From contig JBEKIG010000006.1 in the NCBI GenBank assembly GCA_050011875.1, positions 1-64,000 of the forward strand: a stretch of 64,000 nt of DNA. The letters run 5' to 3'. The stretch comes from Nitrososphaeria archaeon (GTDB lineage Archaea; Thermoproteota; Nitrososphaeria; JACIWG01). The number at the start of each line of letters is the position of its first letter. Positions within the stretch are counted from its first letter, which is position 1. Under the pieces are notes generated by a model. That model saw nothing but the letters and a program-made list of their open reading frames with translations, did not search any database and was not told where the DNA came from. Of this stretch, positions 1-64,000 are shown piece by piece. The position numbers and the translations under genes were made by a program.

Positions 1-411
1 GAAATTTGATATCAACTCCTTTGTATTCATTTTCCAGAGAGGGAAGAGGCCCTCCATATTCAAAGACCTTAACATCTTTTCCCTGTAATCCTTCACATCT
101 TGGAGAAAGATGTCACCGTGAGCTATCTTTGTGACACCTTCGGCCTTAAGCTTAAGCAGACAGTCTCTCATCTTCTCTCCATACTCCTGATCCGTTGAAT
201 CCTTTGATATGAGCACCTTGTAGAGAGGGACGCCCAGGGAGGAGGCCTGCTCTTCCAAGAGTTCAACCCTAACCCCATGCATGCTGACCCTACCGTAGTC
301 TTCTGTGATGGTGGTTATGAGGCCACGGATTTCGAAGCTCTTCTTGAGCTGGTGCAAAGACATACAGCTGTCTTTTCCTCCACTCCAAGCTAACGCTATT
401 CCTGTATCCAC
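1..411 (-). CDS. Diphthine-ammonia ligase / MJ0570-family PP-loop ATPase (3' part outside window)
   Basis: Manual translation from GTG at 411: VDTGIALAWSGGKDSCMSL...RVSMHGVRVELLEEQA...GDIFLQDVKDYRE...FPLW; SGGKDS PP-loop. Absent from the ORF track because it runs off the edge. Confidence 0.85.
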   Translation of the reverse strand, partial: MDTGIALAWSGGKDSCMSLHQLKKSFEIRGLITTITEDYGRVSMHGVRVELLEEQASSLGVPLYKVLISKDSTDQEYGEKMRDCLLKLKAEGVTKIAHGDIFLQDVKDYREKMLRSLNMEGLFPLWKMNTKELISNF

Positions 412-570
412 AAGAAATCACCTAAAGTAGTCTAGCATTTGATTATCGACAATTTCGAAAGAGTTACAACAGTATATAAAAGATTATACATTTTTGTTAC
501 ATAAAGTTGCAGCCAGAACTTGTATCTACTTATTGTAAACATATGATATGAAAAAAAGTAAGGTGACAAT

Positions 571-1407
571 CTAATGTTTATGGTAGCTTTCAAATAATTC
601 CTTAGCTTTTTTCTTATCGTTATCCTCCGGTACCCCGCAATCTTCGCAAATGCTATCCAGCTTTTCAAAGTCGAACGGACTCCTTACCAAATGGCTCACA
701 ACCTCCATGAAATTTTCTTTATCACAAAGTTCATGGAAGCCGGTCACAACGTGCTGCAGGGCGTGCTCAAGGAAGTCTAGACGAGGAAATGGGAAGTCTG
801 ACGATACAATTAATGGGACATCGGTGAAGCACCTCAGACCCAAAGTCATGTCCTTGAAGTGTTCCAATGCTTGCTGCGTGCTTATAATGTCTATACCCAA
901 CGCTCTTGCAACATAATATGTTTCTCGTTCAATCTCACCTGGAGGAAAACCTGTCCGCTTTGCGACCATGTTTAATGTAACCCATTTTCTCTTGTTTTTA
1001 TTGAAGGCTTCACGTATAATTGTTGTCTTGTATTCCTCCAGTTCATTTAATGGAACCCAAACTACTCTTTTTATTTCGTTTAGCGATGTCTCTTGTTCAG
1101 GTGTAAAGTAGAGCCATACCGGCCGATTATTTTCAACAGTAATTACTCGGGATAACTGACGTCTTTTATAGGCTCTTTGAAGATCAGACTTTGCAGCATT
1201 TGTACTGATACCTTTGCTTCGACCTTTTACGACTTCACTTTCTGTTAATGGGCCACACCCTTTAATCAATTCCACCGCATTTTTGAGTTGGTTCGATTTT
1301 TGCACCTCGGATTTCACATGATCTTTCATTTCATTGACTGACACCCAGATTCCAACTCCCTTTTCCTTCGCATATATGCTGAAATGCCGAAATTTGAACT
1401 TTTTCAA
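571..1407 (-). CDS. Hypothetical protein, possible winged-helix/HTH segments
   Basis: 278-aa ORF; GPLTESEV...ISTNAAKSDLQRAYKRRQL and VTLNMVAKRTGFPPGEIE look HTH-like. The true start may be ATG at 1329. Confidence 0.55.
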   Translation of the reverse strand: MKKFKFRHFSIYAKEKGVGIWVSVNEMKDHVKSEVQKSNQLKNAVELIKGCGPLTESEVVKGRSKGISTNAAKSDLQRAYKRRQLSRVITVENNRPVWLYFTPEQETSLNEIKRVVWVPLNELEEYKTTIIREAFNKNKRKWVTLNMVAKRTGFPPGEIERETYYVARALGIDIISTQQALEHFKDMTLGLRCFTDVPLIVSSDFPFPRLDFLEHALQHVVTGFHELCDKENFMEVVSHLVRSPFDFEKLDSICEDCGVPEDNDKKKAKELFESYHKH

Positions 1408-1426
1408 TGTTATTAACGATTAGGAG

Positions 1427-1651
1427 ATGTCAAATGTAATCTTCGCAAAAGTAGACAAAAAATATGCTAGACTTGTACGTAAGGTTGCCAAAGCAAGAGG
1501 CGAAAATGTCAGCACATTTGTTAGGAGAGCTGTCTTATGCGAACTTGCACGTTTATCTTACTTGAACGAAGATGAAAAGAAAGCGCTAAATGTTGAGAGA
1601 ATCGAGAGGGCACAGAACACGATAGACAATGGGGAGATGACAACATCATGA
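1427..1651 (+). CDS. Ribbon-helix-helix (CopG-like) DNA-binding protein
   Basis: VIFAKVDKKYARLVRKVAKARGENVSTFVRRAV fits the RHH pattern; GGAG before the ATG; overlaps the next gene by ATGA. Confidence 0.75.
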   Translation: MSNVIFAKVDKKYARLVRKVAKARGENVSTFVRRAVLCELARLSYLNEDEKKALNVERIERAQNTIDNGEMTTS

Positions 1652-2517
1652 CAACCTCCAATGACAGACTACTACACAATTGCAGGCATATTCTAACACC
1701 GACTTGCCAGCATATCCTAACCAAAGGCAAAGACATCTGTGAAAGGGAAAGATGGCCTTTCACTCACCTAGATTTCCCCGAGGTCAATTATGGCACATTC
1801 AGGAACAGCGTCTCATATCTTCTCAAAAGCGAGCTACTTGAGGATTACACAAGTCATCTAGCCTTCTACTGGGTAGTAGGAGTAAAGAAACCTAATGATG
1901 GATGGGGTAACATGAAGTCCTATGGTATGGGGGTGCAAGGACGAAAGAAAGAACTCATTGATCTTATAGAAAGAACTCCTTTGGAAGACAGATGTATCCA
2001 CGATATAAGATTGTGGTTTAGAAAAGATGGCATCTACAGTATTATTGCTGGTTCAGAAGTTGTCAATAAAATTGCTCCACAGAGCAAGGATTTGATTCTC
2101 GAAACCATTGATATAGACCTTTTCAGAACTGCAAAGATTTTAATTCATGCAAATGATTCTGTAAGTATCTGTTTGGGTTGCAGCCTTAAACCTTTTCCAG
2201 AAACGATTCCGGGTTACACTGATTTTGTATATACTTTAGGTAGTCTGGCTAGGTGTATTGAGGAGTGGTCCGATGGAAAGATCAGGATACCCTCGGTCTG
2301 CTCGTGGAAGATCAAAGGCAGACATATAGGCCGTGATAGTGTAACAGAATATTCTGGTGAAAGGTTCAACATTACAGTATCTAAGTTAGGAGAAACTCTT
2401 AGAACGTACTCAAAAATAATGCAAGGTAGGAACAAGATCCGGATAGAGAGGATCGAAGAACCGGATCTGGACATTGCTTCAGTTATGAGAAAACGGTTGT
2501 GTGAAGATTCTCAATGA
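1648..2517 (+). CDS. Putative replication initiator: N-terminal wHTH plus Rep_trans-like rolling-circle nickase domain
   Basis: N-terminal PFTHLDF...YGTFRNSVSYL; C-terminal motifs GRHIGRD, LRTYSK, IRIER in the order of Rep_trans RxDxAxD / RxYxK / RxE; coupled to an RHH gene. Confidence 0.55.
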   Translation: MTTSNDRLLHNCRHILTPTCQHILTKGKDICERERWPFTHLDFPEVNYGTFRNSVSYLLKSELLEDYTSHLAFYWVVGVKKPNDGWGNMKSYGMGVQGRKKELIDLIERTPLEDRCIHDIRLWFRKDGIYSIIAGSEVVNKIAPQSKDLILETIDIDLFRTAKILIHANDSVSICLGCSLKPFPETIPGYTDFVYTLGSLARCIEEWSDGKIRIPSVCSWKIKGRHIGRDSVTEYSGERFNITVSKLGETLRTYSKIMQGRNKIRIERIEEPDLDIASVMRKRLCEDSQ

Positions 2518-2723
2518 AGTTCAAAATGCGCTTGAGCAAAAAGATTTGGGATCCGTTGAAGAAAAACTATAAAGAACGGTATCTCTTGGTTAAAAATATC
2601 CCAGAGGAGCAGGCCCAAGCACTCCTAAACAATTTTAGGCCAGATACCATCATCCCTAAAATACTTCAAATTAGCCTCTCTACCAAGGTACCCAAGGCAG
2701 AAGAAATTAGGAAGGAAGTATAG
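2514..2723 (+). CDS. Small basic hypothetical protein
   Basis: 69 aa; ATGA overlap with the Rep-like gene. Confidence 0.55.
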   Translation: MKFKMRLSKKIWDPLKKNYKERYLLVKNIPEEQAQALLNNFRPDTIIPKILQISLSTKVPKAEEIRKEV

Positions 2724-2724
2724 C

Positions 2725-2973
2725 ATGAGAACAACAAGCCCTCCAGAATCCTCTGACAAAGGATCTCCAAACAATTATCAATCTATAACTGGAAATGATA
2801 AAGTTAGTCTGATAGAACTGAAAAGTTTGGCTAACAGAATGTTACCAAGGGATAGTGTCCTTCGAACTCTCCTCTCGAGCGAGCCCGATTTTTTGCCTCG
2901 AAGTGAAGCAATGATCAAAATCGAAATCTACGTTAGGCTCCTTTACAAGGAAATCGGTCAGAGAGGAGTTTAG
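2725..2973 (+). CDS. Small helical hypothetical protein, resembling those of archaeal mobile elements
   Basis: 82 aa, starts 1 nt after the previous stop; LKSLANRMLPRDSVLRTLLSSEPDFL segment. Confidence 0.6.
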   Translation: MRTTSPPESSDKGSPNNYQSITGNDKVSLIELKSLANRMLPRDSVLRTLLSSEPDFLPRSEAMIKIEIYVRLLYKEIGQRGV

Positions 2974-2986
2974 ATACTTTCGACAT

Positions 2987-4012
2987 TCACCTTAACGTCA
3001 AAAATTTTCTAGCTTCAAGCATGGGCTCATAGTCATAGTCTGGCATCTTGGTCCACTTGTTTTTGTTGAACTTTGCTTTGATACGTTCCAAATTTGGCAG
3101 ATCGCCTATTGCATTAAATTCTGAATTAAATTCATTCTCCATAATTCTTAAGCGTATTTCTTTTCTTAGTTCCCTTTTCTCCCACGACCTATAGACCCTT
3201 TCCGTCTCTATTCTCTGAATGTCGTGTTCGTTCATATCGTAATCAAGCTCAAGGGGAGATAGAAGTAAAACTATATTGCGTTTTAGGAGTTCGGAATCTA
3301 TATCATAGCTATAGCTATAGCTAAAGCCCTTTTCAGCGATAAGCCCCGTCTTAATTCTCTCTGCATGAAAAGTGACGATGATCTTTTCAGAAACATCGGA
3401 AACATCAAAATCCCTAATGAAAGGCAAAACTATGCAGTTTTTGGATTCGCTAACTTTATCTCTAATTGCCTTTTCTTTGCTTTCCAAAAACGCATTATAT
3501 GCTTGAAGCGCCTTTAAATTAATATCTACCCGACCCCATTCAGAAGTATGATTAACTGAAAAATCAGGAACAATGGCGTTTGCTAAGAGCATTAATCTCA
3601 AGCTTACAGAAGGACTCCCAGAAGGACCCATTTTACTGATCAGCCATATATCTCTCTCATCAAAGATCTGCCATATCTCTCTTTTATAAATAAAATAAAA
3701 ATCCAACAAGGAGCCCCATTCCTGTTTTAGGTAAAGCTGGAACTTTTCACTGTTAAATCTGAATATTGACTTCAACCTCTGTAACATTTCATCGCTAACT
3801 GCAACGTTGCCCATTTTATCTAATCTTGAAAGTATTATATCGCCCGGTACATCTCCAAACACCATCTTTATAATTGAATCTAACGAAACAGGGATGGAAA
3901 ATGGCCAACTGGGCGGCCTATTAAAATAATCTTCATCAAGTTTTGGCTTGATTTCTTTAAAGTGTTCATATCCCCAAGCCTTTAACAGTCCATCATCGTA
4001 CTGTTCAGCCAT
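2987..4012 (-). CDS. Hypothetical protein (341 aa)
   Basis: Long ORF, coupled (1-nt overlap) to the upstream PD-(D/E)XK gene; no family recognised. Confidence 0.65.
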   Translation of the reverse strand: MAEQYDDGLLKAWGYEHFKEIKPKLDEDYFNRPPSWPFSIPVSLDSIIKMVFGDVPGDIILSRLDKMGNVAVSDEMLQRLKSIFRFNSEKFQLYLKQEWGSLLDFYFIYKREIWQIFDERDIWLISKMGPSGSPSVSLRLMLLANAIVPDFSVNHTSEWGRVDINLKALQAYNAFLESKEKAIRDKVSESKNCIVLPFIRDFDVSDVSEKIIVTFHAERIKTGLIAEKGFSYSYSYDIDSELLKRNIVLLLSPLELDYDMNEHDIQRIETERVYRSWEKRELRKEIRLRIMENEFNSEFNAIGDLPNLERIKAKFNKNKWTKMPDYDYEPMLEARKFLTLR

Positions 4013-4416
4013 TATAGGTCACCTTCCGATTTAAATTCCTTTTCACCAAGCTCCTGTCCGAGCTTATCAAAAACAAGCACTTTGAGTGGAATAAATCCTT
4101 CTTCAACATACTTCCTAATTTGTTCATCCATGCTAAGATTGTAGGTGGAGAAAAAAATGTGGGGAAAATATTTTGATCCCTTCCCCCAATCCTTCCCAAG
4201 CGGCACCTCTGAACCTACCTTTATTTCATACCATATTTGGTTTTTGAAGCCATCTGGCCTATACTTGTCAAGATCTATGATACCGTTCTCTTCAAAAATT
4301 TTTTCTTTTATTTTATCTTCGGAACGAGCCTGATTATTAACGCTTTTTGGATAAATTTTAAATCCCCCGTTTAAAGTTCCTTTCATATGCCAAAGGGTAC
4401 CTTCCATTTTAACCAC
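4012..4416 (-). CDS. Putative PD-(D/E)XK nuclease-fold protein
   Basis: SEDKIKE...YRPDGFKNQIWYEIKVG gives the E...PD...ExK catalytic pattern. Confidence 0.55.
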   Translation of the reverse strand: MVKMEGTLWHMKGTLNGGFKIYPKSVNNQARSEDKIKEKIFEENGIIDLDKYRPDGFKNQIWYEIKVGSEVPLGKDWGKGSKYFPHIFFSTYNLSMDEQIRKYVEEGFIPLKVLVFDKLGQELGEKEFKSEGDL

Positions 4417-4449
4417 CCAATTCTAGTATTGAATAAGCGAGGCATAGAT

Positions 4450-4517
4450 AGTATAATCTCATTATACTTGGCTTATTAAATTTATGGTAGGTGTTTATTT
4501 GTCATACTCCGTATGAC
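4450..4517. promoter_or_regulatory. Two perfect inverted repeats upstream of the nuclease-like gene
   Basis: AGTATAAT-ctc-ATTATACT (4450-4468) and GTCATAC-tcc-GTATGAC (4501-4517). Confidence 0.5.
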
Positions 4518-4837
4518 GTTTTGAAGGGGTTTGGACATATGGGAAAAATTTCTTAACTCGTCCGAAGTCAAAATCTTATTGTACTTAAATATTTAAGAGA
4601 GCTGTTAAGAAAAGAGGTTGTAAAGAGGACGATAATCGACACGCATCCAATCCAAACCAATTACTCGCTAACACTTAAAGGAGAGCAGGCTGTCAAACAC
4701 TTGATAGAACTTATAAAAATAGTTTTAAAAGAAGGAAAATGATTTCTCCAGCTCAAGAGTAAAACGATAACAATTCTAAGAAAAGGCCATTTAAATTTTG
4801 TCTCGACTAAGGCCTTACTCCATTATTAGTGGAACTG

Positions 4838-4956
4838 TAGCACGCCGTGCTAATCTTTTTCACTTCTTAAATTCGGTCTATTCGGTCAATCGGAGACCAA
4901 TTAAGACCGAATGAGCAAATTCATAGATAAAAAAGGCCTAATTTCACGCCGTGAAA
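4838..4956. repeat. Inverted-repeat cluster, candidate origin element
   Basis: TAGCACG-C-CGTGCTA (4838-4852) and TTTCACG-C-CGTGAAA (4942-4956); between them ATTCGGTC x2 (4871, 4880) with an inverted AGACCGAAT (4904-4912). Confidence 0.7.
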
Positions 4957-5016
4957 GTCGTAAACTTTAGCTCAAAATAGGCCTTCTAACTGCACCCTCC
5001 TCCCCCTCTTTCGATA

Positions 5017-5190
5017 GATCTATGATCTGAATGAGAGATTAATCGATCTATGATCTATGATCTATGTGAGACGTCTTAACCATTTATGAATCCCTAGTAA
5101 AACTTAGGACTAACTACACCCGATTAATCTATGATCTATGTGAAACATTAAATTATTAGTTATTCATTGAAAAGATTAATCTATATGAGA
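5017..5190 (+). repeat. GATCTAT / GATTAATC repeat block
   Basis: GATCTAT at 5017, 5045, 5052, 5059, 5133; GATTAATC...TGA unit at about 5037, 5122, 5174. Confidence 0.8.
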
Positions 5191-5260
5191 ATAGTCTTTA
5201 ACCTTCGTTTCAACGGTATTAAGAAAATCCTCTATGTAGTCTCCTCTCACGTCTAAACTT

Positions 5261-5351
5261 GTTATACCCTCAAAAACTTTGTTATCTTATACCATTATAC
5301 CCTCGTTATACCCTCGTTAAATTATTATACCCTCGTTATACCCTCGTTATA
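5261..5351 (+). repeat. Iteron-like (G/A)TTATACCCTC 11-mer block
   Basis: TTATACCCTC at 5262, 5295, 5306, 5325, 5336. Confidence 0.85.
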
Positions 5352-5372
5352 TATCATTATTCTACTATCTAA

Positions 5373-5440
5373 ATGAAGTGTTCCTTATAGTTTCTTGCTT
5401 TTACCCTTACTTACCGTCTTTTCCCAGCTAAACTGCTTAA
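5373..5440 (+). repeat. Bipartite module M1 (ATGAAG-N42-TTCCCAGCTAAA)
   Basis: ATGAAG at 5373, TTCCCAG at 5421; spacer 26/42 identical to M4 without gaps (hand alignment). Confidence 0.7.
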
Positions 5441-5489
5441 GTTTGTTATCCCCTTAAATAATCTTTAATTTGTCCTTAAATTTCATTGC

Positions 5490-5700
5490 CCCATAAACTT
5501 TCTATAAACTTTTTTTATATCCCTATAAAATCTCTATAAACTAAAGTTTATAGCCATATAAAATAATTTATAGCCCCTATAAATTTCATATAAAAAATTT
5601 TATATGCCATATAAATCTCCTATAAAATCTATATAAATATTTTTATAGCCCCTATAAAATCCCTATAAAATGCCTATAAACCCCTATAAACCATATAAAT
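5490..5700 (+). repeat. Helically phased TATAAA block
   Basis: ATAAA at 5493, 5504, 5525, 5536, 5558, 5579, 5590, 5611, 5622, 5633, 5654, 5665, 5676, 5686, 5695 (steps of about 11 or 21-22); inverted TTTATA fills several of the double steps. Confidence 0.85.
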
Positions 5701-5718
5701 TATAGACGTGCTTCAATA

Positions 5719-5810
5719 ACCTGCATGAAGCAGTTTAAAGGATAAACCGTTCTTTAAGCGCGTTTATAGGCTGTTCCCAGTTAAACAGTTAAGCACCCAT
5801 AAATTTATAG
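5719..5810 (+). repeat. Bipartite module M2 (ATGAAG-N43-TTCCCAGTTAAA)
   Basis: 92-bp direct repeat of 6128-6219, about 76/92 identical without gaps. Confidence 0.9.
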
Positions 5811-5888
5811 CTTATAGCAATACTCTTTAAATTTCTTTAAATTTCCTTTAAAGGTCTTTGGATTTTCTTTAAACTGATTTTAAAGACT

Positions 5889-6127
5889 CTTTAGATGGTC
5901 TTTAAACCCTTTACTAAAGCCTTTATGAGCCTTTATAGACTCTTTATGGACCCTTTAGCAGAGCCTTTATAGAGCCTTTCTAAAGCCTTTATAGGCTCTT
6001 TAGAGGCCTTTATGATCCTTTACTAAAGCCTTTATGGGTCTTTATGCCCCTTTAGTAAAGACTTTATCCGTTCTTTATGCCCCTTTATCTTTCTTTATGT
6101 TCCTTTATGATAAAGCTTTATTCCTTT
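5889..6127 (+). repeat. Helically phased CTTT(A) block
   Basis: 23 phased CTTT starts between 5889 and 6124, mean step about 10.7 bp (hand count), with variable, mostly GC-containing linkers. Confidence 0.85.
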
Positions 6128-6219
6128 ACCTGCATGAAGTGATTTAAAGGATATACCGTTCTTTAAGCGTGCTTATAGGTACTTCCCAGTTAAACAGCTA
6201 AGTGTCTTTAAATTTAAAG
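6128..6219 (+). repeat. Bipartite module M3 (ATGAAG-N43-TTCCCAGTTAAA)
   Basis: ATGAAG at 6134, TTCCCAG at 6183; direct repeat of M2 at offset 409. Confidence 0.9.
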
Positions 6220-6302
6220 GATAAAGGGTTCTTTAACGATCCTTTACCGCTTAAGGCCCTTATCGTCTTAAATGATCTTATGATCTTGCTCTTTAAGGAA
6301 GG

Positions 6303-6355
6303 AAACTTATTAACGGCGTTAATAAATTCAAACTTGCTAACGGCGGGTAAGTTCA
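6303..6355. repeat. Tandem inverted repeats with ACGGCG core
   Basis: TTATTAACG-G-CGTTAATAA (6307-6325), then a degenerate copy AACTTGCTAACGGCGGGTAAGTT. Confidence 0.65.
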
Positions 6356-6368
6356 TTCATTGAAAAGA

Positions 6369-6878
6369 CTAAACCTTAAGATCAAGGCGTTCCAGTATAA
6401 CACTTGCGCAGTAAATTAACCTTATGAGACTAAAAGTGTTCACTTGTTCCTCCTTAGGCGTGTCCTGGTTAAGTGCATTAACTACGCTGTTTATAAGCGA
6501 CCAGCCGTCAAGACCCTTGTCAAGCTTCTCTTCAAGCTTCTTTAACTGTAGGGGGACAGAGGGTTTAGAGAGATCTAGGGCCTTTAAGTTAATGTATTTG
6601 TCGTACAGCGACTTCGCTTCATCAGGCCCTACACCTAGTTGCTCTACGACTTCTATGGGCCCGCCTCCTGCATCGAAGATCTTAAACGCCTCCTGCGCCA
6701 CCTCTTTATCGTTCAATTTTTTTGGGTTATCTCGATCCTTCACCAAACCGCTTATCCAGCCTATACTAAAGTGCCTCTTCGCACCGTTGACGTTGAATGT
6801 TCTCTCCGATATTTCCCTGTAGCCTAGTCCTGAGTCAACAAGCTTCAAGACTTCAGCTTTAGCCTGTTCTAAGGTCAT
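6369..6878 (-). CDS. Tandem-HTH DNA-binding protein with C-terminal helical tail
   Basis: VLKLVDSGLGYREIS...SIGWISGLV and AFKIFDAGGGPIEVVEQLGVGPDEAKSLYDKY are two HTH-like units. Start reassigned to ATG 6878 because the track's extension to 6956 reads through a 40-bp (non-triplet) repeat. Confidence 0.7.
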   Translation of the reverse strand: MTLEQAKAEVLKLVDSGLGYREISERTFNVNGAKRHFSIGWISGLVKDRDNPKKLNDKEVAQEAFKIFDAGGGPIEVVEQLGVGPDEAKSLYDKYINLKALDLSKPSVPLQLKKLEEKLDKGLDGWSLINSVVNALNQDTPKEEQVNTFSLIRLIYCASVILERLDLKV

Positions 6879-6884
6879 CTCTGC

Positions 6885-6973
6885 CTGTTCACCTGCTTCA
6901 CCTTGTTCAATTGCATTGTTCAGGCTGTTCACCTGCTTCACCTTGTTCAATTGCATTGTTCAGGCTGTTCACC
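6885..6973. repeat. Perfect 40-bp tandem repeat (about 2.2 copies) rich in TGTTCA
   Basis: CTGTTCACCTGCTTCACCTTGTTCAATTGCATTGTTCAGG at 6885-6924 and 6925-6964, plus a partial copy. Confidence 0.9.
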
Positions 6974-7036
6974 CTGTTCTTCTGGTTTTTCCTGTTCACA
7001 AGGTCTAAAAGCGTCAACGTCTTTAAAAACTTTTAA

Positions 7037-7130
7037 TTATAGACGTGTTTCCTTAACTGTATGAAGCGATCTTAAGACTTTCCCATCCTTACCCCTATTT
7101 ACCCTCTCTTCCCAGTTAAAATCCTTAAAT
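7037..7130 (+). repeat. Bipartite module M4 (ATGAAG-N42-TTCCCAGTTAAA)
   Basis: TTATAGACGTG leader shared with M2; ATGAAG at 7061, TTCCCAG at 7109. Confidence 0.75.
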
Positions 7131-7179
7131 CCCTTATTTCCTTATTTTATTTGTAAAACTTAAGCCAAGACATCAAAAG

Positions 7180-7218
7180 GGACGTTGAACAGATAAACGG
7201 ACTTTGAACAGATAAACG
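7180..7218 (+). repeat. 19-bp tandem direct repeat
   Basis: GGAC[G/T]TTGAACAGATAAAC twice; contains TGAACA, the reverse complement of TGTTCA. Confidence 0.8.
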
Positions 7219-7252
7219 AAAGTCCTTGATCTATTGAACTACCCCGCCCCTT

Positions 7253-7438
7253 TTAAAGACCGATTATCAGCATTACCAGCGTCACAGTCGCTATACGTAA
7301 GAAGTCAAGGTTCATATCGCTGTCAGCACCGGTTTGAATGAAACGATTAGTCTTATCACCCTTCAACTTAATATGTAGTCTCTTTTCAACCTCAGCCTTA
7401 CTAATTAAGGGTGCTTTAACATCTCGGTCTTTTTCCAT
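7253..7438 (-). CDS. Small protein with C-terminal hydrophobic anchor
   Basis: 61 aa, ending in FLRIATVTLVMLIIGL. Confidence 0.45.
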   Translation of the reverse strand: MEKDRDVKAPLISKAEVEKRLHIKLKGDKTNRFIQTGADSDMNLDFLRIATVTLVMLIIGL

Positions 7439-7928
7439 ATCAAATTTAATGTTTAATTGCCTGATCTATTAATATTTACTGGCGTCTTTAAGATGTCTTT
7501 GAGTGCTATATTTAAGGCCAAATAGACTTCCCATTGGACTTATTTTTTGCCTATAACTATCAATTAATTGTTTCATGGGGTGATGTCATACATAAAATCA
7601 CGTTTAATCGTCGATATATAACAATCTTCTGGTATAATGCATATTCTAGGTTATGCTTCTAACTGATTTCGGTTTGCCCAAATATTTACCCGACAAGTTG
7701 ATAGAACCGGATACCATTAAACTTAAAAGAAGGTATCTATCATTTCAAGTCATTAGTAGAAAAGAAGGAAGGTGTCGCAAGTCGATAAATATCAGACATG
7801 GACAGAGCAAAATGCTAACAGATTTTAAATGCCCCACCTTAGAAAATAATGGTCTTCTCCAATGGCCATTCCTTTCCCATGAGACAGGTACTAATTAACC
7901 ATATATACTAAATCAAAGAGTGAGATAG

Positions 7929-8805
7929 GATAGTGGCCAACTTATTCAGTTCTCCAGTGCCAAAGCAGATAAACGTATATACGTAAATCTATGTGGAGCG
8001 AGCCAGAGTTTCCTAGACAATTTTAAGCAATTTGAAGACAAAATCGAACTATGGGATGAGGACAGATTACTAAAGGAGTTCAAAGAAACTGACATGGCGT
8101 TCAAACTAATTCTAGATAATTCTCCTTTTATGATAGCCGAACGGTCGACTCTTAATTATATCCTTTCGATTATTGATAATAAAGGAATTAAGGAAGAGGC
8201 TGAAATTAAAAGCTGTCTGAAAACTCTATTGGATATGAAAGATCGTTCCGTCACAGTAAATAAATGTGCTAAATTGTTGTTCGATATGTTTGATGATAAT
8301 GAAAATCTCAAGAAGTTAAGCTATGATCAACTTCTTCCTATTGTTATGTCATCTATTCAATTCCTTTATATCTATGGTCTGAAACCAATAGAAAGAGCTT
8401 TTCGTAGAGCCAACCCAAGTCTAAAATCTTTGTTAAAGAGCGTATATCTTAAAACTGAAACTAGATCTAATTGGGGATACCTCTTCAATTTCTATCCTAA
8501 ATTGGTTCCAAATGAAATTATTAAGAATCTTTCAACATATAATAGCGAGAACTTTGGCAAAAAAATTAAAAGAACTTTTGAAGAAAAAAGGGTTAGCATA
8601 TGAACCCCAGAAAAAGTCTGAGGAAAATGTCAATCCGTATAATGAGGACGATGCACAATATGAGATCGAAAGATGTCATATCTTTGCAGTTACATTTAGC
8701 CAGATACAAGATTGGGCTGAGACACTTGAAGATACTATAGATGATATGTTTCTTTGGATAGTCTCAAAGGAAGAAATGATAGTCTCAAAGGAAGAAATAT
8801 CATAA
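7929..8805 (+). pseudogene. 5'-truncated, frameshifted Mrr-like restriction endonuclease remnant
   Basis: The frame of ORF 8094-8603 stays open upstream to 7929 without a start and reads ...KIELWDEDRLLKEF, like the end of an Mrr catalytic domain. It apparently continues in ORF 8512-8805, which ends in a 21-bp tandem duplication (8757-8798). Confidence 0.5.
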
Positions 8806-9298
8806 AATTCATTTGATTTAGAGCTACAAGAGGTTCAACAGGTTCAAACATAGTGATCAAAGAGGATGGCACAATAGTTCTTGAGCAAAGAGACAGTCAA
8901 TGATTAGCACCCTTAAAGTTAACAATGAAAGGATAAAAAAATTAATTTCTGAACAAGCCTTTGTTGACCTAAACAAAGGTATAGCAATAAAACTTGATGG
9001 ACTAAAATCCTAGCATTAAGGCCTAAAAGTCACAGCTTACTACACTCTTTTATCTTATCCATTTCAAGATAGAAATTGAAACAAATTTAATCGTTTTTGC
9101 ATTCTTCTTTTTAATAATCACAATAATTTTTTTAATTTAGTGATGACATTTAAATGTCAAGCAAAGTTAAAAAATTTATAATAAATTTCGCTATATCCTT
9201 ACTTTACAATAGTAATTAAATTCAAACTTTATATTTTACGATTTAGAAAAGAAATAAAGATAGAGGAAATGTATATGATTTCAACATCTCTTGGTAAA

Positions 9299-9327
9299 AT
9301 TACTAAGATTTACAAGATCTTAGTAAT
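9299..9327. promoter_or_regulatory. Perfect 11-7-11 inverted repeat (operator or recombinase core site)
   Basis: ATTACTAAGAT-ttacaag-ATCTTAGTAAT, flanked by direct ATCTCTTGGT (9286, 9326). Confidence 0.6.
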
Positions 9328-9344
9328 CTCTTGGTGGTTGATAT

Positions 9345-9449
9345 ATGGAATCACCAAATAATCGTTTTACACCATTAGTACCTCAAGGTAAGGTGGGAGA
9401 AAATACTTGGAACGCTAGACTTGCTCAAGCACTAAGGAAGAGAGGATAA
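9345..9449 (+). pseudogene. N-terminal stub of a truncated gene
   Basis: GGTGG RBS-like site, then MESPNNRFTPLVPQGKVGENTWNARLAQALRKRG*; KSADFELFF follows in a shifted frame and runs into the convergent HEPN gene. Confidence 0.35.
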
Positions 9450-9484
9450 GTCTGCAGATTTCGAGCTTTTCTTTAATCCTTCCA

Positions 9485-10759
9485 TTAATTTAGATCTATC
9501 AAATCAATGATTTTATCATGGTTAGAATATTCTTCATGATTTATAAACCATTTAATGGATTTTCTAAGAATTTCTTCTAAACTCCCAAGTTGTTCTTGAC
9601 TCAACTTAGTTTCTACTCCGTGCACGATTTTACTCCTAATAGCATACCATTCCTTTATTCTGTTTCTGAGTTCCTCCCTATCATTCAGAAGGTTACCTCC
9701 TAATACTCGAGAGATTCTGGTGGCTAACCTATGTGTTACTTCAGTTAGTTCAGAAGCTTTAGAGTATAGGGACTCTAATGATATGAAGTAATCTATCCAA
9801 CTATCTTCCAACCTTTCTCGTTCATAGGCAAAATTAAATCGACGTATTGATGCAGTCAAATATCCAATTTCCTTAATCCGATTTAGAAGAATCAAAAGGT
9901 TTTTTAGTTGCACTTCTTCGGAATCAGTAAGATTGAAAAAAGCTTCTACTTGTTTTTCTACAAACTTTACCCCCGCTGGAGGTTCAATAACCTTCCAAGG
10001 ACGACTTGGAAGCGCATACGCATAGTATATCCTCGAGAAGCCTATCTTCTCCTTCTTCAACAATCTTAACGATGTTATGACGCCTTCGATGTGTTCTCTC
10101 CAATCATTGCCGTCAACGGGCATATATAGAATGAACTCAGGATAGGATTCGAGTTCATAACCATGACTCTCTTCTGCTTCTACCAACCTATGAAACTCTT
10201 CTTGTGTGATCTTTTTTATCGCCAATCGATCTTCCAATTCAATGTTCCTTGAGCAAATAAAATTCTGAAGTGGGCAAATAAAAAAATTGGAAACCGAACC
10301 ATCGTAAAGGTACTTTTCGTATCTAAGGTATTCCATAAGGAAAACATCATCAAAGTGGCGAGCGAATGCTTCTGGATTTGCGAATAATGAACGTATACGA
10401 CTCCGTTCTCTCTCCTTAAACAACCTTTCTAAGAAGAATGCAAGCTCATCCTGATATTCTTCCACAGTTGAGGCATGAGGCGGATTCCTGCAAATATTTT
10501 CTTGGAGAAGAGTTTTCAAACATTTTTCTACAGAAACAAGACAGAGACTTAGATTCCTTTCTTCCAAGTCAGGTCTTAGTTCTAAAATGTTTGTAACAAG
10601 TTCAAGATCTCCTTTAATAAGGGTTTTGATGCGATCAAAGCGCGAACCGTACTCTGGAAAAAAGGATTTATCTAAAACACTGATAAATGCATTGTTAAGC
10701 TTTTTAAGATATTCAAATAATTTAGGATTTCTTATCTTTTGATTTTGACTATAAGTCAT
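9485..10759 (-). CDS. HEPN-domain protein (ApeA-like), putative RNase/defence effector
   Basis: SIRRFNFAYERERLEDSWIDYFISLESLY and WYAIRSKIVHG (Rx4H). Confidence 0.8.
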   Translation of the reverse strand: MTYSQNQKIRNPKLFEYLKKLNNAFISVLDKSFFPEYGSRFDRIKTLIKGDLELVTNILELRPDLEERNLSLCLVSVEKCLKTLLQENICRNPPHASTVEEYQDELAFFLERLFKERERSRIRSLFANPEAFARHFDDVFLMEYLRYEKYLYDGSVSNFFICPLQNFICSRNIELEDRLAIKKITQEEFHRLVEAEESHGYELESYPEFILYMPVDGNDWREHIEGVITSLRLLKKEKIGFSRIYYAYALPSRPWKVIEPPAGVKFVEKQVEAFFNLTDSEEVQLKNLLILLNRIKEIGYLTASIRRFNFAYERERLEDSWIDYFISLESLYSKASELTEVTHRLATRISRVLGGNLLNDREELRNRIKEWYAIRSKIVHGVETKLSQEQLGSLEEILRKSIKWFINHEEYSNHDKIIDLIDLN

Positions 10760-10765
10760 TTTTGA

Positions 10766-11107
10766 TTATTCACCCTCTTGTTTATATCTTATTATAGCTC
10801 TATCTGCAGATAAAAAGACCTCCGGCTTAACTATAAACTCGCTACTAAAATCGAAAACATCCGGACCCATTAGTTCGATTCTCTTTCCAACTGGTAATGC
10901 AAATATCTCCTCTTTTTTCATTGCTCTTTCAAATCCTTCATTAGTTTTTTCAAGATAATCGGAAGGAGGACATGTCACTATCCTCCGACATTTCCAACAA
11001 AGGTAAGAAAACTCTATCAGTTGTGTAACACTTTCTGCTTGAAATCCTGATTGGAATATAAGATTACAATGGGGACATTTAATGTAAAGTTTTTTCAGTT
11101 TCATCAT
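10766..11107 (-). CDS. Zinc-ribbon protein
   Basis: CPHC-x23-CWKC; 6 bp upstream of the HEPN gene. Confidence 0.65.
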   Translation of the reverse strand: MMKLKKLYIKCPHCNLIFQSGFQAESVTQLIEFSYLCWKCRRIVTCPPSDYLEKTNEGFERAMKKEEIFALPVGKRIELMGPDVFDFSSEFIVKPEVFLSADRAIIRYKQEGE

Positions 11108-11315
11108 TCTAAAATAACAATGTCAAGAAGAAAAAGCTTTCCCTACACTCACTCCCTTTTTATGACTATTGCTAAGATCTTGATAAGTTTACTTGACTGA
11201 CTTCTTGGAATACATCCATAAATGGACATATTTTGGTGTTTGAGCCCTAACTATTTGTGCTAATACCTGGCCTTCGGCACTATTTTTAGTTATTCAAGTA
11301 TGTTGCATACCCGTT

Positions 11316-11339
11316 CGGGTATAAATCCCGGACGCCGCA
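11316..11339 (+). other. 3' tRNA fragment (tRNA-Gly-like), candidate att site
   Basis: CGGGTATAAAT-CCCGG-ACGCCGC-A matches degenerate T-loop, 5-bp T-stem 3' strand, 7-nt acceptor strand and discriminator A; no 5' half is present. Confidence 0.55.
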
Positions 11340-11592
11340 TTTTCCTTTAAATTTAGAGAAGATAATGATTTGTTAACTTTCATTAGGTACCTCACTCATG
11401 TATCTACTATCTCCAAATATTATCTTATGAATCGTCTTAGGCATAGTCAGCTTATTATTTCCCAATATTTTTACCAGTACTCTCTCGGTATAAAGATCTA
11501 CGCTCTAAACATGGTAATTTCAAACCTAAATTATGGTAACTGCAGAAGAAATCATATAAAGTTTTTATTTGTACGTTAAGTAAATTTATTGA

Positions 11593-12513
11593 TTGTCCAA
11601 TAGAATCAATATAAGATCATTGATGGTTGTTTCAAGCATACTGATCATTATTGCGGGAGTAGTTCTCTTTCTGAAAGTTCCCACTCTGCAATTTATGGTT
11701 TATTTTTTTGAACAGGGGGGTGTAGGTCAAGGCTTAAGTCCATTAACGAATATCCCTATTTTTCCTGCCTTTTTGATTCTTTTTGGAATGGTCTCGATCT
11801 TTTTGGCATATAGGATGGAAGGCCATTTGAGCCTTTTAGCTTATGTGAACTTGGGGGTGATGGTCACTCTCATTTTATTTTGGCTTCAAAATGACACCGA
11901 ATTTTTCCTGTATATCCAAGACTACGGTGCACCTGTAGGATGGCTGACGCAATGGACCCACCCTTTGCAAAATGGAATTGAAGAGGGGTGGGGCGTAGAT
12001 GTGGTGGAATTCTTGATCAGTGCAGGTTTTTGGTCGGTAATCGTTGGAACCCCCTTTGTAGCAAAGAGAGGCAAGAGCCTGTTATCCGTTGGTTTCATCT
12101 TGGGTGCAATTGGCTACTTTTTGTCGATTGTATTCTATTTCGTCCAGATAGTTGGTTCGATGTTTTGGACGATTCAGGGGTTCTCCTTTTTGGGAAGTTT
12201 CCTCGATTACATTAACTCCATCACTTCTTCCGCATTGCTTTACAAATACGTTTTGTTCGCTAATGAAACAACTTCTCCTCTGGCGGTTGGGATAATGGCT
12301 TTCTTTTATTTCACTGGTTTCATAGGTGTTGTCTTAACCTACTTGGCTTTGCATCTGACAAAGGATGGCACAAGCTCTTACAGGGCAGGCATGATAGGTG
12401 GTGCGTTGATGATTATCGGTTCGACTTTGCTCTTTGGGTTTATCGGAGGCATCTTTGCAATAATGGGTGCGGTAGAATCTAAACAGGAGCCTAACATTAA
12501 AGAAGGTCAATAA
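11593..12513 (+). CDS. Multi-pass membrane protein, unknown function
   Basis: 306 aa with many hydrophobic segments and Gly-rich C-terminal helices. Confidence 0.7.
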   Translation: MSNRINIRSLMVVSSILIIIAGVVLFLKVPTLQFMVYFFEQGGVGQGLSPLTNIPIFPAFLILFGMVSIFLAYRMEGHLSLLAYVNLGVMVTLILFWLQNDTEFFLYIQDYGAPVGWLTQWTHPLQNGIEEGWGVDVVEFLISAGFWSVIVGTPFVAKRGKSLLSVGFILGAIGYFLSIVFYFVQIVGSMFWTIQGFSFLGSFLDYINSITSSALLYKYVLFANETTSPLAVGIMAFFYFTGFIGVVLTYLALHLTKDGTSSYRAGMIGGALMIIGSTLLFGFIGGIFAIMGAVESKQEPNIKEGQ

Positions 12514-12778
12514 CTTTTTTAATTATAAATCTATTCAATCAATAAGATGCTATTAAAATTTAATGCAGATTCGTATTTATACACTCTGTTTCAATTGGTT
12601 CTAAGGAATCTTACAACTTGTTGTATATATCCAAGGGAAAGATCGAGGACAGACTTGGTTTGAAAGCGACTTTGATCAGACTTTTTGGATATATTTCTTG
12701 ACAAAGCACAGTTAAAGTTTATCCCCAAACACAAAAACCTTTTAACTATCTTATGACTAATAAAACACAGTGGAAATT

Positions 12779-13090
12779 ATGGACAAGTTGGCTAAGTATT
12801 TGTATGTAGTTAATATGGATGTAGATACAGAGAAGGAAAAACAGTTTAATGAATGGTATAACAAAGAGCACATTCCAGCTTTATTAAAAGTGCCAGGAGT
12901 TATAAGTGCCTATCGCTACACCTCTTTGGAGGGTACACCTAAATATACGGCCATTTATGAATTGGATAAATCCAATGTTCTGACTAGTGAAGCGTGGAAG
13001 AAAGCTGTCGAAATGACTCCCAGACCAAAAGACATAACTCCGAAAAACCTGAAACGTACTCTTTATGAACGCATTTATCCCCAAAAATAG
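12779..13090 (+). CDS. DUF4286/EthD-like dimeric alpha-beta barrel protein
   Basis: FNEWYNKEHIPALLKVPGVISAYRY...KYTAIYEL. Confidence 0.75.
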   Translation: MDKLAKYLYVVNMDVDTEKEKQFNEWYNKEHIPALLKVPGVISAYRYTSLEGTPKYTAIYELDKSNVLTSEAWKKAVEMTPRPKDITPKNLKRTLYERIYPQK

Positions 13091-13130
13091 AGCCAATTTA
13101 TGATATAAATTTAAACTTATTTAAAGAACG

Positions 13131-13487
13131 TACTTTGTTCTACTCACTCTCGGCGAAGCCAAGGTTGGAGCTTTGGCAAAAAAATCCTACGTCCCGCAGA
13201 GTAAGGCGTACGAAGTCTTGGACAGACTGACCGAAAAGGGTTTCGTTGAGCAAGTCATCACTGAAAGGCCGAAGAAATACAAAGCGATAGCGCTTGACAA
13301 AGTCATGTCAAGAGTAATCTTAAGAGAAGAGAAATTCTTGAGGAGGTTAAACAACAACTTTGAATCTCTTCAAAAAGTAGTGGAAGTAATCAGCTCCTTG
13401 TATGAAAAGTTCGGAGCGTTCAGGCTTTTTCACCAATTATTCAGCGAAGGGAAGAAGCATGGATTCGAGTTAGGGAATAGAGAATGA
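13131..13487 (+). pseudogene. Truncated TrmB-family regulator
   Basis: In-frame YFVLLTLGEAKVGALAKKSYVPQSKAYEVLDRLTEKGFVE...RPKKYKA, preceded by TAA at 13122 so the first helix and start are missing; no effector domain. Confidence 0.65.
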
Positions 13488-13724
13488 CACAAAAGAATGA
13501 TGTGGGGGTTATACATCCCCCTTTTCCTTTTAATCCGATCTAGCAATTGTAATTTGTTCAAAGCATAAATATGTAAATGCAATAATGTCTTTCTTAATTG
13601 GTACAACAAGAAATCGCTTGGTCAGGGATCGTTGCTGGCACGTGGCTTCCATTAGTGGAATAGGCCTTGTAGTATTTTTAGTGTTATAAACCCCTTTTTC
13701 TAAACGGCTTGTTTTTACCCAATT

Positions 13725-14477
13725 TCAAAGATGTTTCCCAAGCCATTCAATTGTGTAATCGATGACAAGATATCTGTGTCTCGAAAAATAATGATCAGCC
13801 CCTTCTATTACTTTGAATTCTTTCGGTTCATTTGCCGCATTGTATAGACGTCTACAGCTGCTGGGAGGCGTGAGGGTGTCTTTTGATCCAACTATTACAA
13901 GAACCGGGACAGATGACTTCTTTATAGAATCTAGGGGGTTACTATTTTTGTAGACCCAGTTTAAGTCCAACTGTAGATCTTTAATATTAAGCCCAGACAG
14001 AAGTCCCTTCCCCATTAGAAAGAGATGGTTAACATTCTTTATCCTACTACTAGATGAAGTAAACTTCCTAAAGTTGGCTCCTGGGCTAAGAAGGACAACG
14101 GTCTTTATTCTTTTATCTAAGCTTATGGTCTTAGATACGGGGACAGCTCCCATGGAATGGCCTATCATAGCTAGTCTATCTGGGTCAACGGAGGGTGTTG
14201 ATAGCAAATATTCTATCGCATCATGGGTATTTACCTCCAACTTGGTTAGACTATATTTACCACCGCTCCCCCATGCACCTTGATAAAAAAATATGAAGGC
14301 TATGTAACCGTTTAATGCCAATTCTTCGGCAAGATCTGTGCTTTTAGTATGCCCCGGGAAGCCGTGGCACATTATGACACCGGGAGCTTTCTTATCAAGC
14401 TTTTCAGGTCTATAAATTCGACCCTGTATCACGTTCCCGTTGCTTTGGAATGTGACATTTTCTACTGAAATCTTCAA
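13725..14477 (-). CDS. Alpha/beta hydrolase
   Basis: CHGFPG, GHSMG nucleophile elbow, GSKD, GADH. Confidence 0.9.
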   Translation of the reverse strand: MKISVENVTFQSNGNVIQGRIYRPEKLDKKAPGVIMCHGFPGHTKSTDLAEELALNGYIAFIFFYQGAWGSGGKYSLTKLEVNTHDAIEYLLSTPSVDPDRLAMIGHSMGAVPVSKTISLDKRIKTVVLLSPGANFRKFTSSSSRIKNVNHLFLMGKGLLSGLNIKDLQLDLNWVYKNSNPLDSIKKSSVPVLVIVGSKDTLTPPSSCRRLYNAANEPKEFKVIEGADHYFSRHRYLVIDYTIEWLGKHL

Positions 14478-14683
14478 TTCAGACCATCACAAAACCTATA
14501 AGAATTGTTCATATATCAATGTTAACTTGATCTTGCGAGCCTTTCTCTAAAAAGACTTAAGTTTCTTCGCTGATTTTTTCGAATAGACTTCAATAGTTAC
14601 TTTAACTCCTCAATGCTAAATTCTCATCTGCCTGCTATATTCGGCACTTCGAGTCATTCTTGCTTTTAAGTCCTCTGATATGT

Positions 14684-15865
14684 CTATTTTGCTTTGGCAA
14701 CTCTCTTCTCCAGATCAGGTCCTTCCAGTTCTTCTACAACAGATTCGAGAATTGTTGGTACATCAATGTGCTGGGGACATTTTTCAAGGCACTTTCCACA
14801 TTTTAAGCACCGAGATGCGAATTCGGGCTCTCCAACGGATAGGACACCACCCAATCTTGCAGCATAGTGGAACTTTACTTCGTCTGCATTGTTCGACATA
14901 TGCAGGTTGTTGTATTCTTCGAAACAGAATGGAATATTCACGCCTCCTGGACAGGGCATACAGTATCTGCAGCCCGTACAGCCTACTTTCATCAGTTCAC
15001 GGTACTTCCGCTCTACTTTTTTTGCCAGCTGCAGTTCAGCTTCAGTCAGAGAATTTGGGTATGCTTTGTCGGCCACTGTAAGATTTTCTTTAATATGTTT
15101 TTCATTATTCATCCCGGAGAGGACAACTATGACCTCTGGATGGTTCCATACCCAGCGAAGAGCCCATTCTGCAGGGGTCCTTTTCGTCGGAGCCTCATCC
15201 CAGATCTCTTCCACAGCAGGTGGCACGGGGCTTGCGAGTTTCCCTCCACGAAGGGGCTCCATAATGATTACACCAAGGCCTTTTGAAGCTGCATATTTCA
15301 AACCCTCGGTGCCTGCCTGGTTCTTTTCGTCTAGGAAGTTGTATTGGATCTGACAAAAGTCCCAGTCGTAGGCGTCCACTATTCGTTTGAACTCCTTTCC
15401 CGAGCCGTGGAAGGAAAAACCTGCGTTAATTATGCGGCCGTCAGCTTTGGCTTTGTCAAGGAAATCAGCTACACCAAGCTTTTCAACATTGTCCCACAGT
15501 TCACCGACGAGAGCGTGGAGGAGGTAATAGTCGATATGATCGGTGTTGAGCTTTTCCAGCTGAAAATTCAAGAAACGGTCCATATCCTCTCGGCTTTTCA
15601 CCGTCCAACTGGGAAGTTTTGTTGCGAGTTTAACTTTCTCGCGGTATCCGTCAGCAAGAGCACGACCTAAAAAAAGCTCGCTCTGTTCCTTATGATAGGG
15701 CCAGGCCGTATCAACATAGTTTAATCCTTTGTCGATTGCATAGCGTACCTGCTTAGTGGCTCTTTCTTCGTCTATAGAACCATCATTTTTCACGGGGAGG
15801 CGCATACATCCGAATCCAAGTATAGAAAGTTCGTCTCCATTCTTAGGGATTTTTCTGTACAACAT
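14684..15865 (-). CDS. Aldo/keto reductase with C-terminal 4Fe-4S domain
   Basis: LGFGCMRLP, DTAWPYH, LATKLP; CTGCRYCMPCP and CLKCGKCLEKCPQ. Confidence 0.9.
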   Translation of the reverse strand: MLYRKIPKNGDELSILGFGCMRLPVKNDGSIDEERATKQVRYAIDKGLNYVDTAWPYHKEQSELFLGRALADGYREKVKLATKLPSWTVKSREDMDRFLNFQLEKLNTDHIDYYLLHALVGELWDNVEKLGVADFLDKAKADGRIINAGFSFHGSGKEFKRIVDAYDWDFCQIQYNFLDEKNQAGTEGLKYAASKGLGVIIMEPLRGGKLASPVPPAVEEIWDEAPTKRTPAEWALRWVWNHPEVIVVLSGMNNEKHIKENLTVADKAYPNSLTEAELQLAKKVERKYRELMKVGCTGCRYCMPCPGGVNIPFCFEEYNNLHMSNNADEVKFHYAARLGGVLSVGEPEFASRCLKCGKCLEKCPQHIDVPTILESVVEELEGPDLEKRVAKAK

Positions 15866-15872
15866 TTTCCAT

Positions 15873-16397
15873 TCACCTGTTTTGCTTTATTATACCAAGT
15901 TCATGCAGCCACTTGGATATCTCATTCTGCGCTTTTCTGACGGCGCTGCCCCATACTGCAAGACCGTCGAGAATAGTTGACTGCGGGCAAAGTTCTTTGA
16001 TATTCTTAACACTTCGCCCCAGACCGCTTCCCTCGTTGGTGCAAAACGGTGCAATGGTTTTTCCGGAGAAATCGTACCCTGATAAAAATGCTGCAACCGG
16101 CATGGGTATCGTACCCCACCAGTTAGGATAGCCAACGAAAACCACATTGTACGCTTCCATGTTCTCAACTTTTGTTTTAAGTTTAGGTCTGTACTGCTCT
16201 CTAAGTTCCTTCCCTGCCTGCTCCACAACCTCATCGTAGTCGCAGGGATAGGGATCTACGGCTACAATTTCAAAGATATCGCCGCCGACGTTATCATGTA
16301 TTTGTTTGGCAATGACTCCCGTGTTGCCAGAATGGGAAAAATAAGCCACAAGGATATTGTTTTCTTTTGTGCCTGAGGTATTATCACTTTTCTTCAT
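15873..16397 (-). CDS. Flavodoxin
   Basis: YFSHSGNT, GYPNWWGTIP, PFCTNEGSGLG. Confidence 0.9.
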   Translation of the reverse strand: MKKSDNTSGTKENNILVAYFSHSGNTGVIAKQIHDNVGGDIFEIVAVDPYPCDYDEVVEQAGKELREQYRPKLKTKVENMEAYNVVFVGYPNWWGTIPMPVAAFLSGYDFSGKTIAPFCTNEGSGLGRSVKNIKELCPQSTILDGLAVWGSAVRKAQNEISKWLHELGIIKQNR

Positions 16398-16446
16398 CGT
16401 GTGTACCTTCTCTTTTATTTTTTATTTATTTAGGTAATAGTTGCTG

Positions 16447-17869
<1,423 letters not shown>

Positions 17870-17938
17870 GAATGTCACGAAAATGGAAAAGTCAGCTGAT
17901 ATATAGCAATGGAAAACTAGTTTAACAAAATGACGTGA

Positions 17939-18331
17939 CTATTTTTCTAATATCTTCTCTTCATGTGGCTGGCCGAGTATTGATAGGTGGGCAAAGGGTG
18001 AATCTTTGGTGGCTCCATGCCAGTGCTCCTCACCCGGAGGAATATAGATGACCATGCCGGGTGTAACTATATGCTCTTGGTCTTTGGTGGCTACAATTCC
18101 TTTGCCTTCGGTGACGATTAGGATTTGGTCAGTCGTGTGGGTGTGAAGTTTATTGCGGGCACCAGCTGCAAACTTAACCATGGAGACTTGGATTTTCTTG
18201 GCTTTGAGCTCTTCTTCGAGAACAAATTGGGTGTGTACCTTTCCCCCCAAGAATAATGGGTTCTTCTGTACTTCCTTGGCCTCTACATCTTTAACATTTA
18301 TTATTTTCATTGCTGACCTCCTTCTACTCAC
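17939..18331 (-). CDS. Cupin-domain protein
   Basis: HTHTTDQILIVTEG and IPPGEEHWHGA. Confidence 0.88.
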   Translation of the reverse strand: MSRRRSAMKIINVKDVEAKEVQKNPLFLGGKVHTQFVLEEELKAKKIQVSMVKFAAGARNKLHTHTTDQILIVTEGKGIVATKDQEHIVTPGMVIYIPPGEEHWHGATKDSPFAHLSILGQPHEEKILEK

Positions 18332-18523
18332 GTCGACGTCTTACCTTTAAGCTTTTAGATAGTTAGATTCTCGGGCGTCGTGAACCAAAAATTTTGGAAC
18401 CAAATCCAGCACCGTTAATGCATTGGACCCCACCCGATTCACTTGCTTGCCTGAACTTGTATCTACTTAATATTGGTAAGCATATATGAATTTTCTTTGC
18501 CAACAACATGTTTTCCATTTATC

Positions 18524-19678
18524 CTAACCCTTTCCTAAGGGCCTCATCCTGAAGAATATCTGCACAACTAGGATAATAAAACTCACTACGGCTCCAGCTA
18601 CATAAGGGTATGAAGGGCCGAACTGAGCGACCACTCCGCCCACAAAAGGGCCTAGGAAAGAGGCCAAGCCGAGGGTGCTTTCAAAGTTTCCGGTTACCTG
18701 ACCCCTGTTCTTCTTGCTCTCAGTCATCAGGTAATAGAGTGATGAAGAGTACAGGATTCCCTGCCCAAATCCCAATCCCATGAAAGACGGTGCAAAGGCC
18801 GAGGCATCCTTAGCAAACGCCATAAGGGCAAAGGAGACAGTGAAGGCTGCCGCGCCGATCAGGAAGGACGTCTTCCCGAATCTCCGGATCAGTTTCCCCG
18901 AAAAGATGAAGACAAGGGTCTGAACTAGGCTCGAGAGGAAGAATAGGAGGCCGATCTGGAAGGCGGGAACACTTAGACGAGTTGCGGACACTGGGAAGAG
19001 GGTGTTCACGATTCCGCTGTTGAAGGAGTAGCCGAAGGCGGCGACCATAGGCAGGAACAGCACAAAGCGACTCGGCCTATCTACGGCGACGTCCACCTTC
19101 GACTGCATCGGTGGCGGGTCATCACCAGCTCTGTTCCGTAGAACCAAAAGCATCACCGAGACCAGAAGGGCGAGGGCTGAGGAGACGTAGAAGGGAAGGG
19201 TCAGAAAGAAGGCGGTTATCAGGAAACCCGCAAACGGTGAGCCTACCATACTAGCTGCTCCCCAGGAGACATTGTATCCCACCAAAGCCCGATCCACCTT
19301 ATTTCTCTGAGCGCTCTCAACGATCATGGCCTCTATTGCAGGCCAGAAGAGAGCTAGACCCAAACTCTGGGCTATCCTAAGGGGAATTAGCTGCGAAATG
19401 TTACCGCAAAACGGGTAGGCCAATGAAACAACGGCTTGAACAGCCGCACCTATGGTGATGAAGTTCCTTTTCGAGTATCTGTTGGAGAGGACACCCGTAA
19501 GTCGTGCCATAAGTGAATACGCCAAACCCCCGACAGCGCCCATCAGCCCAATCTCGAATGGTGAGGCTGAAACTGCCAAAGCGTAAATCGGTAGGGTCAG
19601 GAAGGCTATGTTCAATGATGTCTGAAGTCCTCCACTCGCTACATAGAGGATCAGCAAGGATGAATTGCGACGCGTCAT
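18524..19678 (-). CDS. MFS transporter
   Basis: About 12 TM segments; motif-A-like GVLSNRYSKR and GKLIRRFGK. Confidence 0.88.
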   Translation of the reverse strand: MTRRNSSLLILYVASGGLQTSLNIAFLTLPIYALAVSASPFEIGLMGAVGGLAYSLMARLTGVLSNRYSKRNFITIGAAVQAVVSLAYPFCGNISQLIPLRIAQSLGLALFWPAIEAMIVESAQRNKVDRALVGYNVSWGAASMVGSPFAGFLITAFFLTLPFYVSSALALLVSVMLLVLRNRAGDDPPPMQSKVDVAVDRPSRFVLFLPMVAAFGYSFNSGIVNTLFPVSATRLSVPAFQIGLLFFLSSLVQTLVFIFSGKLIRRFGKTSFLIGAAAFTVSFALMAFAKDASAFAPSFMGLGFGQGILYSSSLYYLMTESKKNRGQVTGNFESTLGLASFLGPFVGGVVAQFGPSYPYVAGAVVSFIILVVQIFFRMRPLGKG

Positions 19679-19728
19679 AGTCTAAAGACACTCCCATTGG
19701 CGCAAAATTCTTACTGGGAAAAAAGGTT

Positions 19729-20373
19729 TCATTCGGCTTTAAATTCTTCTCCAGGTTTAAGGATAATTACTTTGATTTTGGATTTTGCTTCCACATCATT
19801 CTTAAACTCGTTGGGATCCGTCTTCCACCTATGCATCGGGATGACAAATTCTGGTTTTATCGCCAACGCAGCCTCTGCGGCCTCAGGGTTGTCCATGGTG
19901 TAGGTTCCGCCGCTAGGAAGCAGCGCTAGATATATGTTCCTAAGGTTCTTCATCTCCGGAATGAAGTCTGTGTCCCCCGCGTGATAGATCGTCTTGTTCC
20001 CTACTGTTACCAGATATCCTACCCCGAAGCCTTTTGGATGGAATGGGTTACCAGGAGACCTAAACCTTTTGTAGTTGTATGCTGCGACGGCTTCCACCGT
20101 AACATCTCCGAAAGAACTCTTTTCTCCAGCTTTAAGGGACTTTACGTTTCCACCTACCTTTAAGGCGCAATCGGCAGGAGCGATAACTAAGGTGTCCTCT
20201 TTTCGGATATCCTTTACCTTCGATGGCTGGCAATGGTCATCATGGGAGTGAGAAATCAATATTAGGTCCGCTTTATCCTTATATTCTCCTTCGTAGGGAT
20301 CGATGTAGATCGTCTTATCCCCGGCCTTTATTTCAAAGCTCGCATGCCCTAAATATTTAATAGAAATTTTCAT
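19729..20373 (-). CDS. MBL-fold metallohydrolase
   Basis: LGHASF, IDPY, SHSHDDH, YHAGDT, IPMH. Confidence 0.9.
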   Translation of the reverse strand: MKISIKYLGHASFEIKAGDKTIYIDPYEGEYKDKADLILISHSHDDHCQPSKVKDIRKEDTLVIAPADCALKVGGNVKSLKAGEKSSFGDVTVEAVAAYNYKRFRSPGNPFHPKGFGVGYLVTVGNKTIYHAGDTDFIPEMKNLRNIYLALLPSGGTYTMDNPEAAEAALAIKPEFVIPMHRWKTDPNEFKNDVEAKSKIKVIILKPGEEFKAE

Positions 20374-20487
20374 CTTAAATCAAACCGCTACAATACTTTA
20401 TTCAGGTATGACTTAAATTTTTTTTGATCTTAGCCTTATATTCCATGAGGTTGCTGTGTCCCGCTGGATCTATTGATCGACACGACG

Positions 20488-21243
20488 CTAGCCGTAAGAG
20501 CCGGCGCCGTCCAGAGGGTAGTATCCCACCACCTTACGGGCATGTTCTATGTCCCGGTGTCTCCAACGATTATTTGAAACAACATAAAGGATGTCGAAGC
20601 GGAGGTCTTCTGGTGCGGCAATACATTTGTCCACCATTTGGGCGGCGTTCCTTAGACTGCACCATACTACGAAGTCTCGTGGAGTTGTAGGCTTGTCATC
20701 CGCCTTGACCCGGCCGAATCGTAGGCAGATAACCGAAATGCCGAACACTTCGCTGTAGTAGCGACCGATGGCTTCACCCCATACCTTGCTGGCACCGTAT
20801 AGGTCGTTGGGACGTACCTGCGATTCCGCGGTCAACATTGGCCAGTCTGGCGGCACCTTGTCATATTCTCCCTTTATGATAGCGTCGTATGGGAAGTCTT
20901 TCTCGTATCCCATGACTACTGCACCACTGGATGCGAAGATGATGCGTTTCACACCTGCCAATCGGGATGCTTCGAACACGTTATAGCAACCGACGATATT
21001 AGTGTGCAATATGTCTTCCCAAGATGCGCCCCCTAAGACTGCTGCTAGGTGCACTACCACGTCTTTACCTTCAAATGCTGGTCTAATGGCGTTCAAGTCC
21101 GCAATGTCGGCTCTGTAGCATGGGACTCCGGGGACATCGCGGCGGTTCAGTGCTGAGAGGTCGTACTTATCGCCTAGGTGCTTGAGTACAGCGCCTCCGA
21201 TAACCCCACTTAGGCCAGTCACCAAAACTCTCTTCTTGACCAT
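20488..21243 (-). CDS. NAD-dependent epimerase/dehydratase (uronate dehydrogenase-like SDR)
   Basis: TGLSGVIG, VVHLAA, YGASK. Confidence 0.85.
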   Translation of the reverse strand: MVKKRVLVTGLSGVIGGAVLKHLGDKYDLSALNRRDVPGVPCYRADIADLNAIRPAFEGKDVVVHLAAVLGGASWEDILHTNIVGCYNVFEASRLAGVKRIIFASSGAVVMGYEKDFPYDAIIKGEYDKVPPDWPMLTAESQVRPNDLYGASKVWGEAIGRYYSEVFGISVICLRFGRVKADDKPTTPRDFVVWCSLRNAAQMVDKCIAAPEDLRFDILYVVSNNRWRHRDIEHARKVVGYYPLDGAGSYG

Positions 21244-21515
21244 ACTTATCCATCTACCCAGATTACAGAACTAATATAAAAGGGGATGTACATGATAGAA
21301 AGAATACTATAGTATAATGAACTCAAGAGAAACAGCAATTAGAGGCATTTTGGGTTAGGCAAGTGATTTCTAATAAAACGCCGAGCTAATCTCTCTAGAA
21401 GAATTAATTAGACTCACCTTAAGCGTATGCTTGATTTACTATCCAATTTTTATATTTAACCTAACAAGTATATTAGTTGGAAAGACTTAAAATCAAGTCT
21501 CATCAACTAATTGTT

Positions 21516-22520
21516 ATGACTAAACCTGTCATTTTAAATGCTTTAACTGGCATCCTTGGTACGCATCTTTCAGAAAAGTTCAGAAAGAAGTACGAGATAA
21601 GATCTAATCCTTACAAAGGTAATATGACAAGAGATCAATTGATCAAAGAGATCAAAGATGTAGATGCCGTAATAGCAGGTGGAGAACGTTATACAAAAGA
21701 AATCTTTGTGGCTGCAAAGAATCTTAAGATAATAGCAAGATATGGTGTTGGCTACGATATGGTAGATATGGCTGAGGCCACAAAGTTTGGTATCTTTGTT
21801 ACTAATCAACCTGGTTTGAATTCGGAAACGGTAGCAGAACATACGGTGGCCTTGATTTTTGCACTTGCCAGAGGGCTTGTAGATGCTGTAAGATCCACAA
21901 AGCCGAAAACATGGTCAAAGATAGCGTTAAAGTATGTCTCAGATAAAAATACCTTCGAACTCCATGGAAAAACTCTTGGAATCATAGGTCTAGGGTCAAT
22001 AGGCTCGAAGGTCGCAAAAATATGTTCAGGCCTCGACATGAAGATTATCGCATATGATCCATATGTAAAGGAGGAAAAAATGAAACAGCTTGGTGTTGAA
22101 ATGGTAGGTTTTGAGGAACTGCTTAAGACATCAGACATAGTCACCATACATACTTTCCTCAATGATGAAACAAAGCACATGATCGGGGAAAAGCAGTTGA
22201 AAAAAATGAAGAAGAATGCTATTCTAATAAACGCCGCAAGAGGACCTATAATCGATGAACTAGCACTCTACAAAGCCTTAAAGGAAAAATGGATAGCTGC
22301 TGCAGGATTAGATGTCTTGGAAAAGGAGCCTCCCGAAGATGATAATCCACTGTTCACACTTGATAATGTAATAATCACACCACATATTGCATCATCAAGT
22401 ATTGATAATTTCATCAGAAGTGATGTGTTGACAGAAGAACAGATAGAACAAGCTCTGAATGGGAAAATACCAAAGTTTACTCTTAATCCTGACGCGATTA
22501 AGAATAGAAGAAATAGATGA
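21516..22520 (+). CDS. D-2-hydroxyacid dehydrogenase (phosphoglycerate dehydrogenase-like)
   Basis: RYGVGYD, GIIGLGSIG, INAARG, DVLEKEP, TPHIA; no ACT domain. Confidence 0.88.
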   Translation: MTKPVILNALTGILGTHLSEKFRKKYEIRSNPYKGNMTRDQLIKEIKDVDAVIAGGERYTKEIFVAAKNLKIIARYGVGYDMVDMAEATKFGIFVTNQPGLNSETVAEHTVALIFALARGLVDAVRSTKPKTWSKIALKYVSDKNTFELHGKTLGIIGLGSIGSKVAKICSGLDMKIIAYDPYVKEEKMKQLGVEMVGFEELLKTSDIVTIHTFLNDETKHMIGEKQLKKMKKNAILINAARGPIIDELALYKALKEKWIAAAGLDVLEKEPPEDDNPLFTLDNVIITPHIASSSIDNFIRSDVLTEEQIEQALNGKIPKFTLNPDAIKNRRNR

Positions 22521-22743
22521 ATCTAACTCTTTAATCCAATTGGTGGAAACCTCCATTCAATGTCACAACATCTAGTCGGTATCTACGCAGTCAGATCCTC
22601 CCTCATTAGTGCTTCCAAGATTCTACTTCTTGGCTTCATATTCTTTTTCTAAGTATCTTTATGTTTAAAGATATTAAGATAATTTGCATTACAATCCCTT
22701 AAAGAATTGATGATAGAAAAGAACTCACTCATGATATCAAAAC

Positions 22744-22880
22744 GTGTTTGCCTGTACCTTACAATAGATCTGCAGCTAGGGTAACTCCAAGTGCAGCCAT
22801 TGCTTGCTCACCTGTGACTAAATGTTGTCTGTCTTCTACGATGCAGTTTAAGAAATGGTTGATTTCTTCTCTGATACTAA
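22744..22880 (-). pseudogene. C-terminal fragment of a Gfo/Idh/MocA oxidoreductase
   Basis: IREEINHFLNCIVEDRQHLVTGEQAMAALGVTLAA...(stop)GTGKHV; no N-terminal domain. Confidence 0.6.
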
Positions 22881-23336
22881 ATTCTACAATTATATTTAAG
22901 AATGTAAAGCGGAGGGGAACCCGATTACAAAGATATTCAGTTTTGCAATTTGATCTTATGCCTGCCATAATCGTCAGGATAATGATAGCCATATTATGCT
23001 AGGCTTGTTCATATGTTTCATTTATCGGTTAAGACCCTAAAAATGTGCGAGCATGCCACTGGGAAAAGCCCTTGGGAAATGCCCCAGAAAAACGTCCTGC
23101 GACAATATCGCAATCATATGAACAATTTTATGAACCAAATGAACAAAAAAATAAATATATGAACACTACTATTATTTGAATATGGTAAGGAATATACCGC
23201 CCAACGTGAAGTAGGCCGTTGGTAAGTGCTCTGTTTTTGAATATGATTACACCACATTTAACCAGATTTTGGCACGGTAAAAAAAAGATGGCTTTTTTTC
23301 TAAAAACTTAAAAATCCTGATATTCTCCCAAAATGT

Positions 23337-23975
23337 ATGTTAGAGAACATAAAGGAATGGCATAAAGAAGCTGTTGCTAATAGGGTCGTCAGCTCTTTGA
23401 AGGATAACGGTTTCAACGCATATTACACAAAGACGAGGGAAGAAGCCATTAAGAAGGTTTTAGAGCTTATACCTGAAGGCGCGAAGGTTGCAACTGCTGG
23501 TTCCTTAACAATCCGTGAACTTGAACTACCTCAGCTTCTCTCTAAAAAGGGATTCTCTGTACTCATTCATGACGCACCCAGTTCCAAGTCTAGCTTTGAA
23601 ACAAGACGGGAAACCCTAACTTCTGACGTGCTCTTAGCCAGCGCTAATGCTGTAACAATAGATGGTAAGTTGGTGAATATCGATGGAGGTGGCAACAGGA
23701 TTGCTGCGATGAGCTTCGGACCTAAGAGGACAATAATAGTAGTAGGTGTGAACAAGATAGTGAAAGATTTAGAGGCGGCTATTTGGAGGATTAAGAACGT
23801 GGCTGCTCCCATGAATGCTAAGCGGTTTAACAGGGATACTCCTTGTGTAACTGACGGTTTCTGTTCCGAATGTCCTCCGGAGAAAAGCATATGTAAAGCT
23901 ACTTTAATACTTGAAGGAAGGCCCTCTTTTACAGACTATCATGTTGTGATCGTAGGGGAAAGTCTAGGCTTTTAG
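23337..23975 (+). CDS. LUD-domain (LutC/YkgG-like) protein
   Basis: SANAVTIDGKLVNIDGGGNRIAAMSFGP...GVNKIV; C-terminal Cys cluster. Confidence 0.85.
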   Translation: MLENIKEWHKEAVANRVVSSLKDNGFNAYYTKTREEAIKKVLELIPEGAKVATAGSLTIRELELPQLLSKKGFSVLIHDAPSSKSSFETRRETLTSDVLLASANAVTIDGKLVNIDGGGNRIAAMSFGPKRTIIVVGVNKIVKDLEAAIWRIKNVAAPMNAKRFNRDTPCVTDGFCSECPPEKSICKATLILEGRPSFTDYHVVIVGESLGF

Positions 23976-23981
23976 TCCATT

Positions 23982-24743
23982 TCAGATGTAATCGAATATA
24001 TCATCCAGTCTATAGATTACATTGATTTTTTTACCTCTATACTTTTCATTTCTATCTATCAGGAGGGCCCGCATCCCCGCGGATTCAGCACCCACGTAAT
24101 CATATTCATATAAGTCTCCTATATGGATCATTCTTTCAGGTCGTGTATTGGATAGTTTTGAGGCTATTTTGAAAATCTCTGGATTGGGCTTCTCGTACCC
24201 CACTGTTCCCGAGGCTACAATTATGTCAAAGTAAGATTCCAAATTTACTGACTTAAGGAAAATTCTCAGATTTCTCTCTGATGATACGTTTGAACAGATA
24301 ATGAGCTTAAATTTTTTATGTTTTAGTTGGGATAGAGTTGGTTCTGTATCTTCAAATGCTTTTAATTGGACTCTGTATGGATATATTTCTATTATCTTTG
24401 AAATAACTCTGCTTGGCGATGGTAACTTCAGGCTTGTTAAAATCCTGCTGACAAAGTCCGCTCTTGTTTCTTCGGTCCATATTCTGCCTTTTTCTCTCTC
24501 TGCCAGCATCCATTCCAGGGCTTCATCATATCTTTTTTTGAACTCCGATAATTCAGTTACATATCCAAGCTCTTCGAAGATAAGGTGGTAGGTTAGATAG
24601 CCTTCTTTTAGTTCATATGCTAAAGTGTCACCAAAGTCGAACATTACAGCTTTTATCTGATCCTTGTTCATTTTGTATCCCTTCTTTATGAAAGTATCTA
24701 CATCTAGATGAGGTGTATATAATTCTTGTCGGATCTTTGACAA
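23982..24743 (-). CDS. HAD-family hydrolase
   Basis: FDFGDTL, EKPNPEIF, HIGDLYEYDYVGA; the start may be the internal MNKDQ. Confidence 0.88.
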   Translation of the reverse strand: MSKIRQELYTPHLDVDTFIKKGYKMNKDQIKAVMFDFGDTLAYELKEGYLTYHLIFEELGYVTELSEFKKRYDEALEWMLAEREKGRIWTEETRADFVSRILTSLKLPSPSRVISKIIEIYPYRVQLKAFEDTEPTLSQLKHKKFKLIICSNVSSERNLRIFLKSVNLESYFDIIVASGTVGYEKPNPEIFKIASKLSNTRPERMIHIGDLYEYDYVGAESAGMRALLIDRNEKYRGKKINVIYRLDDIFDYI

Positions 24744-24776
24744 GATTTAAGTCAGATAAAATCGTAAGGGTATGAA

Positions 24777-25268
24777 ATGATAAAGCTTGTCATTATCGAT
24801 GCCGACAGGACGATATGGACTCATCATAGCGTTAGCTCGTTGATAGCCCCAATTAAGCTAATATCACGAGATGTCGCTCAAGATGTGAATGGGTCAAGGG
24901 TTGAATTGCATCAAGGTTTTAGGGCCTTCCTGGACTTTGTTAGCGAAAATAAAATTTTCTTATCTTTAGCAAGTTGGAACGAGCCAGAAAATGTCTTTGA
25001 ACTTTTTTCTTTATATGATGTGGATAAATATTTCGTGTGCCCTATTGCTGAGCCCCATCCAAACAAGTATCTTATGGTGCAAAAGATAATTATGAACTTA
25101 GGCCGGAAAGGGATCAGCATCCTGCCAAGGGAAATTTTGTTCATAGATGATAACGATACATATCTTACTGAAATCAGAGAAGCTGTAGGTTATGTCAACT
25201 ATCTAAAGTATGGTGAAGATGTTAGAAATTGGGTAGACGTGATAGAAAAGATAAAGGACCTTAGCTGA
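24777..25268 (+). CDS. Magnesium-dependent phosphatase-1 (HAD IIIC)
   Basis: DADRTIW, LASWN, EPHPNK, FIDD. Confidence 0.8.
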   Translation: MIKLVIIDADRTIWTHHSVSSLIAPIKLISRDVAQDVNGSRVELHQGFRAFLDFVSENKIFLSLASWNEPENVFELFSLYDVDKYFVCPIAEPHPNKYLMVQKIIMNLGRKGISILPREILFIDDNDTYLTEIREAVGYVNYLKYGEDVRNWVDVIEKIKDLS

Positions 25269-25364
25269 TTCCTTTAACCTTTTACTCAGCTGATATCTAA
25301 TCATGTTTGGGAATAACGCTTAATAGTACTTAAGGGAACCATTTTCGGTTAAGAGAAGGTTAAC

Positions 25365-26543
25365 TTGGTCCTAAAGATAGATGATCTAAAGAAAACCTTA
25401 GCGAGCTACGATAACAAGAAGATTACTATCGGCGTTCTGGGATCACATTCTGCAGAAGAAGTCGGTGTTGCGGCAAAGATTTTTGGCTTTCCAACGGTAG
25501 TAGTCTGTCAGAAAGGGAGAGAAGACCTTTACATAAAATTCAACAGGCACGTCTTCGACCATAGCATCGTCTTAAACTCCTTTTCAGATATCATGAACAG
25601 GGAGGTTCAGGATGAGCTTCGTCGTCTGAACACAATCTTTCTGCCTAACAGATCATTTTCTGTTTACGTGGGATGCAAAAATATTGAAGACAATTTCCGA
25701 GTTCCGATCTATGGCAACAGGTGTATGCTCAAGACCGAAGATAGAAAATTGTCAAAGAACCAGTACTGGCTTCTAGAGGAAGCTGGCGTAAGAACGCCTA
25801 AGAGGTTTAGCAAGCCTGACGATATAGACAGGCTTGTCTTAGTGAAGGTGTGTCAGAAGGCTAAGCCTCTTGAACGTGCCTTCTTTACGGCTAAGAACGT
25901 TGATCAATACTGGGTGAAGGCTAGGGAACTTTCGTCCAGGAATATAATAGACCTTGAGGACCTAAAGGATGCTGTGATAGAGGAATTTGTCCTCGGGCCG
26001 AGGTTTAACGCCAACTTTCAAGCTTGGGCTCTGGACGATGTTTTCGGGGATTTTGACTTTTTAGGATTTGATGACAGAAGGCAGGTGAACCTTCAGGGAA
26101 TACTCAATTTAACCGCTCGGGAACAGCTGGAGCTTGAGGTTGACGTAAAGAACGAGGAGATAGGCCATTTCGGCGTAACAATGCGCGAATCACAGAAGCC
26201 TCTCGCCTATAATTCGGCGTCGAAATTCCTTGCCGTCTGTAAGAAAGCCTATCCTCCCGGACTTGTTGGACCTTTTGCTCTCCAAGGTGCCATAGCCTAT
26301 GATCCAGAAGATCCAGAGGGTAAGAGGTTAGATTTTTTTATCTTCGACGTTAGTCCACGCATACCCGGCTCACCTGGAATCGGGCCTACATCTCCTGAAA
26401 TGAGAAGATTATTACTCAAGTACAGGTCCCAGATAGCTGATCTGAAGTTGAAGGTACAGAATTTCGAGTCCGTGCTAGACTTCTCCATGCTGGAGATCAG
26501 TTACGCTATTAAGAGGAACAGGTTGGAGGAGATAATTACATGA
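25365..26543 (+). CDS. PurP-like ATP-grasp protein (DUF1246/DUF1297)
   Basis: GSHSA, PNRSFSVYVG, GPFALQG, FDVSPRIPG. Confidence 0.85.
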   Translation: MVLKIDDLKKTLASYDNKKITIGVLGSHSAEEVGVAAKIFGFPTVVVCQKGREDLYIKFNRHVFDHSIVLNSFSDIMNREVQDELRRLNTIFLPNRSFSVYVGCKNIEDNFRVPIYGNRCMLKTEDRKLSKNQYWLLEEAGVRTPKRFSKPDDIDRLVLVKVCQKAKPLERAFFTAKNVDQYWVKARELSSRNIIDLEDLKDAVIEEFVLGPRFNANFQAWALDDVFGDFDFLGFDDRRQVNLQGILNLTAREQLELEVDVKNEEIGHFGVTMRESQKPLAYNSASKFLAVCKKAYPPGLVGPFALQGAIAYDPEDPEGKRLDFFIFDVSPRIPGSPGIGPTSPEMRRLLLKYRSQIADLKLKVQNFESVLDFSMLEISYAIKRNRLEEIIT

Positions 26544-27637
26544 TAAATAGGAAAGAAATACTTCAGACGCTGTCCAAGTACGATCAGAAGAAGATTTCTA
26601 TAGCGACAATATGTTCCCATTCCGCTCTCCAGATCTTCCATGGTGCTAAGAAAGAAGGGTTCAGAACCTTAGGAATCTGTCTAAAGGATAGGGTACAGTT
26701 CTATAAAGCGTTCCCTAAAGCTTCCCCAGATGAGTTTATTGTCGTGGACAATTATCGGGATGTTCTAGAAGTAGAAGTCCAGGAGAGGCTTGTTGGCTCC
26801 AATGCGATTATTATCGCTCACGGTTCATTTGTAGAATATGTCGGAGCTAAAAGGCTGCTAGACTCTTTCTATGTCCCAATGTACGGCAACAGGAAAGTCC
26901 TTGAGTGGGAGAGCGATAGGGAGAAGCAGCTGGAATGGTTCAGGGAGGCGAGACTGCAATTTCCGAAGGTTTTCGACGACCCTTCGAAGATCGACACATA
27001 CGCCTTTGTTAAGGTCTACGGTGCTAGGGGTGGCAGGGGCTATTTTAGGGTCAAGAATTTTAATGAATTCCGTGAAAAACTTGCAGGAAAGGTGCGCGAG
27101 GGTGTGATCAAACCTGAAGATAAAACGTTTATCCAGGAGTTCATAGCTGGAACACGCTACTACCCGCATTACTTCTATAGCCTAGCAGGATCCAGGGGGC
27201 TAAAGCTGTCTACGGGTGGCTTGGAGCTGATGAGCATGGATAGACGACTAGAGCCCATAGATGAGATATATAGAGGACTGCCTGAAATCATCCCCGATTA
27301 CCTTGACTATACGGTGTCAGGAAACCAGCCTGTTGTCGTCAGAGAGAGTCTTCTACCCGACGTCTTAGGTATAGGCGCTAAATTGATCGAGGCTTCTATC
27401 AAACTGTTTCCACCTGGACTTATTGGGCCCTTCTGCATAGAAACGGTCTACAATCCAAGTAGAGGTTTTATAGTTTTTGAAGTTTCTGCGCGCATCGTTG
27501 CAGGCACTAACCTTTATCCTGAAGGCTCCCCATATACACCATACATATTTAATGAACCTATGTCAACCGGAAGGAGAATTTCCTTAGACATTAAGGAAGC
27601 GTTGTCTGTTAACAGAGTTGGCTCGCTTATTTACTGA
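26540..27637 (+). CDS. purP: Formate-phosphoribosylaminoimidazolecarboxamide ligase
   Basis: CSHSALQIFHGAKKEGF, HGSFVEYVG, GARGGRGYF, GPFCIE, FEVSARIVAGTN. Confidence 0.88.
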   Translation: MINRKEILQTLSKYDQKKISIATICSHSALQIFHGAKKEGFRTLGICLKDRVQFYKAFPKASPDEFIVVDNYRDVLEVEVQERLVGSNAIIIAHGSFVEYVGAKRLLDSFYVPMYGNRKVLEWESDREKQLEWFREARLQFPKVFDDPSKIDTYAFVKVYGARGGRGYFRVKNFNEFREKLAGKVREGVIKPEDKTFIQEFIAGTRYYPHYFYSLAGSRGLKLSTGGLELMSMDRRLEPIDEIYRGLPEIIPDYLDYTVSGNQPVVVRESLLPDVLGIGAKLIEASIKLFPPGLIGPFCIETVYNPSRGFIVFEVSARIVAGTNLYPEGSPYTPYIFNEPMSTGRRISLDIKEALSVNRVGSLIY

Positions 27638-27676
27638 AGAATAATCGTTATTCTTAAAAATTTTTGAATCACACAT

Positions 27677-28249
27677 TTATTGTATGAGTTCGGTTACGAT
27701 TTTCCTAATCTTCTTATATGGTACCTTCTGCAATAAGCTCTTCAGTTCCTCTTTGTATCCTTCCTCAATATTTCTTACATCGTAACCTCTTTTATAATAT
27801 ATCTTCGCCTGTCTTATAGTTGACACCCTATCAGCAATCTTCACGAGTATAGCTTCGATACTCTCCCCTTCCTCATATTCATTGAAATTTTTTTCCAATT
27901 CAGCTAGTCCTCCAGCGGCCGCGATTTCTTTTATTATCCCCTTTTCCGTCCTACTCTTGGACTCCTTGCCTATTCTTTGGGTGAGCCCTTTTGGCATATC
28001 GCCTGACACTGATTCGCTTAGGTCATGTATTATGCCCATAATCAGCATCTTCTCCTTATCGAGTGTCTTTTCTGATTTATATGAGAAGATGGTCAAGATG
28101 GTTGCGACCTCGAAGGTGTGTTCTGCGACTGTTTCCGCCTCGTAGAATGGAACACCGTTCTGCAGCCAGCCAGTCCTCGGCAGGTTCTTAAGTATCTCGG
28201 CTGCATCCACTACAATCTTTGTTTTCATATATCTGTCGATTTTGATCAA
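27677..28249 (-). CDS. HD-domain 5'-deoxynucleotidase (YfbR/HDDC2-like)
   Basis: LKNLPRTGW, ETVAEH, IHDLSE..SGD, KIADR. Confidence 0.85.
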   Translation of the reverse strand: MIKIDRYMKTKIVVDAAEILKNLPRTGWLQNGVPFYEAETVAEHTFEVATILTIFSYKSEKTLDKEKMLIMGIIHDLSESVSGDMPKGLTQRIGKESKSRTEKGIIKEIAAAGGLAELEKNFNEYEEGESIEAILVKIADRVSTIRQAKIYYKRGYDVRNIEEGYKEELKSLLQKVPYKKIRKIVTELIQ

Positions 28250-28304
28250 CCATGATATTGCGTATAACTTTTTCGCTATAGTGACCTCTGCAAAGTGACA
28301 GCGG

Positions 28305-28877
28305 CTATTCGGCCTTGATCTTTTTAATTAGCCAGCCCATTCTTTTTCCAAAGTTTCTCGCCGTCTGAATTCCCTCATCGTCTTTGGCTACTTCACCTTT
28401 TTCCCTGCCGAAGGCGATGTTCCAGTACGTAGAACCGGGTACGATCATTCCTTGATGCAGAAAGAAGAACAGGAGCTGGGCAAATGTGAAGTTTTGGCCC
28501 GCTCTCCTTGCTACTACCAAAGCACCGCCAACTTTGTTTTCGAAAACCCTTCCTGTACTGTTCGATAGTGTGCCGGCTCGGTCAATTAAGGCCTTTATCT
28601 GAGGGGTAGCTGACCCAAAATAAACTGGAGACGATAAGATAATACCGTCCGCTTTAATCATTTTTTTATAGACGGCAGTAAAATCGTCCTTTATACGACA
28701 TTGTCCTGTGGTCCTGCAGGACCTACAGTCATCGCAAGGTTTAATTTCTTTGTCAGCGAGCCTCACCAGCTCTGTCTGAGCTCCTTCCTCTTCTACAGCT
28801 TTCAGAGCTTCCTGCACAAGTCTTTCAGTGTTCCCTCCAACTCTGGGGCTTCCGCAAACGCCTAATACATATATCAT
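28305..28877 (-). CDS. Iron-sulfur flavoprotein (NADPH-dependent FMN reductase family)
   Basis: GSPRVGGNT, CDDCRSCRTTGQC, SPVYFG. Confidence 0.9.
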   Translation of the reverse strand: MIYVLGVCGSPRVGGNTERLVQEALKAVEEEGAQTELVRLADKEIKPCDDCRSCRTTGQCRIKDDFTAVYKKMIKADGIILSSPVYFGSATPQIKALIDRAGTLSNSTGRVFENKVGGALVVARRAGQNFTFAQLLFFFLHQGMIVPGSTYWNIAFGREKGEVAKDDEGIQTARNFGKRMGWLIKKIKAE

Positions 28878-28967
28878 ATACGAGTAATAATTTGAACTGT
28901 ATAAAATTATTACCTTTCACAAAATAATTACCGATGGTTATAAGAAGAAAGAGTTATTACCAACTTT

Positions 28968-30542
28968 ATGCAATTCTCTCGTGTGCCATTACTAAATGTG
29001 GGCTTTCATGGAGAGAAAGTGTTCCAAGTTGACGCTGATCTAATAGTAACTGGCAGGACCTGTATAATAGGCTCCAGTGGAAGTGGCAAGAGTTATGCCG
29101 TCGGCGTCTTCTGTGAAGAGCTCTGTAAGGCTGGAGTTCCATTTGCTCTCATAGATATCGAAGGAGAGTATTCTGGGCTGAAAGAAAAGTATGAAATGAT
29201 ATGGGTCGGAGAGGACGAAAAATGCGATTTAAATTGGAGCGCCTTAAACATCAAAGAATTGGCTGGACAGGCTCTTGACATTTCCCCTCTAATCCTTGAT
29301 GTATCAGAAGCAGAGGATCCCAAAGGGAAGGTTGGTGATTTTCTGTCTGGAATGTTTCAAGAGGTTTCTGTCAGAAGGACACCCTATCTTATAGTTCTCG
29401 AAGAAGCGGACAAGTTTATTCCGCAGGCAGGAGAACGGCTCAAGATTATTGAAGAAGTGGCTAGGAGGGGACGAAAGCGTGGCCTTGGCCTTATGCTCTG
29501 CACTCAGAGGCCCTCTCTTGTAGATAAAAATGTCTTGAGTCAATGCTCAAATCAGCTAATAGGAAAGCTAAATATAAAGAACGATTTAGAGTCGGTCGCC
29601 CAGTTTTTCCTTGGATATGGTCTACCAAAACAGCTAACAACCCTTCCCCCGGGCGTTTTCTACGCGCTCGGAGGTTTTTCACCCACTCCAGTTTCTGTCA
29701 AAATCAGGTTAAGGGAAACATCACATGGGGGAATAACCCCAAAACTTAAGGATCGTGTCATCCAACACTCTGAGGAAGTTCTCATAAAACTTCGCAACCT
29801 AAAAACAGAGAAGAACTTTCTCGGGCTGCCTCCACTGATAGGCTTAAACGATGTGCCTTCTGTTATCAAGAAGGAAAAGCGGTTTATCTTTTTCGGAGAA
29901 CAGGAAGAGGTTTCCAGTGTTCAGCTGATCTTTAACCCTCTGATCCAGCTGACTGTTAGTATTAGAACTGGGTTGCTTAGAAAAAGGTTTGAGAACAGGT
30001 TCTTTATATCAGATGGTGTAACCGGAAGATATGTTGAGCTCAAAGATGGTTTAATTTTCAAGGACGGAATTGAACAGCTCATCGGCTTGAGCCGACAACA
30101 TATCGAGGTTTTGAAGTTGCTTAGTCCAGATAAAGATTCCACGTTGATTGATATATTAGGTGAATTGAAAGTTTCAGAGTCCATAATGCGTAGTCTGCTG
30201 AAGTTCTTAGAAAATAAGAGGCTCATCAGCTCCTACAAGGATGGTAGATTAAGACGGTACCGTCGTATAGTAGAATTACCTAAGATCGACTTAGAAGAGA
30301 AACCGTTGATTCTGGAAAACATTAGCACACAGAAAGCTGAAGTTGTAAGCGTTAAATTAAAAGAAGCTGAAGTTCGTGAAGCTATCAGAGGTCTTTTTTC
30401 AGGCTCCGATCTTCTAGAGTTCAAGCCTTTCCTCTATCCAGTGTACAGGGTTGAATTGGCTTTAGAAGATAAAAAAAGGTTAGTCTGGGTTGATGGTAGA
30501 AGCGGAAAGGAAGTAGACCTAAGCGTCCCAAGTTCGTCTTAG
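28968..30542 (+). CDS. HerA/FtsK-like ATPase (DUF87) with C-terminal wHTH
   Basis: GSSGSGKS, IDIEGEY, LEEADKF, RRGRKRG...TQRP; later TLIDILGELKVSESIMRSLLKFLENKRLI. Confidence 0.82.
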   Translation: MQFSRVPLLNVGFHGEKVFQVDADLIVTGRTCIIGSSGSGKSYAVGVFCEELCKAGVPFALIDIEGEYSGLKEKYEMIWVGEDEKCDLNWSALNIKELAGQALDISPLILDVSEAEDPKGKVGDFLSGMFQEVSVRRTPYLIVLEEADKFIPQAGERLKIIEEVARRGRKRGLGLMLCTQRPSLVDKNVLSQCSNQLIGKLNIKNDLESVAQFFLGYGLPKQLTTLPPGVFYALGGFSPTPVSVKIRLRETSHGGITPKLKDRVIQHSEEVLIKLRNLKTEKNFLGLPPLIGLNDVPSVIKKEKRFIFFGEQEEVSSVQLIFNPLIQLTVSIRTGLLRKRFENRFFISDGVTGRYVELKDGLIFKDGIEQLIGLSRQHIEVLKLLSPDKDSTLIDILGELKVSESIMRSLLKFLENKRLISSYKDGRLRRYRRIVELPKIDLEEKPLILENISTQKAEVVSVKLKEAEVREAIRGLFSGSDLLEFKPFLYPVYRVELALEDKKRLVWVDGRSGKEVDLSVPSSS

Positions 30543-31338
30543 CCCATTATCTTATGTCCCCTCATAAAATAATAGCTTCTTACGGGTTTAAACCCGACTC
30601 TAGAGTATGCCTTAAAAGCTGGAATGTTATCGCTTAATACGAATAGTAGCACGTATTTTGATCTTTCAAGAAGCTTTCTTGATAACTGGGAAACCATCGA
30701 TGTGGCATATCCTCTGTTCCTGTAGTCCTTGATTGTTGCCACTGTATTTATTGACCCTACTATACCGATCGTTTCCCCGAAGTCCTTTTCTCTTGCCAAC
30801 GCGATAGAAACTATTCTGCAGTCTTCTTTAATGCAATAGCATGGGTCGCCTTCATTTATTCTTGAATATATTTCCTCTGTTGTAACCTGGCTCCAATGAA
30901 TTGGCAAAGATTCCCTTATAATTTTCGTTGTCTCCTCTGCATCATCTGTGCCCAGCTTCGTTAAAGGATATTTTGGGCGGACACCGTCGGCTACCTTTTC
31001 AAGCTTCATCAACGTCATCTTATGCTCCATCGTAGGTTCGTATTTCTTAAGCAGTATCAATTTGTGTTCTTCGCAGCAGTTTGCTTCAACATCGTCCAAG
31101 TCAATTCTGTCCAATAATGGTTCGGCTGCGTCCAAACTTCCCCTTATTGAGATGATTTGATTCTTAAAAACTAACATCATTCCCTTGATTTTTCTATTTT
31201 CCCGTGCTATCAATATTTTTGTATCTTGCCGGTTATACTTCCAATCTAGTATGAAAAAAAATAGTTAGGTACATCATTCAAAATATGTTCGTAGAAAAGG
31301 GGCTCCATATCTGCTTTTAGCTCCTTGACTTCTATCAT
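30539..31338 (-). pseudogene. GNAT acetyltransferase with a frameshift at an A8/T8 tract
   Basis: VATIKDYRNRGYAT acetyl-CoA motif; ATG 31338 (MIEVKELK...) joins the 30539-31213 frame if the 8-base homopolymer at 31254-31261 is 9 bases long. Confidence 0.75.
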
Positions 31339-31390
31339 GCTATCATTGATTTTTGAAAAATTTACCAATATTTATCTATTTATTTTGTCT

Positions 31391-32233
31391 TTAGAACCCG
31401 TGTCCTATAAGCAGTGACACAACAACTGCAACTGCAATTATAACTATTGTCTCGATCAGTGTTATCCCCCAATGAATCTTAGCCCTATGTGACCTATATC
31501 TGACTAGGAAGACGCCCGCTATAGCAATAACAACTCCCAGCGATATGATCAGATTAAATGGCTTAGGCAATGTGAGAAAAGTGACTATAGGTACTAGGCC
31601 AGCAACAAAGGTGGTTATTCCTGAAATTACGGCGGCGAACAGGTTCGTCCTTCTCCTCCCTTTGTTCAGCAGTTTAAACATATGTTCGAGCAATTTAAGC
31701 GATTTTTCTCTTTCGATCTTGTCTGGTATGTCACTGAGGCTGTAGTCCATCAGATTCTTGAGAGTTAAAAGGTCTGCGATATCCTCTGTTCTACCGCCTA
31801 GAAGAAAGCTTGAAAAGTTGGTTATCGCTACTGACGTCAAACTCAGGACTGCCGCAAACGCTGCTGTAACAGTCGTCAGTCCTGCAAGAAGTGTAGAAAG
31901 TATGACCACTAAGCTCGCAATTGAACCATCGGTAAGACCTGCTACAACCTCCAAAATCGGCTCTTTTTTCAGAAGCAGGTTTTGCCATTCTTTGCCCAGC
32001 TGGATACCCTTTTCCGTCGGTTTGAGTGCATGATTTTGTTCAATAACAAGGCCTTCCCTACCTAATTCATTTAACGCTCCATCAACGTCTTTTGTTTCGA
32101 CACAGATGTAGCCTTCGCAATAATTATCTAACTGATTTTTCAGGATGTCCTTATCTAAATTTTCTTCATCGGCGAGTCTAACAAGCGTAATTATCTTTAT
32201 TATGTCAAGTAGCTCCTGTATCTCAAACGACAA
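31391..32233 (-). CDS. wHTH fused to a VIT1/CCC1-like membrane domain
   Basis: VDGALNELGREGLV...LKPTEKG; then EVVAGLTDGSIA and FVAGLVPIV with several TM helices. Confidence 0.65.
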   Translation of the reverse strand: MSFEIQELLDIIKIITLVRLADEENLDKDILKNQLDNYCEGYICVETKDVDGALNELGREGLVIEQNHALKPTEKGIQLGKEWQNLLLKKEPILEVVAGLTDGSIASLVVILSTLLAGLTTVTAAFAAVLSLTSVAITNFSSFLLGGRTEDIADLLTLKNLMDYSLSDIPDKIEREKSLKLLEHMFKLLNKGRRRTNLFAAVISGITTFVAGLVPIVTFLTLPKPFNLIISLGVVIAIAGVFLVRYRSHRAKIHWGITLIETIVIIAVAVVVSLLIGHGF

Positions 32234-32323
32234 ATATATGATTCACCACAAACAAGTTAGGGTTATACCTACAGCAAGATTATATTTAGTGCGTTTATTA
32301 AATTTTTGATTCTAAAACGTTAT

Positions 32324-32902
32324 TCATCTTAGACGTGAGTTACTCCAGACATCAGCGTCGTCGCTGTAACCTCTTTTCTCCCAAAATCCTAGTTCCTTCT
32401 TTTTGGTGAAGGTTATCTTCTCCACCCACATCGCACTCTTGTAGGCGTATTTGTCCGGAACTATAAGCCTAAGTGGACCCCCCAAGGGTTCGTCCAGTGG
32501 TTTATCATTTAGCTTGTAGGCTAGGAGAACATCGTCTTTAAGCAGCTCCTCCAGGTTTAATGAAGTCGTATAACCATCTGAGCATTTGAAGAACACGTAT
32601 TTAGCGTCCTTAGCTGGTTTAACAAGTTCGACTAATGCTTTGAAATTAACACCATACCATCTACAGTTTCTGACACTCCATCCTTCCACGCAGTGAAAGT
32701 CGCTTTTTGATTCTATTGATGTAAGTTTTAGGAAGTCTCTCCACGAAAGCTTAATTGGTTTTTCGACTTCTCCATCGACTGTTAGAATCCATTTTTCAAG
32801 ATCGATCCTCGGATTCGATGAAATTATTCCGGGGTGATCAATGTTCCACCTGAGGAGGTTTGTGATTTCGTACTGGTCTGGAGGTAGCTCTTCATCTGTC
32901 AT
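32324..32902 (-). CDS. Molybdopterin-dependent oxidoreductase (sulfite oxidase family, catalytic domain only)
   Basis: DFHCVEGWS, GGPLRLIVP..YAYKSAMWV, GFWEKRGY. Confidence 0.9.
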   Translation of the reverse strand: MTDEELPPDQYEITNLLRWNIDHPGIISSNPRIDLEKWILTVDGEVEKPIKLSWRDFLKLTSIESKSDFHCVEGWSVRNCRWYGVNFKALVELVKPAKDAKYVFFKCSDGYTTSLNLEELLKDDVLLAYKLNDKPLDEPLGGPLRLIVPDKYAYKSAMWVEKITFTKKKELGFWEKRGYSDDADVWSNSRLR

Positions 32903-32994
32903 ATCATCTGATTTTGTCTGTTAGGATATTAAAGTTTTACAAAATCTGTGGAAATTTCATATATATTTTTATATACAACTTAAAACTCTCAAAA

Positions 32995-33444
32995 ATGATT
33001 GAAATGGAGGATATTGACGAAAGAGCGGTTTCACACTTTAAAGAAGGTTACAACTGCTGCGAATCTGTTTTGATGGGATACATGGAAACTAATAAAATAA
33101 GCAGCAATATCGTACCAAGAATCGCGACCGGTTTTGGAGGGGGAATCGCCAGAAGGGGGTCTGTCTGCGGTGCCTTGACGGGTGCAATTATGGCAATAGG
33201 TCTTATGTATGGGAGGGATAGGCTTGACCAAGACGCATATGATCTTTGTGTGGCGAAAAGTTCTGAATGTTATGAAAGGTTCAAGAAAGAGTTCGGTGAT
33301 GTTCAATGCCGTAATCTGATAGGATGCGACCTTTCCACATCCGAAGGAAGGAACCTCTTCAAAAAAATGGGGTTAAGAGAAAAAAATTGCATGAAGTATG
33401 TTAGAGGTGCTTCAACAATTCTGCTTGATCTAGCTAAACAATAA
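32995..33444 (+). CDS. C_GCAxxG_C_C family redox protein
   Basis: GYNCCESV, GFGGG, CGALTG, later Cys residues. Confidence 0.85.
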   Translation: MIEMEDIDERAVSHFKEGYNCCESVLMGYMETNKISSNIVPRIATGFGGGIARRGSVCGALTGAIMAIGLMYGRDRLDQDAYDLCVAKSSECYERFKKEFGDVQCRNLIGCDLSTSEGRNLFKKMGLREKNCMKYVRGASTILLDLAKQ

Positions 33445-33785
33445 AGATTTCTACCAATATTTTTCCTTCCAACAGGCTCAATCCCGTGCTCCAGCGTAGC
33501 TTCATTCTAATATGAATAATGTCGGTAGAACCATTAACAGGGATGATTTAACCCCAGAGATAAGGGATGCTTTAATCTATCATGTTCCTCTATTTCTAAC
33601 CATTCAAAACATCCTTGATAAGAATAAAATAATGTCTTTTGAAATAGACGCTAGTACTTTCGACCATTGGACTACACCGCCAGAGTTAGCGATAGAATAA
33701 CATTTTACGTTATCGTAAAACAGAAAGTTAGCTCTAAAAAAGAATAGTGGCTAGTCAGATAGATTTTTGAAATAAGGTACCTTGA

Positions 33786-33825
33786 TATAATTTGTTTAAC
33801 ATTAGGGTATAATTTGTTTAACATT
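33786..33825 (+). repeat. 18-bp direct repeat with 22-bp period
   Basis: TATAATTTGTTTAACATT at 33786 and 33808; degenerate third copy at 33830. Confidence 0.85.
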
Positions 33826-33894
33826 TTGGTGTAATTCTGAAAAACCTTTTAATAATTTACAATGTATTCAAATACACAAGGAGTGGAGTGAAAA

Positions 33895-34074
33895 GTGATA
33901 GATAAAAGGAAAACATCAATCCTGCTCTCAATGGTCGCCATACTAGCGGTATTAAGTGGTCTTTCAATTTCAATGGTTCCTAGTCTAATAGAAACAATGC
34001 TAATAACGGATTTCATATGTGCTTTTTTCCTATATAAATTGCTTATCATAAACTTAGTGTTGCCAACAACTTAG
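33895..34074 (+). CDS. Small hydrophobic protein (59 aa, not in the ORF track)
   Basis: GGAGTG RBS-like site and GTG start; MIDKRKTSILLSMVAILAVLSGLSIS...FICAFFLYKLLIINLVLPTT*. Confidence 0.4.
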   Translation: MIDKRKTSILLSMVAILAVLSGLSISMVPSLIETMLITDFICAFFLYKLLIINLVLPTT

Positions 34075-34161
34075 GATATTTTTTAGTTGAATAAAAAATA
34101 GAACTACCATTATAAGTATAAGTACAGCGATAAAGCATTCTTCACGAAATCTCTGAGCTAA

Positions 34162-34356
34162 ATGACAGGAACTATAAAGATCAAATTAACAGCAAGAAAA
34201 ATATCGTTTCTTTCACATCGTCACTATGCAAAGGAAAATGGCCTAAAATGTTACAAATGCCAAAGAAGTTTCAACATAGGTGAAACAATCGTCCCAAAGA
34301 GCCGTCCAAGAAAATATTACTGTCTTCAATGTGCAAAGACGTTAAATCTCATATAA
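34162..34356 (+). CDS. Small zinc-finger protein
   Basis: CYKC...CLQC. Confidence 0.7.
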   Translation: MTGTIKIKLTARKISFLSHRHYAKENGLKCYKCQRSFNIGETIVPKSRPRKYYCLQCAKTLNLI

Positions 34357-34459
34357 AAGTCAAAATTGGTCATTAGCATAAAAAATAAGACAGTTGCTAG
34401 TTGTGGAGATTTAAAACTTTTATAAGGGAGAAGGTTCTTTCTAACACATAAGTGATAAA

Positions 34460-34726
34460 ATGATCTTTATCAGTTTATGGAAGAACAGGCAGAAGCTAAC
34501 AAAGGAAATGATTGCTGAAAGCTTGAAGCTCGGTGAAATAGAAAAGAAAGAAGGAATAAAGTATCTTGGATTTTATTATACACTAGGCAGATACGACTAC
34601 GTCGCAATATTTGAAGCGCCTGATGAAAAAGCAGCTATGAAAGCCGCGATGAGAAGCGGAGGAATAGGCCCAAGTGAGACACTCGTCGCAGTACCTGCAG
34701 AAGAAGCTAGAAAACTCGTCGAATAA
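34460..34726 (+). CDS. GYD-domain protein
   Basis: YYTLGRYDYVAIFEAPDE...SETLVA. Confidence 0.88.
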   Translation: MIFISLWKNRQKLTKEMIAESLKLGEIEKKEGIKYLGFYYTLGRYDYVAIFEAPDEKAAMKAAMRSGGIGPSETLVAVPAEEARKLVE

Positions 34727-34783
34727 GCAAGACACACCTTCACAATATTTTTTTGATATATTATAACACATAGGATATTTGAT

Positions 34784-35908
34784 TTAGTTTATCCCTTGCC
34801 TTTTCTTTTGAAGTTCTTTAACTATCTTCTCTATCTCTGAAACCTTAGAAATCTCCTTTTCCACTACTTCTAATCTATTTCTTAAACTAATATTTTCAGT
34901 AGCTAGAGAATTAACTAATGTTTGTAGTTCCTTGTTTTTCTCGCTTATCTCCTCTCTTAGCTTGTTAACATCTTCTCCAGAGCCAAAAACGGTTAAAGTG
35001 TGTTCTCCTTGCTGATAGAACTTTCCTAGATCTTCAAAGGTATATCTTCTATAAACTTCGGTAAGATAGCCTTCATGTCCCATAAGAGTTTCAACTATGT
35101 CAACGGGTATTATAGATCCTAGTCGAGTTCTAAAGAATTTTCTTAAAACGTGTGGATGAATAGTTAGCCTATTAGTTGAACTATCCTTTTTCATAAATCC
35201 CGATTTTAATAAAGCATTTTTCCATATAAAATAAGCTGTTTGCATTTCAAAAGGAAATATTCTTTCATCTTCTTTGTTTTTAGCGTATAAGTGGCTTTTC
35301 CCTATCGCAGATTTAAGATAGCCTTCTCTCACTTTCATCCATTCGTTTAGAAATAGAACGGCCTCTTTTGAAATAAAAGTTATTCTCGAATTTCCCGATT
35401 TAGAATTTTCTCCTTTAACCTTTATCCTATAAGGTTCTCCATCCTCTAAATCAGAAGATTTCAGTTTTAGACATTCTCCTATTCTCATCCCTGAACTAGC
35501 TAATATTGTGAATAATGCTTTCCCCTGAACGTTAACATGTGCAAGAATTTGTTTAAGCTCTTCATTACTTGGAACTTTATCAAGTGTTAAGGCCCTAGTT
35601 CCCTTCACTCTATTATTTAGCCTTCTCCAGAACTTATCAGAAAGTTCTATATCATTCTCTATAAGAAATACCTTTACTGAACTAAGCATAAGTCTTATAC
35701 TTTTAGGTGGCTTAGTGCTTATAGATTGAAGAAACTTATCAATATCTTCTTCAATATCCCTTTTTTCGCTGAAATATTTTTCAACTTGATCTTCTAATTT
35801 GCTTTCTCCATATATGCAATTAAAGAAGTGTTTAAGTGATAGTAGATAAGATGCTTTCGTATTTTTAGAACTGTACATGTCTAAGAACTGTTTTATTCTA
35901 TCTGTCAT
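34784..35908 (-). CDS. Tyrosine recombinase/integrase with C-terminal coiled coil
   Basis: SSGMRIGE, KSG, HPHVLRKFF, LMGH, YL..VY: the R-K-H-R-H-Y set is intact. Confidence 0.92.
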   Translation of the reverse strand: MTDRIKQFLDMYSSKNTKASYLLSLKHFFNCIYGESKLEDQVEKYFSEKRDIEEDIDKFLQSISTKPPKSIRLMLSSVKVFLIENDIELSDKFWRRLNNRVKGTRALTLDKVPSNEELKQILAHVNVQGKALFTILASSGMRIGECLKLKSSDLEDGEPYRIKVKGENSKSGNSRITFISKEAVLFLNEWMKVREGYLKSAIGKSHLYAKNKEDERIFPFEMQTAYFIWKNALLKSGFMKKDSSTNRLTIHPHVLRKFFRTRLGSIIPVDIVETLMGHEGYLTEVYRRYTFEDLGKFYQQGEHTLTVFGSGEDVNKLREEISEKNKELQTLVNSLATENISLRNRLEVVEKEISKVSEIEKIVKELQKKRQGIN

Positions 35909-36234
35909 ATCCTATATATCAATAATCAAATTATTTATAGTTTACTGTATTATTAAAGTAGTTATTGCTTTAATTATTTTTTTCTATCTTGGCAGCCATC
36001 GTCCTTAAGATGATAAAGCAGCTAAACATTGACAACACTAATTGATCAACTGCACATTTACATTTATGTTTTTAAAGACTCATTGCATCTTAATTGTAAA
36101 TATCTTAATTATAAATAAACTTGACCTTACAATCTTAACCCAATTTTGCCTATATGACCCAAATTAGCGTGAGAAACTGTCGAGATAAAACGCCTGAAAG
36201 TTCTAAACATGTTTTGCATGGCTCTTAAAATTGT

Positions 36235-38877
36235 TCAGCCGTTAACTGATTGTTCTAGAAGATGCCAGTATCGTCTCACGAACCATCTTTTAATGACTTC
36301 AACCGACAAGAGATAAGAACCTACCACCATAATCAGGACTAAGAAGAACACAGGCGGCGGTATAGCAAATCCAAAGGGACTGGCTAACGGTGTAAATGGT
36401 ATTATTAGAGCTACAGCTATGACAGTCAGACTGCTGAAGAGTAAAAGATTGCTAGGCTTGCTCCTGTAGAATGGGGCTCTAGTCCTAATTAAAAAGATGA
36501 CCAAGGTCTGTGTTATAAAAGACTCCATAAACCATGCGGTTTGAAACTGATGGATGTACTGTGGTGAGATCGAAAATGGAATCGAAATGCTTGCATGGAA
36601 GAGATACAGCAATGCGAAGAATGTGAGGAAGTCGAAGATAGAACTCACAGGGCCAAAAATCGCCATGAATCTTATGATATAAGATATATCAAGTTTCTTT
36701 GGTCTCTCGATGTATTCTTTATCAACACTATCCGTCGGTATGGTTGTTTCAGAAACACTGTAGAGAAGGTTGTTTAGGAGAATCTGTGTTGGAAGCATTG
36801 GCAAGAACTCTAAAATGAAAGATGAACCGGCAACGCTGAACATGTTGCCAAAATTTGAGCTTATCGCCATGTTGATATATTTCATGGTGTTACCAAAGGT
36901 TTTTCGCCCTTCCAAAACTCCTTCGTTAAGCACCTTTAAGTCCTTATTCAATAGTATAATATCCGCGGATTCCTTTGCAACATCTACTGCGTTCTCAACA
37001 GATATACTCACATCAGAAATTTTCAAGGAGGGAGCGTCGTTAATTCCATCTCCTATGAAGCCGACTACATGTTTATTATTCTTAAGGGCATTTATTATTC
37101 TGTTTTTCTGTTCCGGGTTTACTCTTGCAAAGATGTTTGCTTCCTCAACTACTCTTGAGAGGGCATCATCATGCATTTCGGCAACCTCCCTTCCGAGCAC
37201 AATTCGTTTTATAGGGAAGCCTAATTGTTCGCAAACCGTCTTTGTAACTAATTCGTTGTCACCTGTAAGAATTTTAAGTTCCACATGATTCTTGATCAAC
37301 AGTTGGATAGATTCCTTAGCCGATTCTTTTGGTGGGTCTAGAAACACGGCAAAACCCAAAAAGACCATGTCGACTTCATCGTTTATTGAGTAGCTCGTCT
37401 TTTCCTCTTTTATTTTTTTGTACGAGACTCCTAGTATTCTGAATCCCTTCGAGCTCAAATCCCTGTTTTTTTCCTCAATTTTACTCAGAAATTCGTTTGT
37501 TAGATCAAATATTTTTTCATCTACTTCACAATAGCTAGAAAATTTTATGATATCTTCAGGCGCACCCTTGGTGATTAAGAATCGCTGCCCCTTATTACTA
37601 ACAACAACCGACAACCGCCTTCTAAAGAAGTCGAATGGGATTTCATCAATTTTCAAGTAGCTGCTAACATCAATATCTTTGTACTTCATTATAGCATTGT
37701 CAAGTGGACTTTTAAGTCCCGACTGAAAATAACTGTTCAGAAAGAGATACAATAGAACCTTTTCATCTTCCTTTCCTTCGAGGTTCAAGTGTTGCTCGAG
37801 TGTCAACTTGTTTTCTGTTAATGTCCCTGTCTTGTCGGTGCACAGAACATCCATATTACCAAAGTTTTGGATAGCCGCCAAACGTTTCACAATGACGCCT
37901 TTCTTGGACATTTCAATTGCTCCTTTTGAAAGGTTTATTGATAGAACCATTGGTAGAAGTTCAGGCGTCAAACCTACCGCTATAGCTACAGCGAAGAGAA
38001 GGGATTCCAGCACCCCTCTATTTGTAAAGAAAAACGCATTTATGAAAAAGACAAACAGGACGAGGAAAAGGGTGATTTCCATTATCATAGAGCCAAACCT
38101 TCTAAGCCCCCTCTCAAATTCGGTTGGAGGCGCCCTCGCAGTAATCCTTTTTGAGATTTTCCCAAACTCTGTTGAGGTCCCAGTCTCAACCACGACAGCT
38201 TCTGCTGTTCCACTCACAACAGAGGTTCCCAAAAAAATATAGTTATTCCATTCAGTAAGTTCTTCAGTCTTTGCATTTAATGATGCCTCCGTTTTTTCTA
38301 CTGGAATCGACTCCCCCGTTAGAGCTGACTGATTAATATTAAGATCCTTTACGTTGATCAATCTTGCATCGGCTGGAACCATGTCTCCAGCTGAGAGGAA
38401 TATTATGTCACCTGGGACGACATCGGATAGATTCACTTCCTTTTTACTGTTATCTCTTAGCACCGTTGCTGTTGTGGCCACCCTTTTCCTCAAAGCTTCA
38501 GCGGCATTCTCAGCTTTAGACTCCTGATAGACGTCAAGACCCACGCTGACAACTACTATCGAAAATATGATGGTAGCGTCGGTCAAGTCGCCAGTGAGAC
38601 CTGCAATCAAGCCTGCAATTAAAAGTATCAATATTAGGGGGCTTCTAAAGTGAATTAGAAGCTCAATGAAGCCTGCCCTTCTCCTTTTTTTGGCCAGTTC
38701 GTTTAGGCCATAGGTCTGAAGACGATTTTTTGCCTCTAATGATGTAAGGCCAGACTTCGAGGTCCCTAGCTTAGAGAAAACCTCTTCAATGGGGGCACTT
38801 AGGGAATCTTCTGTGCTTAGGACCACGTGTTGGTGTCCAGAATCATCTTTTGAAGTTGTTCCCTCTGTCCCACCCAT
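36235..38877 (-). CDS. mgtA: Magnesium-translocating P-type ATPase
   Basis: TGES, AVGLTPELLP, DVLCTDKTGTLT, GDGINDAP, SSNFGNMFS. Confidence 0.9.
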   Translation of the reverse strand: MGGTEGTTSKDDSGHQHVVLSTEDSLSAPIEEVFSKLGTSKSGLTSLEAKNRLQTYGLNELAKKRRRAGFIELLIHFRSPLILILLIAGLIAGLTGDLTDATIIFSIVVVSVGLDVYQESKAENAAEALRKRVATTATVLRDNSKKEVNLSDVVPGDIIFLSAGDMVPADARLINVKDLNINQSALTGESIPVEKTEASLNAKTEELTEWNNYIFLGTSVVSGTAEAVVVETGTSTEFGKISKRITARAPPTEFERGLRRFGSMIMEITLFLVLFVFFINAFFFTNRGVLESLLFAVAIAVGLTPELLPMVLSINLSKGAIEMSKKGVIVKRLAAIQNFGNMDVLCTDKTGTLTENKLTLEQHLNLEGKEDEKVLLYLFLNSYFQSGLKSPLDNAIMKYKDIDVSSYLKIDEIPFDFFRRRLSVVVSNKGQRFLITKGAPEDIIKFSSYCEVDEKIFDLTNEFLSKIEEKNRDLSSKGFRILGVSYKKIKEEKTSYSINDEVDMVFLGFAVFLDPPKESAKESIQLLIKNHVELKILTGDNELVTKTVCEQLGFPIKRIVLGREVAEMHDDALSRVVEEANIFARVNPEQKNRIINALKNNKHVVGFIGDGINDAPSLKISDVSISVENAVDVAKESADIILLNKDLKVLNEGVLEGRKTFGNTMKYINMAISSNFGNMFSVAGSSFILEFLPMLPTQILLNNLLYSVSETTIPTDSVDKEYIERPKKLDISYIIRFMAIFGPVSSIFDFLTFFALLYLFHASISIPFSISPQYIHQFQTAWFMESFITQTLVIFLIRTRAPFYRSKPSNLLLFSSLTVIAVALIIPFTPLASPFGFAIPPPVFFLVLIMVVGSYLLSVEVIKRWFVRRYWHLLEQSVNG

Positions 38878-38986
38878 GACGTCAACGACGCATCTCCAGA
38901 AGATATTCTTATAAATCTTCTCATAAGATTGATCTACATACAGAATGAATATTTCCTGAGTTTATTTTAACCGAATAACAGCAGGA

Positions 38987-39886
38987 CTATAAGAGTTTCG
39001 CTAACAGGTCTTCGCTTATTTTCCACTCTCTTTGTGCCATATAGCTTGAATGAGGTTTAAACTTTCTTCTGATATTGTCAACGTTTTCCCCTATGACATC
39101 TATTCTTTCTAGGTTACCTTCCCCAAATCCTGTTCTTTTCAAGTAATTGAGGTACCCTATCTCATTTGGATCAAATCCCATAACGTATGCGCCGATGGTG
39201 TCCGCTGCTAATGGATCGTTGCTTGCTATAGCGATCTTCATGTCAACCTGCTCTCCGAATTCCGGTCCATTTCCCTCCATGGCTGTGAAGCCGTCGATAA
39301 CCGATAATTTTGGCCATACATGCTTTGAAAGCTTATAGAGGTTTAAGTTGATGGCTGGGTAGCCTTGATGTATCTTACGTTTGTTGCCGTTTACTAGGCT
39401 GCCGACGACCATATTCTTGATGGTCATTGTTACAATTACGTTATCGTGGGTTTTCAGCATCGCTGCTGAAATTATGTAATCGCTGTCTAAAACTGTCTGG
39501 GCGACTTCAAATGGGATTGGGGTAAAGTTTCTGTCAAATGCATAGACTTCTCTATAATTATCATTATTCAAATCGATAAGTTTTACGTTATACTTGCCTT
39601 GCAGCTGATTAAATCTGTAGTTCTTAAAAGCAGTTTGAGTGTCATATGCTGAACCTTCTCCTATCGTGATCTGTTTACCCGCTAGAGGCTCTATAAAATC
39701 AAGAATTGCCTTCACCGTATCAACGTGGGTGGCCGAAAGCTGATTATAGGATGAAACCAGATTCGGCTTTAATAATATAGACTTTTTTCCTTCTATGTCT
39801 TTGCAGATGTCTTCCCTTATAGTTTCTAGCGCTTTCTTTATATTATCATATCTGTTTTCCCCCTTGATCAATGCAACTCTGACCAT
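38987..39886 (-). CDS. DUF362-domain protein
   Basis: LLKPNLV, LKTH, MTIKN, IDGFTAMEGNGP. Confidence 0.85.
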   Translation of the reverse strand: MVRVALIKGENRYDNIKKALETIREDICKDIEGKKSILLKPNLVSSYNQLSATHVDTVKAILDFIEPLAGKQITIGEGSAYDTQTAFKNYRFNQLQGKYNVKLIDLNNDNYREVYAFDRNFTPIPFEVAQTVLDSDYIISAAMLKTHDNVIVTMTIKNMVVGSLVNGNKRKIHQGYPAINLNLYKLSKHVWPKLSVIDGFTAMEGNGPEFGEQVDMKIAIASNDPLAADTIGAYVMGFDPNEIGYLNYLKRTGFGEGNLERIDVIGENVDNIRRKFKPHSSYMAQREWKISEDLLAKLL

Positions 39887-39983
39887 TTTGCCCCAACCGC
39901 TTTGAATTCTCTTCAATATTAAAGCTTTAGATGTATCAGTTTAAATCAGTAAAGGTCACTCTTGCTGTTGGAATAAAGGTACC

Positions 39984-41114
39984 TCACAAGAATCTAAAAA
40001 AGCCTTTTTTCCTGTCTTCCTCAATTTGGCCGAATTCTCCGCTTAATTCCTGAAGGAGTTCTTTCTGACGCTGAGTAAGTTTCTTTGGCACAGATACATT
40101 AACGTGAACCAGCAGGTCCCCTCGACCGTATCTATTCAGTCTAGGCATGCCCTTTCCAGACAGCTTCATCATTGTTCCAGGCTGTGTTCCAGCTGGTATC
40201 TTTATCCACGTGCTCCCATCTATTGTCGGAATTGATACCTCTGTTCCCAGCGCTGCTTGGGGAAAGCTAATTGATAGCTCATATAAGAGGCTGTCTCCTT
40301 CCCTTTGGAAGTATTTGTGGGGTGCAATTTTAATCTGTATAAATAAGTCGCCTGATGCTCCACCGTTGGGTAACACGTCTCCTTGGCCCTCGAGCCTCAA
40401 CTGTTGGCCATCATCTATCCCAGGAGGTACTCTTACAGAAATTTTTCGTATCTTCCTTGCCATGCCTGTTCCTCTGCATTCCCTGCAAGGGGATTCGATT
40501 ATTTTTCCTGCCCCCCTGCATGTGGAGCATGCCGATATCTGAACAAAACGACCAAAGCCGCTTGAGCGAACCTTCTGAACCTGGCCGGTTCCTCTGCACG
40601 TTGGACAGGTTTTCGGCGATGTGCCTGGGCTTGCACCCGTACCATGGCATACATCACACCTTTCAGTTCTTGGTATCTCTAACTCCTTTTCAACACCTTT
40701 TGCAGCCTCATCTAGTGTTACCTCGAGTTCGACTGAAAGGTCTCTTCCTCTCATGGGAGACCCTCCGTAGCCACCACCTCTTCCGAAGAAGATATCGAAT
40801 ACGTTATCGAATCCGAATCCAAAACCCATGTCTCTTAGGATCGATTCGAAATCCGTTCCTCTGAAGATGTCTTCTGTGCTGTACTTTTGATCAAATCCGG
40901 TGTGGCCCAATGTATCGTACTGTTGGCGTTTTTCATCGTCTGATAAAACAGCGTAGGCTTCAGAAATTTCTTTGAACTTTTCCTCTGCCTCTGGCGACTT
41001 GTTCCTGTCAGGATGGTATTGCATGGCCAATTTTCTATAAGAATCTTTGATCTGGTCCTTTGCAGCACCTCGTTGCACACCGAGTACTTCATAGTAGTCT
41101 TTCTTGTTGGACAT
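39984..41114 (-). CDS. dnaJ: Chaperone DnaJ
   Basis: HPD J-domain and four CxxCxGxG repeats. Confidence 0.98.
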
Positions 41115-41146
41115 GCCACCACCTTAGGACTATTAACGTTCTAGAG

Positions 41147-43012
41147 CTATTTTACCGTATAGCTTGTGTCAACGGTGTTATCCTTATCTTTATCCTGAGT
41201 TTGTGTTCCCGCTTCAGGTTCTTTCTGCTGTTTTGCATATTCTGAAGCAGCCTGTTGATAGATCACTGTCCCAACTTCCTGCAGAACCTTCCTTAGCCCC
41301 TCCTGCTTTTCTTTCATTTTATCAATTTCGTTTCCTGCGAGAGCCTCTTTCAGTTCGGTAACTGCTTTGTCTATTTGATCCTTCTGCTGTTGATTAAGCT
41401 TCTCTCCTAAATCCTTCTTCGTCTTATCTGACGTGTAGATCAGAGCTTCGGAATCGTTCCTTACTTCAACTTCCTCTTTCTTCTTTTTGTCTTGCTCAGC
41501 GAACTCTTCAGCCTCTTTCACCATCTTTTCCTTAGTTTCTTTTGAAAGTTTAGTCGAAGCTGTTATCGTTATTTTTCCCTCTTTACCTGTTCCTAGGTCC
41601 TTTGCGGTAACGTTGAGTATTCCGTTCGCGTCTATGTCGAATGTTACTTCTATCTGAGGCACCCCCCGTGGTGCAGGAGCTATTCCTTCGAGATTGAACA
41701 TTCCAAGAGATACATTATCGGCGGCCATCGCTCTTTCTCCCTGTAGAATATGTATTGTAACAGCTGTCTGGAAATCTGATGCGGTTGAAAAGATCTGGCT
41801 TCTTTTGGTAGGTATTGTCGTATTTTTTTCCATGATCTTGGTGGAAACTCCTCCAAGGGTTTCGACACCAAGTGAAAGCGGGGTGACGTCTAGAAGCAGG
41901 ATATCTTTTACTTCACCTGAAAGCACTGCGCCCTGTATTGATGCTCCAACTGCTACACACTCCATTGGGTCAATTCCCCTCTCAGGAGTTTTTCCGATAA
42001 TCCTTTCAACAAATTTCTGCACGAGCGGCATCCTAGTGGTTCCACCTATGAGAATTATCTTGTCTATTTCTTTCGATGTTAATTTTGAGTCGTCAAGCGC
42101 CTTTGTAATTGCTTGTCCCGTCTTCTGGACTATCGGATCGGCTAGTTCATCCAGTTTCGCCCTTGAGATGGTTATATGCAGGTTCTTTGGTCCTGATGAA
42201 TCCGCATATATAAACGGCAGATCTATATCCGTATTCAGTATTGTTGACAGCTCTATCTTTGCCTTTTCACAGGCCTCTTTAAGTCGAGCCGCAGCCATTT
42301 TATCATATCTAAGATCGACTCCCGTCTGTTTCTTGAAATCCTCAATTACGTAGTCCACCAATACCTGGTCGATGTCCGTGCCGCCGGTTTGAGTATCTCC
42401 ACTTGTGGAAAGAACCTGGAAAACGCCTTTTCCAAAGTCCATTACTGTGACATCGTGTGTTCCGCCTCCGAAGCTGAAAACCAAGATCTTCATGTCTCTA
42501 TCCAATTTGTCGATACCGTATGCAAGGCAGGCTGCTGTCGGCTCGTTTATTATTCTGAGAACCTCGAATCCTGCAATTTCCCCCGCATCTTTGGTAGCCT
42601 GTCTCTGGTTGTCATTAAAGTGGGCTGGTACTGTGATTACTGCCTTTTTCACTGGCATTCCTAGGAATGTTTCAGTATCCCTCTTTATCTTCTGCAGTAT
42701 AAAAGCAGAAATCTGTTGAGGCGTGTACTCTTTTCCATAAATTCTAACCTTATAGTCTGTACCCATTTTTCTCTTTATCTCAAATATCGTTCCCTCAGGG
42801 TTTGCAGTAGCCTGTCTTTTAGCTGGCTCTCCTACAAGAAGCTGCCCATCCTTAGTGAATGCTACAACAGACGGAAACATCTTTCCTGCAGCTGAAGGGC
42901 CTTCAACGCTTGGAATCACCGTTGCTCTGCCACCTTCGAAGATCGCTGCCGCTGAATTTGTTGTTCCTAAATCTATTCCAATAACTTTTTCGCTTGTCTG
43001 AACTTTACTCAT
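41147..43012 (-). CDS. dnaK: Chaperone DnaK (Hsp70)
   Basis: [41 protein letters not shown]. Confidence 0.98.
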
Positions 43013-43553
43013 TTATATCACCTTTAATTTCCTCATTTTTTACACCTGGCTTAATTGCTACCTTAACAATACTCGGCCTTATTATCTTATCGTTCATGAT
43101 ATATCCTTTTCTGATTTCCTCCACAACAGTGCCTTCCTCTACGTCTTCCTTTTCAACTGTGGCGACTACGTTGCACTTGGATGGATCAAAAGGCTTTCCA
43201 AGACATTCTACGGGCCTAACGTTCTCATTTATTAAAATCTTCTGTATTTTTTTAAGAGTCATCTCAACCCCCTCTATCAATACATTTGTGGAGTTCGAAT
43301 CTCGGCCAGTTTTGACGGCTATTTCTAACTCGTCGACTACTTCGAGCATCTCAATTATAAAGCGTTCGTTGGAGTATCTTTTAATATCCTCAAGTTGTCT
43401 TTCAACCCTCTTTCTGTAGTTATCAAAATCAGCTTGCAGATATTTAAGGCGCGTTAGATATTCTCCGCAGAGTTTCTTTTCTTCTTCAAGTTCTTGAATG
43501 ATCTTTTCTGTCTCATGACTCGTTTCTTCTGGCACCTGCTTTTCATCACTCAT
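43005..43553 (-). CDS. grpE: Nucleotide exchange factor GrpE
   Basis: [17 protein letters not shown]...IRPSIVKV; likely start ATG 43553. Confidence 0.95.
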
Positions 43554-43685
43554 AAAATTTATCACGCAAGCATAGAGCGTTAAGCGACTTAGATATATAT
43601 TTTTCACTCTATTAGAAGGTTATATGTTAATTTGTAAGTACGGAGGCTGACATTCTGCGCAGATTTATGAGATGCCGTTTGCAGG

Positions 43686-44585
43686 CTAAGATGGTGTTAT
43701 CCTGTACCCTGAAATCTTTTCCATTGATTTGATCGCTGCCTGTGTGCCCTTTTCCCCTAGACCTTCAGCTTCAGCTATCCTAAAGATCTGATTCACTAAA
43801 GCTGTTCCAGGCAGTGGAAGATCCAGTTCAGAGGCTGTCTCGAGCACTAGTCTTAGGTCCTTTTGCTGGGTTTTCATCTTAAATCCTGGTTCGAGGTCCC
43901 CTTTTACGATCTTTGGACCTTGGTTTGCAAGTTGCCAAGAGTTTGCCGCACCACCTGTCAGTACTTCGATCAGCTTGTTAAGGTCTATTCCCGCCTTAGC
44001 GCCTAACATAAGTCCTTCACAGACGCCTTGAATGTTTAGAACACACATTATCTGGTTGCAGAGCTTAGCTATTTGGCCGTTTCCATGTGCACCCATGTAA
44101 GTTACTCTTTTTCCCAGAGCCTGGAAGATTGGAAGACACTTTTCAAAGACCTTTTCGTTTCCTCCAACCATAATAGAAAGCGTAGCATTTATCGCCCCGA
44201 TTTGACCGCCAGTAACAGGGGCATCGAGCATTTCCACATCTTTTTCTAACAACCTTTCCGCTACCTTTTTTGTGACCTTTGGAGAAATTGTGCTCATGTC
44301 TATGACAATAACCCCCTTTCTGACCCCCCTTATTACACCGCTTGGGCCGAGTATGACCTCTTCTACGTCAGGGGAGTCTGTTAACATCGTTATCACAACA
44401 TCAGTTTTTTCGGCCACCTCTTTAGGGGAACCTGCTCCCTTCGCATTTAGAGCTAAGATTTCATCCATTTTTGAAGAAGTTCTGTTCCAAACCGTCAATG
44501 AGTAGCCTGCTTTGATCAGGTTTGTTGCCATTGGTTTTCCCATCAACCCTAAACCTATGAATCCGATTTTAGTTTCCATTTTCAA
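43686..44585 (-). CDS. Beta-hydroxyacid dehydrogenase (2-hydroxy-3-oxopropionate reductase-like)
   Basis: GFIGLGLMG, DAPVTGG, KLCNQ, KDL. Confidence 0.9.
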   Translation of the reverse strand: MKMETKIGFIGLGLMGKPMATNLIKAGYSLTVWNRTSSKMDEILALNAKGAGSPKEVAEKTDVVITMLTDSPDVEEVILGPSGVIRGVRKGVIVIDMSTISPKVTKKVAERLLEKDVEMLDAPVTGGQIGAINATLSIMVGGNEKVFEKCLPIFQALGKRVTYMGAHGNGQIAKLCNQIMCVLNIQGVCEGLMLGAKAGIDLNKLIEVLTGGAANSWQLANQGPKIVKGDLEPGFKMKTQQKDLRLVLETASELDLPLPGTALVNQIFRIAEAEGLGEKGTQAAIKSMEKISGYRITPS

Positions 44586-44714
44586 ACCTTACCTTATATC
44601 AAATATCATGTTCATAAAGATAATTAAAACTTTCTATATATAATCAGACTCTAAAGATACGGAATTTGGTGCCCTAGTCAAAGATTTCTGTAAGTCGCCA
44701 TATGGGGTTGAGAG

Positions 44715-45464
44715 TTACACTATTGACTCCAATGCTGCAGGCAGTTCGGAGATATCATTGATTACTGCATCCGGCTTTACTTCATCACTGTCTGCCGGAG
44801 CAGCTGCTTCAGTATTCCATTTATAATTCTGAGGATTCCGCAGCAGTATAGCTTTTAGGCCGAATCTCTTGGGATAATAGACATCGTAGACATATTCGTC
44901 TCCAACCATGACCGACTGCGTTCCCTTGGAAATGAATGGTCTGAAATATTCAATTTCATTCTTATAATAACAAGTCGTATCGGGTGTTAATATATAGTCA
45001 AAATACTTTTTTAAATCGAGTTTCTCCATGATGGGATTCTGGTACTTGAAGAAGCCGTTTGTTGCCGCGCATAGAATATATCCCCTTTTCTTGAGTGTCC
45101 TAAGGGTCTGTTTTGCTCGGGGAAATAAATAGCCGTTTGATAGGGTCAACCCCTCTGTGAGCTTGCCTAAGTCTAAACTCCAGTTTGTTCCAAGCCTTTG
45201 GGCGACCTCTTTAACCATGTCATCCCAATTGTACCGTTTGTTGCTCAGGTTTCTTTCCCTGATGATTTCTTCCTCCATCATAATGTTCCTTATTTTCTCT
45301 GAACTTGTCTTAGTCCTTTTAGAGAGTTCTTGAAGTACCAATGGTAAGACTTTGCGTTTGAAAGGGAATTTCATTACGGTGCCATCAAGATCTATAAATA
45401 TAACGATACTATTTTTGGAAACCTTTGATTCAATTTTCGGATAGTTGGTTCTATGGTACGCCAT
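44715..45464 (-). CDS. HAD-family hydrolase
   Basis: DLDGT, ATNG, MVGDEYVYD. Confidence 0.85.
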   Translation of the reverse strand: MAYHRTNYPKIESKVSKNSIVIFIDLDGTVMKFPFKRKVLPLVLQELSKRTKTSSEKIRNIMMEEEIIRERNLSNKRYNWDDMVKEVAQRLGTNWSLDLGKLTEGLTLSNGYLFPRAKQTLRTLKKRGYILCAATNGFFKYQNPIMEKLDLKKYFDYILTPDTTCYYKNEIEYFRPFISKGTQSVMVGDEYVYDVYYPKRFGLKAILLRNPQNYKWNTEAAAPADSDEVKPDAVINDISELPAALESIV

Positions 45465-45689
45465 GGAGAAAAGCTCGGGTTTTACTTCTAAAAAGTTTTA
45501 CCTTGATAGCTGAGAGATTGACATTAAAAAATAGGAAGGACTGGGAAGTTTAAGCGCTTTCTATATCGATCTGTTAAAGCGGCTTCAAAATGTTCCGTCA
45601 TCGATTATGCAAATATTCTACATCGTAGGAGCCTGCGTAATAAGATAAACCCTTATATTCTTCATGGCTCCAAATATATTAAGAAGATT

Positions 45690-46901
45690 ATGAGCAACGA
45701 AAAATTTGTTAAAAAGGCTCTTGAAGAAGGAGCAGGAATTGTAAGGTTGGCACCGGCGTGGGTCCCCAGAACATCACCACCAGGAGGAAGAATGAAGCTT
45801 GCGCCCCAAGACCTCTTCGCCTTAGGCGTTGAAAGAGGCGGCTTCTGTGAAAGATGGTTCGCTTCTGCAGCAAGGGCAGACAATGGGCCTGGAACGCCTG
45901 AAGACGAAGGTATGAGTTACATCGTAATTAAAGAAGGATCAAAGTTTAATAGAGTCCTATTTAAGGATGCCGTCGGCTTCGATGGCGAGACTTTTATTGG
46001 AAAAGCGATGTTTAGGAAGTATAAGGGTTGGCCTATCTTTTCAAAGTTCTACGACTACCTGTACGCGATACCTTTCCATTTACATTTAAGAGAAGAGCAT
46101 GCTCTAAAGGTGGGTAGACAGCCGAAACCTGAAGCGTACTACTTTCCACCACAGTTGAATGCTATACCCGGCCGTTTTCCGTACACGTTCTTCGGACTGA
46201 ATTCTGGCACGACAAAGGCCGACATTAAAAGATGTCTTCAGAGGTGGAATAAGGGTGACAATGGTGTACTAAATTATTCGAGAGCCTATACGATAACTCC
46301 GGGAACTGGATGGGTGATTCCAGCAGGTATACTGCACGCGCCAGGAACCCTGGTAACCTATGAACCTCAGTGGGGGTCAGATGTGGCTTCCATGTATCAG
46401 TCGAAGGTTGAAGACAGGCTGATTCCATGGAGCAATGTGATAAAGGATGTGCCAATAGATCGTCAGAAGGATCTAGATTACATCATAGACTTGATCGACT
46501 GGGAAGTCAACCTTGATCAGAATTTCAAGGAGCATCACTATGTGGAGCCGAAACCGGTTAAAAATACAAGGGAAATGCAGGAAGAAGGCTATTTAGAAAA
46601 TTGGATTACATATGGCACAGAGCTTTTTTCTGCAAAGGAACTCACCATTCTACCGATGAAGTCCGTTAAGATCAAGGACAGCGCAGCCTACGGACTGATC
46701 GTCGTGCAGGGGCATGGGACATTTGGGGGTTTTGAAGCGGAGTCTCCCACAATGATAAGATATGAAGAAATGACAAACGATGAACTATTTGTTACAATTG
46801 GAGCCGCAAAGGATGGCATCAAGATAGAGAACAAAAGCAGCAAGGAGAATCTTGTTATCCTCAAACACTTCGGACCCGAAAACCCCGATGTACCAAAATA
46901 G
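45690..46901 (+). CDS. Phosphomannose-isomerase-like cupin protein (uncharacterised)
   Basis: ERW, KFYD...PFHLH, KPEAYYF, PAGILHAPG, EPQ..SD metal-site pattern. Confidence 0.7.
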   Translation: MSNEKFVKKALEEGAGIVRLAPAWVPRTSPPGGRMKLAPQDLFALGVERGGFCERWFASAARADNGPGTPEDEGMSYIVIKEGSKFNRVLFKDAVGFDGETFIGKAMFRKYKGWPIFSKFYDYLYAIPFHLHLREEHALKVGRQPKPEAYYFPPQLNAIPGRFPYTFFGLNSGTTKADIKRCLQRWNKGDNGVLNYSRAYTITPGTGWVIPAGILHAPGTLVTYEPQWGSDVASMYQSKVEDRLIPWSNVIKDVPIDRQKDLDYIIDLIDWEVNLDQNFKEHHYVEPKPVKNTREMQEEGYLENWITYGTELFSAKELTILPMKSVKIKDSAAYGLIVVQGHGTFGGFEAESPTMIRYEEMTNDELFVTIGAAKDGIKIENKSSKENLVILKHFGPENPDVPK

Positions 46902-47220
46902 AACACGCAACATAGGCAAGATCTAGAAGTAACCTATCCAACACCTTTATTGCAAGTTACATCATGTAATGTATAGAATTACAGACAGGACTAGTATTAA
47001 TAATACTGGAAGGTATACCAAGCCATTAAATTAATATCAAAATTCCATTTGATTTTTAGTTATTCGATAAACTATGTTCGGTTAATCCAATTAAAGGTTT
47101 AATTATAGTAACATGTCTTCAACATTAAAAGGCATGTGATATTTTACGCCATCAACAACTTTCAAGAAACAGGTTCTAAGAATTGACCTTAAAAAGAAGA
47201 AAGTTCGTACTACATATGAA

Positions 47221-47871
47221 ATGATAGCCGTTGAAAAACCCTTTTCAATCTATGTAAATGGCAAACACATTTTTTCTACAATGATCACCCCTGGAAGTAA
47301 GAAGGCGTTTGTTTTAGGTCATATTATGGCTGAAGGCCTGATTGAAAAGATTGACGAAATAAAAAAAGTTTCGATTAACAGATCCCGAGCTGATGTCAGA
47401 CTTATTAAAGTTCGTACTGAGCGGGCCAGATTTTCTTCGAGTGCATATACGGATTCGATGATAATGGTTGAAGCTAAAGAAATAGCTAGAATTGCGGATG
47501 TGCTCAGTAGAAAAGGAAAAGTTTACCAGACAACTCATGGCACTCATTTTGCAGCTCTGGTTAAGATCGACGGCGAAATCGTATCATTTGTGGAAGACGT
47601 TGGCAGGCATAATGCAATAGACAAGGCTTTAGGTGAAGGGTTACTGAAAAAGGCCGACTTCTCCTCATGTATCCTGTTCACCTCTTGTAGGCAACAGAGG
47701 AGTACAATATCGAAGGCATCAAAAGCGGGTGTAGTCATCGTTGTTTCGATTGTTGCTCCACTGCAATCCGGTATAGATTCGGCGAAAGAAATGCGTATAA
47801 CACTAGTCTGTGTTAAACGACAGTATCTGAGTGTCTATACCCATCCTTCGAGAATTCGTACCGATTTCTGA
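47221..47871 (+). CDS. fdhD: FdhD-family sulfurtransferase/cofactor chaperone (divergent)
   Basis: AVEKP, THGTHFAAL, EDVGRHNAIDKALG; the frame is open upstream to 47140 without a start codon. Confidence 0.8.
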   Translation: MIAVEKPFSIYVNGKHIFSTMITPGSKKAFVLGHIMAEGLIEKIDEIKKVSINRSRADVRLIKVRTERARFSSSAYTDSMIMVEAKEIARIADVLSRKGKVYQTTHGTHFAALVKIDGEIVSFVEDVGRHNAIDKALGEGLLKKADFSSCILFTSCRQQRSTISKASKAGVVIVVSIVAPLQSGIDSAKEMRITLVCVKRQYLSVYTHPSRIRTDF

Positions 47872-47958
47872 TTTAATCCTTTAACTCACATTCGTTCAAA
47901 GATAGGCCTTCCGATATACTTTTAAGAGGTATGTCTGAAACCTAAACAAGATATTGAC

Positions 47959-48651
47959 ATGACTAAGCAAGAGGAGGGGAAGAAACCATCTAGAAGAAAT
48001 TTTATAAAAAATCTTAGTGTAGGAGTTGCTGTTGGTATCGCTGCTACAGCTGGTGTAGCCAAAGTTCTGACTCCTCCAGCATCTACAACCACAACAACTG
48101 AGATGGCTACGACGACGGTAACTGCTACGACGGCGGTAACTGCTACAACAATTAGCACGGAAACTTCGACAGTTCCCCCACAGAAGCTCTTAAGGGCCGG
48201 GGTGATAAAATATTCACCCGAAAAATGTGTTGGCTGCCAGAGATGTGTGCTCGCATGCGCGTTAGTCCACGGTGGCGCCATATCGCCTCAGCTCTCTAGA
48301 ATAATGTGGACAGAAGAGTTCGTGGGGGAGGAAACATTCGAACCGATGTTCTGCGGGCAGTGTGACAGCCCTCTATGTTACTGGGCTTGCCCAAAAAAAG
48401 ACCTAGCTCTTTCAATTGATGAGGTAACAGGCGCTAGGTATATTAACGATGATAACTGCATCGGATGCCAATCATGTATCAGAGCGTGTCCCTATACTCC
48501 TCCGAGGATAAATTTTGATACAGAAAGAAAGGTTTCTATCAAATGCGATCTTTGCATGGATAGGCCGAACGGGCCAGCCTGCATAGAAGTATGCTCAAAT
48601 GTAAGCGGTGACAAAGCTCTCAGTTTTGTGAACAAGGAGGATAGACAGTAG
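47959..48651 (+). CDS. Tat-signal 4Fe-4S ferredoxin-type subunit with Thr-rich linker
   Basis: SRRNFIK twin-Arg, hydrophobic helix, poly-Thr stretch, four Cys motifs (CVGCQRCVLAC, CGQCDSPLCYWACP, CIGCQSCIRACP, CDLC...C...C). Confidence 0.88.
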   Translation: MTKQEEGKKPSRRNFIKNLSVGVAVGIAATAGVAKVLTPPASTTTTTEMATTTVTATTAVTATTISTETSTVPPQKLLRAGVIKYSPEKCVGCQRCVLACALVHGGAISPQLSRIMWTEEFVGEETFEPMFCGQCDSPLCYWACPKKDLALSIDEVTGARYINDDNCIGCQSCIRACPYTPPRINFDTERKVSIKCDLCMDRPNGPACIEVCSNVSGDKALSFVNKEDRQ

Positions 48652-48653
48652 AA

Positions 48654-50618
48654 ATGTACGGCTGGATGGGTAAAGTTCTGAGGATAGACCTGTCTTCAGG
48701 GGACATAAGCGAAATTAGCACTGGGGATTATGTCCCTGACTTTATTGGCGGGTATGGTCTTGCATTAAAGCTGATATGGGATGAAACTGTAGGTAAACAG
48801 TTCCCGAGTGAATTTGATCCAGAAGCGCCGTTAGTCCTTGCTACAGGTCCTCTTGCGGGAACTCCTTCGCCCGCCGCTGGAAGAAGCGAGGTCGGTGGGC
48901 TCGCCCCTCAGAGCTATCCTGTTGCTTGGGTCGCTGACTCAGGCTTTGGAGGCGACTTTGCTACAAAATTGAAGTTTTCAGGGTATGATGCGATACTAAT
49001 AGTTGGCAGTTCGAATACGCCAAAATACATCTATGTAGAAGATGGCGAAGCAGAAATAATTGATGCCACATATCTATGGGGACTATACACCATAAAAGCC
49101 GAGCAATTACTTCTCCAAAAACACGGCCTCGATTCTGCTGTAGCGTCGATCGGGCCTGCGGGTGAAAATCTTGTAAGAATTGCTATAATAACAACTAAAA
49201 CAGAGAATGCTTCTGGACAAGGTGGGTTCGGAGCAGTTATGGGATCAAAGAAACTGAAGGCTATAGTAGTCAAAGGCAATCAGAGGATTAGAGTTGCCGA
49301 ACCAGACATCCTAATAGACGAGGTGAAGAAGATCACCGCTGAATTTAGAAACGGGACTCCTAAAGGAACTTACATGTGGAGACCGTTATCAGAAACCGAT
49401 CCTACGTATACCGTTAAGAAGCACAGTGGTTGTACAGGCTGTGGTGAGTGCATGAGTGCCACTGATTCTTTTCCTGATTATTATGAAAACGTTCAACAAC
49501 ATTGGACTGGCACTGGTATGATATCCGGCGATATGCACTGTATTGGCCGTAATGCGTCTAACCTTATTGGCAATATCCAGAACGATACAGCTTTTGAATT
49601 CAACAAATTGGCGGAATATCTTGGGATAAACCATTGGGAGCTCTTTGCAGGAATGGGCTATTTTATTCAGAACTGCTACAAAGATGGTAAGCTTTCTGAA
49701 TTGATGGGAGAAAAGCTGAACTTGAACACAAATCCGTGGACAGTGGGATTTCCACCGGAGCTAGCTGCCAAATTTATCAATGCAATAGCCTACAGAGACG
49801 GAGATGGGGATATATTTGCAGAAGGATCCCCTAGAGCAGAGGAAAAGCTAGGTATCCAGAATGAAGCATGGAAGACTCACAAACACGGCTACGGTCCACA
49901 CTGGGATGGAAGGTACCTGCATCTGATCAACTATCCACTTTGGGTGATAGCTGCTCTTCTCTGGAGTACGTGGGGGAGAGATCCAAACAATTCAACGCAC
50001 TGCTGCGTCGAGAGCTACTATGACGGAGTCAAAGAATGGGGTGGAGGACCCATACCGTATGAACAGCTTAAGGTGATAGGTGAGAAGGTATATGGTACGG
50101 AAGATGCTTTCACGGGGTGGAAGAATGACGCTGACCTAGGCTATAAGGACAAGGAAATTGTTGTAATATATCACCAGCACAGAAGTATGATGAAGACAAG
50201 CCTTACGGTGTGTGACTGGATGTTCCCTATGACATGGTCAACAGCGACACCAGATAATGTTGGAGACTACGAAGCGGAAGTAAGATTATTCAACGCAGTA
50301 ACAGGACAAAATTATACTCTCGATGACATGCTAAATTCAGCGGAAAGATGCATGAACGTCCTGAGATCGCTCCATGTCAGACAGGGAAGGACAAGAACGG
50401 ACGACGAAAGCGTCATTAGATACTTTACGGAGCAAAAATCTGCGCATCCCGACGAAATTCAAACACTCGACCAAGCTAAATTCGGTACGTTACTAGACAA
50501 TTACTATGAAAGGAGAGGATGGGACAAGGCAACAGGATGGCCTACCGAAGATAAATTAGTTTCTCTTGGTCTCAAAGACGTTTCTGATGAGTTAGCAAGA
50601 ACAGGAAACCTACCATAA
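48654..50618 (+). CDS. Aldehyde:ferredoxin oxidoreductase family (W/Mo; YdhV-like)
   Basis: MYGWMGKVLRIDLS, TGPLAG, LKFSGYDA, IGPAGEN, GFGAVMGSKKLKAI, YYERRGWD..TGWPT. Confidence 0.92.
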   Translation: MYGWMGKVLRIDLSSGDISEISTGDYVPDFIGGYGLALKLIWDETVGKQFPSEFDPEAPLVLATGPLAGTPSPAAGRSEVGGLAPQSYPVAWVADSGFGGDFATKLKFSGYDAILIVGSSNTPKYIYVEDGEAEIIDATYLWGLYTIKAEQLLLQKHGLDSAVASIGPAGENLVRIAIITTKTENASGQGGFGAVMGSKKLKAIVVKGNQRIRVAEPDILIDEVKKITAEFRNGTPKGTYMWRPLSETDPTYTVKKHSGCTGCGECMSATDSFPDYYENVQQHWTGTGMISGDMHCIGRNASNLIGNIQNDTAFEFNKLAEYLGINHWELFAGMGYFIQNCYKDGKLSELMGEKLNLNTNPWTVGFPPELAAKFINAIAYRDGDGDIFAEGSPRAEEKLGIQNEAWKTHKHGYGPHWDGRYLHLINYPLWVIAALLWSTWGRDPNNSTHCCVESYYDGVKEWGGGPIPYEQLKVIGEKVYGTEDAFTGWKNDADLGYKDKEIVVIYHQHRSMMKTSLTVCDWMFPMTWSTATPDNVGDYEAEVRLFNAVTGQNYTLDDMLNSAERCMNVLRSLHVRQGRTRTDDESVIRYFTEQKSAHPDEIQTLDQAKFGTLLDNYYERRGWDKATGWPTEDKLVSLGLKDVSDELARTGNLP

Positions 50619-50984
50619 ACTATGGCAGCATCAATATTAATTCGAGGAAGTGCAACTTCTACGAACATATCATTTCTGTATTTCCAGAATCAAATGAAAT
50701 GAGAAACGAATTTTGGAAAGCACATCTTGCAATATATGGTTCTAAGACCTATTGTCGTAGTTCCTTAACAGTGTCTTCTAATCTAAGATGTGAGCACAGA
50801 AAGTATGTTCAAATTCAAGCCGTTTAATCTTTCGATAACCTCACTCCTAATAGGTGTTAGATCTTAAGCCCCTATTCTCTATATAATTGTGAAGGAATGA
50901 CATCAAACGTGCTGTACTAAATAGGATGCTCTTCCATTTTGCGACAATAAAGTTAATATCTATGTTTTTCATATACATATTAAA

Positions 50985-51218
50985 ATGGCTTTAGCATTTG
51001 TTTTAATAAATTCGGAATTAGGTGCTGAAAGTGAAATAATTAAGGAACTGAAAAAGATCGAGGAAATAAAAGAAGTATATCCGGTCTACGGCGTTTACGA
51101 TATTATAGTTAAAGTTCAAGCAGACGCTCTTGATAAGGTAAAGGACATAATAACTTGGAAGATCAGACGCCTAGATAAAATACGTTCGACCCTAACAATG
51201 ATCGCTATCGAAGAATAG
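50985..51218 (+). CDS. Stand-alone Lrp/AsnC ligand-binding domain protein
   Basis: AFVLIN...VYGVYDIIVKV...IRSTLTMI. Confidence 0.9.
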   Translation: MALAFVLINSELGAESEIIKELKKIEEIKEVYPVYGVYDIIVKVQADALDKVKDIITWKIRRLDKIRSTLTMIAIEE

Positions 51219-51387
51219 AATAAAAATCTAATGAAAGAAATAAGTTTACCTAATTATTATTATATTCTTTCTATCTGAACATTTTTCCATATTGCCTCAA
51301 GAGCTCAAGCTTCTCAATCGTTCACTTCTGTTCTAACGATTTAATAAATGGGATATAAGACCCATTTTATAGCAGTAGGCAAATTGA

Positions 51388-52734
51388 TTAAAGAATCGAA
51401 TAAAGCTCCTTAACGTATCTCTCAACAATTATGTCCCAGGAAAATTGCTGAGCAAATGGAACAGTATTTTCAGCCATCTCGTCCCTATTTGCTATAACAT
51501 ATTCTAATCCACTTGCTATGGATGATGTATCACTGCCGTCCACCAACACCCCCGTCTTCTTATCTATGATGTTCTCTGGTAGTCCACCCACATTTCCGAC
51601 GACTACGGGTAGGCCGCAGGCCTGAGCTTCGACAGCGACTAGACCGAACGCTTCCTTGGTTGAAGGGAATGCTCCTACGGACGCTGATCTGATCAATGAA
51701 AGGAGTACGTCGTCTGGTAATTGCTCCGTATAAATCTTAACCCTCGATCTAATGTCTGCTGGGAGGTCATTATATTTATCCAAGACATCAGTATGGTAAT
51801 ACTCCCAGTTAGAGGGTATGCCAAAGATCGCTAGGTCGTATTCTGTTTGGGACTTGTAATAAAGCTTATCGTATGCTAGTATCAGATTTGATATACCTTT
51901 CACAGGGTCTATTCTCCCCCAGAAAGCGATGTACTTCCTTTTAAGGCCATATCTTTGAAGTATTTCCACATCTTTCTTCTTTTCCTCCTCCGTCGGTGGT
52001 CTGAATTTTTTCAGGTCTATTCCGTTCGGGATGCAGACCAGCTTGTCAGACCTTATTCTATACTGAGTTCTTATTATCCTCTCTTGGCTCTTGGACATTA
52101 CGTGCACCTTGTCAGCAAGCTTACACCCCTTTTGCTCCCACTGAAGTCTTTCATCTCTTTTAACCTCATCATCTTTTCTATCAGAACTCATATGGACGGA
52201 CAGAATGCATTTTGAGTCCGGCATAGCTCGAGCAGTCTTCAGATTGTAAATGAATTGAGCGCCATAGAAGTCGTGTCCGTGGATAATTGTGCTCTCATCA
52301 AACATCTTTCGGCACAGTTCACCGTTAGAATCGTAAATATAATTAAGTGTTGTAAATATATGGTCCCAAGTTACTATGCAATCAAGTGGATTGTCAATAT
52401 AGAGGCTGCCGCTTTTTGCTTGGATCTTATCACCTAGGCCGCTGCATGGAGGAACGGCATAGACGTCCACGTTTGATATCGGCCTATATTGAACGACGTT
52501 TTCTGGGTTATAGTAGGATTTGGGAAAGATGGGTGAGCCGCTCAAACCCTTCTTCCTCGCAAGAACGGTTACATTGTAACCGAATGATGGAAGACGCTCG
52601 GAGACTTCGGCTACAACCCTTCCCATCCCACCCCACTTTTCTATATCTTCCACTTTCCCCTTTAAGACTTCACCCTTCCCTACGTTCCACCAGTATTCCG
52701 GGGAAAACATTATGATTTCCTTGTCAACCGGCAT
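51388..52734 (-). CDS. GT4 glycosyltransferase (glycogen-synthase-like)
   Basis: GGMG, HGHDF, IPNGID, GRIDPVKG, EAFGLVAVEAQACG. Confidence 0.88.
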   Translation of the reverse strand: MPVDKEIIMFSPEYWWNVGKGEVLKGKVEDIEKWGGMGRVVAEVSERLPSFGYNVTVLARKKGLSGSPIFPKSYYNPENVVQYRPISNVDVYAVPPCSGLGDKIQAKSGSLYIDNPLDCIVTWDHIFTTLNYIYDSNGELCRKMFDESTIIHGHDFYGAQFIYNLKTARAMPDSKCILSVHMSSDRKDDEVKRDERLQWEQKGCKLADKVHVMSKSQERIIRTQYRIRSDKLVCIPNGIDLKKFRPPTEEEKKKDVEILQRYGLKRKYIAFWGRIDPVKGISNLILAYDKLYYKSQTEYDLAIFGIPSNWEYYHTDVLDKYNDLPADIRSRVKIYTEQLPDDVLLSLIRSASVGAFPSTKEAFGLVAVEAQACGLPVVVGNVGGLPENIIDKKTGVLVDGSDTSSIASGLEYVIANRDEMAENTVPFAQQFSWDIIVERYVKELYSIL

Positions 52735-52833
52735 CGAATCGTCTATCGGATGTTTAATAGGTATATTTAACTTTCTTTCCTTTTGTAGTCAAAAATTTAT
52801 ATAAAAGGCGATTCTGAGCAAAAACCGAAAATA

Positions 52834-53562
52834 TTGGTGGAAACTTCATTTCAATGCGAGCTCGAAAATGCCGCTAGAGAACTTGGAGCGGATTTATTCG
52901 GTGTGGCAGACCTTACGGAAGCACAAGATTTTGTATGTAACCAGGGAGGGGAGTACCTGAGGAAGTTCCCTAGGGCTATCTCAATAGGTATTCGTCTGAT
53001 GGACGCCGTTGTCGACGAGCTACACAGACACGAGGAGCGCTCCGTAATCTTCACTTACAGGGCACTATATAATTCCGTTAACTCTAGGTTAGACCATATC
53101 GGGCTGCTCTTGGCTAGAAGGATCCAAAAAGAAGGCTTCCAAGCATATCCGATTCCGGCATCTCAGGTCATCGATAATGACAGACTCGTGGGGACGGTTT
53201 CCAACAAACTTGCACCGAATCTGGCTGGGCTAGGATGGATCGGAAAAAGCTGTCTTCTAGTAACCCCAGAATACGGTCCAAGAGTAAGATTTGCAACCAT
53301 TCTCACGGATGCTAAATTGAAGGCTGGTTCTTCTATAAAAGTGCGGTGTGGGGAGTGCAGGGCGTGTGTAAACATATGTCCACCTAAGGCGTTTTCAGGG
53401 GTTCCGTTTGATCCTAAAGAGCCTAGGGAAATCAGATTTAATGCGCACGCGTGCTACGATTACATGAAAAGAAGGGAGCAGAAGTTAGGTGAACAGCTCT
53501 GCGGATTATGTGTCTACATCTGTCCATACGGTAAAGGGGAAAGGTTAAGGAAATCTTCCTAG
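52834..53562 (+). CDS. QueG/reductive-dehalogenase-like 4Fe-4S protein
   Basis: AGLGWIGKS...PEYGPRVRF, CGECRACVNICP, CGLCVYICP. Confidence 0.82.
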   Translation: MVETSFQCELENAARELGADLFGVADLTEAQDFVCNQGGEYLRKFPRAISIGIRLMDAVVDELHRHEERSVIFTYRALYNSVNSRLDHIGLLLARRIQKEGFQAYPIPASQVIDNDRLVGTVSNKLAPNLAGLGWIGKSCLLVTPEYGPRVRFATILTDAKLKAGSSIKVRCGECRACVNICPPKAFSGVPFDPKEPREIRFNAHACYDYMKRREQKLGEQLCGLCVYICPYGKGERLRKSS

Positions 53563-53714
53563 GGAGAGTATTTACCAAAGCAGTTACGAAGATGAAGTAA
53601 AACAATCTCATAGAAGATGAATCTTGCATATTAAACTTTTCCGTGTAACTTGGATGAGTTTGGAAAGGTTAATATTGGGTAGCAGGCTATAGAAAGAGTG
53701 AGGTTGTAGAAAGC

Positions 53715-54719
53715 TTGAAAGCACAAGTTTGCAGTCGTATTGGTCCGATTGAAAGCGGGGTAATGTCTTACGAATCTGTTCCGGACCCTAAATTTGAGCC
53801 TAACAAGGTACTTATTAGAATAAAAGCCTGCGGTGTTTGCCATTCGAACCTCAGTATGATAGAGGGAGAATTTCAGATTTTCGGCGTTCCCTCTAAACTC
53901 CCAATAATCCCTGGTCACGAAATAACTGGAGTTATTGAGAAAGTAGGGAAGGATACGAAGGGAGTTCGAGAAGGACAGAGGGTGGGCGTTCAGGTACTAT
54001 ATGACAGCTGTGGCAAATGTGATTACTGTTTGACCGGAAACGAAAACCTGTGTTTGACAAAAAATGCGACAGGAGAAACCGTCGATGGGGGCTACGCCGA
54101 ATACATTGCTGCACCATATGATTACATTTACGAGCTGCCGGACAATGTGGGGTATGAAGAAGGGGCGCCTCTCTTTTGCCCCGGTGTAACAGCATACCGC
54201 GCTGTAAGGAGGGCTGGTATAAAACCCGGGCAAAGCGTTGCAGTAATAGGCATAGGCGGCGTAGGCCACATGTCCCTGCAGTTCGCAAAATTAGCTGGCG
54301 CTGAAACGATAGCCATTGACAAGTCTGAAGGCCAGTTAAAACTCGCTGAGGAACTTGGAGCCGATCACGTCCTTCTGTCAGAAGATGTCAAGGATTACAT
54401 ATCAAAAAAAGAAAAGGTGGACGTAGCAATGGTTCACGCGCCCTCACAAAAAGCAGTTGACCAAGCGTTGAGCATTGTCAAACACGGTGGGGTCGTGCTG
54501 ATGGGCGTGTTAGGCAACGTCAACGTAGTCTTTCCGGAAGAAATTTCTATTGTATCAAGTGTAATAGGCTCGAGACATGAAATGAGAGAGGTTCTAAAGA
54601 TCGCGTCAATGGGAAAAGTGAAGGTTAAATGGACAGCATATAAGCTCAGAGAAGCGAACAATGTACTCAAAAAGTTGAAACAGGGTCAGATAGTGGGAAG
54701 AGCGGTCTTAGTTCCATAA
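53715..54719 (+). CDS. Zn-dependent alcohol dehydrogenase
   Basis: CGVCHS, PGHE, CGKCDYC...C, GIGGVG. Confidence 0.92.
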   Translation: MKAQVCSRIGPIESGVMSYESVPDPKFEPNKVLIRIKACGVCHSNLSMIEGEFQIFGVPSKLPIIPGHEITGVIEKVGKDTKGVREGQRVGVQVLYDSCGKCDYCLTGNENLCLTKNATGETVDGGYAEYIAAPYDYIYELPDNVGYEEGAPLFCPGVTAYRAVRRAGIKPGQSVAVIGIGGVGHMSLQFAKLAGAETIAIDKSEGQLKLAEELGADHVLLSEDVKDYISKKEKVDVAMVHAPSQKAVDQALSIVKHGGVVLMGVLGNVNVVFPEEISIVSSVIGSRHEMREVLKIASMGKVKVKWTAYKLREANNVLKKLKQGQIVGRAVLVP

Positions 54720-54874
54720 GATAATCAATCTCTCAAATGAATTTCAATCCCACTTTTTTTGAGCTCACGCGTACGATTGTTTCCGATTTTTTTATTTAAT
54801 AATATGCCAGAAAGCCTCAAACAGAGTAGTATTGCCTAAGAAAAAAAGGTGGGCCTGCGACTACAACGATACCT

Positions 54875-56182
54875 TTAGAGTTTGTGAGAAGCTAATTCAA
54901 CAATGTCCTCGTAGTTCTGTAAGAAGCAATTCGTGTAAATCATGTGGGGTGGAATGACAAGGCCGGGGTTGACCCTTGTCTGAATGAGACTGCAGCCCGC
55001 CCCTATGCGTACTGCGTTGCCTATGACCGATCCCGATCCGATATACGTGGAATTTTCAAGGGTTGACTCTATAACGACCTTTCTGCCAACTATGCTGTCC
55101 GAAACCTTGGCGTAATTTTCAATTCTCACAGCGTCTAAGATCGCTGACCTTTCTACTTCTACATGATCACGTAATATGCAGAAGTTGTCGATGTTAGAAT
55201 CCGAGATCCTAGAGTTGTCCCCTATTCTTGTGTGTCTACCTATTAGGGCAGCGCCTTCTATAGACAATTTTTTTTCATTGTACTTTTTGATGATTTCTTC
55301 CCTTCTCTTGACTGATTCTTCACTGTATCCTTGAATCCAGACGTTCCTGCCCGGTATAGCCCTTTCTTCTGTGATTCTTATGTTCAGGTTTCCATAAAGC
55401 ACATCATGCATTGCCTTCAAATATCTTCCAGGTGTGCCTATATCATACCAGACATTTAATTCGTAGGAGTAGACGGGATAGTTTTTCTCAATAAAGTATG
55501 GTATGATGTCATATCCGAAGTCTAGCCTCTTTCTCTCCTCCAGCATTTTCCTTATTTCTTCGCTTTCAACTATTGTTCGAACTTCTGGAGAAAGCAGGTA
55601 TAGGCCAGCGTTTGCAAGATTGCTCGGTGCTTTACCTGCAGAAGGTTTTTCAACAAAATTTTTGATCCGAAAGTCATCGGCTACATCGGCTATGCCGAAC
55701 TCTTCAGTATTGTCGACTCTAGCAAGGGCGATGGTCATAATCGCTTTAGTGTCTACATGCCTTTTTACGAACCCTTTCAGGTCGATGTTGAAAACATTGT
55801 CTCCTTGAACTACCAACACCGGGTCGCGGACGTCATAGTATCCGATGTTAAGCCTATACGAGTCAGCGCTTCCTAGATCGTCAAGGTTCGGTTGATGTTT
55901 TATGTGCGCCCTCGGCTGGATCCTATACTTAGCTGAGAATCCTACTCCCTCCCCATATTGATCAAAAAGGTTTGAATAATTTGTGTAACCATTTTCCCCA
56001 AAAATAAAGCTCTTTATTCCCTGTTCAGCCAAGGTTGCCATAGCGAATTCGATTAACGGTCTATTCAGGAATCTAATACAAGGCTTCGAAATATCCTGCG
56101 TTAAAGGCCTTAATCTTTTGGCTTGGCCTCCTACAGGGATAAAGCACTTGATCTTTCCTATATCCACGCTATATCTTAGCAC
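54875..56182 (-). CDS. NDP-sugar pyrophosphorylase with left-handed beta-helix
   Basis: VGGQAKRLRPLT...KP, QGDN, FVEKP, WYDIG. Confidence 0.88.
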   Translation of the reverse strand: MLRYSVDIGKIKCFIPVGGQAKRLRPLTQDISKPCIRFLNRPLIEFAMATLAEQGIKSFIFGENGYTNYSNLFDQYGEGVGFSAKYRIQPRAHIKHQPNLDDLGSADSYRLNIGYYDVRDPVLVVQGDNVFNIDLKGFVKRHVDTKAIMTIALARVDNTEEFGIADVADDFRIKNFVEKPSAGKAPSNLANAGLYLLSPEVRTIVESEEIRKMLEERKRLDFGYDIIPYFIEKNYPVYSYELNVWYDIGTPGRYLKAMHDVLYGNLNIRITEERAIPGRNVWIQGYSEESVKRREEIIKKYNEKKLSIEGAALIGRHTRIGDNSRISDSNIDNFCILRDHVEVERSAILDAVRIENYAKVSDSIVGRKVVIESTLENSTYIGSGSVIGNAVRIGAGCSLIQTRVNPGLVIPPHMIYTNCFLQNYEDIVELASHKL

Positions 56183-56345
56183 AGCACAATAATTTAAACC
56201 ATGCTAGCAGCATAAAACGTCATATTTCATCTTCTCCTTGGTCATGATGGGTGTATCAGAGCGAAGCCAGCTGAATTTCAGTAAACGGTGTTTAAATAAA
56301 GCTATAACTTTATCACCCTATTCTGAGTATTCTAGGCGATGGTTT

Positions 56346-56849
56346 ATGGTAGAAATTAAGTCACTTTTTGAATATAACTGGTATTGTAGGGCCAAGTTCC
56401 TCGACGCAATGTCGAAGCTTCCTTGGGAAAAAGTTGTAGAGAACCGTGAAGCGAGCTTCAACTCTATGAGAAACGTCTTCCTCCACAGCCTTGGAGCTGA
56501 GGAGGGCTGGTTGAAGCGCATTACTCTTGGAAAAATGGATTTTTGGCCGGTCCACGATTATGACAAGGACTTCAAAGGCATAGAAGAAATGAGAAAATAC
56601 ATGGTGAAGGTTGAGACAGAGAGCCGAGCCTACCTTGCAAAGCTCACGCCGCAGGATCTCGACAGGACGGTCTCTTGGCTGGGCAAAGACAATACAATGA
56701 ACAGTTTCCGAGTTGAGGACATACTGTTACATGTTATAGAAGAGGAAATACACCACAGAGGAGAAATTCTCTGCCTCATGTGGCAGATCAACGCTACGCC
56801 GCCATACACAAGCTACACCCAATATCTGAAAGATACAAAGAAGGTATAG
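56346..56849 (+). CDS. DinB-family protein
   Basis: YNW, H...AEEGW, HVIEEEIHHRGE; start reassigned to ATG 56346. Confidence 0.85.
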   Translation: MVEIKSLFEYNWYCRAKFLDAMSKLPWEKVVENREASFNSMRNVFLHSLGAEEGWLKRITLGKMDFWPVHDYDKDFKGIEEMRKYMVKVETESRAYLAKLTPQDLDRTVSWLGKDNTMNSFRVEDILLHVIEEEIHHRGEILCLMWQINATPPYTSYTQYLKDTKKV

Positions 56850-56958
56850 TGGCTTCAAACAAAATTAGAGATTTTCATGACCAAAGTTTTCCTTTTAAAT
56901 TAAGTGTCGAAATTTTAAATACCTATATTCAAAGTAATCGTAATTGAGTGTGATGTAA

Positions 56959-58317
56959 ATGAGTTCGGTCATGAGACTTAGGCTTAATGAAAGGGAAGAA
57001 AACGGTAATCCTGTAAAGGTGGGCGTTATTGGCGCGGGCTTCTTTGGTTGTTCTGCAATAGGGCAGGTATCAAGAATACCAGGAATCAAGGTCTCCATCA
57101 TAGCAGACGTCTACAGAGATAAGGCGCTCCGCGCGTACGTAAAATTTGCTCGATGTAACCCAAAGAATGTCGTAGAGGTCAAGGATGTTGACACAGCGAA
57201 CCATTACATAGAGAAGGGTACCCCCGCGATTACAACCAATAGCAGAGTATTGATAGACAGCAACTTGGACGTCATCCTTGAATCAACCGGTATTCCAGAA
57301 GTAGCTGCTAGGCACGCTTACGATGCGATAAACAAGAAAAAGAACATCGTCATGGCTACGGTTGAAGCTGAATGCGTAGTTGGGCCACTTTTGGCCAAGA
57401 TGGCACAAGAAAAAGGTGTTGTCTATAGCCAAGCTTTTGGAGACCAACCAGCTTTGATAGCAGAGCTTTATGATTGGGCGACATCCTGTGGATTTAAAGT
57501 CGTAGCTGCCGGTGAAGGAACCGCGGCAAGGCTCGAATGGAGACATTTAAGCCCTGATGACGCGTTAAAGCGATTCGGTTTTACACAGGAAGAAATAGTT
57601 CGTCTAAGACTGAACCCAAAGATGTACAACTCTTTCCTTGACACGACGAAATGTGCAGTAGAAATGGTCGCTGTCTGCAATGCGACAGGATTGAAGCCGG
57701 ATGTTAGAGGCATGCACTTTCCCTTAGGTTCGATGAAAGATGTGCCCAGGCTCCTAAGTTTGAAGAAGGATGGAGGAATTTTAGAAAATGAGGGTATCGT
57801 CGATGTGATCACCCGCGTACGTCCGAATGGAAAAAGAATCAGACGCGATATACGCTGGGGTGTATTTGTCGTGGTCACTACTGATAGCAGAGATGTCAGA
57901 GGTCTCTTCAAGACCTACGAAGCACCAAGAGGTGGAAGGGGTAAAAATGCCCTATTCTATAGACCGTCTCATTGGGCTGGCCTTGAAGCATCGATGTCCT
58001 TGATTCAAGTAGCACTATACCATGAGCCGACTGGAGTGCCACTTCCTAAGGCACCTTCTGCGGAGGTTCTAGCTGCAGCCAAGAAGACACTGAAGCCTGG
58101 AGAAACATTGGATGGCGGGGGAGGGCACTCAGTCTATGGTATTGCTGAAAGAGCAGATATGGCAAGAAAGGAAGATCTGTTGCCTCTTGGACTTGCCGAA
58201 GGCATTCATCTTGTCAAAGAGGTTCCTCCAGATGGGATAATAAGATACGAGGATGTCGAACTGAACGAGGACTCCTTCCTTCTCAAGCTGAGACGGATAC
58301 AAGACAAGGCATTCTAG
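56959..58317 (+). CDS. Homoserine-dehydrogenase-like oxidoreductase with C-terminal SAF domain
   Basis: GVIGAGFFG, GDQP, NPKMYNSFLD, AKKTLKPGETLDGGGG, LLPLGLA. Confidence 0.85.
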   Translation: MSSVMRLRLNEREENGNPVKVGVIGAGFFGCSAIGQVSRIPGIKVSIIADVYRDKALRAYVKFARCNPKNVVEVKDVDTANHYIEKGTPAITTNSRVLIDSNLDVILESTGIPEVAARHAYDAINKKKNIVMATVEAECVVGPLLAKMAQEKGVVYSQAFGDQPALIAELYDWATSCGFKVVAAGEGTAARLEWRHLSPDDALKRFGFTQEEIVRLRLNPKMYNSFLDTTKCAVEMVAVCNATGLKPDVRGMHFPLGSMKDVPRLLSLKKDGGILENEGIVDVITRVRPNGKRIRRDIRWGVFVVVTTDSRDVRGLFKTYEAPRGGRGKNALFYRPSHWAGLEASMSLIQVALYHEPTGVPLPKAPSAEVLAAAKKTLKPGETLDGGGGHSVYGIAERADMARKEDLLPLGLAEGIHLVKEVPPDGIIRYEDVELNEDSFLLKLRRIQDKAF

Positions 58318-58368
58318 GAAGATATGAAGTTTCCAGTGTCTTGATTAGTCTATATATTGTGGTCTTTT

Positions 58369-58599
58369 CTATAGTTCGAATTCTTCAATAAGACCTTTCT
58401 CCTTGAGCCTTCTTAAAGCATAAGAAATCTCCCATAGATGGCAGTCTGTTGAGCGCCAGAGTTCCGAAAGGTTAACCTTTCCTTCTTTTCTGATCTTTTG
58501 GAGAAGCTCCTTTTCAAGTTCCTCGACATTTCTTCTGTTCTCTAGCGTTCGATGTGGCCCAACTACAATGTTCATAAACTCTTCAGGAAGCTCCTCCAT
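58369..58599 (-). CDS. Small winged-helix protein
   Basis: NLSELWRSTDCHLWEISYALRRLKEKGLI. Confidence 0.65.
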   Translation of the reverse strand: MEELPEEFMNIVVGPHRTLENRRNVEELEKELLQKIRKEGKVNLSELWRSTDCHLWEISYALRRLKEKGLIEEFEL

Positions 58600-58881
58600 A
58601 TAATCTGTTAGATAGAGGAGATGCCTCTCTTTTAAGAGTTTACAGGGACACCATTATCGCAGGTTTGGCCTTATTTAATTCCTACACAGTTGACATGAAG
58701 TCAAAGGTTCAGGACGAGGTGATAATTGCATAGAAAAAAAGGATCTTATTCTTATTACATAGAAAGGATTTGTTAGACCCCCTTAAACATTCTGAATGTC
58801 ACGGAAGCAGGATATAAGTTAGTTAAAAATATAGAAAACATATAAATATTTTTATATGAGAAACTTATCTCACCCCAAAAT

Positions 58882-59385
58882 ATGGGTTCAAAATCAAAGC
58901 CGACTACCGCTTACGTATTATCGCTTATTTCTGGGGTTCTGATTTTTATAGGAGGCATATGTAACTTAATAGTCAGTGTTTTAGTAAGAGCCTACATTAG
59001 AACATTTTTAGGCCGATACAGACCGCCGTTGATGCTGATCTGGCGACCCGGTTTGGGTATTGTATGGAGCATAGTTGGAATGGCGTTCGGGGTCATCGTC
59101 ATATATTCGGCTTTAATGCTCAACTCGGCACCCAAGAACCATACTATGTGGGGAACGCTCATCTTAGTGTTCTCCCTACTAAGCTTCATGGGTGCTTTAG
59201 CTGGTCTCGGAGCAGGTCTTATCCTTGGAGTAGTCGGTGGTGTTCTAGTGATTAATTGGAAAGAACCTGCCTTAACTCCAACTGCTGTCCTAGGGTTAAC
59301 TGTTAAATACTGCGTACAGTGTGGCCAAGCTATACCCGCAGATGCCAAGTTTTGTCCACATTGCGGAAAAGAGGCACCAGCATAG
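58882..59385 (+). CDS. Membrane protein with C-terminal zinc ribbon
   Basis: About 4 TM helices; CVQCG...FCPHCG. Confidence 0.82.
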   Translation: MGSKSKPTTAYVLSLISGVLIFIGGICNLIVSVLVRAYIRTFLGRYRPPLMLIWRPGLGIVWSIVGMAFGVIVIYSALMLNSAPKNHTMWGTLILVFSLLSFMGALAGLGAGLILGVVGGVLVINWKEPALTPTAVLGLTVKYCVQCGQAIPADAKFCPHCGKEAPA

Positions 59386-59445
59386 TATCATAATGCCACA
59401 TCTTGTACGAAAAAGATGGGGTGAGGCATGCCAAATAGGATTTGC

Positions 59446-60618
59446 CTACTCGTAGGTCCTTATGCCTGTCCTGTGTTTCTCTATGAAATCCCAATTCAGT
59501 TCCACGCCAAGGCCAGGCCCCTCGGTGATCTTAATATTCCCTTCACTGTCGATGGCGTTAAGTCCCTGCTTGTGCCCACTGAGATAGAGTTCCTCGGGCT
59601 CCCATATGTCAACCTTCGGGTGAACCAGTCCCCATTCTAAGAAGTTGGTGTTCCTAATCGCGGCCATACACTGCTGACAGGTGATGCCTCCTCCATGCAT
59701 CTCTACATCTAGACCGAAGCCCTCTGCCGCGTGGGCTACCTTCATGACCCCAGTAATGCCTCCATCTTTGTCGACATCTCCTCGGACGAAGTCTGTGCCT
59801 TCGGCGACGATGAAGTCGACCTTTGGATAGACAGTGCGGAGATGCTCGGTTTGGAGCAGAGGAGTCTTCAGCAGTTGGCGGAGCTTGCGGTGGGCGAAGG
59901 CAGAGATTCCCCCGTCCCTGAACGGGTCCTCTAGCCAGAAGAAGTTCTCCTCATCACAGGCCCTCCCGATCTCTAGGGCATTCGCCCATGTCGGGTACTC
60001 GCAGGCAGGGTCAATCATGAGCTTCATCTTGTCACCAATCCGTTCCCCAACGGCATGTATCGTCGCGATCTCCTGTTTGATGCGTTTAGGCGTGTCAAAG
60101 CCCCACCCGTGGATCTTGAAGCCAGTGTACCCCATCTTCAAGCACTGCTCAGCGAAATCGGCGTAGGCATCAGGGCTGTCAAGACCTCCTTTCAGATTGT
60201 CGGCATGCATAGTACTAGCGTAGGCTGGCAGGGTTTTCCGGTAGTAGCCTAGAAGTTCGTATATCGGCGCATCGAAGTACTTTCCGGCCAAATCCCAAAG
60301 GGCAACATCTATCGGCGCCAGCCCTAGGCCTGCAAAATGCCTGAGGCCCCGCCAAATGTTTGACCAGAGATACTCCCGTTCAAGGGCGTTCTTGCCTATG
60401 AGGAAACGCGAGATAATGGGGATGGTGAAGAGGTCTCCTGTCAAGAATTCTCCGATTTGTCCACCGTCCGTGAAGATCCTGAGCACGCTGCCTTGACTCT
60501 TGATTACATTACCTGGTCTCCAGACCATGTTGAAGCCGTAGTCATAGCCTACATTTCGTCTCTTGTATTCAAACTCGTCCACCACTATTTTCTTTATCAA
60601 TAGTTTTTCCTTAGTCAA
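59446..60618 (-). CDS. Mandelate racemase/muconate lactonizing enzyme family enolase
   Basis: DVALWDLAGK, FKIH, LMIDP, WLEDP, PGLGVE. Confidence 0.9.
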   Translation of the reverse strand: MTKEKLLIKKIVVDEFEYKRRNVGYDYGFNMVWRPGNVIKSQGSVLRIFTDGGQIGEFLTGDLFTIPIISRFLIGKNALEREYLWSNIWRGLRHFAGLGLAPIDVALWDLAGKYFDAPIYELLGYYRKTLPAYASTMHADNLKGGLDSPDAYADFAEQCLKMGYTGFKIHGWGFDTPKRIKQEIATIHAVGERIGDKMKLMIDPACEYPTWANALEIGRACDEENFFWLEDPFRDGGISAFAHRKLRQLLKTPLLQTEHLRTVYPKVDFIVAEGTDFVRGDVDKDGGITGVMKVAHAAEGFGLDVEMHGGGITCQQCMAAIRNTNFLEWGLVHPKVDIWEPEELYLSGHKQGLNAIDSEGNIKITEGPGLGVELNWDFIEKHRTGIRTYE

Positions 60619-60638
60619 ATATAGACACTATCAAACTA

Positions 60639-62194
60639 TCTTCAATTCCCAACTTATTATTATTTATAAAAAGTTTTATTCCACTATTTCGGATCTCACA
60701 TTATAGATCATATTGATGGAATATAATTCGACGAAGTTATCAAAGTTAGTTATATTGTGGACTAGTGGAGATTGAGAAGTGGCATTGAAAATGACTTCAA
60801 GCCTTAAATACCTTGTGTTCTAATATTTTAATTTGTTGTCAGCCCAGAAATCTGAGGACGACGGCCTTCAGAAGGAATGGGATGCCGCCAGGGACGTGCT
60901 TAAGGCCTTTGACGACCGTATTGATGCGCTCAGGAGGAATGGTTTCAGTTTCGTCACAGCCCTGTTAGCAGCACAGTCTCTCCTCATCCCTTATGTTGCA
61001 GGAAGCACTGGTAATAGCAGTTCACTTCCAGATAACGTCAAATTCGTTATCGTGTCTGTTACGATGTTGCTCGTATTCACATTGAAGCTAATCGAAGGCG
61101 GGTATCAGTCATTTGAACGTGCAGCAACTACCAGGGCATTAGTTATCGAAAAGAAACTGAATATAGAATTGACTGAAATCATCGACTTAAGATTTAGAAA
61201 GGATCACATCCGATTGTGGATGACTCTCGTATACGTGCTTTTCATAATCGGCGCTCTACTTGTCGGTTGGTTCAGCATCATTGATCCATACTGGAAGAAT
61301 CTTCTCATCCTCTCTACAACAATGGCTATAATCGGCACGGTGGCCCTAAACTGGGTGTTCAATTTGAAGTTCCCCTATGGTGAAGAGGACTGGACAATAG
61401 AGAAGTTGGAATGCGGTCTAAACGACGAAGTCGGAATAACAATGACTAACCTGAGCGGACACAGAGTAATTGAATTGAATGAAGAAGATCTGCTATGGGA
61501 AATCAGACCTGAAGGCTATGATCGTCCGGTCCACATAGAGAAGGCAAAGGTCCATTCTGTAATTCCCCCTAAAGCCTGCTTCACTTGGTCTTGGAAGGTC
61601 AAGAGCGAAGAAGGGTGCCTGCCGGTCGTGCCTGGAGTATATTGGGTATTCCCGACTCAATCCAAAAGAGATGGACGCGAGAGGTATCGGGACTATCGGA
61701 GGCTTGGGGAAGCTCCTCTCACTAATGTGAAGAACAAACTATTGCGAAGAAAAGTCAAGGGGATTCCAATGCCACTCCCAAGAGCGGTTAGAGTCGTAGA
61801 CACATCCAAGACTGAACCAGCCATGGATAACACGAAAGCCCAAGTTCAGACTAATTAAGATATAACGAAACCGAGACGGTTTAACACCCAAATATGACAT
61901 CTAACATAACCCTGCTCCCAAGTAATTCTCTTCTCGATATGATTGGAGGTGGTCATCTTCGTTTCACCAGGTACCACTCTCCATTTCGCCCTTGTTAGGC
62001 GGTTTGACTTTAGGTAGTTCGCACTTGAGGATACCACACTAGATTTAATCAAAAGATGATGTCAAGAAAATATGAATGGATGAGAGAAGATTCTACTTCA
62101 ATTAGATTATAAGGAGATATATGAGATTATAAGAAGATATAGTTGGGTTTTGGGGCTAAACTTTTATTTGATTTCTTCAATTCCCAACTTATTA
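60639..62194 (+). repeat. 21-bp perfect direct repeat flanking a 1.5-kb segment
   Basis: TCTTCAATTCCCAACTTATTA at 60639-60659 and 62174-62194. Confidence 0.8.
60833..61858 (+). CDS. Hypothetical membrane protein (4 TM plus beta-rich C-terminal domain)
   Basis: 341-aa ORF; EWDAARDVLKAFD followed by TM pairs. Confidence 0.7.
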   Translation: MLSAQKSEDDGLQKEWDAARDVLKAFDDRIDALRRNGFSFVTALLAAQSLLIPYVAGSTGNSSSLPDNVKFVIVSVTMLLVFTLKLIEGGYQSFERAATTRALVIEKKLNIELTEIIDLRFRKDHIRLWMTLVYVLFIIGALLVGWFSIIDPYWKNLLILSTTMAIIGTVALNWVFNLKFPYGEEDWTIEKLECGLNDEVGITMTNLSGHRVIELNEEDLLWEIRPEGYDRPVHIEKAKVHSVIPPKACFTWSWKVKSEEGCLPVVPGVYWVFPTQSKRDGRERYRDYRRLGEAPLTNVKNKLLRRKVKGIPMPLPRAVRVVDTSKTEPAMDNTKAQVQTN

Positions 62195-62413
62195 GTTTTG
62201 CCAGAACTGAGGACAATATAAGACACCCCCGATCACTAGGGGTGATCTTGAAACAATAAGGCTCCGAATAACTAATCCACATCTTTTGTGAGAGAACCGT
62301 TTAGAGCATGCTTACTCTTTCTCGAAGATCAGTGCACATGTCACAAATATTAGGTATCTGCTCATTGGAACTCTAACACTTGCTCTAATCATCGAAATAG
62401 ATTGATATCTGTC

Positions 62414-63415
62414 CTATGTAAAGTATGGGCCTTTCGGAGGAACTATTTGGTCAATCCTTTCTAGATCCTCTTTACCTAAAACAAGCTCGGTAGCGCCAAA
62501 GCTTTCTTCAAATTGCTGAACACTTGACGCGCCTACAATTGGTGCTGTGATAGCGGGATTAGCCAACATCCAAGCTAGAGCAACCTGAATCAACGGCCGT
62601 CCAAGTTGCTTAGAAAAGTCTTCCAGTTTCTGTACTATTTTGGTGTTGTTAGGATTTTCCCAAGATAACCCTTTGTACATCTTAAAGAACGTAGGGCTGG
62701 TGGTGGCTCTACTACCAGCAGGAGGTGGAGCATCAGCTTTGTATTTTCCTGACAGAACTCCGCCAGCAAATGGGGCGTAAGGCACGATACCGATTCCTTG
62801 ATCCATGCATAATGGTATTATTTCTCGTTCAATCTCTCTGTTAAGAAGGTTATAGAGAGGTTCTATAACTACAAAGCTTTCAAGATCGTAGACCTCACTA
62901 GTCCATAAAGCTTTGCATAGTAGCCAAGCTGAAAAGTTCGAACATCCAATATAATGAACCTTACCACAGCGAACTAGATCAGAAAGAGCACCAAGGGTCT
63001 CTTCTAAGGGAACAGGCTCCCCAACAATCCCCTTAATGTTATCGACGTTACTTTCCCTATGAAGGTATAAAATATCGATGTAATCGGTGTCCAGCCTTCT
63101 AAGGCTTTCTTTTACAGCGTACATTATATGCTTGCGACTTAATCCTTCATCGTTGGGGCCTTCGCCCATGCGGTGTCTTACCTTTGTAGCTAGGACAATC
63201 TGTTCTCTCATGCCTTTGATCGCTCTGCCGATGATCTCTTCAGATCTTCCTTTAGCGTAGATGTTTGCTGTGTCGATAAAGTTTACACCGAGGTCTACAG
63301 CTCTTTTTATGATACTAGTTGCTGTAGTTTCATCGACAGTAGAACCGAAATATGCGGTCCCCAAGCAGATTTCTGAAACATTGACGCCACACTTTCCAAG
63401 ACGCTTGTACTTCAT
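62414..63415 (-). CDS. Aldo/keto reductase
   Basis: ICLGT, FIDTANIY, VLATK, LSRKHI, GCSNF. Confidence 0.92.
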   Translation of the reverse strand: MKYKRLGKCGVNVSEICLGTAYFGSTVDETTATSIIKRAVDLGVNFIDTANIYAKGRSEEIIGRAIKGMREQIVLATKVRHRMGEGPNDEGLSRKHIMYAVKESLRRLDTDYIDILYLHRESNVDNIKGIVGEPVPLEETLGALSDLVRCGKVHYIGCSNFSAWLLCKALWTSEVYDLESFVVIEPLYNLLNREIEREIIPLCMDQGIGIVPYAPFAGGVLSGKYKADAPPPAGSRATTSPTFFKMYKGLSWENPNNTKIVQKLEDFSKQLGRPLIQVALAWMLANPAITAPIVGASSVQQFEESFGATELVLGKEDLERIDQIVPPKGPYFT

Positions 63416-63509
63416 TAATATTCACTGAATTGATTGGAAGTGTTGCTGTAACTTATTTAAGTCTTGTCAATTCTTGGAATAGAGAGTTTTTTTAGCCTAT
63501 TTCCTTTAT

Positions 63510-63749
63510 CTATGATTCTATGCTAATATATTTTTTCAATATATTTACATAATGTTTGTAGTTATTAAATGAGACATCAAATAGAACTTTGTGATCAACA
63601 CTCGCTATGAATCCTCCTTCTTCGACAAGAGATGAGATTTTTCTTTTTACTTCTTCGTCTATTTCTGAGCCGCCTTTTATTAATATCCTCTTATCAATGT
63701 CTCCTATCAGAGGGAGCTTATGCCTAAAGTTACAAACATTGTTGATGTC
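63510..63749 (-). pseudogene. C-terminal fragment of a uroporphyrinogen decarboxylase family protein
   Basis: Manual translation without a start: LIGDIDKRILIKGGSEIDEEVKRKISSLVEEGGFIASVDHKVLFDVSFNNYKHYV. Confidence 0.65.
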
Positions 63750-63804
63750 CCCATATTTACATTAGAAAAGTTAAGTACAAGATATTAAATAAAGAAGTGA
63801 TTGT

Positions 63805-64000
63805 ATGTCGGAGAAAAGGGCTAAAGTGGGTGTTATTGGATGCGGTTTGATTGGTCAATGGCACCTCCGGACCATCGCGGAATTGCATGCTGGAGGACTT
63901 ATAGAGCTCGCCGCAGTCTGCGACATTGTCGAAGATAGGGCGAAGGCTATTGGCGAGAAGTATCACGTACCCTATTTCACATCAGCAGAGAAGATGTTGG
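63805..64000 (+). CDS. Gfo/Idh/MocA oxidoreductase (runs off the window)
   Basis: MSEKRAKVGVIGCGLIGQWHL...AVCDIVEDRAKAIGEKY. Confidence 0.85.
   Translation, partial: MSEKRAKVGVIGCGLIGQWHLRTIAELHAGGLIELAAVCDIVEDRAKAIGEKYHVPYFTSAEKML

Follow-up and report, generated by a model that had tools for sequence, protein, structure and literature searches.

Helically phased word arrays on a conserved core form a dispersed repeat family in mobile DNA of one archaeal genus

Features of the window

The window, i.e., the whole stretch of 64,000 nucleotides analyzed here, lies at the beginning of contig C6, which belongs to an archaeal genome of 2.64 Mb with a completeness of 97%. Four bipartite modules (M1 to M4) are located on its forward strand, with ATGAAG at positions 5373, 5725, 6134 and 7061 and TTCCCAG 48, 49, 49 and 48 bp further on (Table 1). 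The bipartite motif was matched four times in the window, compared to a mean of 0.01 in 100 shuffled sequences. The module positions given in the initial annotation are correct, and the likenesses between the copies were reproduced as well. M2 and M3 are 82.6% identical over 92 bp, the spacers of M1 and M4 agree at 26 of 42 positions, and M2 and M4 have a common leader, TTATAGACGTG, which occurs at 5700 and 7037 only. The switch of the repeated word at M1, M2 and M3 was also found again. The modules are 352, 409 and 927 bp apart. This spacing and the lack of an Rfam match agree with the earlier statement that the region is not a CRISPR. Tandem-repeat periods within the window include 11, 21-22, 32, 43 and 53.

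Contigs of the sequencing runs X1 and X2 cover positions 4715-5817, 5788-6914 and 6944-9744 with unchanged letters and a depth like that of the flanks, and the metagenome contig L057 contains all four modules at equal spacing. X1, X2 and L057 possibly share their source with the window and thus do not support the assembly independently. A third run of low depth covers 5727-6051, again with unchanged sequence. Contig read depth revealed no amplification of the region. A read joint between 5182 and 6378 was considered as a trace of excision. It equals the sequence of the paralogous locus on C14 and thus gives no evidence of excision.

Table 1. Position of modules, repeats and neighboring genes in the window
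Feature	Position	Strand	Remarks
RHH gene and gene of a predicted wHTH/TBP-fold, Rep_trans-like initiator	1427..2517	+	Island neighbor, unlinked to the modules
GATCTAT repeat block	5012..5190	+	Directly adjacent to the 3' end of the HTH gene at the paralogous loci on C3 and C14
Left 27-bp direct repeat	5162..5188	+	Bounds the M1-M3 block; copies 81% identical, spacing 1193
TTATA(CCCTCG) array	5262..5351	+	5' of M1; 11-bp period
Module M1, A type	5373..5470	+	Head ATGAAG, pyrimidine-rich core, TTCCCAGCTAAA at 5421, then tail
CTATA/CCATA array	5490..5705	+	5' of M2; period 10.5-10.65; 19 of 20 11-mers distinct
Module M2, B type	5725..5817	+	Tail palindrome 5796-5810 and second inverted TTATAG, both with the array word
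CTTTA array	5822..6130	+	5' of M3; 28 words; period 10.75-10.8; 26 of 28 11-mers distinct
Module M3, B type	6134..6240	+	Tail palindrome CTTTAAATTTAAAG at 6206-6219, then second inverted TAAAG
Right 27-bp direct repeat	6355..6381	+	Overlaps the HTH stop codon
HTH and coiled-coil gene	6369..6999	-	Core 6878-6369
Probable TATA box of the HTH gene (by eye)	7022..7029	-	32-33 bp from the module head at 3 of 3 HTH loci
Module M4, A type	7061..7160	+	Upstream of the HTH gene, head-to-head, as at C3 and C14
19-bp repeat	7176..7240	+	Inverted HTH-gene word TGAACA at 7186 and 7205

The modules belong to a dispersed repeat family

The four modules are members of a dispersed repeat family of about 110 bp which is not private to the window. 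A first profile, built from 14 copies, detected 19 copies in the genome with E values from 1.5e-25 to 9.5e-12. The next match had an E value of 3.8, and the best control match in the reversed genome one of 0.26. The 19 copies form 11 loci on 8 contigs. A second model, built from 19 copies, detected the same number in the source genome. With this model, four further copies were identified in G001, the genome of a sister species of the same genus, which gives a total of 23. Three copies, one of them in the sister species, are truncated at the head. The 19 full-length copies share the head ATGAAG, a TTA at -10, TTCCCA-G-T-AA, TAAG at +16 and TA at +26, and in 17 of them the distance from head to tail is 48 or 49. 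The module of the initial annotation is real, but its boundaries are wider, including the conserved TTA at -10 and a tail up to about +45, and it belongs to a genome-wide family. The GC content is 38.6% in the core and 31.8% in the tail, compared to about 40% in the genome. Units are stacked in tandem at 5 of the 11 loci and at one locus of the sister species. The A-B-B-A order of subtypes seen in the window turned out to be incidental, as other loci show B-B-A, B-B, A-B or A-A.

The pattern search in related genomes proposed earlier gave matches at chance level only in 39 other relatives. The module model found five weak matches (E 7.5e-4 to 7e-3) in 149 other genomes of the class and two (E about 8e-4) in 150 genomes of the phylum, all without array or full core. 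A scan over all species yielded one record, the Nitrososphaeria MAG L041, with a module identical to a copy already counted, and a metagenome scan yielded 8 distinct loci in one metagenome, 99.7-100% identical to the source genome. In viral contigs, the strict pattern had no match and the loose pattern 110, of which 80 were scored with a best E value of 0.04. The patterns used for these collections were exact and built on copies of the source genome, so that diverged families would escape them. As far as searched, the family is confined to one archaeal genus, with convincing copies in two genomes. Rfam contains no match to the module better than E 1.4, and no description of the family was found in the literature searched, which covered few papers of subscription journals. 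The repeat family is apparently undescribed, and the earlier proposal of a conserved composite cis-element in mobile DNA without counterpart in these sources is supported.

Phased word arrays upstream of the core

Among the 23 copies, 12 carry a 5' array of one pentamer-like word with mostly unique spacers, and 11 have no NNTA array. The array words are CTTTA, CTATA/CCATA, CGTAA, CCTA, CTTA and TTATA, with 7 to 37 words per array; words and array limits were picked by eye. All 11 arrays tested show a period peak at 10.0-11.0 bp (pooled 10.75). The phase is kept better than with spacings of shuffled order (pooled p 0.0005 for 9 arrays, significant singly in only 5 of them), and relative to these controls short and long spacings compensate each other. 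The 11-bp units are nearly all distinct around a fixed word, e.g., 18 of 18 and 26 of 28. As the phase is kept and almost all spacers differ, plain slippage does not explain the arrays. A scan without predefined words detected 19 phased-word tracts in the genome, 11 of which are located at modules.

An antiphase of A/T and G/C dinucleotides was observed in 8 of 9 arrays. Such an antiphase belongs to the archaeal nucleosome code, according to the available text of PMC3691661. The host encodes a histone, and a gyrase match is missing. At C2 and in the G001 copy on C14, a probable host TATA box (by eye) is located about 10 bp downstream of the array-side junction. The arrays might therefore be histone-positioning or bendable upstream elements which tune an adjacent promoter or silence genes of the island. 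We consider this quite unlikely. Histones would have no use for a word that differs between units and is matched on either side of a conserved core. Moreover, the arrays are rich in A/T-only pentamers, which are excluded from nucleosomes according to the same available text (PMC3691661). Junctions close to promoters are expected from selection alone, and the nearest gene on the array side is found in either orientation. With the histone and the antiphase, a chromatin role of the arrays is conceivable, but this role leaves the word matching described below unexplained. The idea of strong gyrase sites was dropped, because the host has no GyrA match.

The tail repeats the array word

The tails 3' of the core repeat the upstream word, partly inverted. 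In B-type copies, the tail contains a palindrome, NNN-TAA(A/T)TTTA-NNN, and after it a second inverted word. The variable letters of the palindrome track the upstream array. Over 12 units, upstream and tail words agree with a cosine of 0.83 compared to 0.35 after permutation, and when each word was represented by a single unit, the true pairing ranked first of 720. M1 agrees poorly with its own tail (0.41). M2 and the C2 copy have a near-identical core with different array and tail words, and the copies g14a and C5a are alike on both sides with a different core. The orientation of the word flips within the tail and not across the core. Direct words run on past the core. Units with the same word are related to each other, so that common descent may account for part of the match. 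With this contribution of kinship, the word match is no proof of co-evolution with a protein. A complete unit thus consists of a one-word array on one face of the helix, a shared core of about 60 bp and a tail with the same word partly inverted.

The initial annotation had also considered a family of small transcripts. This would fit TATA-like words 24-26 bp before the ATGAAG of M1, M2 and M4 (by eye), two short hairpins which are possible in B-type copies, and a strong strand asymmetry. However, neither the 19 copies nor the 12 A-type copies have a consensus structure, covariation was not found, and an Rfam match is missing at the level given above. In addition, helical phasing is a property of DNA and counts against genes of small RNAs, which we regard as very improbable.

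Genomic setting and recombination between copies

For nine loci, G001 was searched directly, and for the two C3 loci the comparison was made by way of one 12-kb region. None of the 11 loci has a module at the colinear position of G001. The C4 locus is a 9.8-kb island absent from G001 with a module pair, two different words, two IS200/IS605-type elements and genes for a wHTH protein of 324 aa and a second MCM of 604 aa. This is the only one of the 11 loci with an MCM, located about 3.3 kb away. Other wHTH/HTH proteins of the islands are one of 309 aa on C18 and one of 278 aa in the window. The C3a copy and the end of a 6-kb segment which is absent from G001 are 90 bp apart, and G001 has a truncated copy elsewhere in the same island. 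At C2, 390 bp of array and module occupy the position at which G001 has a 1.3-kb hydrolase region. No gene family occurs at more than 3 of the 11 loci. A complete element was not found, including the scans of viral contigs. The genome is also rich in other dispersed repeats and integrase remnants.

One copy of 198 bp is 98% identical between the two species and has unrelated flanks, while colinear DNA is about 94% identical. The copies are mosaic, and relative to TTCCCAG the switch points lie at about -57, -12, +13 and +46. An imperfect inverted repeat with 78% of cells paired encloses the core, and the homology extends well past this repeat, with ends that differ among copies. Together with the tandem stacks, the mosaic structure and the bounded core might indicate sites of site-specific recombination, att or integron attC-like, which stack units as cassettes. 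In contrast, none of 10 pairs changes on both sides, the several switch points do not define a single site, and integrase remnants were found no closer than about 10 kb to a module. A recombination site with fixed crossover, as suggested earlier, does not agree with these data, and the cassette explanation in general appears very unlikely.

REP/BIME mosaic repeats and MITEs are dispersed, intergenic, mosaic and lineage-restricted, and all of this is also true for the modules. Clean empty sites are few. The modules could be selfish non-autonomous repeats of the BIME, REPIN or MITE kind which were spread by a transposase or integrase encoded elsewhere and are now without function. Most of the 19 copies have no linked gene, the 198-bp copy has unrelated flanks in the two species, the C2 array begins exactly at a host GTCTTT which overlaps the word, and the other repeats and integrase remnants of the genome are in line with this. 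Nevertheless, it seems unlikely. No target duplication was found at C2, and the homology exceeds the inverted repeat with variable ends. A hairpin common to A- and B-type cores does not exist. The long phased arrays also distinguish the modules from these repeats, and phasing and word matching need a selective reader.

HTH and Rep-like proteins of the island

The HTH gene next to M4 has two paralogues, on C3 and C14, each with a module upstream in head-to-head orientation. In the window, a 40-bp tandem duplication (6880-6959) puts the start codon shared with the C3 paralogue, GTG at 6999, out of frame. Starting from an ATG at 6956, the protein has 195 aa. The C14 paralogue contains a stop. About ten TGTTC(A/T) words are located in the 5' part of the gene, in several frames and unphased. 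For the HTH protein, searches of Pfam, PHROG, PADLOC and folds (model pLDDT 68, single sequence) gave nothing at threshold, and Atlas gave leads of the HTH_23 type below 0.9.

Following the initial annotation, the four modules could be one purpose-built region served by the HTH, RHH or Rep protein of the window. At all three HTH loci, the upstream module (M4 in the window) keeps a constant distance to the HTH gene, and the word in the 5' end of the gene has inverted copies at +76/+77 at two of them. However, M1 to M3 are missing at both loci of the HTH paralogues. The C14 paralogue has a single copy of the 27-bp repeat, and there the left flank is directly followed by the HTH gene. Only 3 of the 19 copies adjoin an HTH gene, leaving 16 away from an HTH start, and the modules are spread over 11 loci. 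The gene itself is frameshifted from the shared start in the window and interrupted on C14. A service by the embedded HTH protein did not hold in this co-occurrence check, and a dedicated system of four modules is highly improbable.

The second candidate is the protein of ORF 1648-2517. Its predicted fold combines a wHTH with a TBP-like sheet (pLDDT 92), with matches to TBP folds. Rep_trans proteins resemble the TBP fold. Residues conserved in the family of this ORF are Y254 (84 of 84), K256 (80 of 84), R265 (82 of 84), E267 (80 of 84) and D230 (84 of 84). They correspond to the RxYxK, RxE and acidic metal ligands of Rep_trans (PF02486), aligned by eye to the catalytic residues of RepD as given in the available part of PMC4797284, with H226 in place of D142 of RepD. 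The PF02486 model matches none of the 84 members. Among the PDB matches listed, there is no Rep_trans chain. One inovirus Rep matched with an E value of 0.003. The predicted protein is probably a rolling-circle initiator. A Rep-like gene is present at only 1 of the 11 module loci, which argues against the proposed service of the modules by Rep. At loci with Rep genes elsewhere, namely the G001 orthologue and nine regions covering 11 matches in distant genomes, no module was found within about 20 kb (best E 1.4). Viral scans with Rep and with the 530-aa coiled-coil protein described below gave no relative. Neither the HTH protein nor Rep accounts for the module family.

Comparison with known systems

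The closest described design, by analogy, is the SaPI origin. It contains 6-12 penta- or hexanucleotide iterons around an AT-rich center, read by the winged helix of Rep, as far as described in the available part of PMC9371898. Iteron origins in general are treated in PMC4980987 (part available). Like this origin, the module arrays contain many copies of short element-specific words, B-type copies have two or more inverted words beyond the core, where direct words run on as well, and one locus has an extra MCM and a wHTH gene. Unlike it, a unit can have as many as 37 words, almost all of them on one side. The core has average GC content instead of an AT-rich center and is common to units with different words. 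The orientation flips in the tail, the modules are not located directly downstream of a helicase gene, and the units stack and recombine. Since two defining features, the AT-rich center and the position relative to rep/helicase, are missing, we do not assign the modules to the SaPI-type origins.

Phased short repeats are also known from plasmid centromeres and operators like R1 parC, TP228 parH and pSM19035 parS. Direct repeats about one helical turn apart and some inverted pairs are common to these sites and the modules, whereas the spacers of the modules are not conserved and the many dispersed copies have a common core. A par operon was not recognized in the ORF lists of the 11 loci; the Pfam scan covered 30 proteins of the islands. 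With the archaeal ORBs found upstream of the host cdc6 (C10), the module tail shares CCAG-T, but it has neither the GGAAA nor the G-string. No module was found near the host cdc6 and no AT-rich unwinding element in the modules.

To our knowledge, hardly any cis-acting sites have been mapped for mobile elements of this archaeal class. In Thaumarchaeota of the same class, cryptic integrated elements form islands with MCM, wHTH, RHH or rolling-circle Rep genes (PMC6563490, available sections). In the same sections, repeats are mentioned only as att sites, TIRs and TSDs and no such arrays appear, and many mobile elements of the class are described as lacking a recognizable replication protein. The modules appear to be an undescribed variant of the phased-repeat cis-sites of mobile elements, so far limited to two genomes.

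Putative function of the modules

We propose, with a probability of about 0.5, that the modules are decaying platforms of double-stranded DNA for protein docking, similar to origins or operators, and belong to a family of integrative mobile elements confined, in the genomes searched, to this genus. This is supported by the existence of the family, the phasing, the match of array and tail word, the residence at non-colinear positions and the recombination between copies. An element-specific DNA-binding protein, probably of the wHTH/HTH type, would bind the words cooperatively on one helical face and would coat and wrap the DNA of the array, and a common factor would read the core. Such a complex would most likely start the replication of the element, and an iteron-like origin is a tentative possibility. 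A role of the complex as operator or centromere of the element is conceivable but doubtful. Most copies would now be orphans. In the window, M4 would then be the unit of the HTH gene, and M1-M3 would be three orphan units in a block of 1.2 kb, which may have been gained or kept between the two 27-bp repeats.

A more far-reaching, somewhat unlikely idea is an archaeal modular address system. Here, the conserved core would serve a shared machine and the identity of the element would be encoded upstream by 2-3 nt per helical turn and a second time, inverted, downstream, with complete units exchanged and stacked like cassettes. If this were true, an island could collect the addresses of several elements, e.g., for replication or carriage by several helpers, or it could titrate the proteins of other elements as a defense. 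Independent of this idea, at least five words occur naturally with the same conserved core and offer a ready test of protein-DNA specificity, and the docking platforms, if they are origins, could provide vector parts for a lineage without genetic tools.

A second array family in the genus

Other arrays were found near a genus-specific pair of coiled-coil genes, whose products have about 530 and 310 aa. In many cases, a divergent wHTH gene is also present. The words are TTATC, TCAAC, TCATC or TGCAC with periods of 10.1-11.2, and the cores are other than the module core. Three of these arrays share a core which contains CCCAG, with inverted words on the far side. Phased word arrays are thus a recurring part of these islands. 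Near a distant homologue in another family of the phylum, an AAGC array was detected, with a longer period of about 11.75.

Rep-like gene cluster and neighboring genes

Near the left end of the window, a ribbon-helix-helix (RHH) gene is followed by the gene for a protein (Rep) combining a wHTH domain with a TBP fold and by two small ORFs. Rep carries Rep_trans-like catalytic residues and has 313 relatives at E<=0.001, with no match among Pfam families. It probably represents an unnamed archaeal family of rolling-circle initiators. The counterparts of Rep and the two small ORFs in the sister species genome G001 are 75% identical. For the two ORFs that come next, neither Pfam nor PADLOC gave a match at cut-off. 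The region of the shorter one matches a portion of the island on contig C4 at 94-100% identity. The 424-aa ORF further downstream showed one weak match, to a PHROG family, and no other.

Features of the window and of related loci
Feature	Location	Remarks
RHH gene, wHTH + TBP-fold gene (Rep), two small ORFs	window 1427-2973	
Two ORFs, 341 and 134 aa	window 2987-4416	PD-(D/E)XK-like motifs by eye
424-aa ORF	window 9485-10759	HEPN/ApeA-type resemblance by eye
Repeat ending in tRNA-3'-like fragment	window 11228-11341	7 other copies
Tyrosine integrase gene	window 34784-35908	
Third repeat family	G000:C4:255319-255552	also C4, C10, C14, C15
CTTTA array with 22-bp unit	L046 (G000:C11:17478-17600)	
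Orphan CTTTA array	G000:C3:19135-19239	inside gene region, without module
Orphan 5' remnant of HTH gene	G000 C6:98587-98628	without module
Coiled-coil gene pair (about 530 + 310 aa)	L044:4100-7739 (G000:C18)	further loci on C5, C17, C3, three in G001
9.8-kb island	L043:363-10200 (G000:C4)	second MCM, wHTH protein, two IS200/IS605-type elements, located beside the modules
Host oriC	G000:C10:67090-67410	upstream of cdc6

Repeats related to the module

A third repeat family was identified. It has the module's arms (TTAACCTGCA / CAGTTAA) and its phased CTTTA words, but differs from it by a 6-bp loop. On contig C11, a repeat of this family and a module core are fused across a short stretch common to both. 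The CTTTA array at locus L046 contains a perfect 22-bp unit in about six copies. Its alignment with L054, from the other assembly, has an extra 22 bp, and the copy number of this unit is therefore variable or uncertain.

The coiled-coil gene pair is specific to the genus and gave no family match. Often a divergent wHTH gene lies beside the pair, and after this gene come an array of phased words and a conserved core. In G155, a genome from another family, a homologue of the 530-aa gene has an AAGC(AC) array in its vicinity (L280:17920-18130), whose period is about 11.75.

Possible integration traces, host origin and C4 island

Fragments related to the 3' end of the tyrosine integrase gene occur at several other sites of the genome. 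The repeat with the tRNA-3'-like fragment is possibly a decayed att end of the island in the window. At the host origin, an AT-rich stretch is flanked by ORBs and G-strings. The second MCM, encoded by the C4 island, has 604 aa and 54% identity to the host MCM, and its C-terminal end falls shortly past the lid domain.
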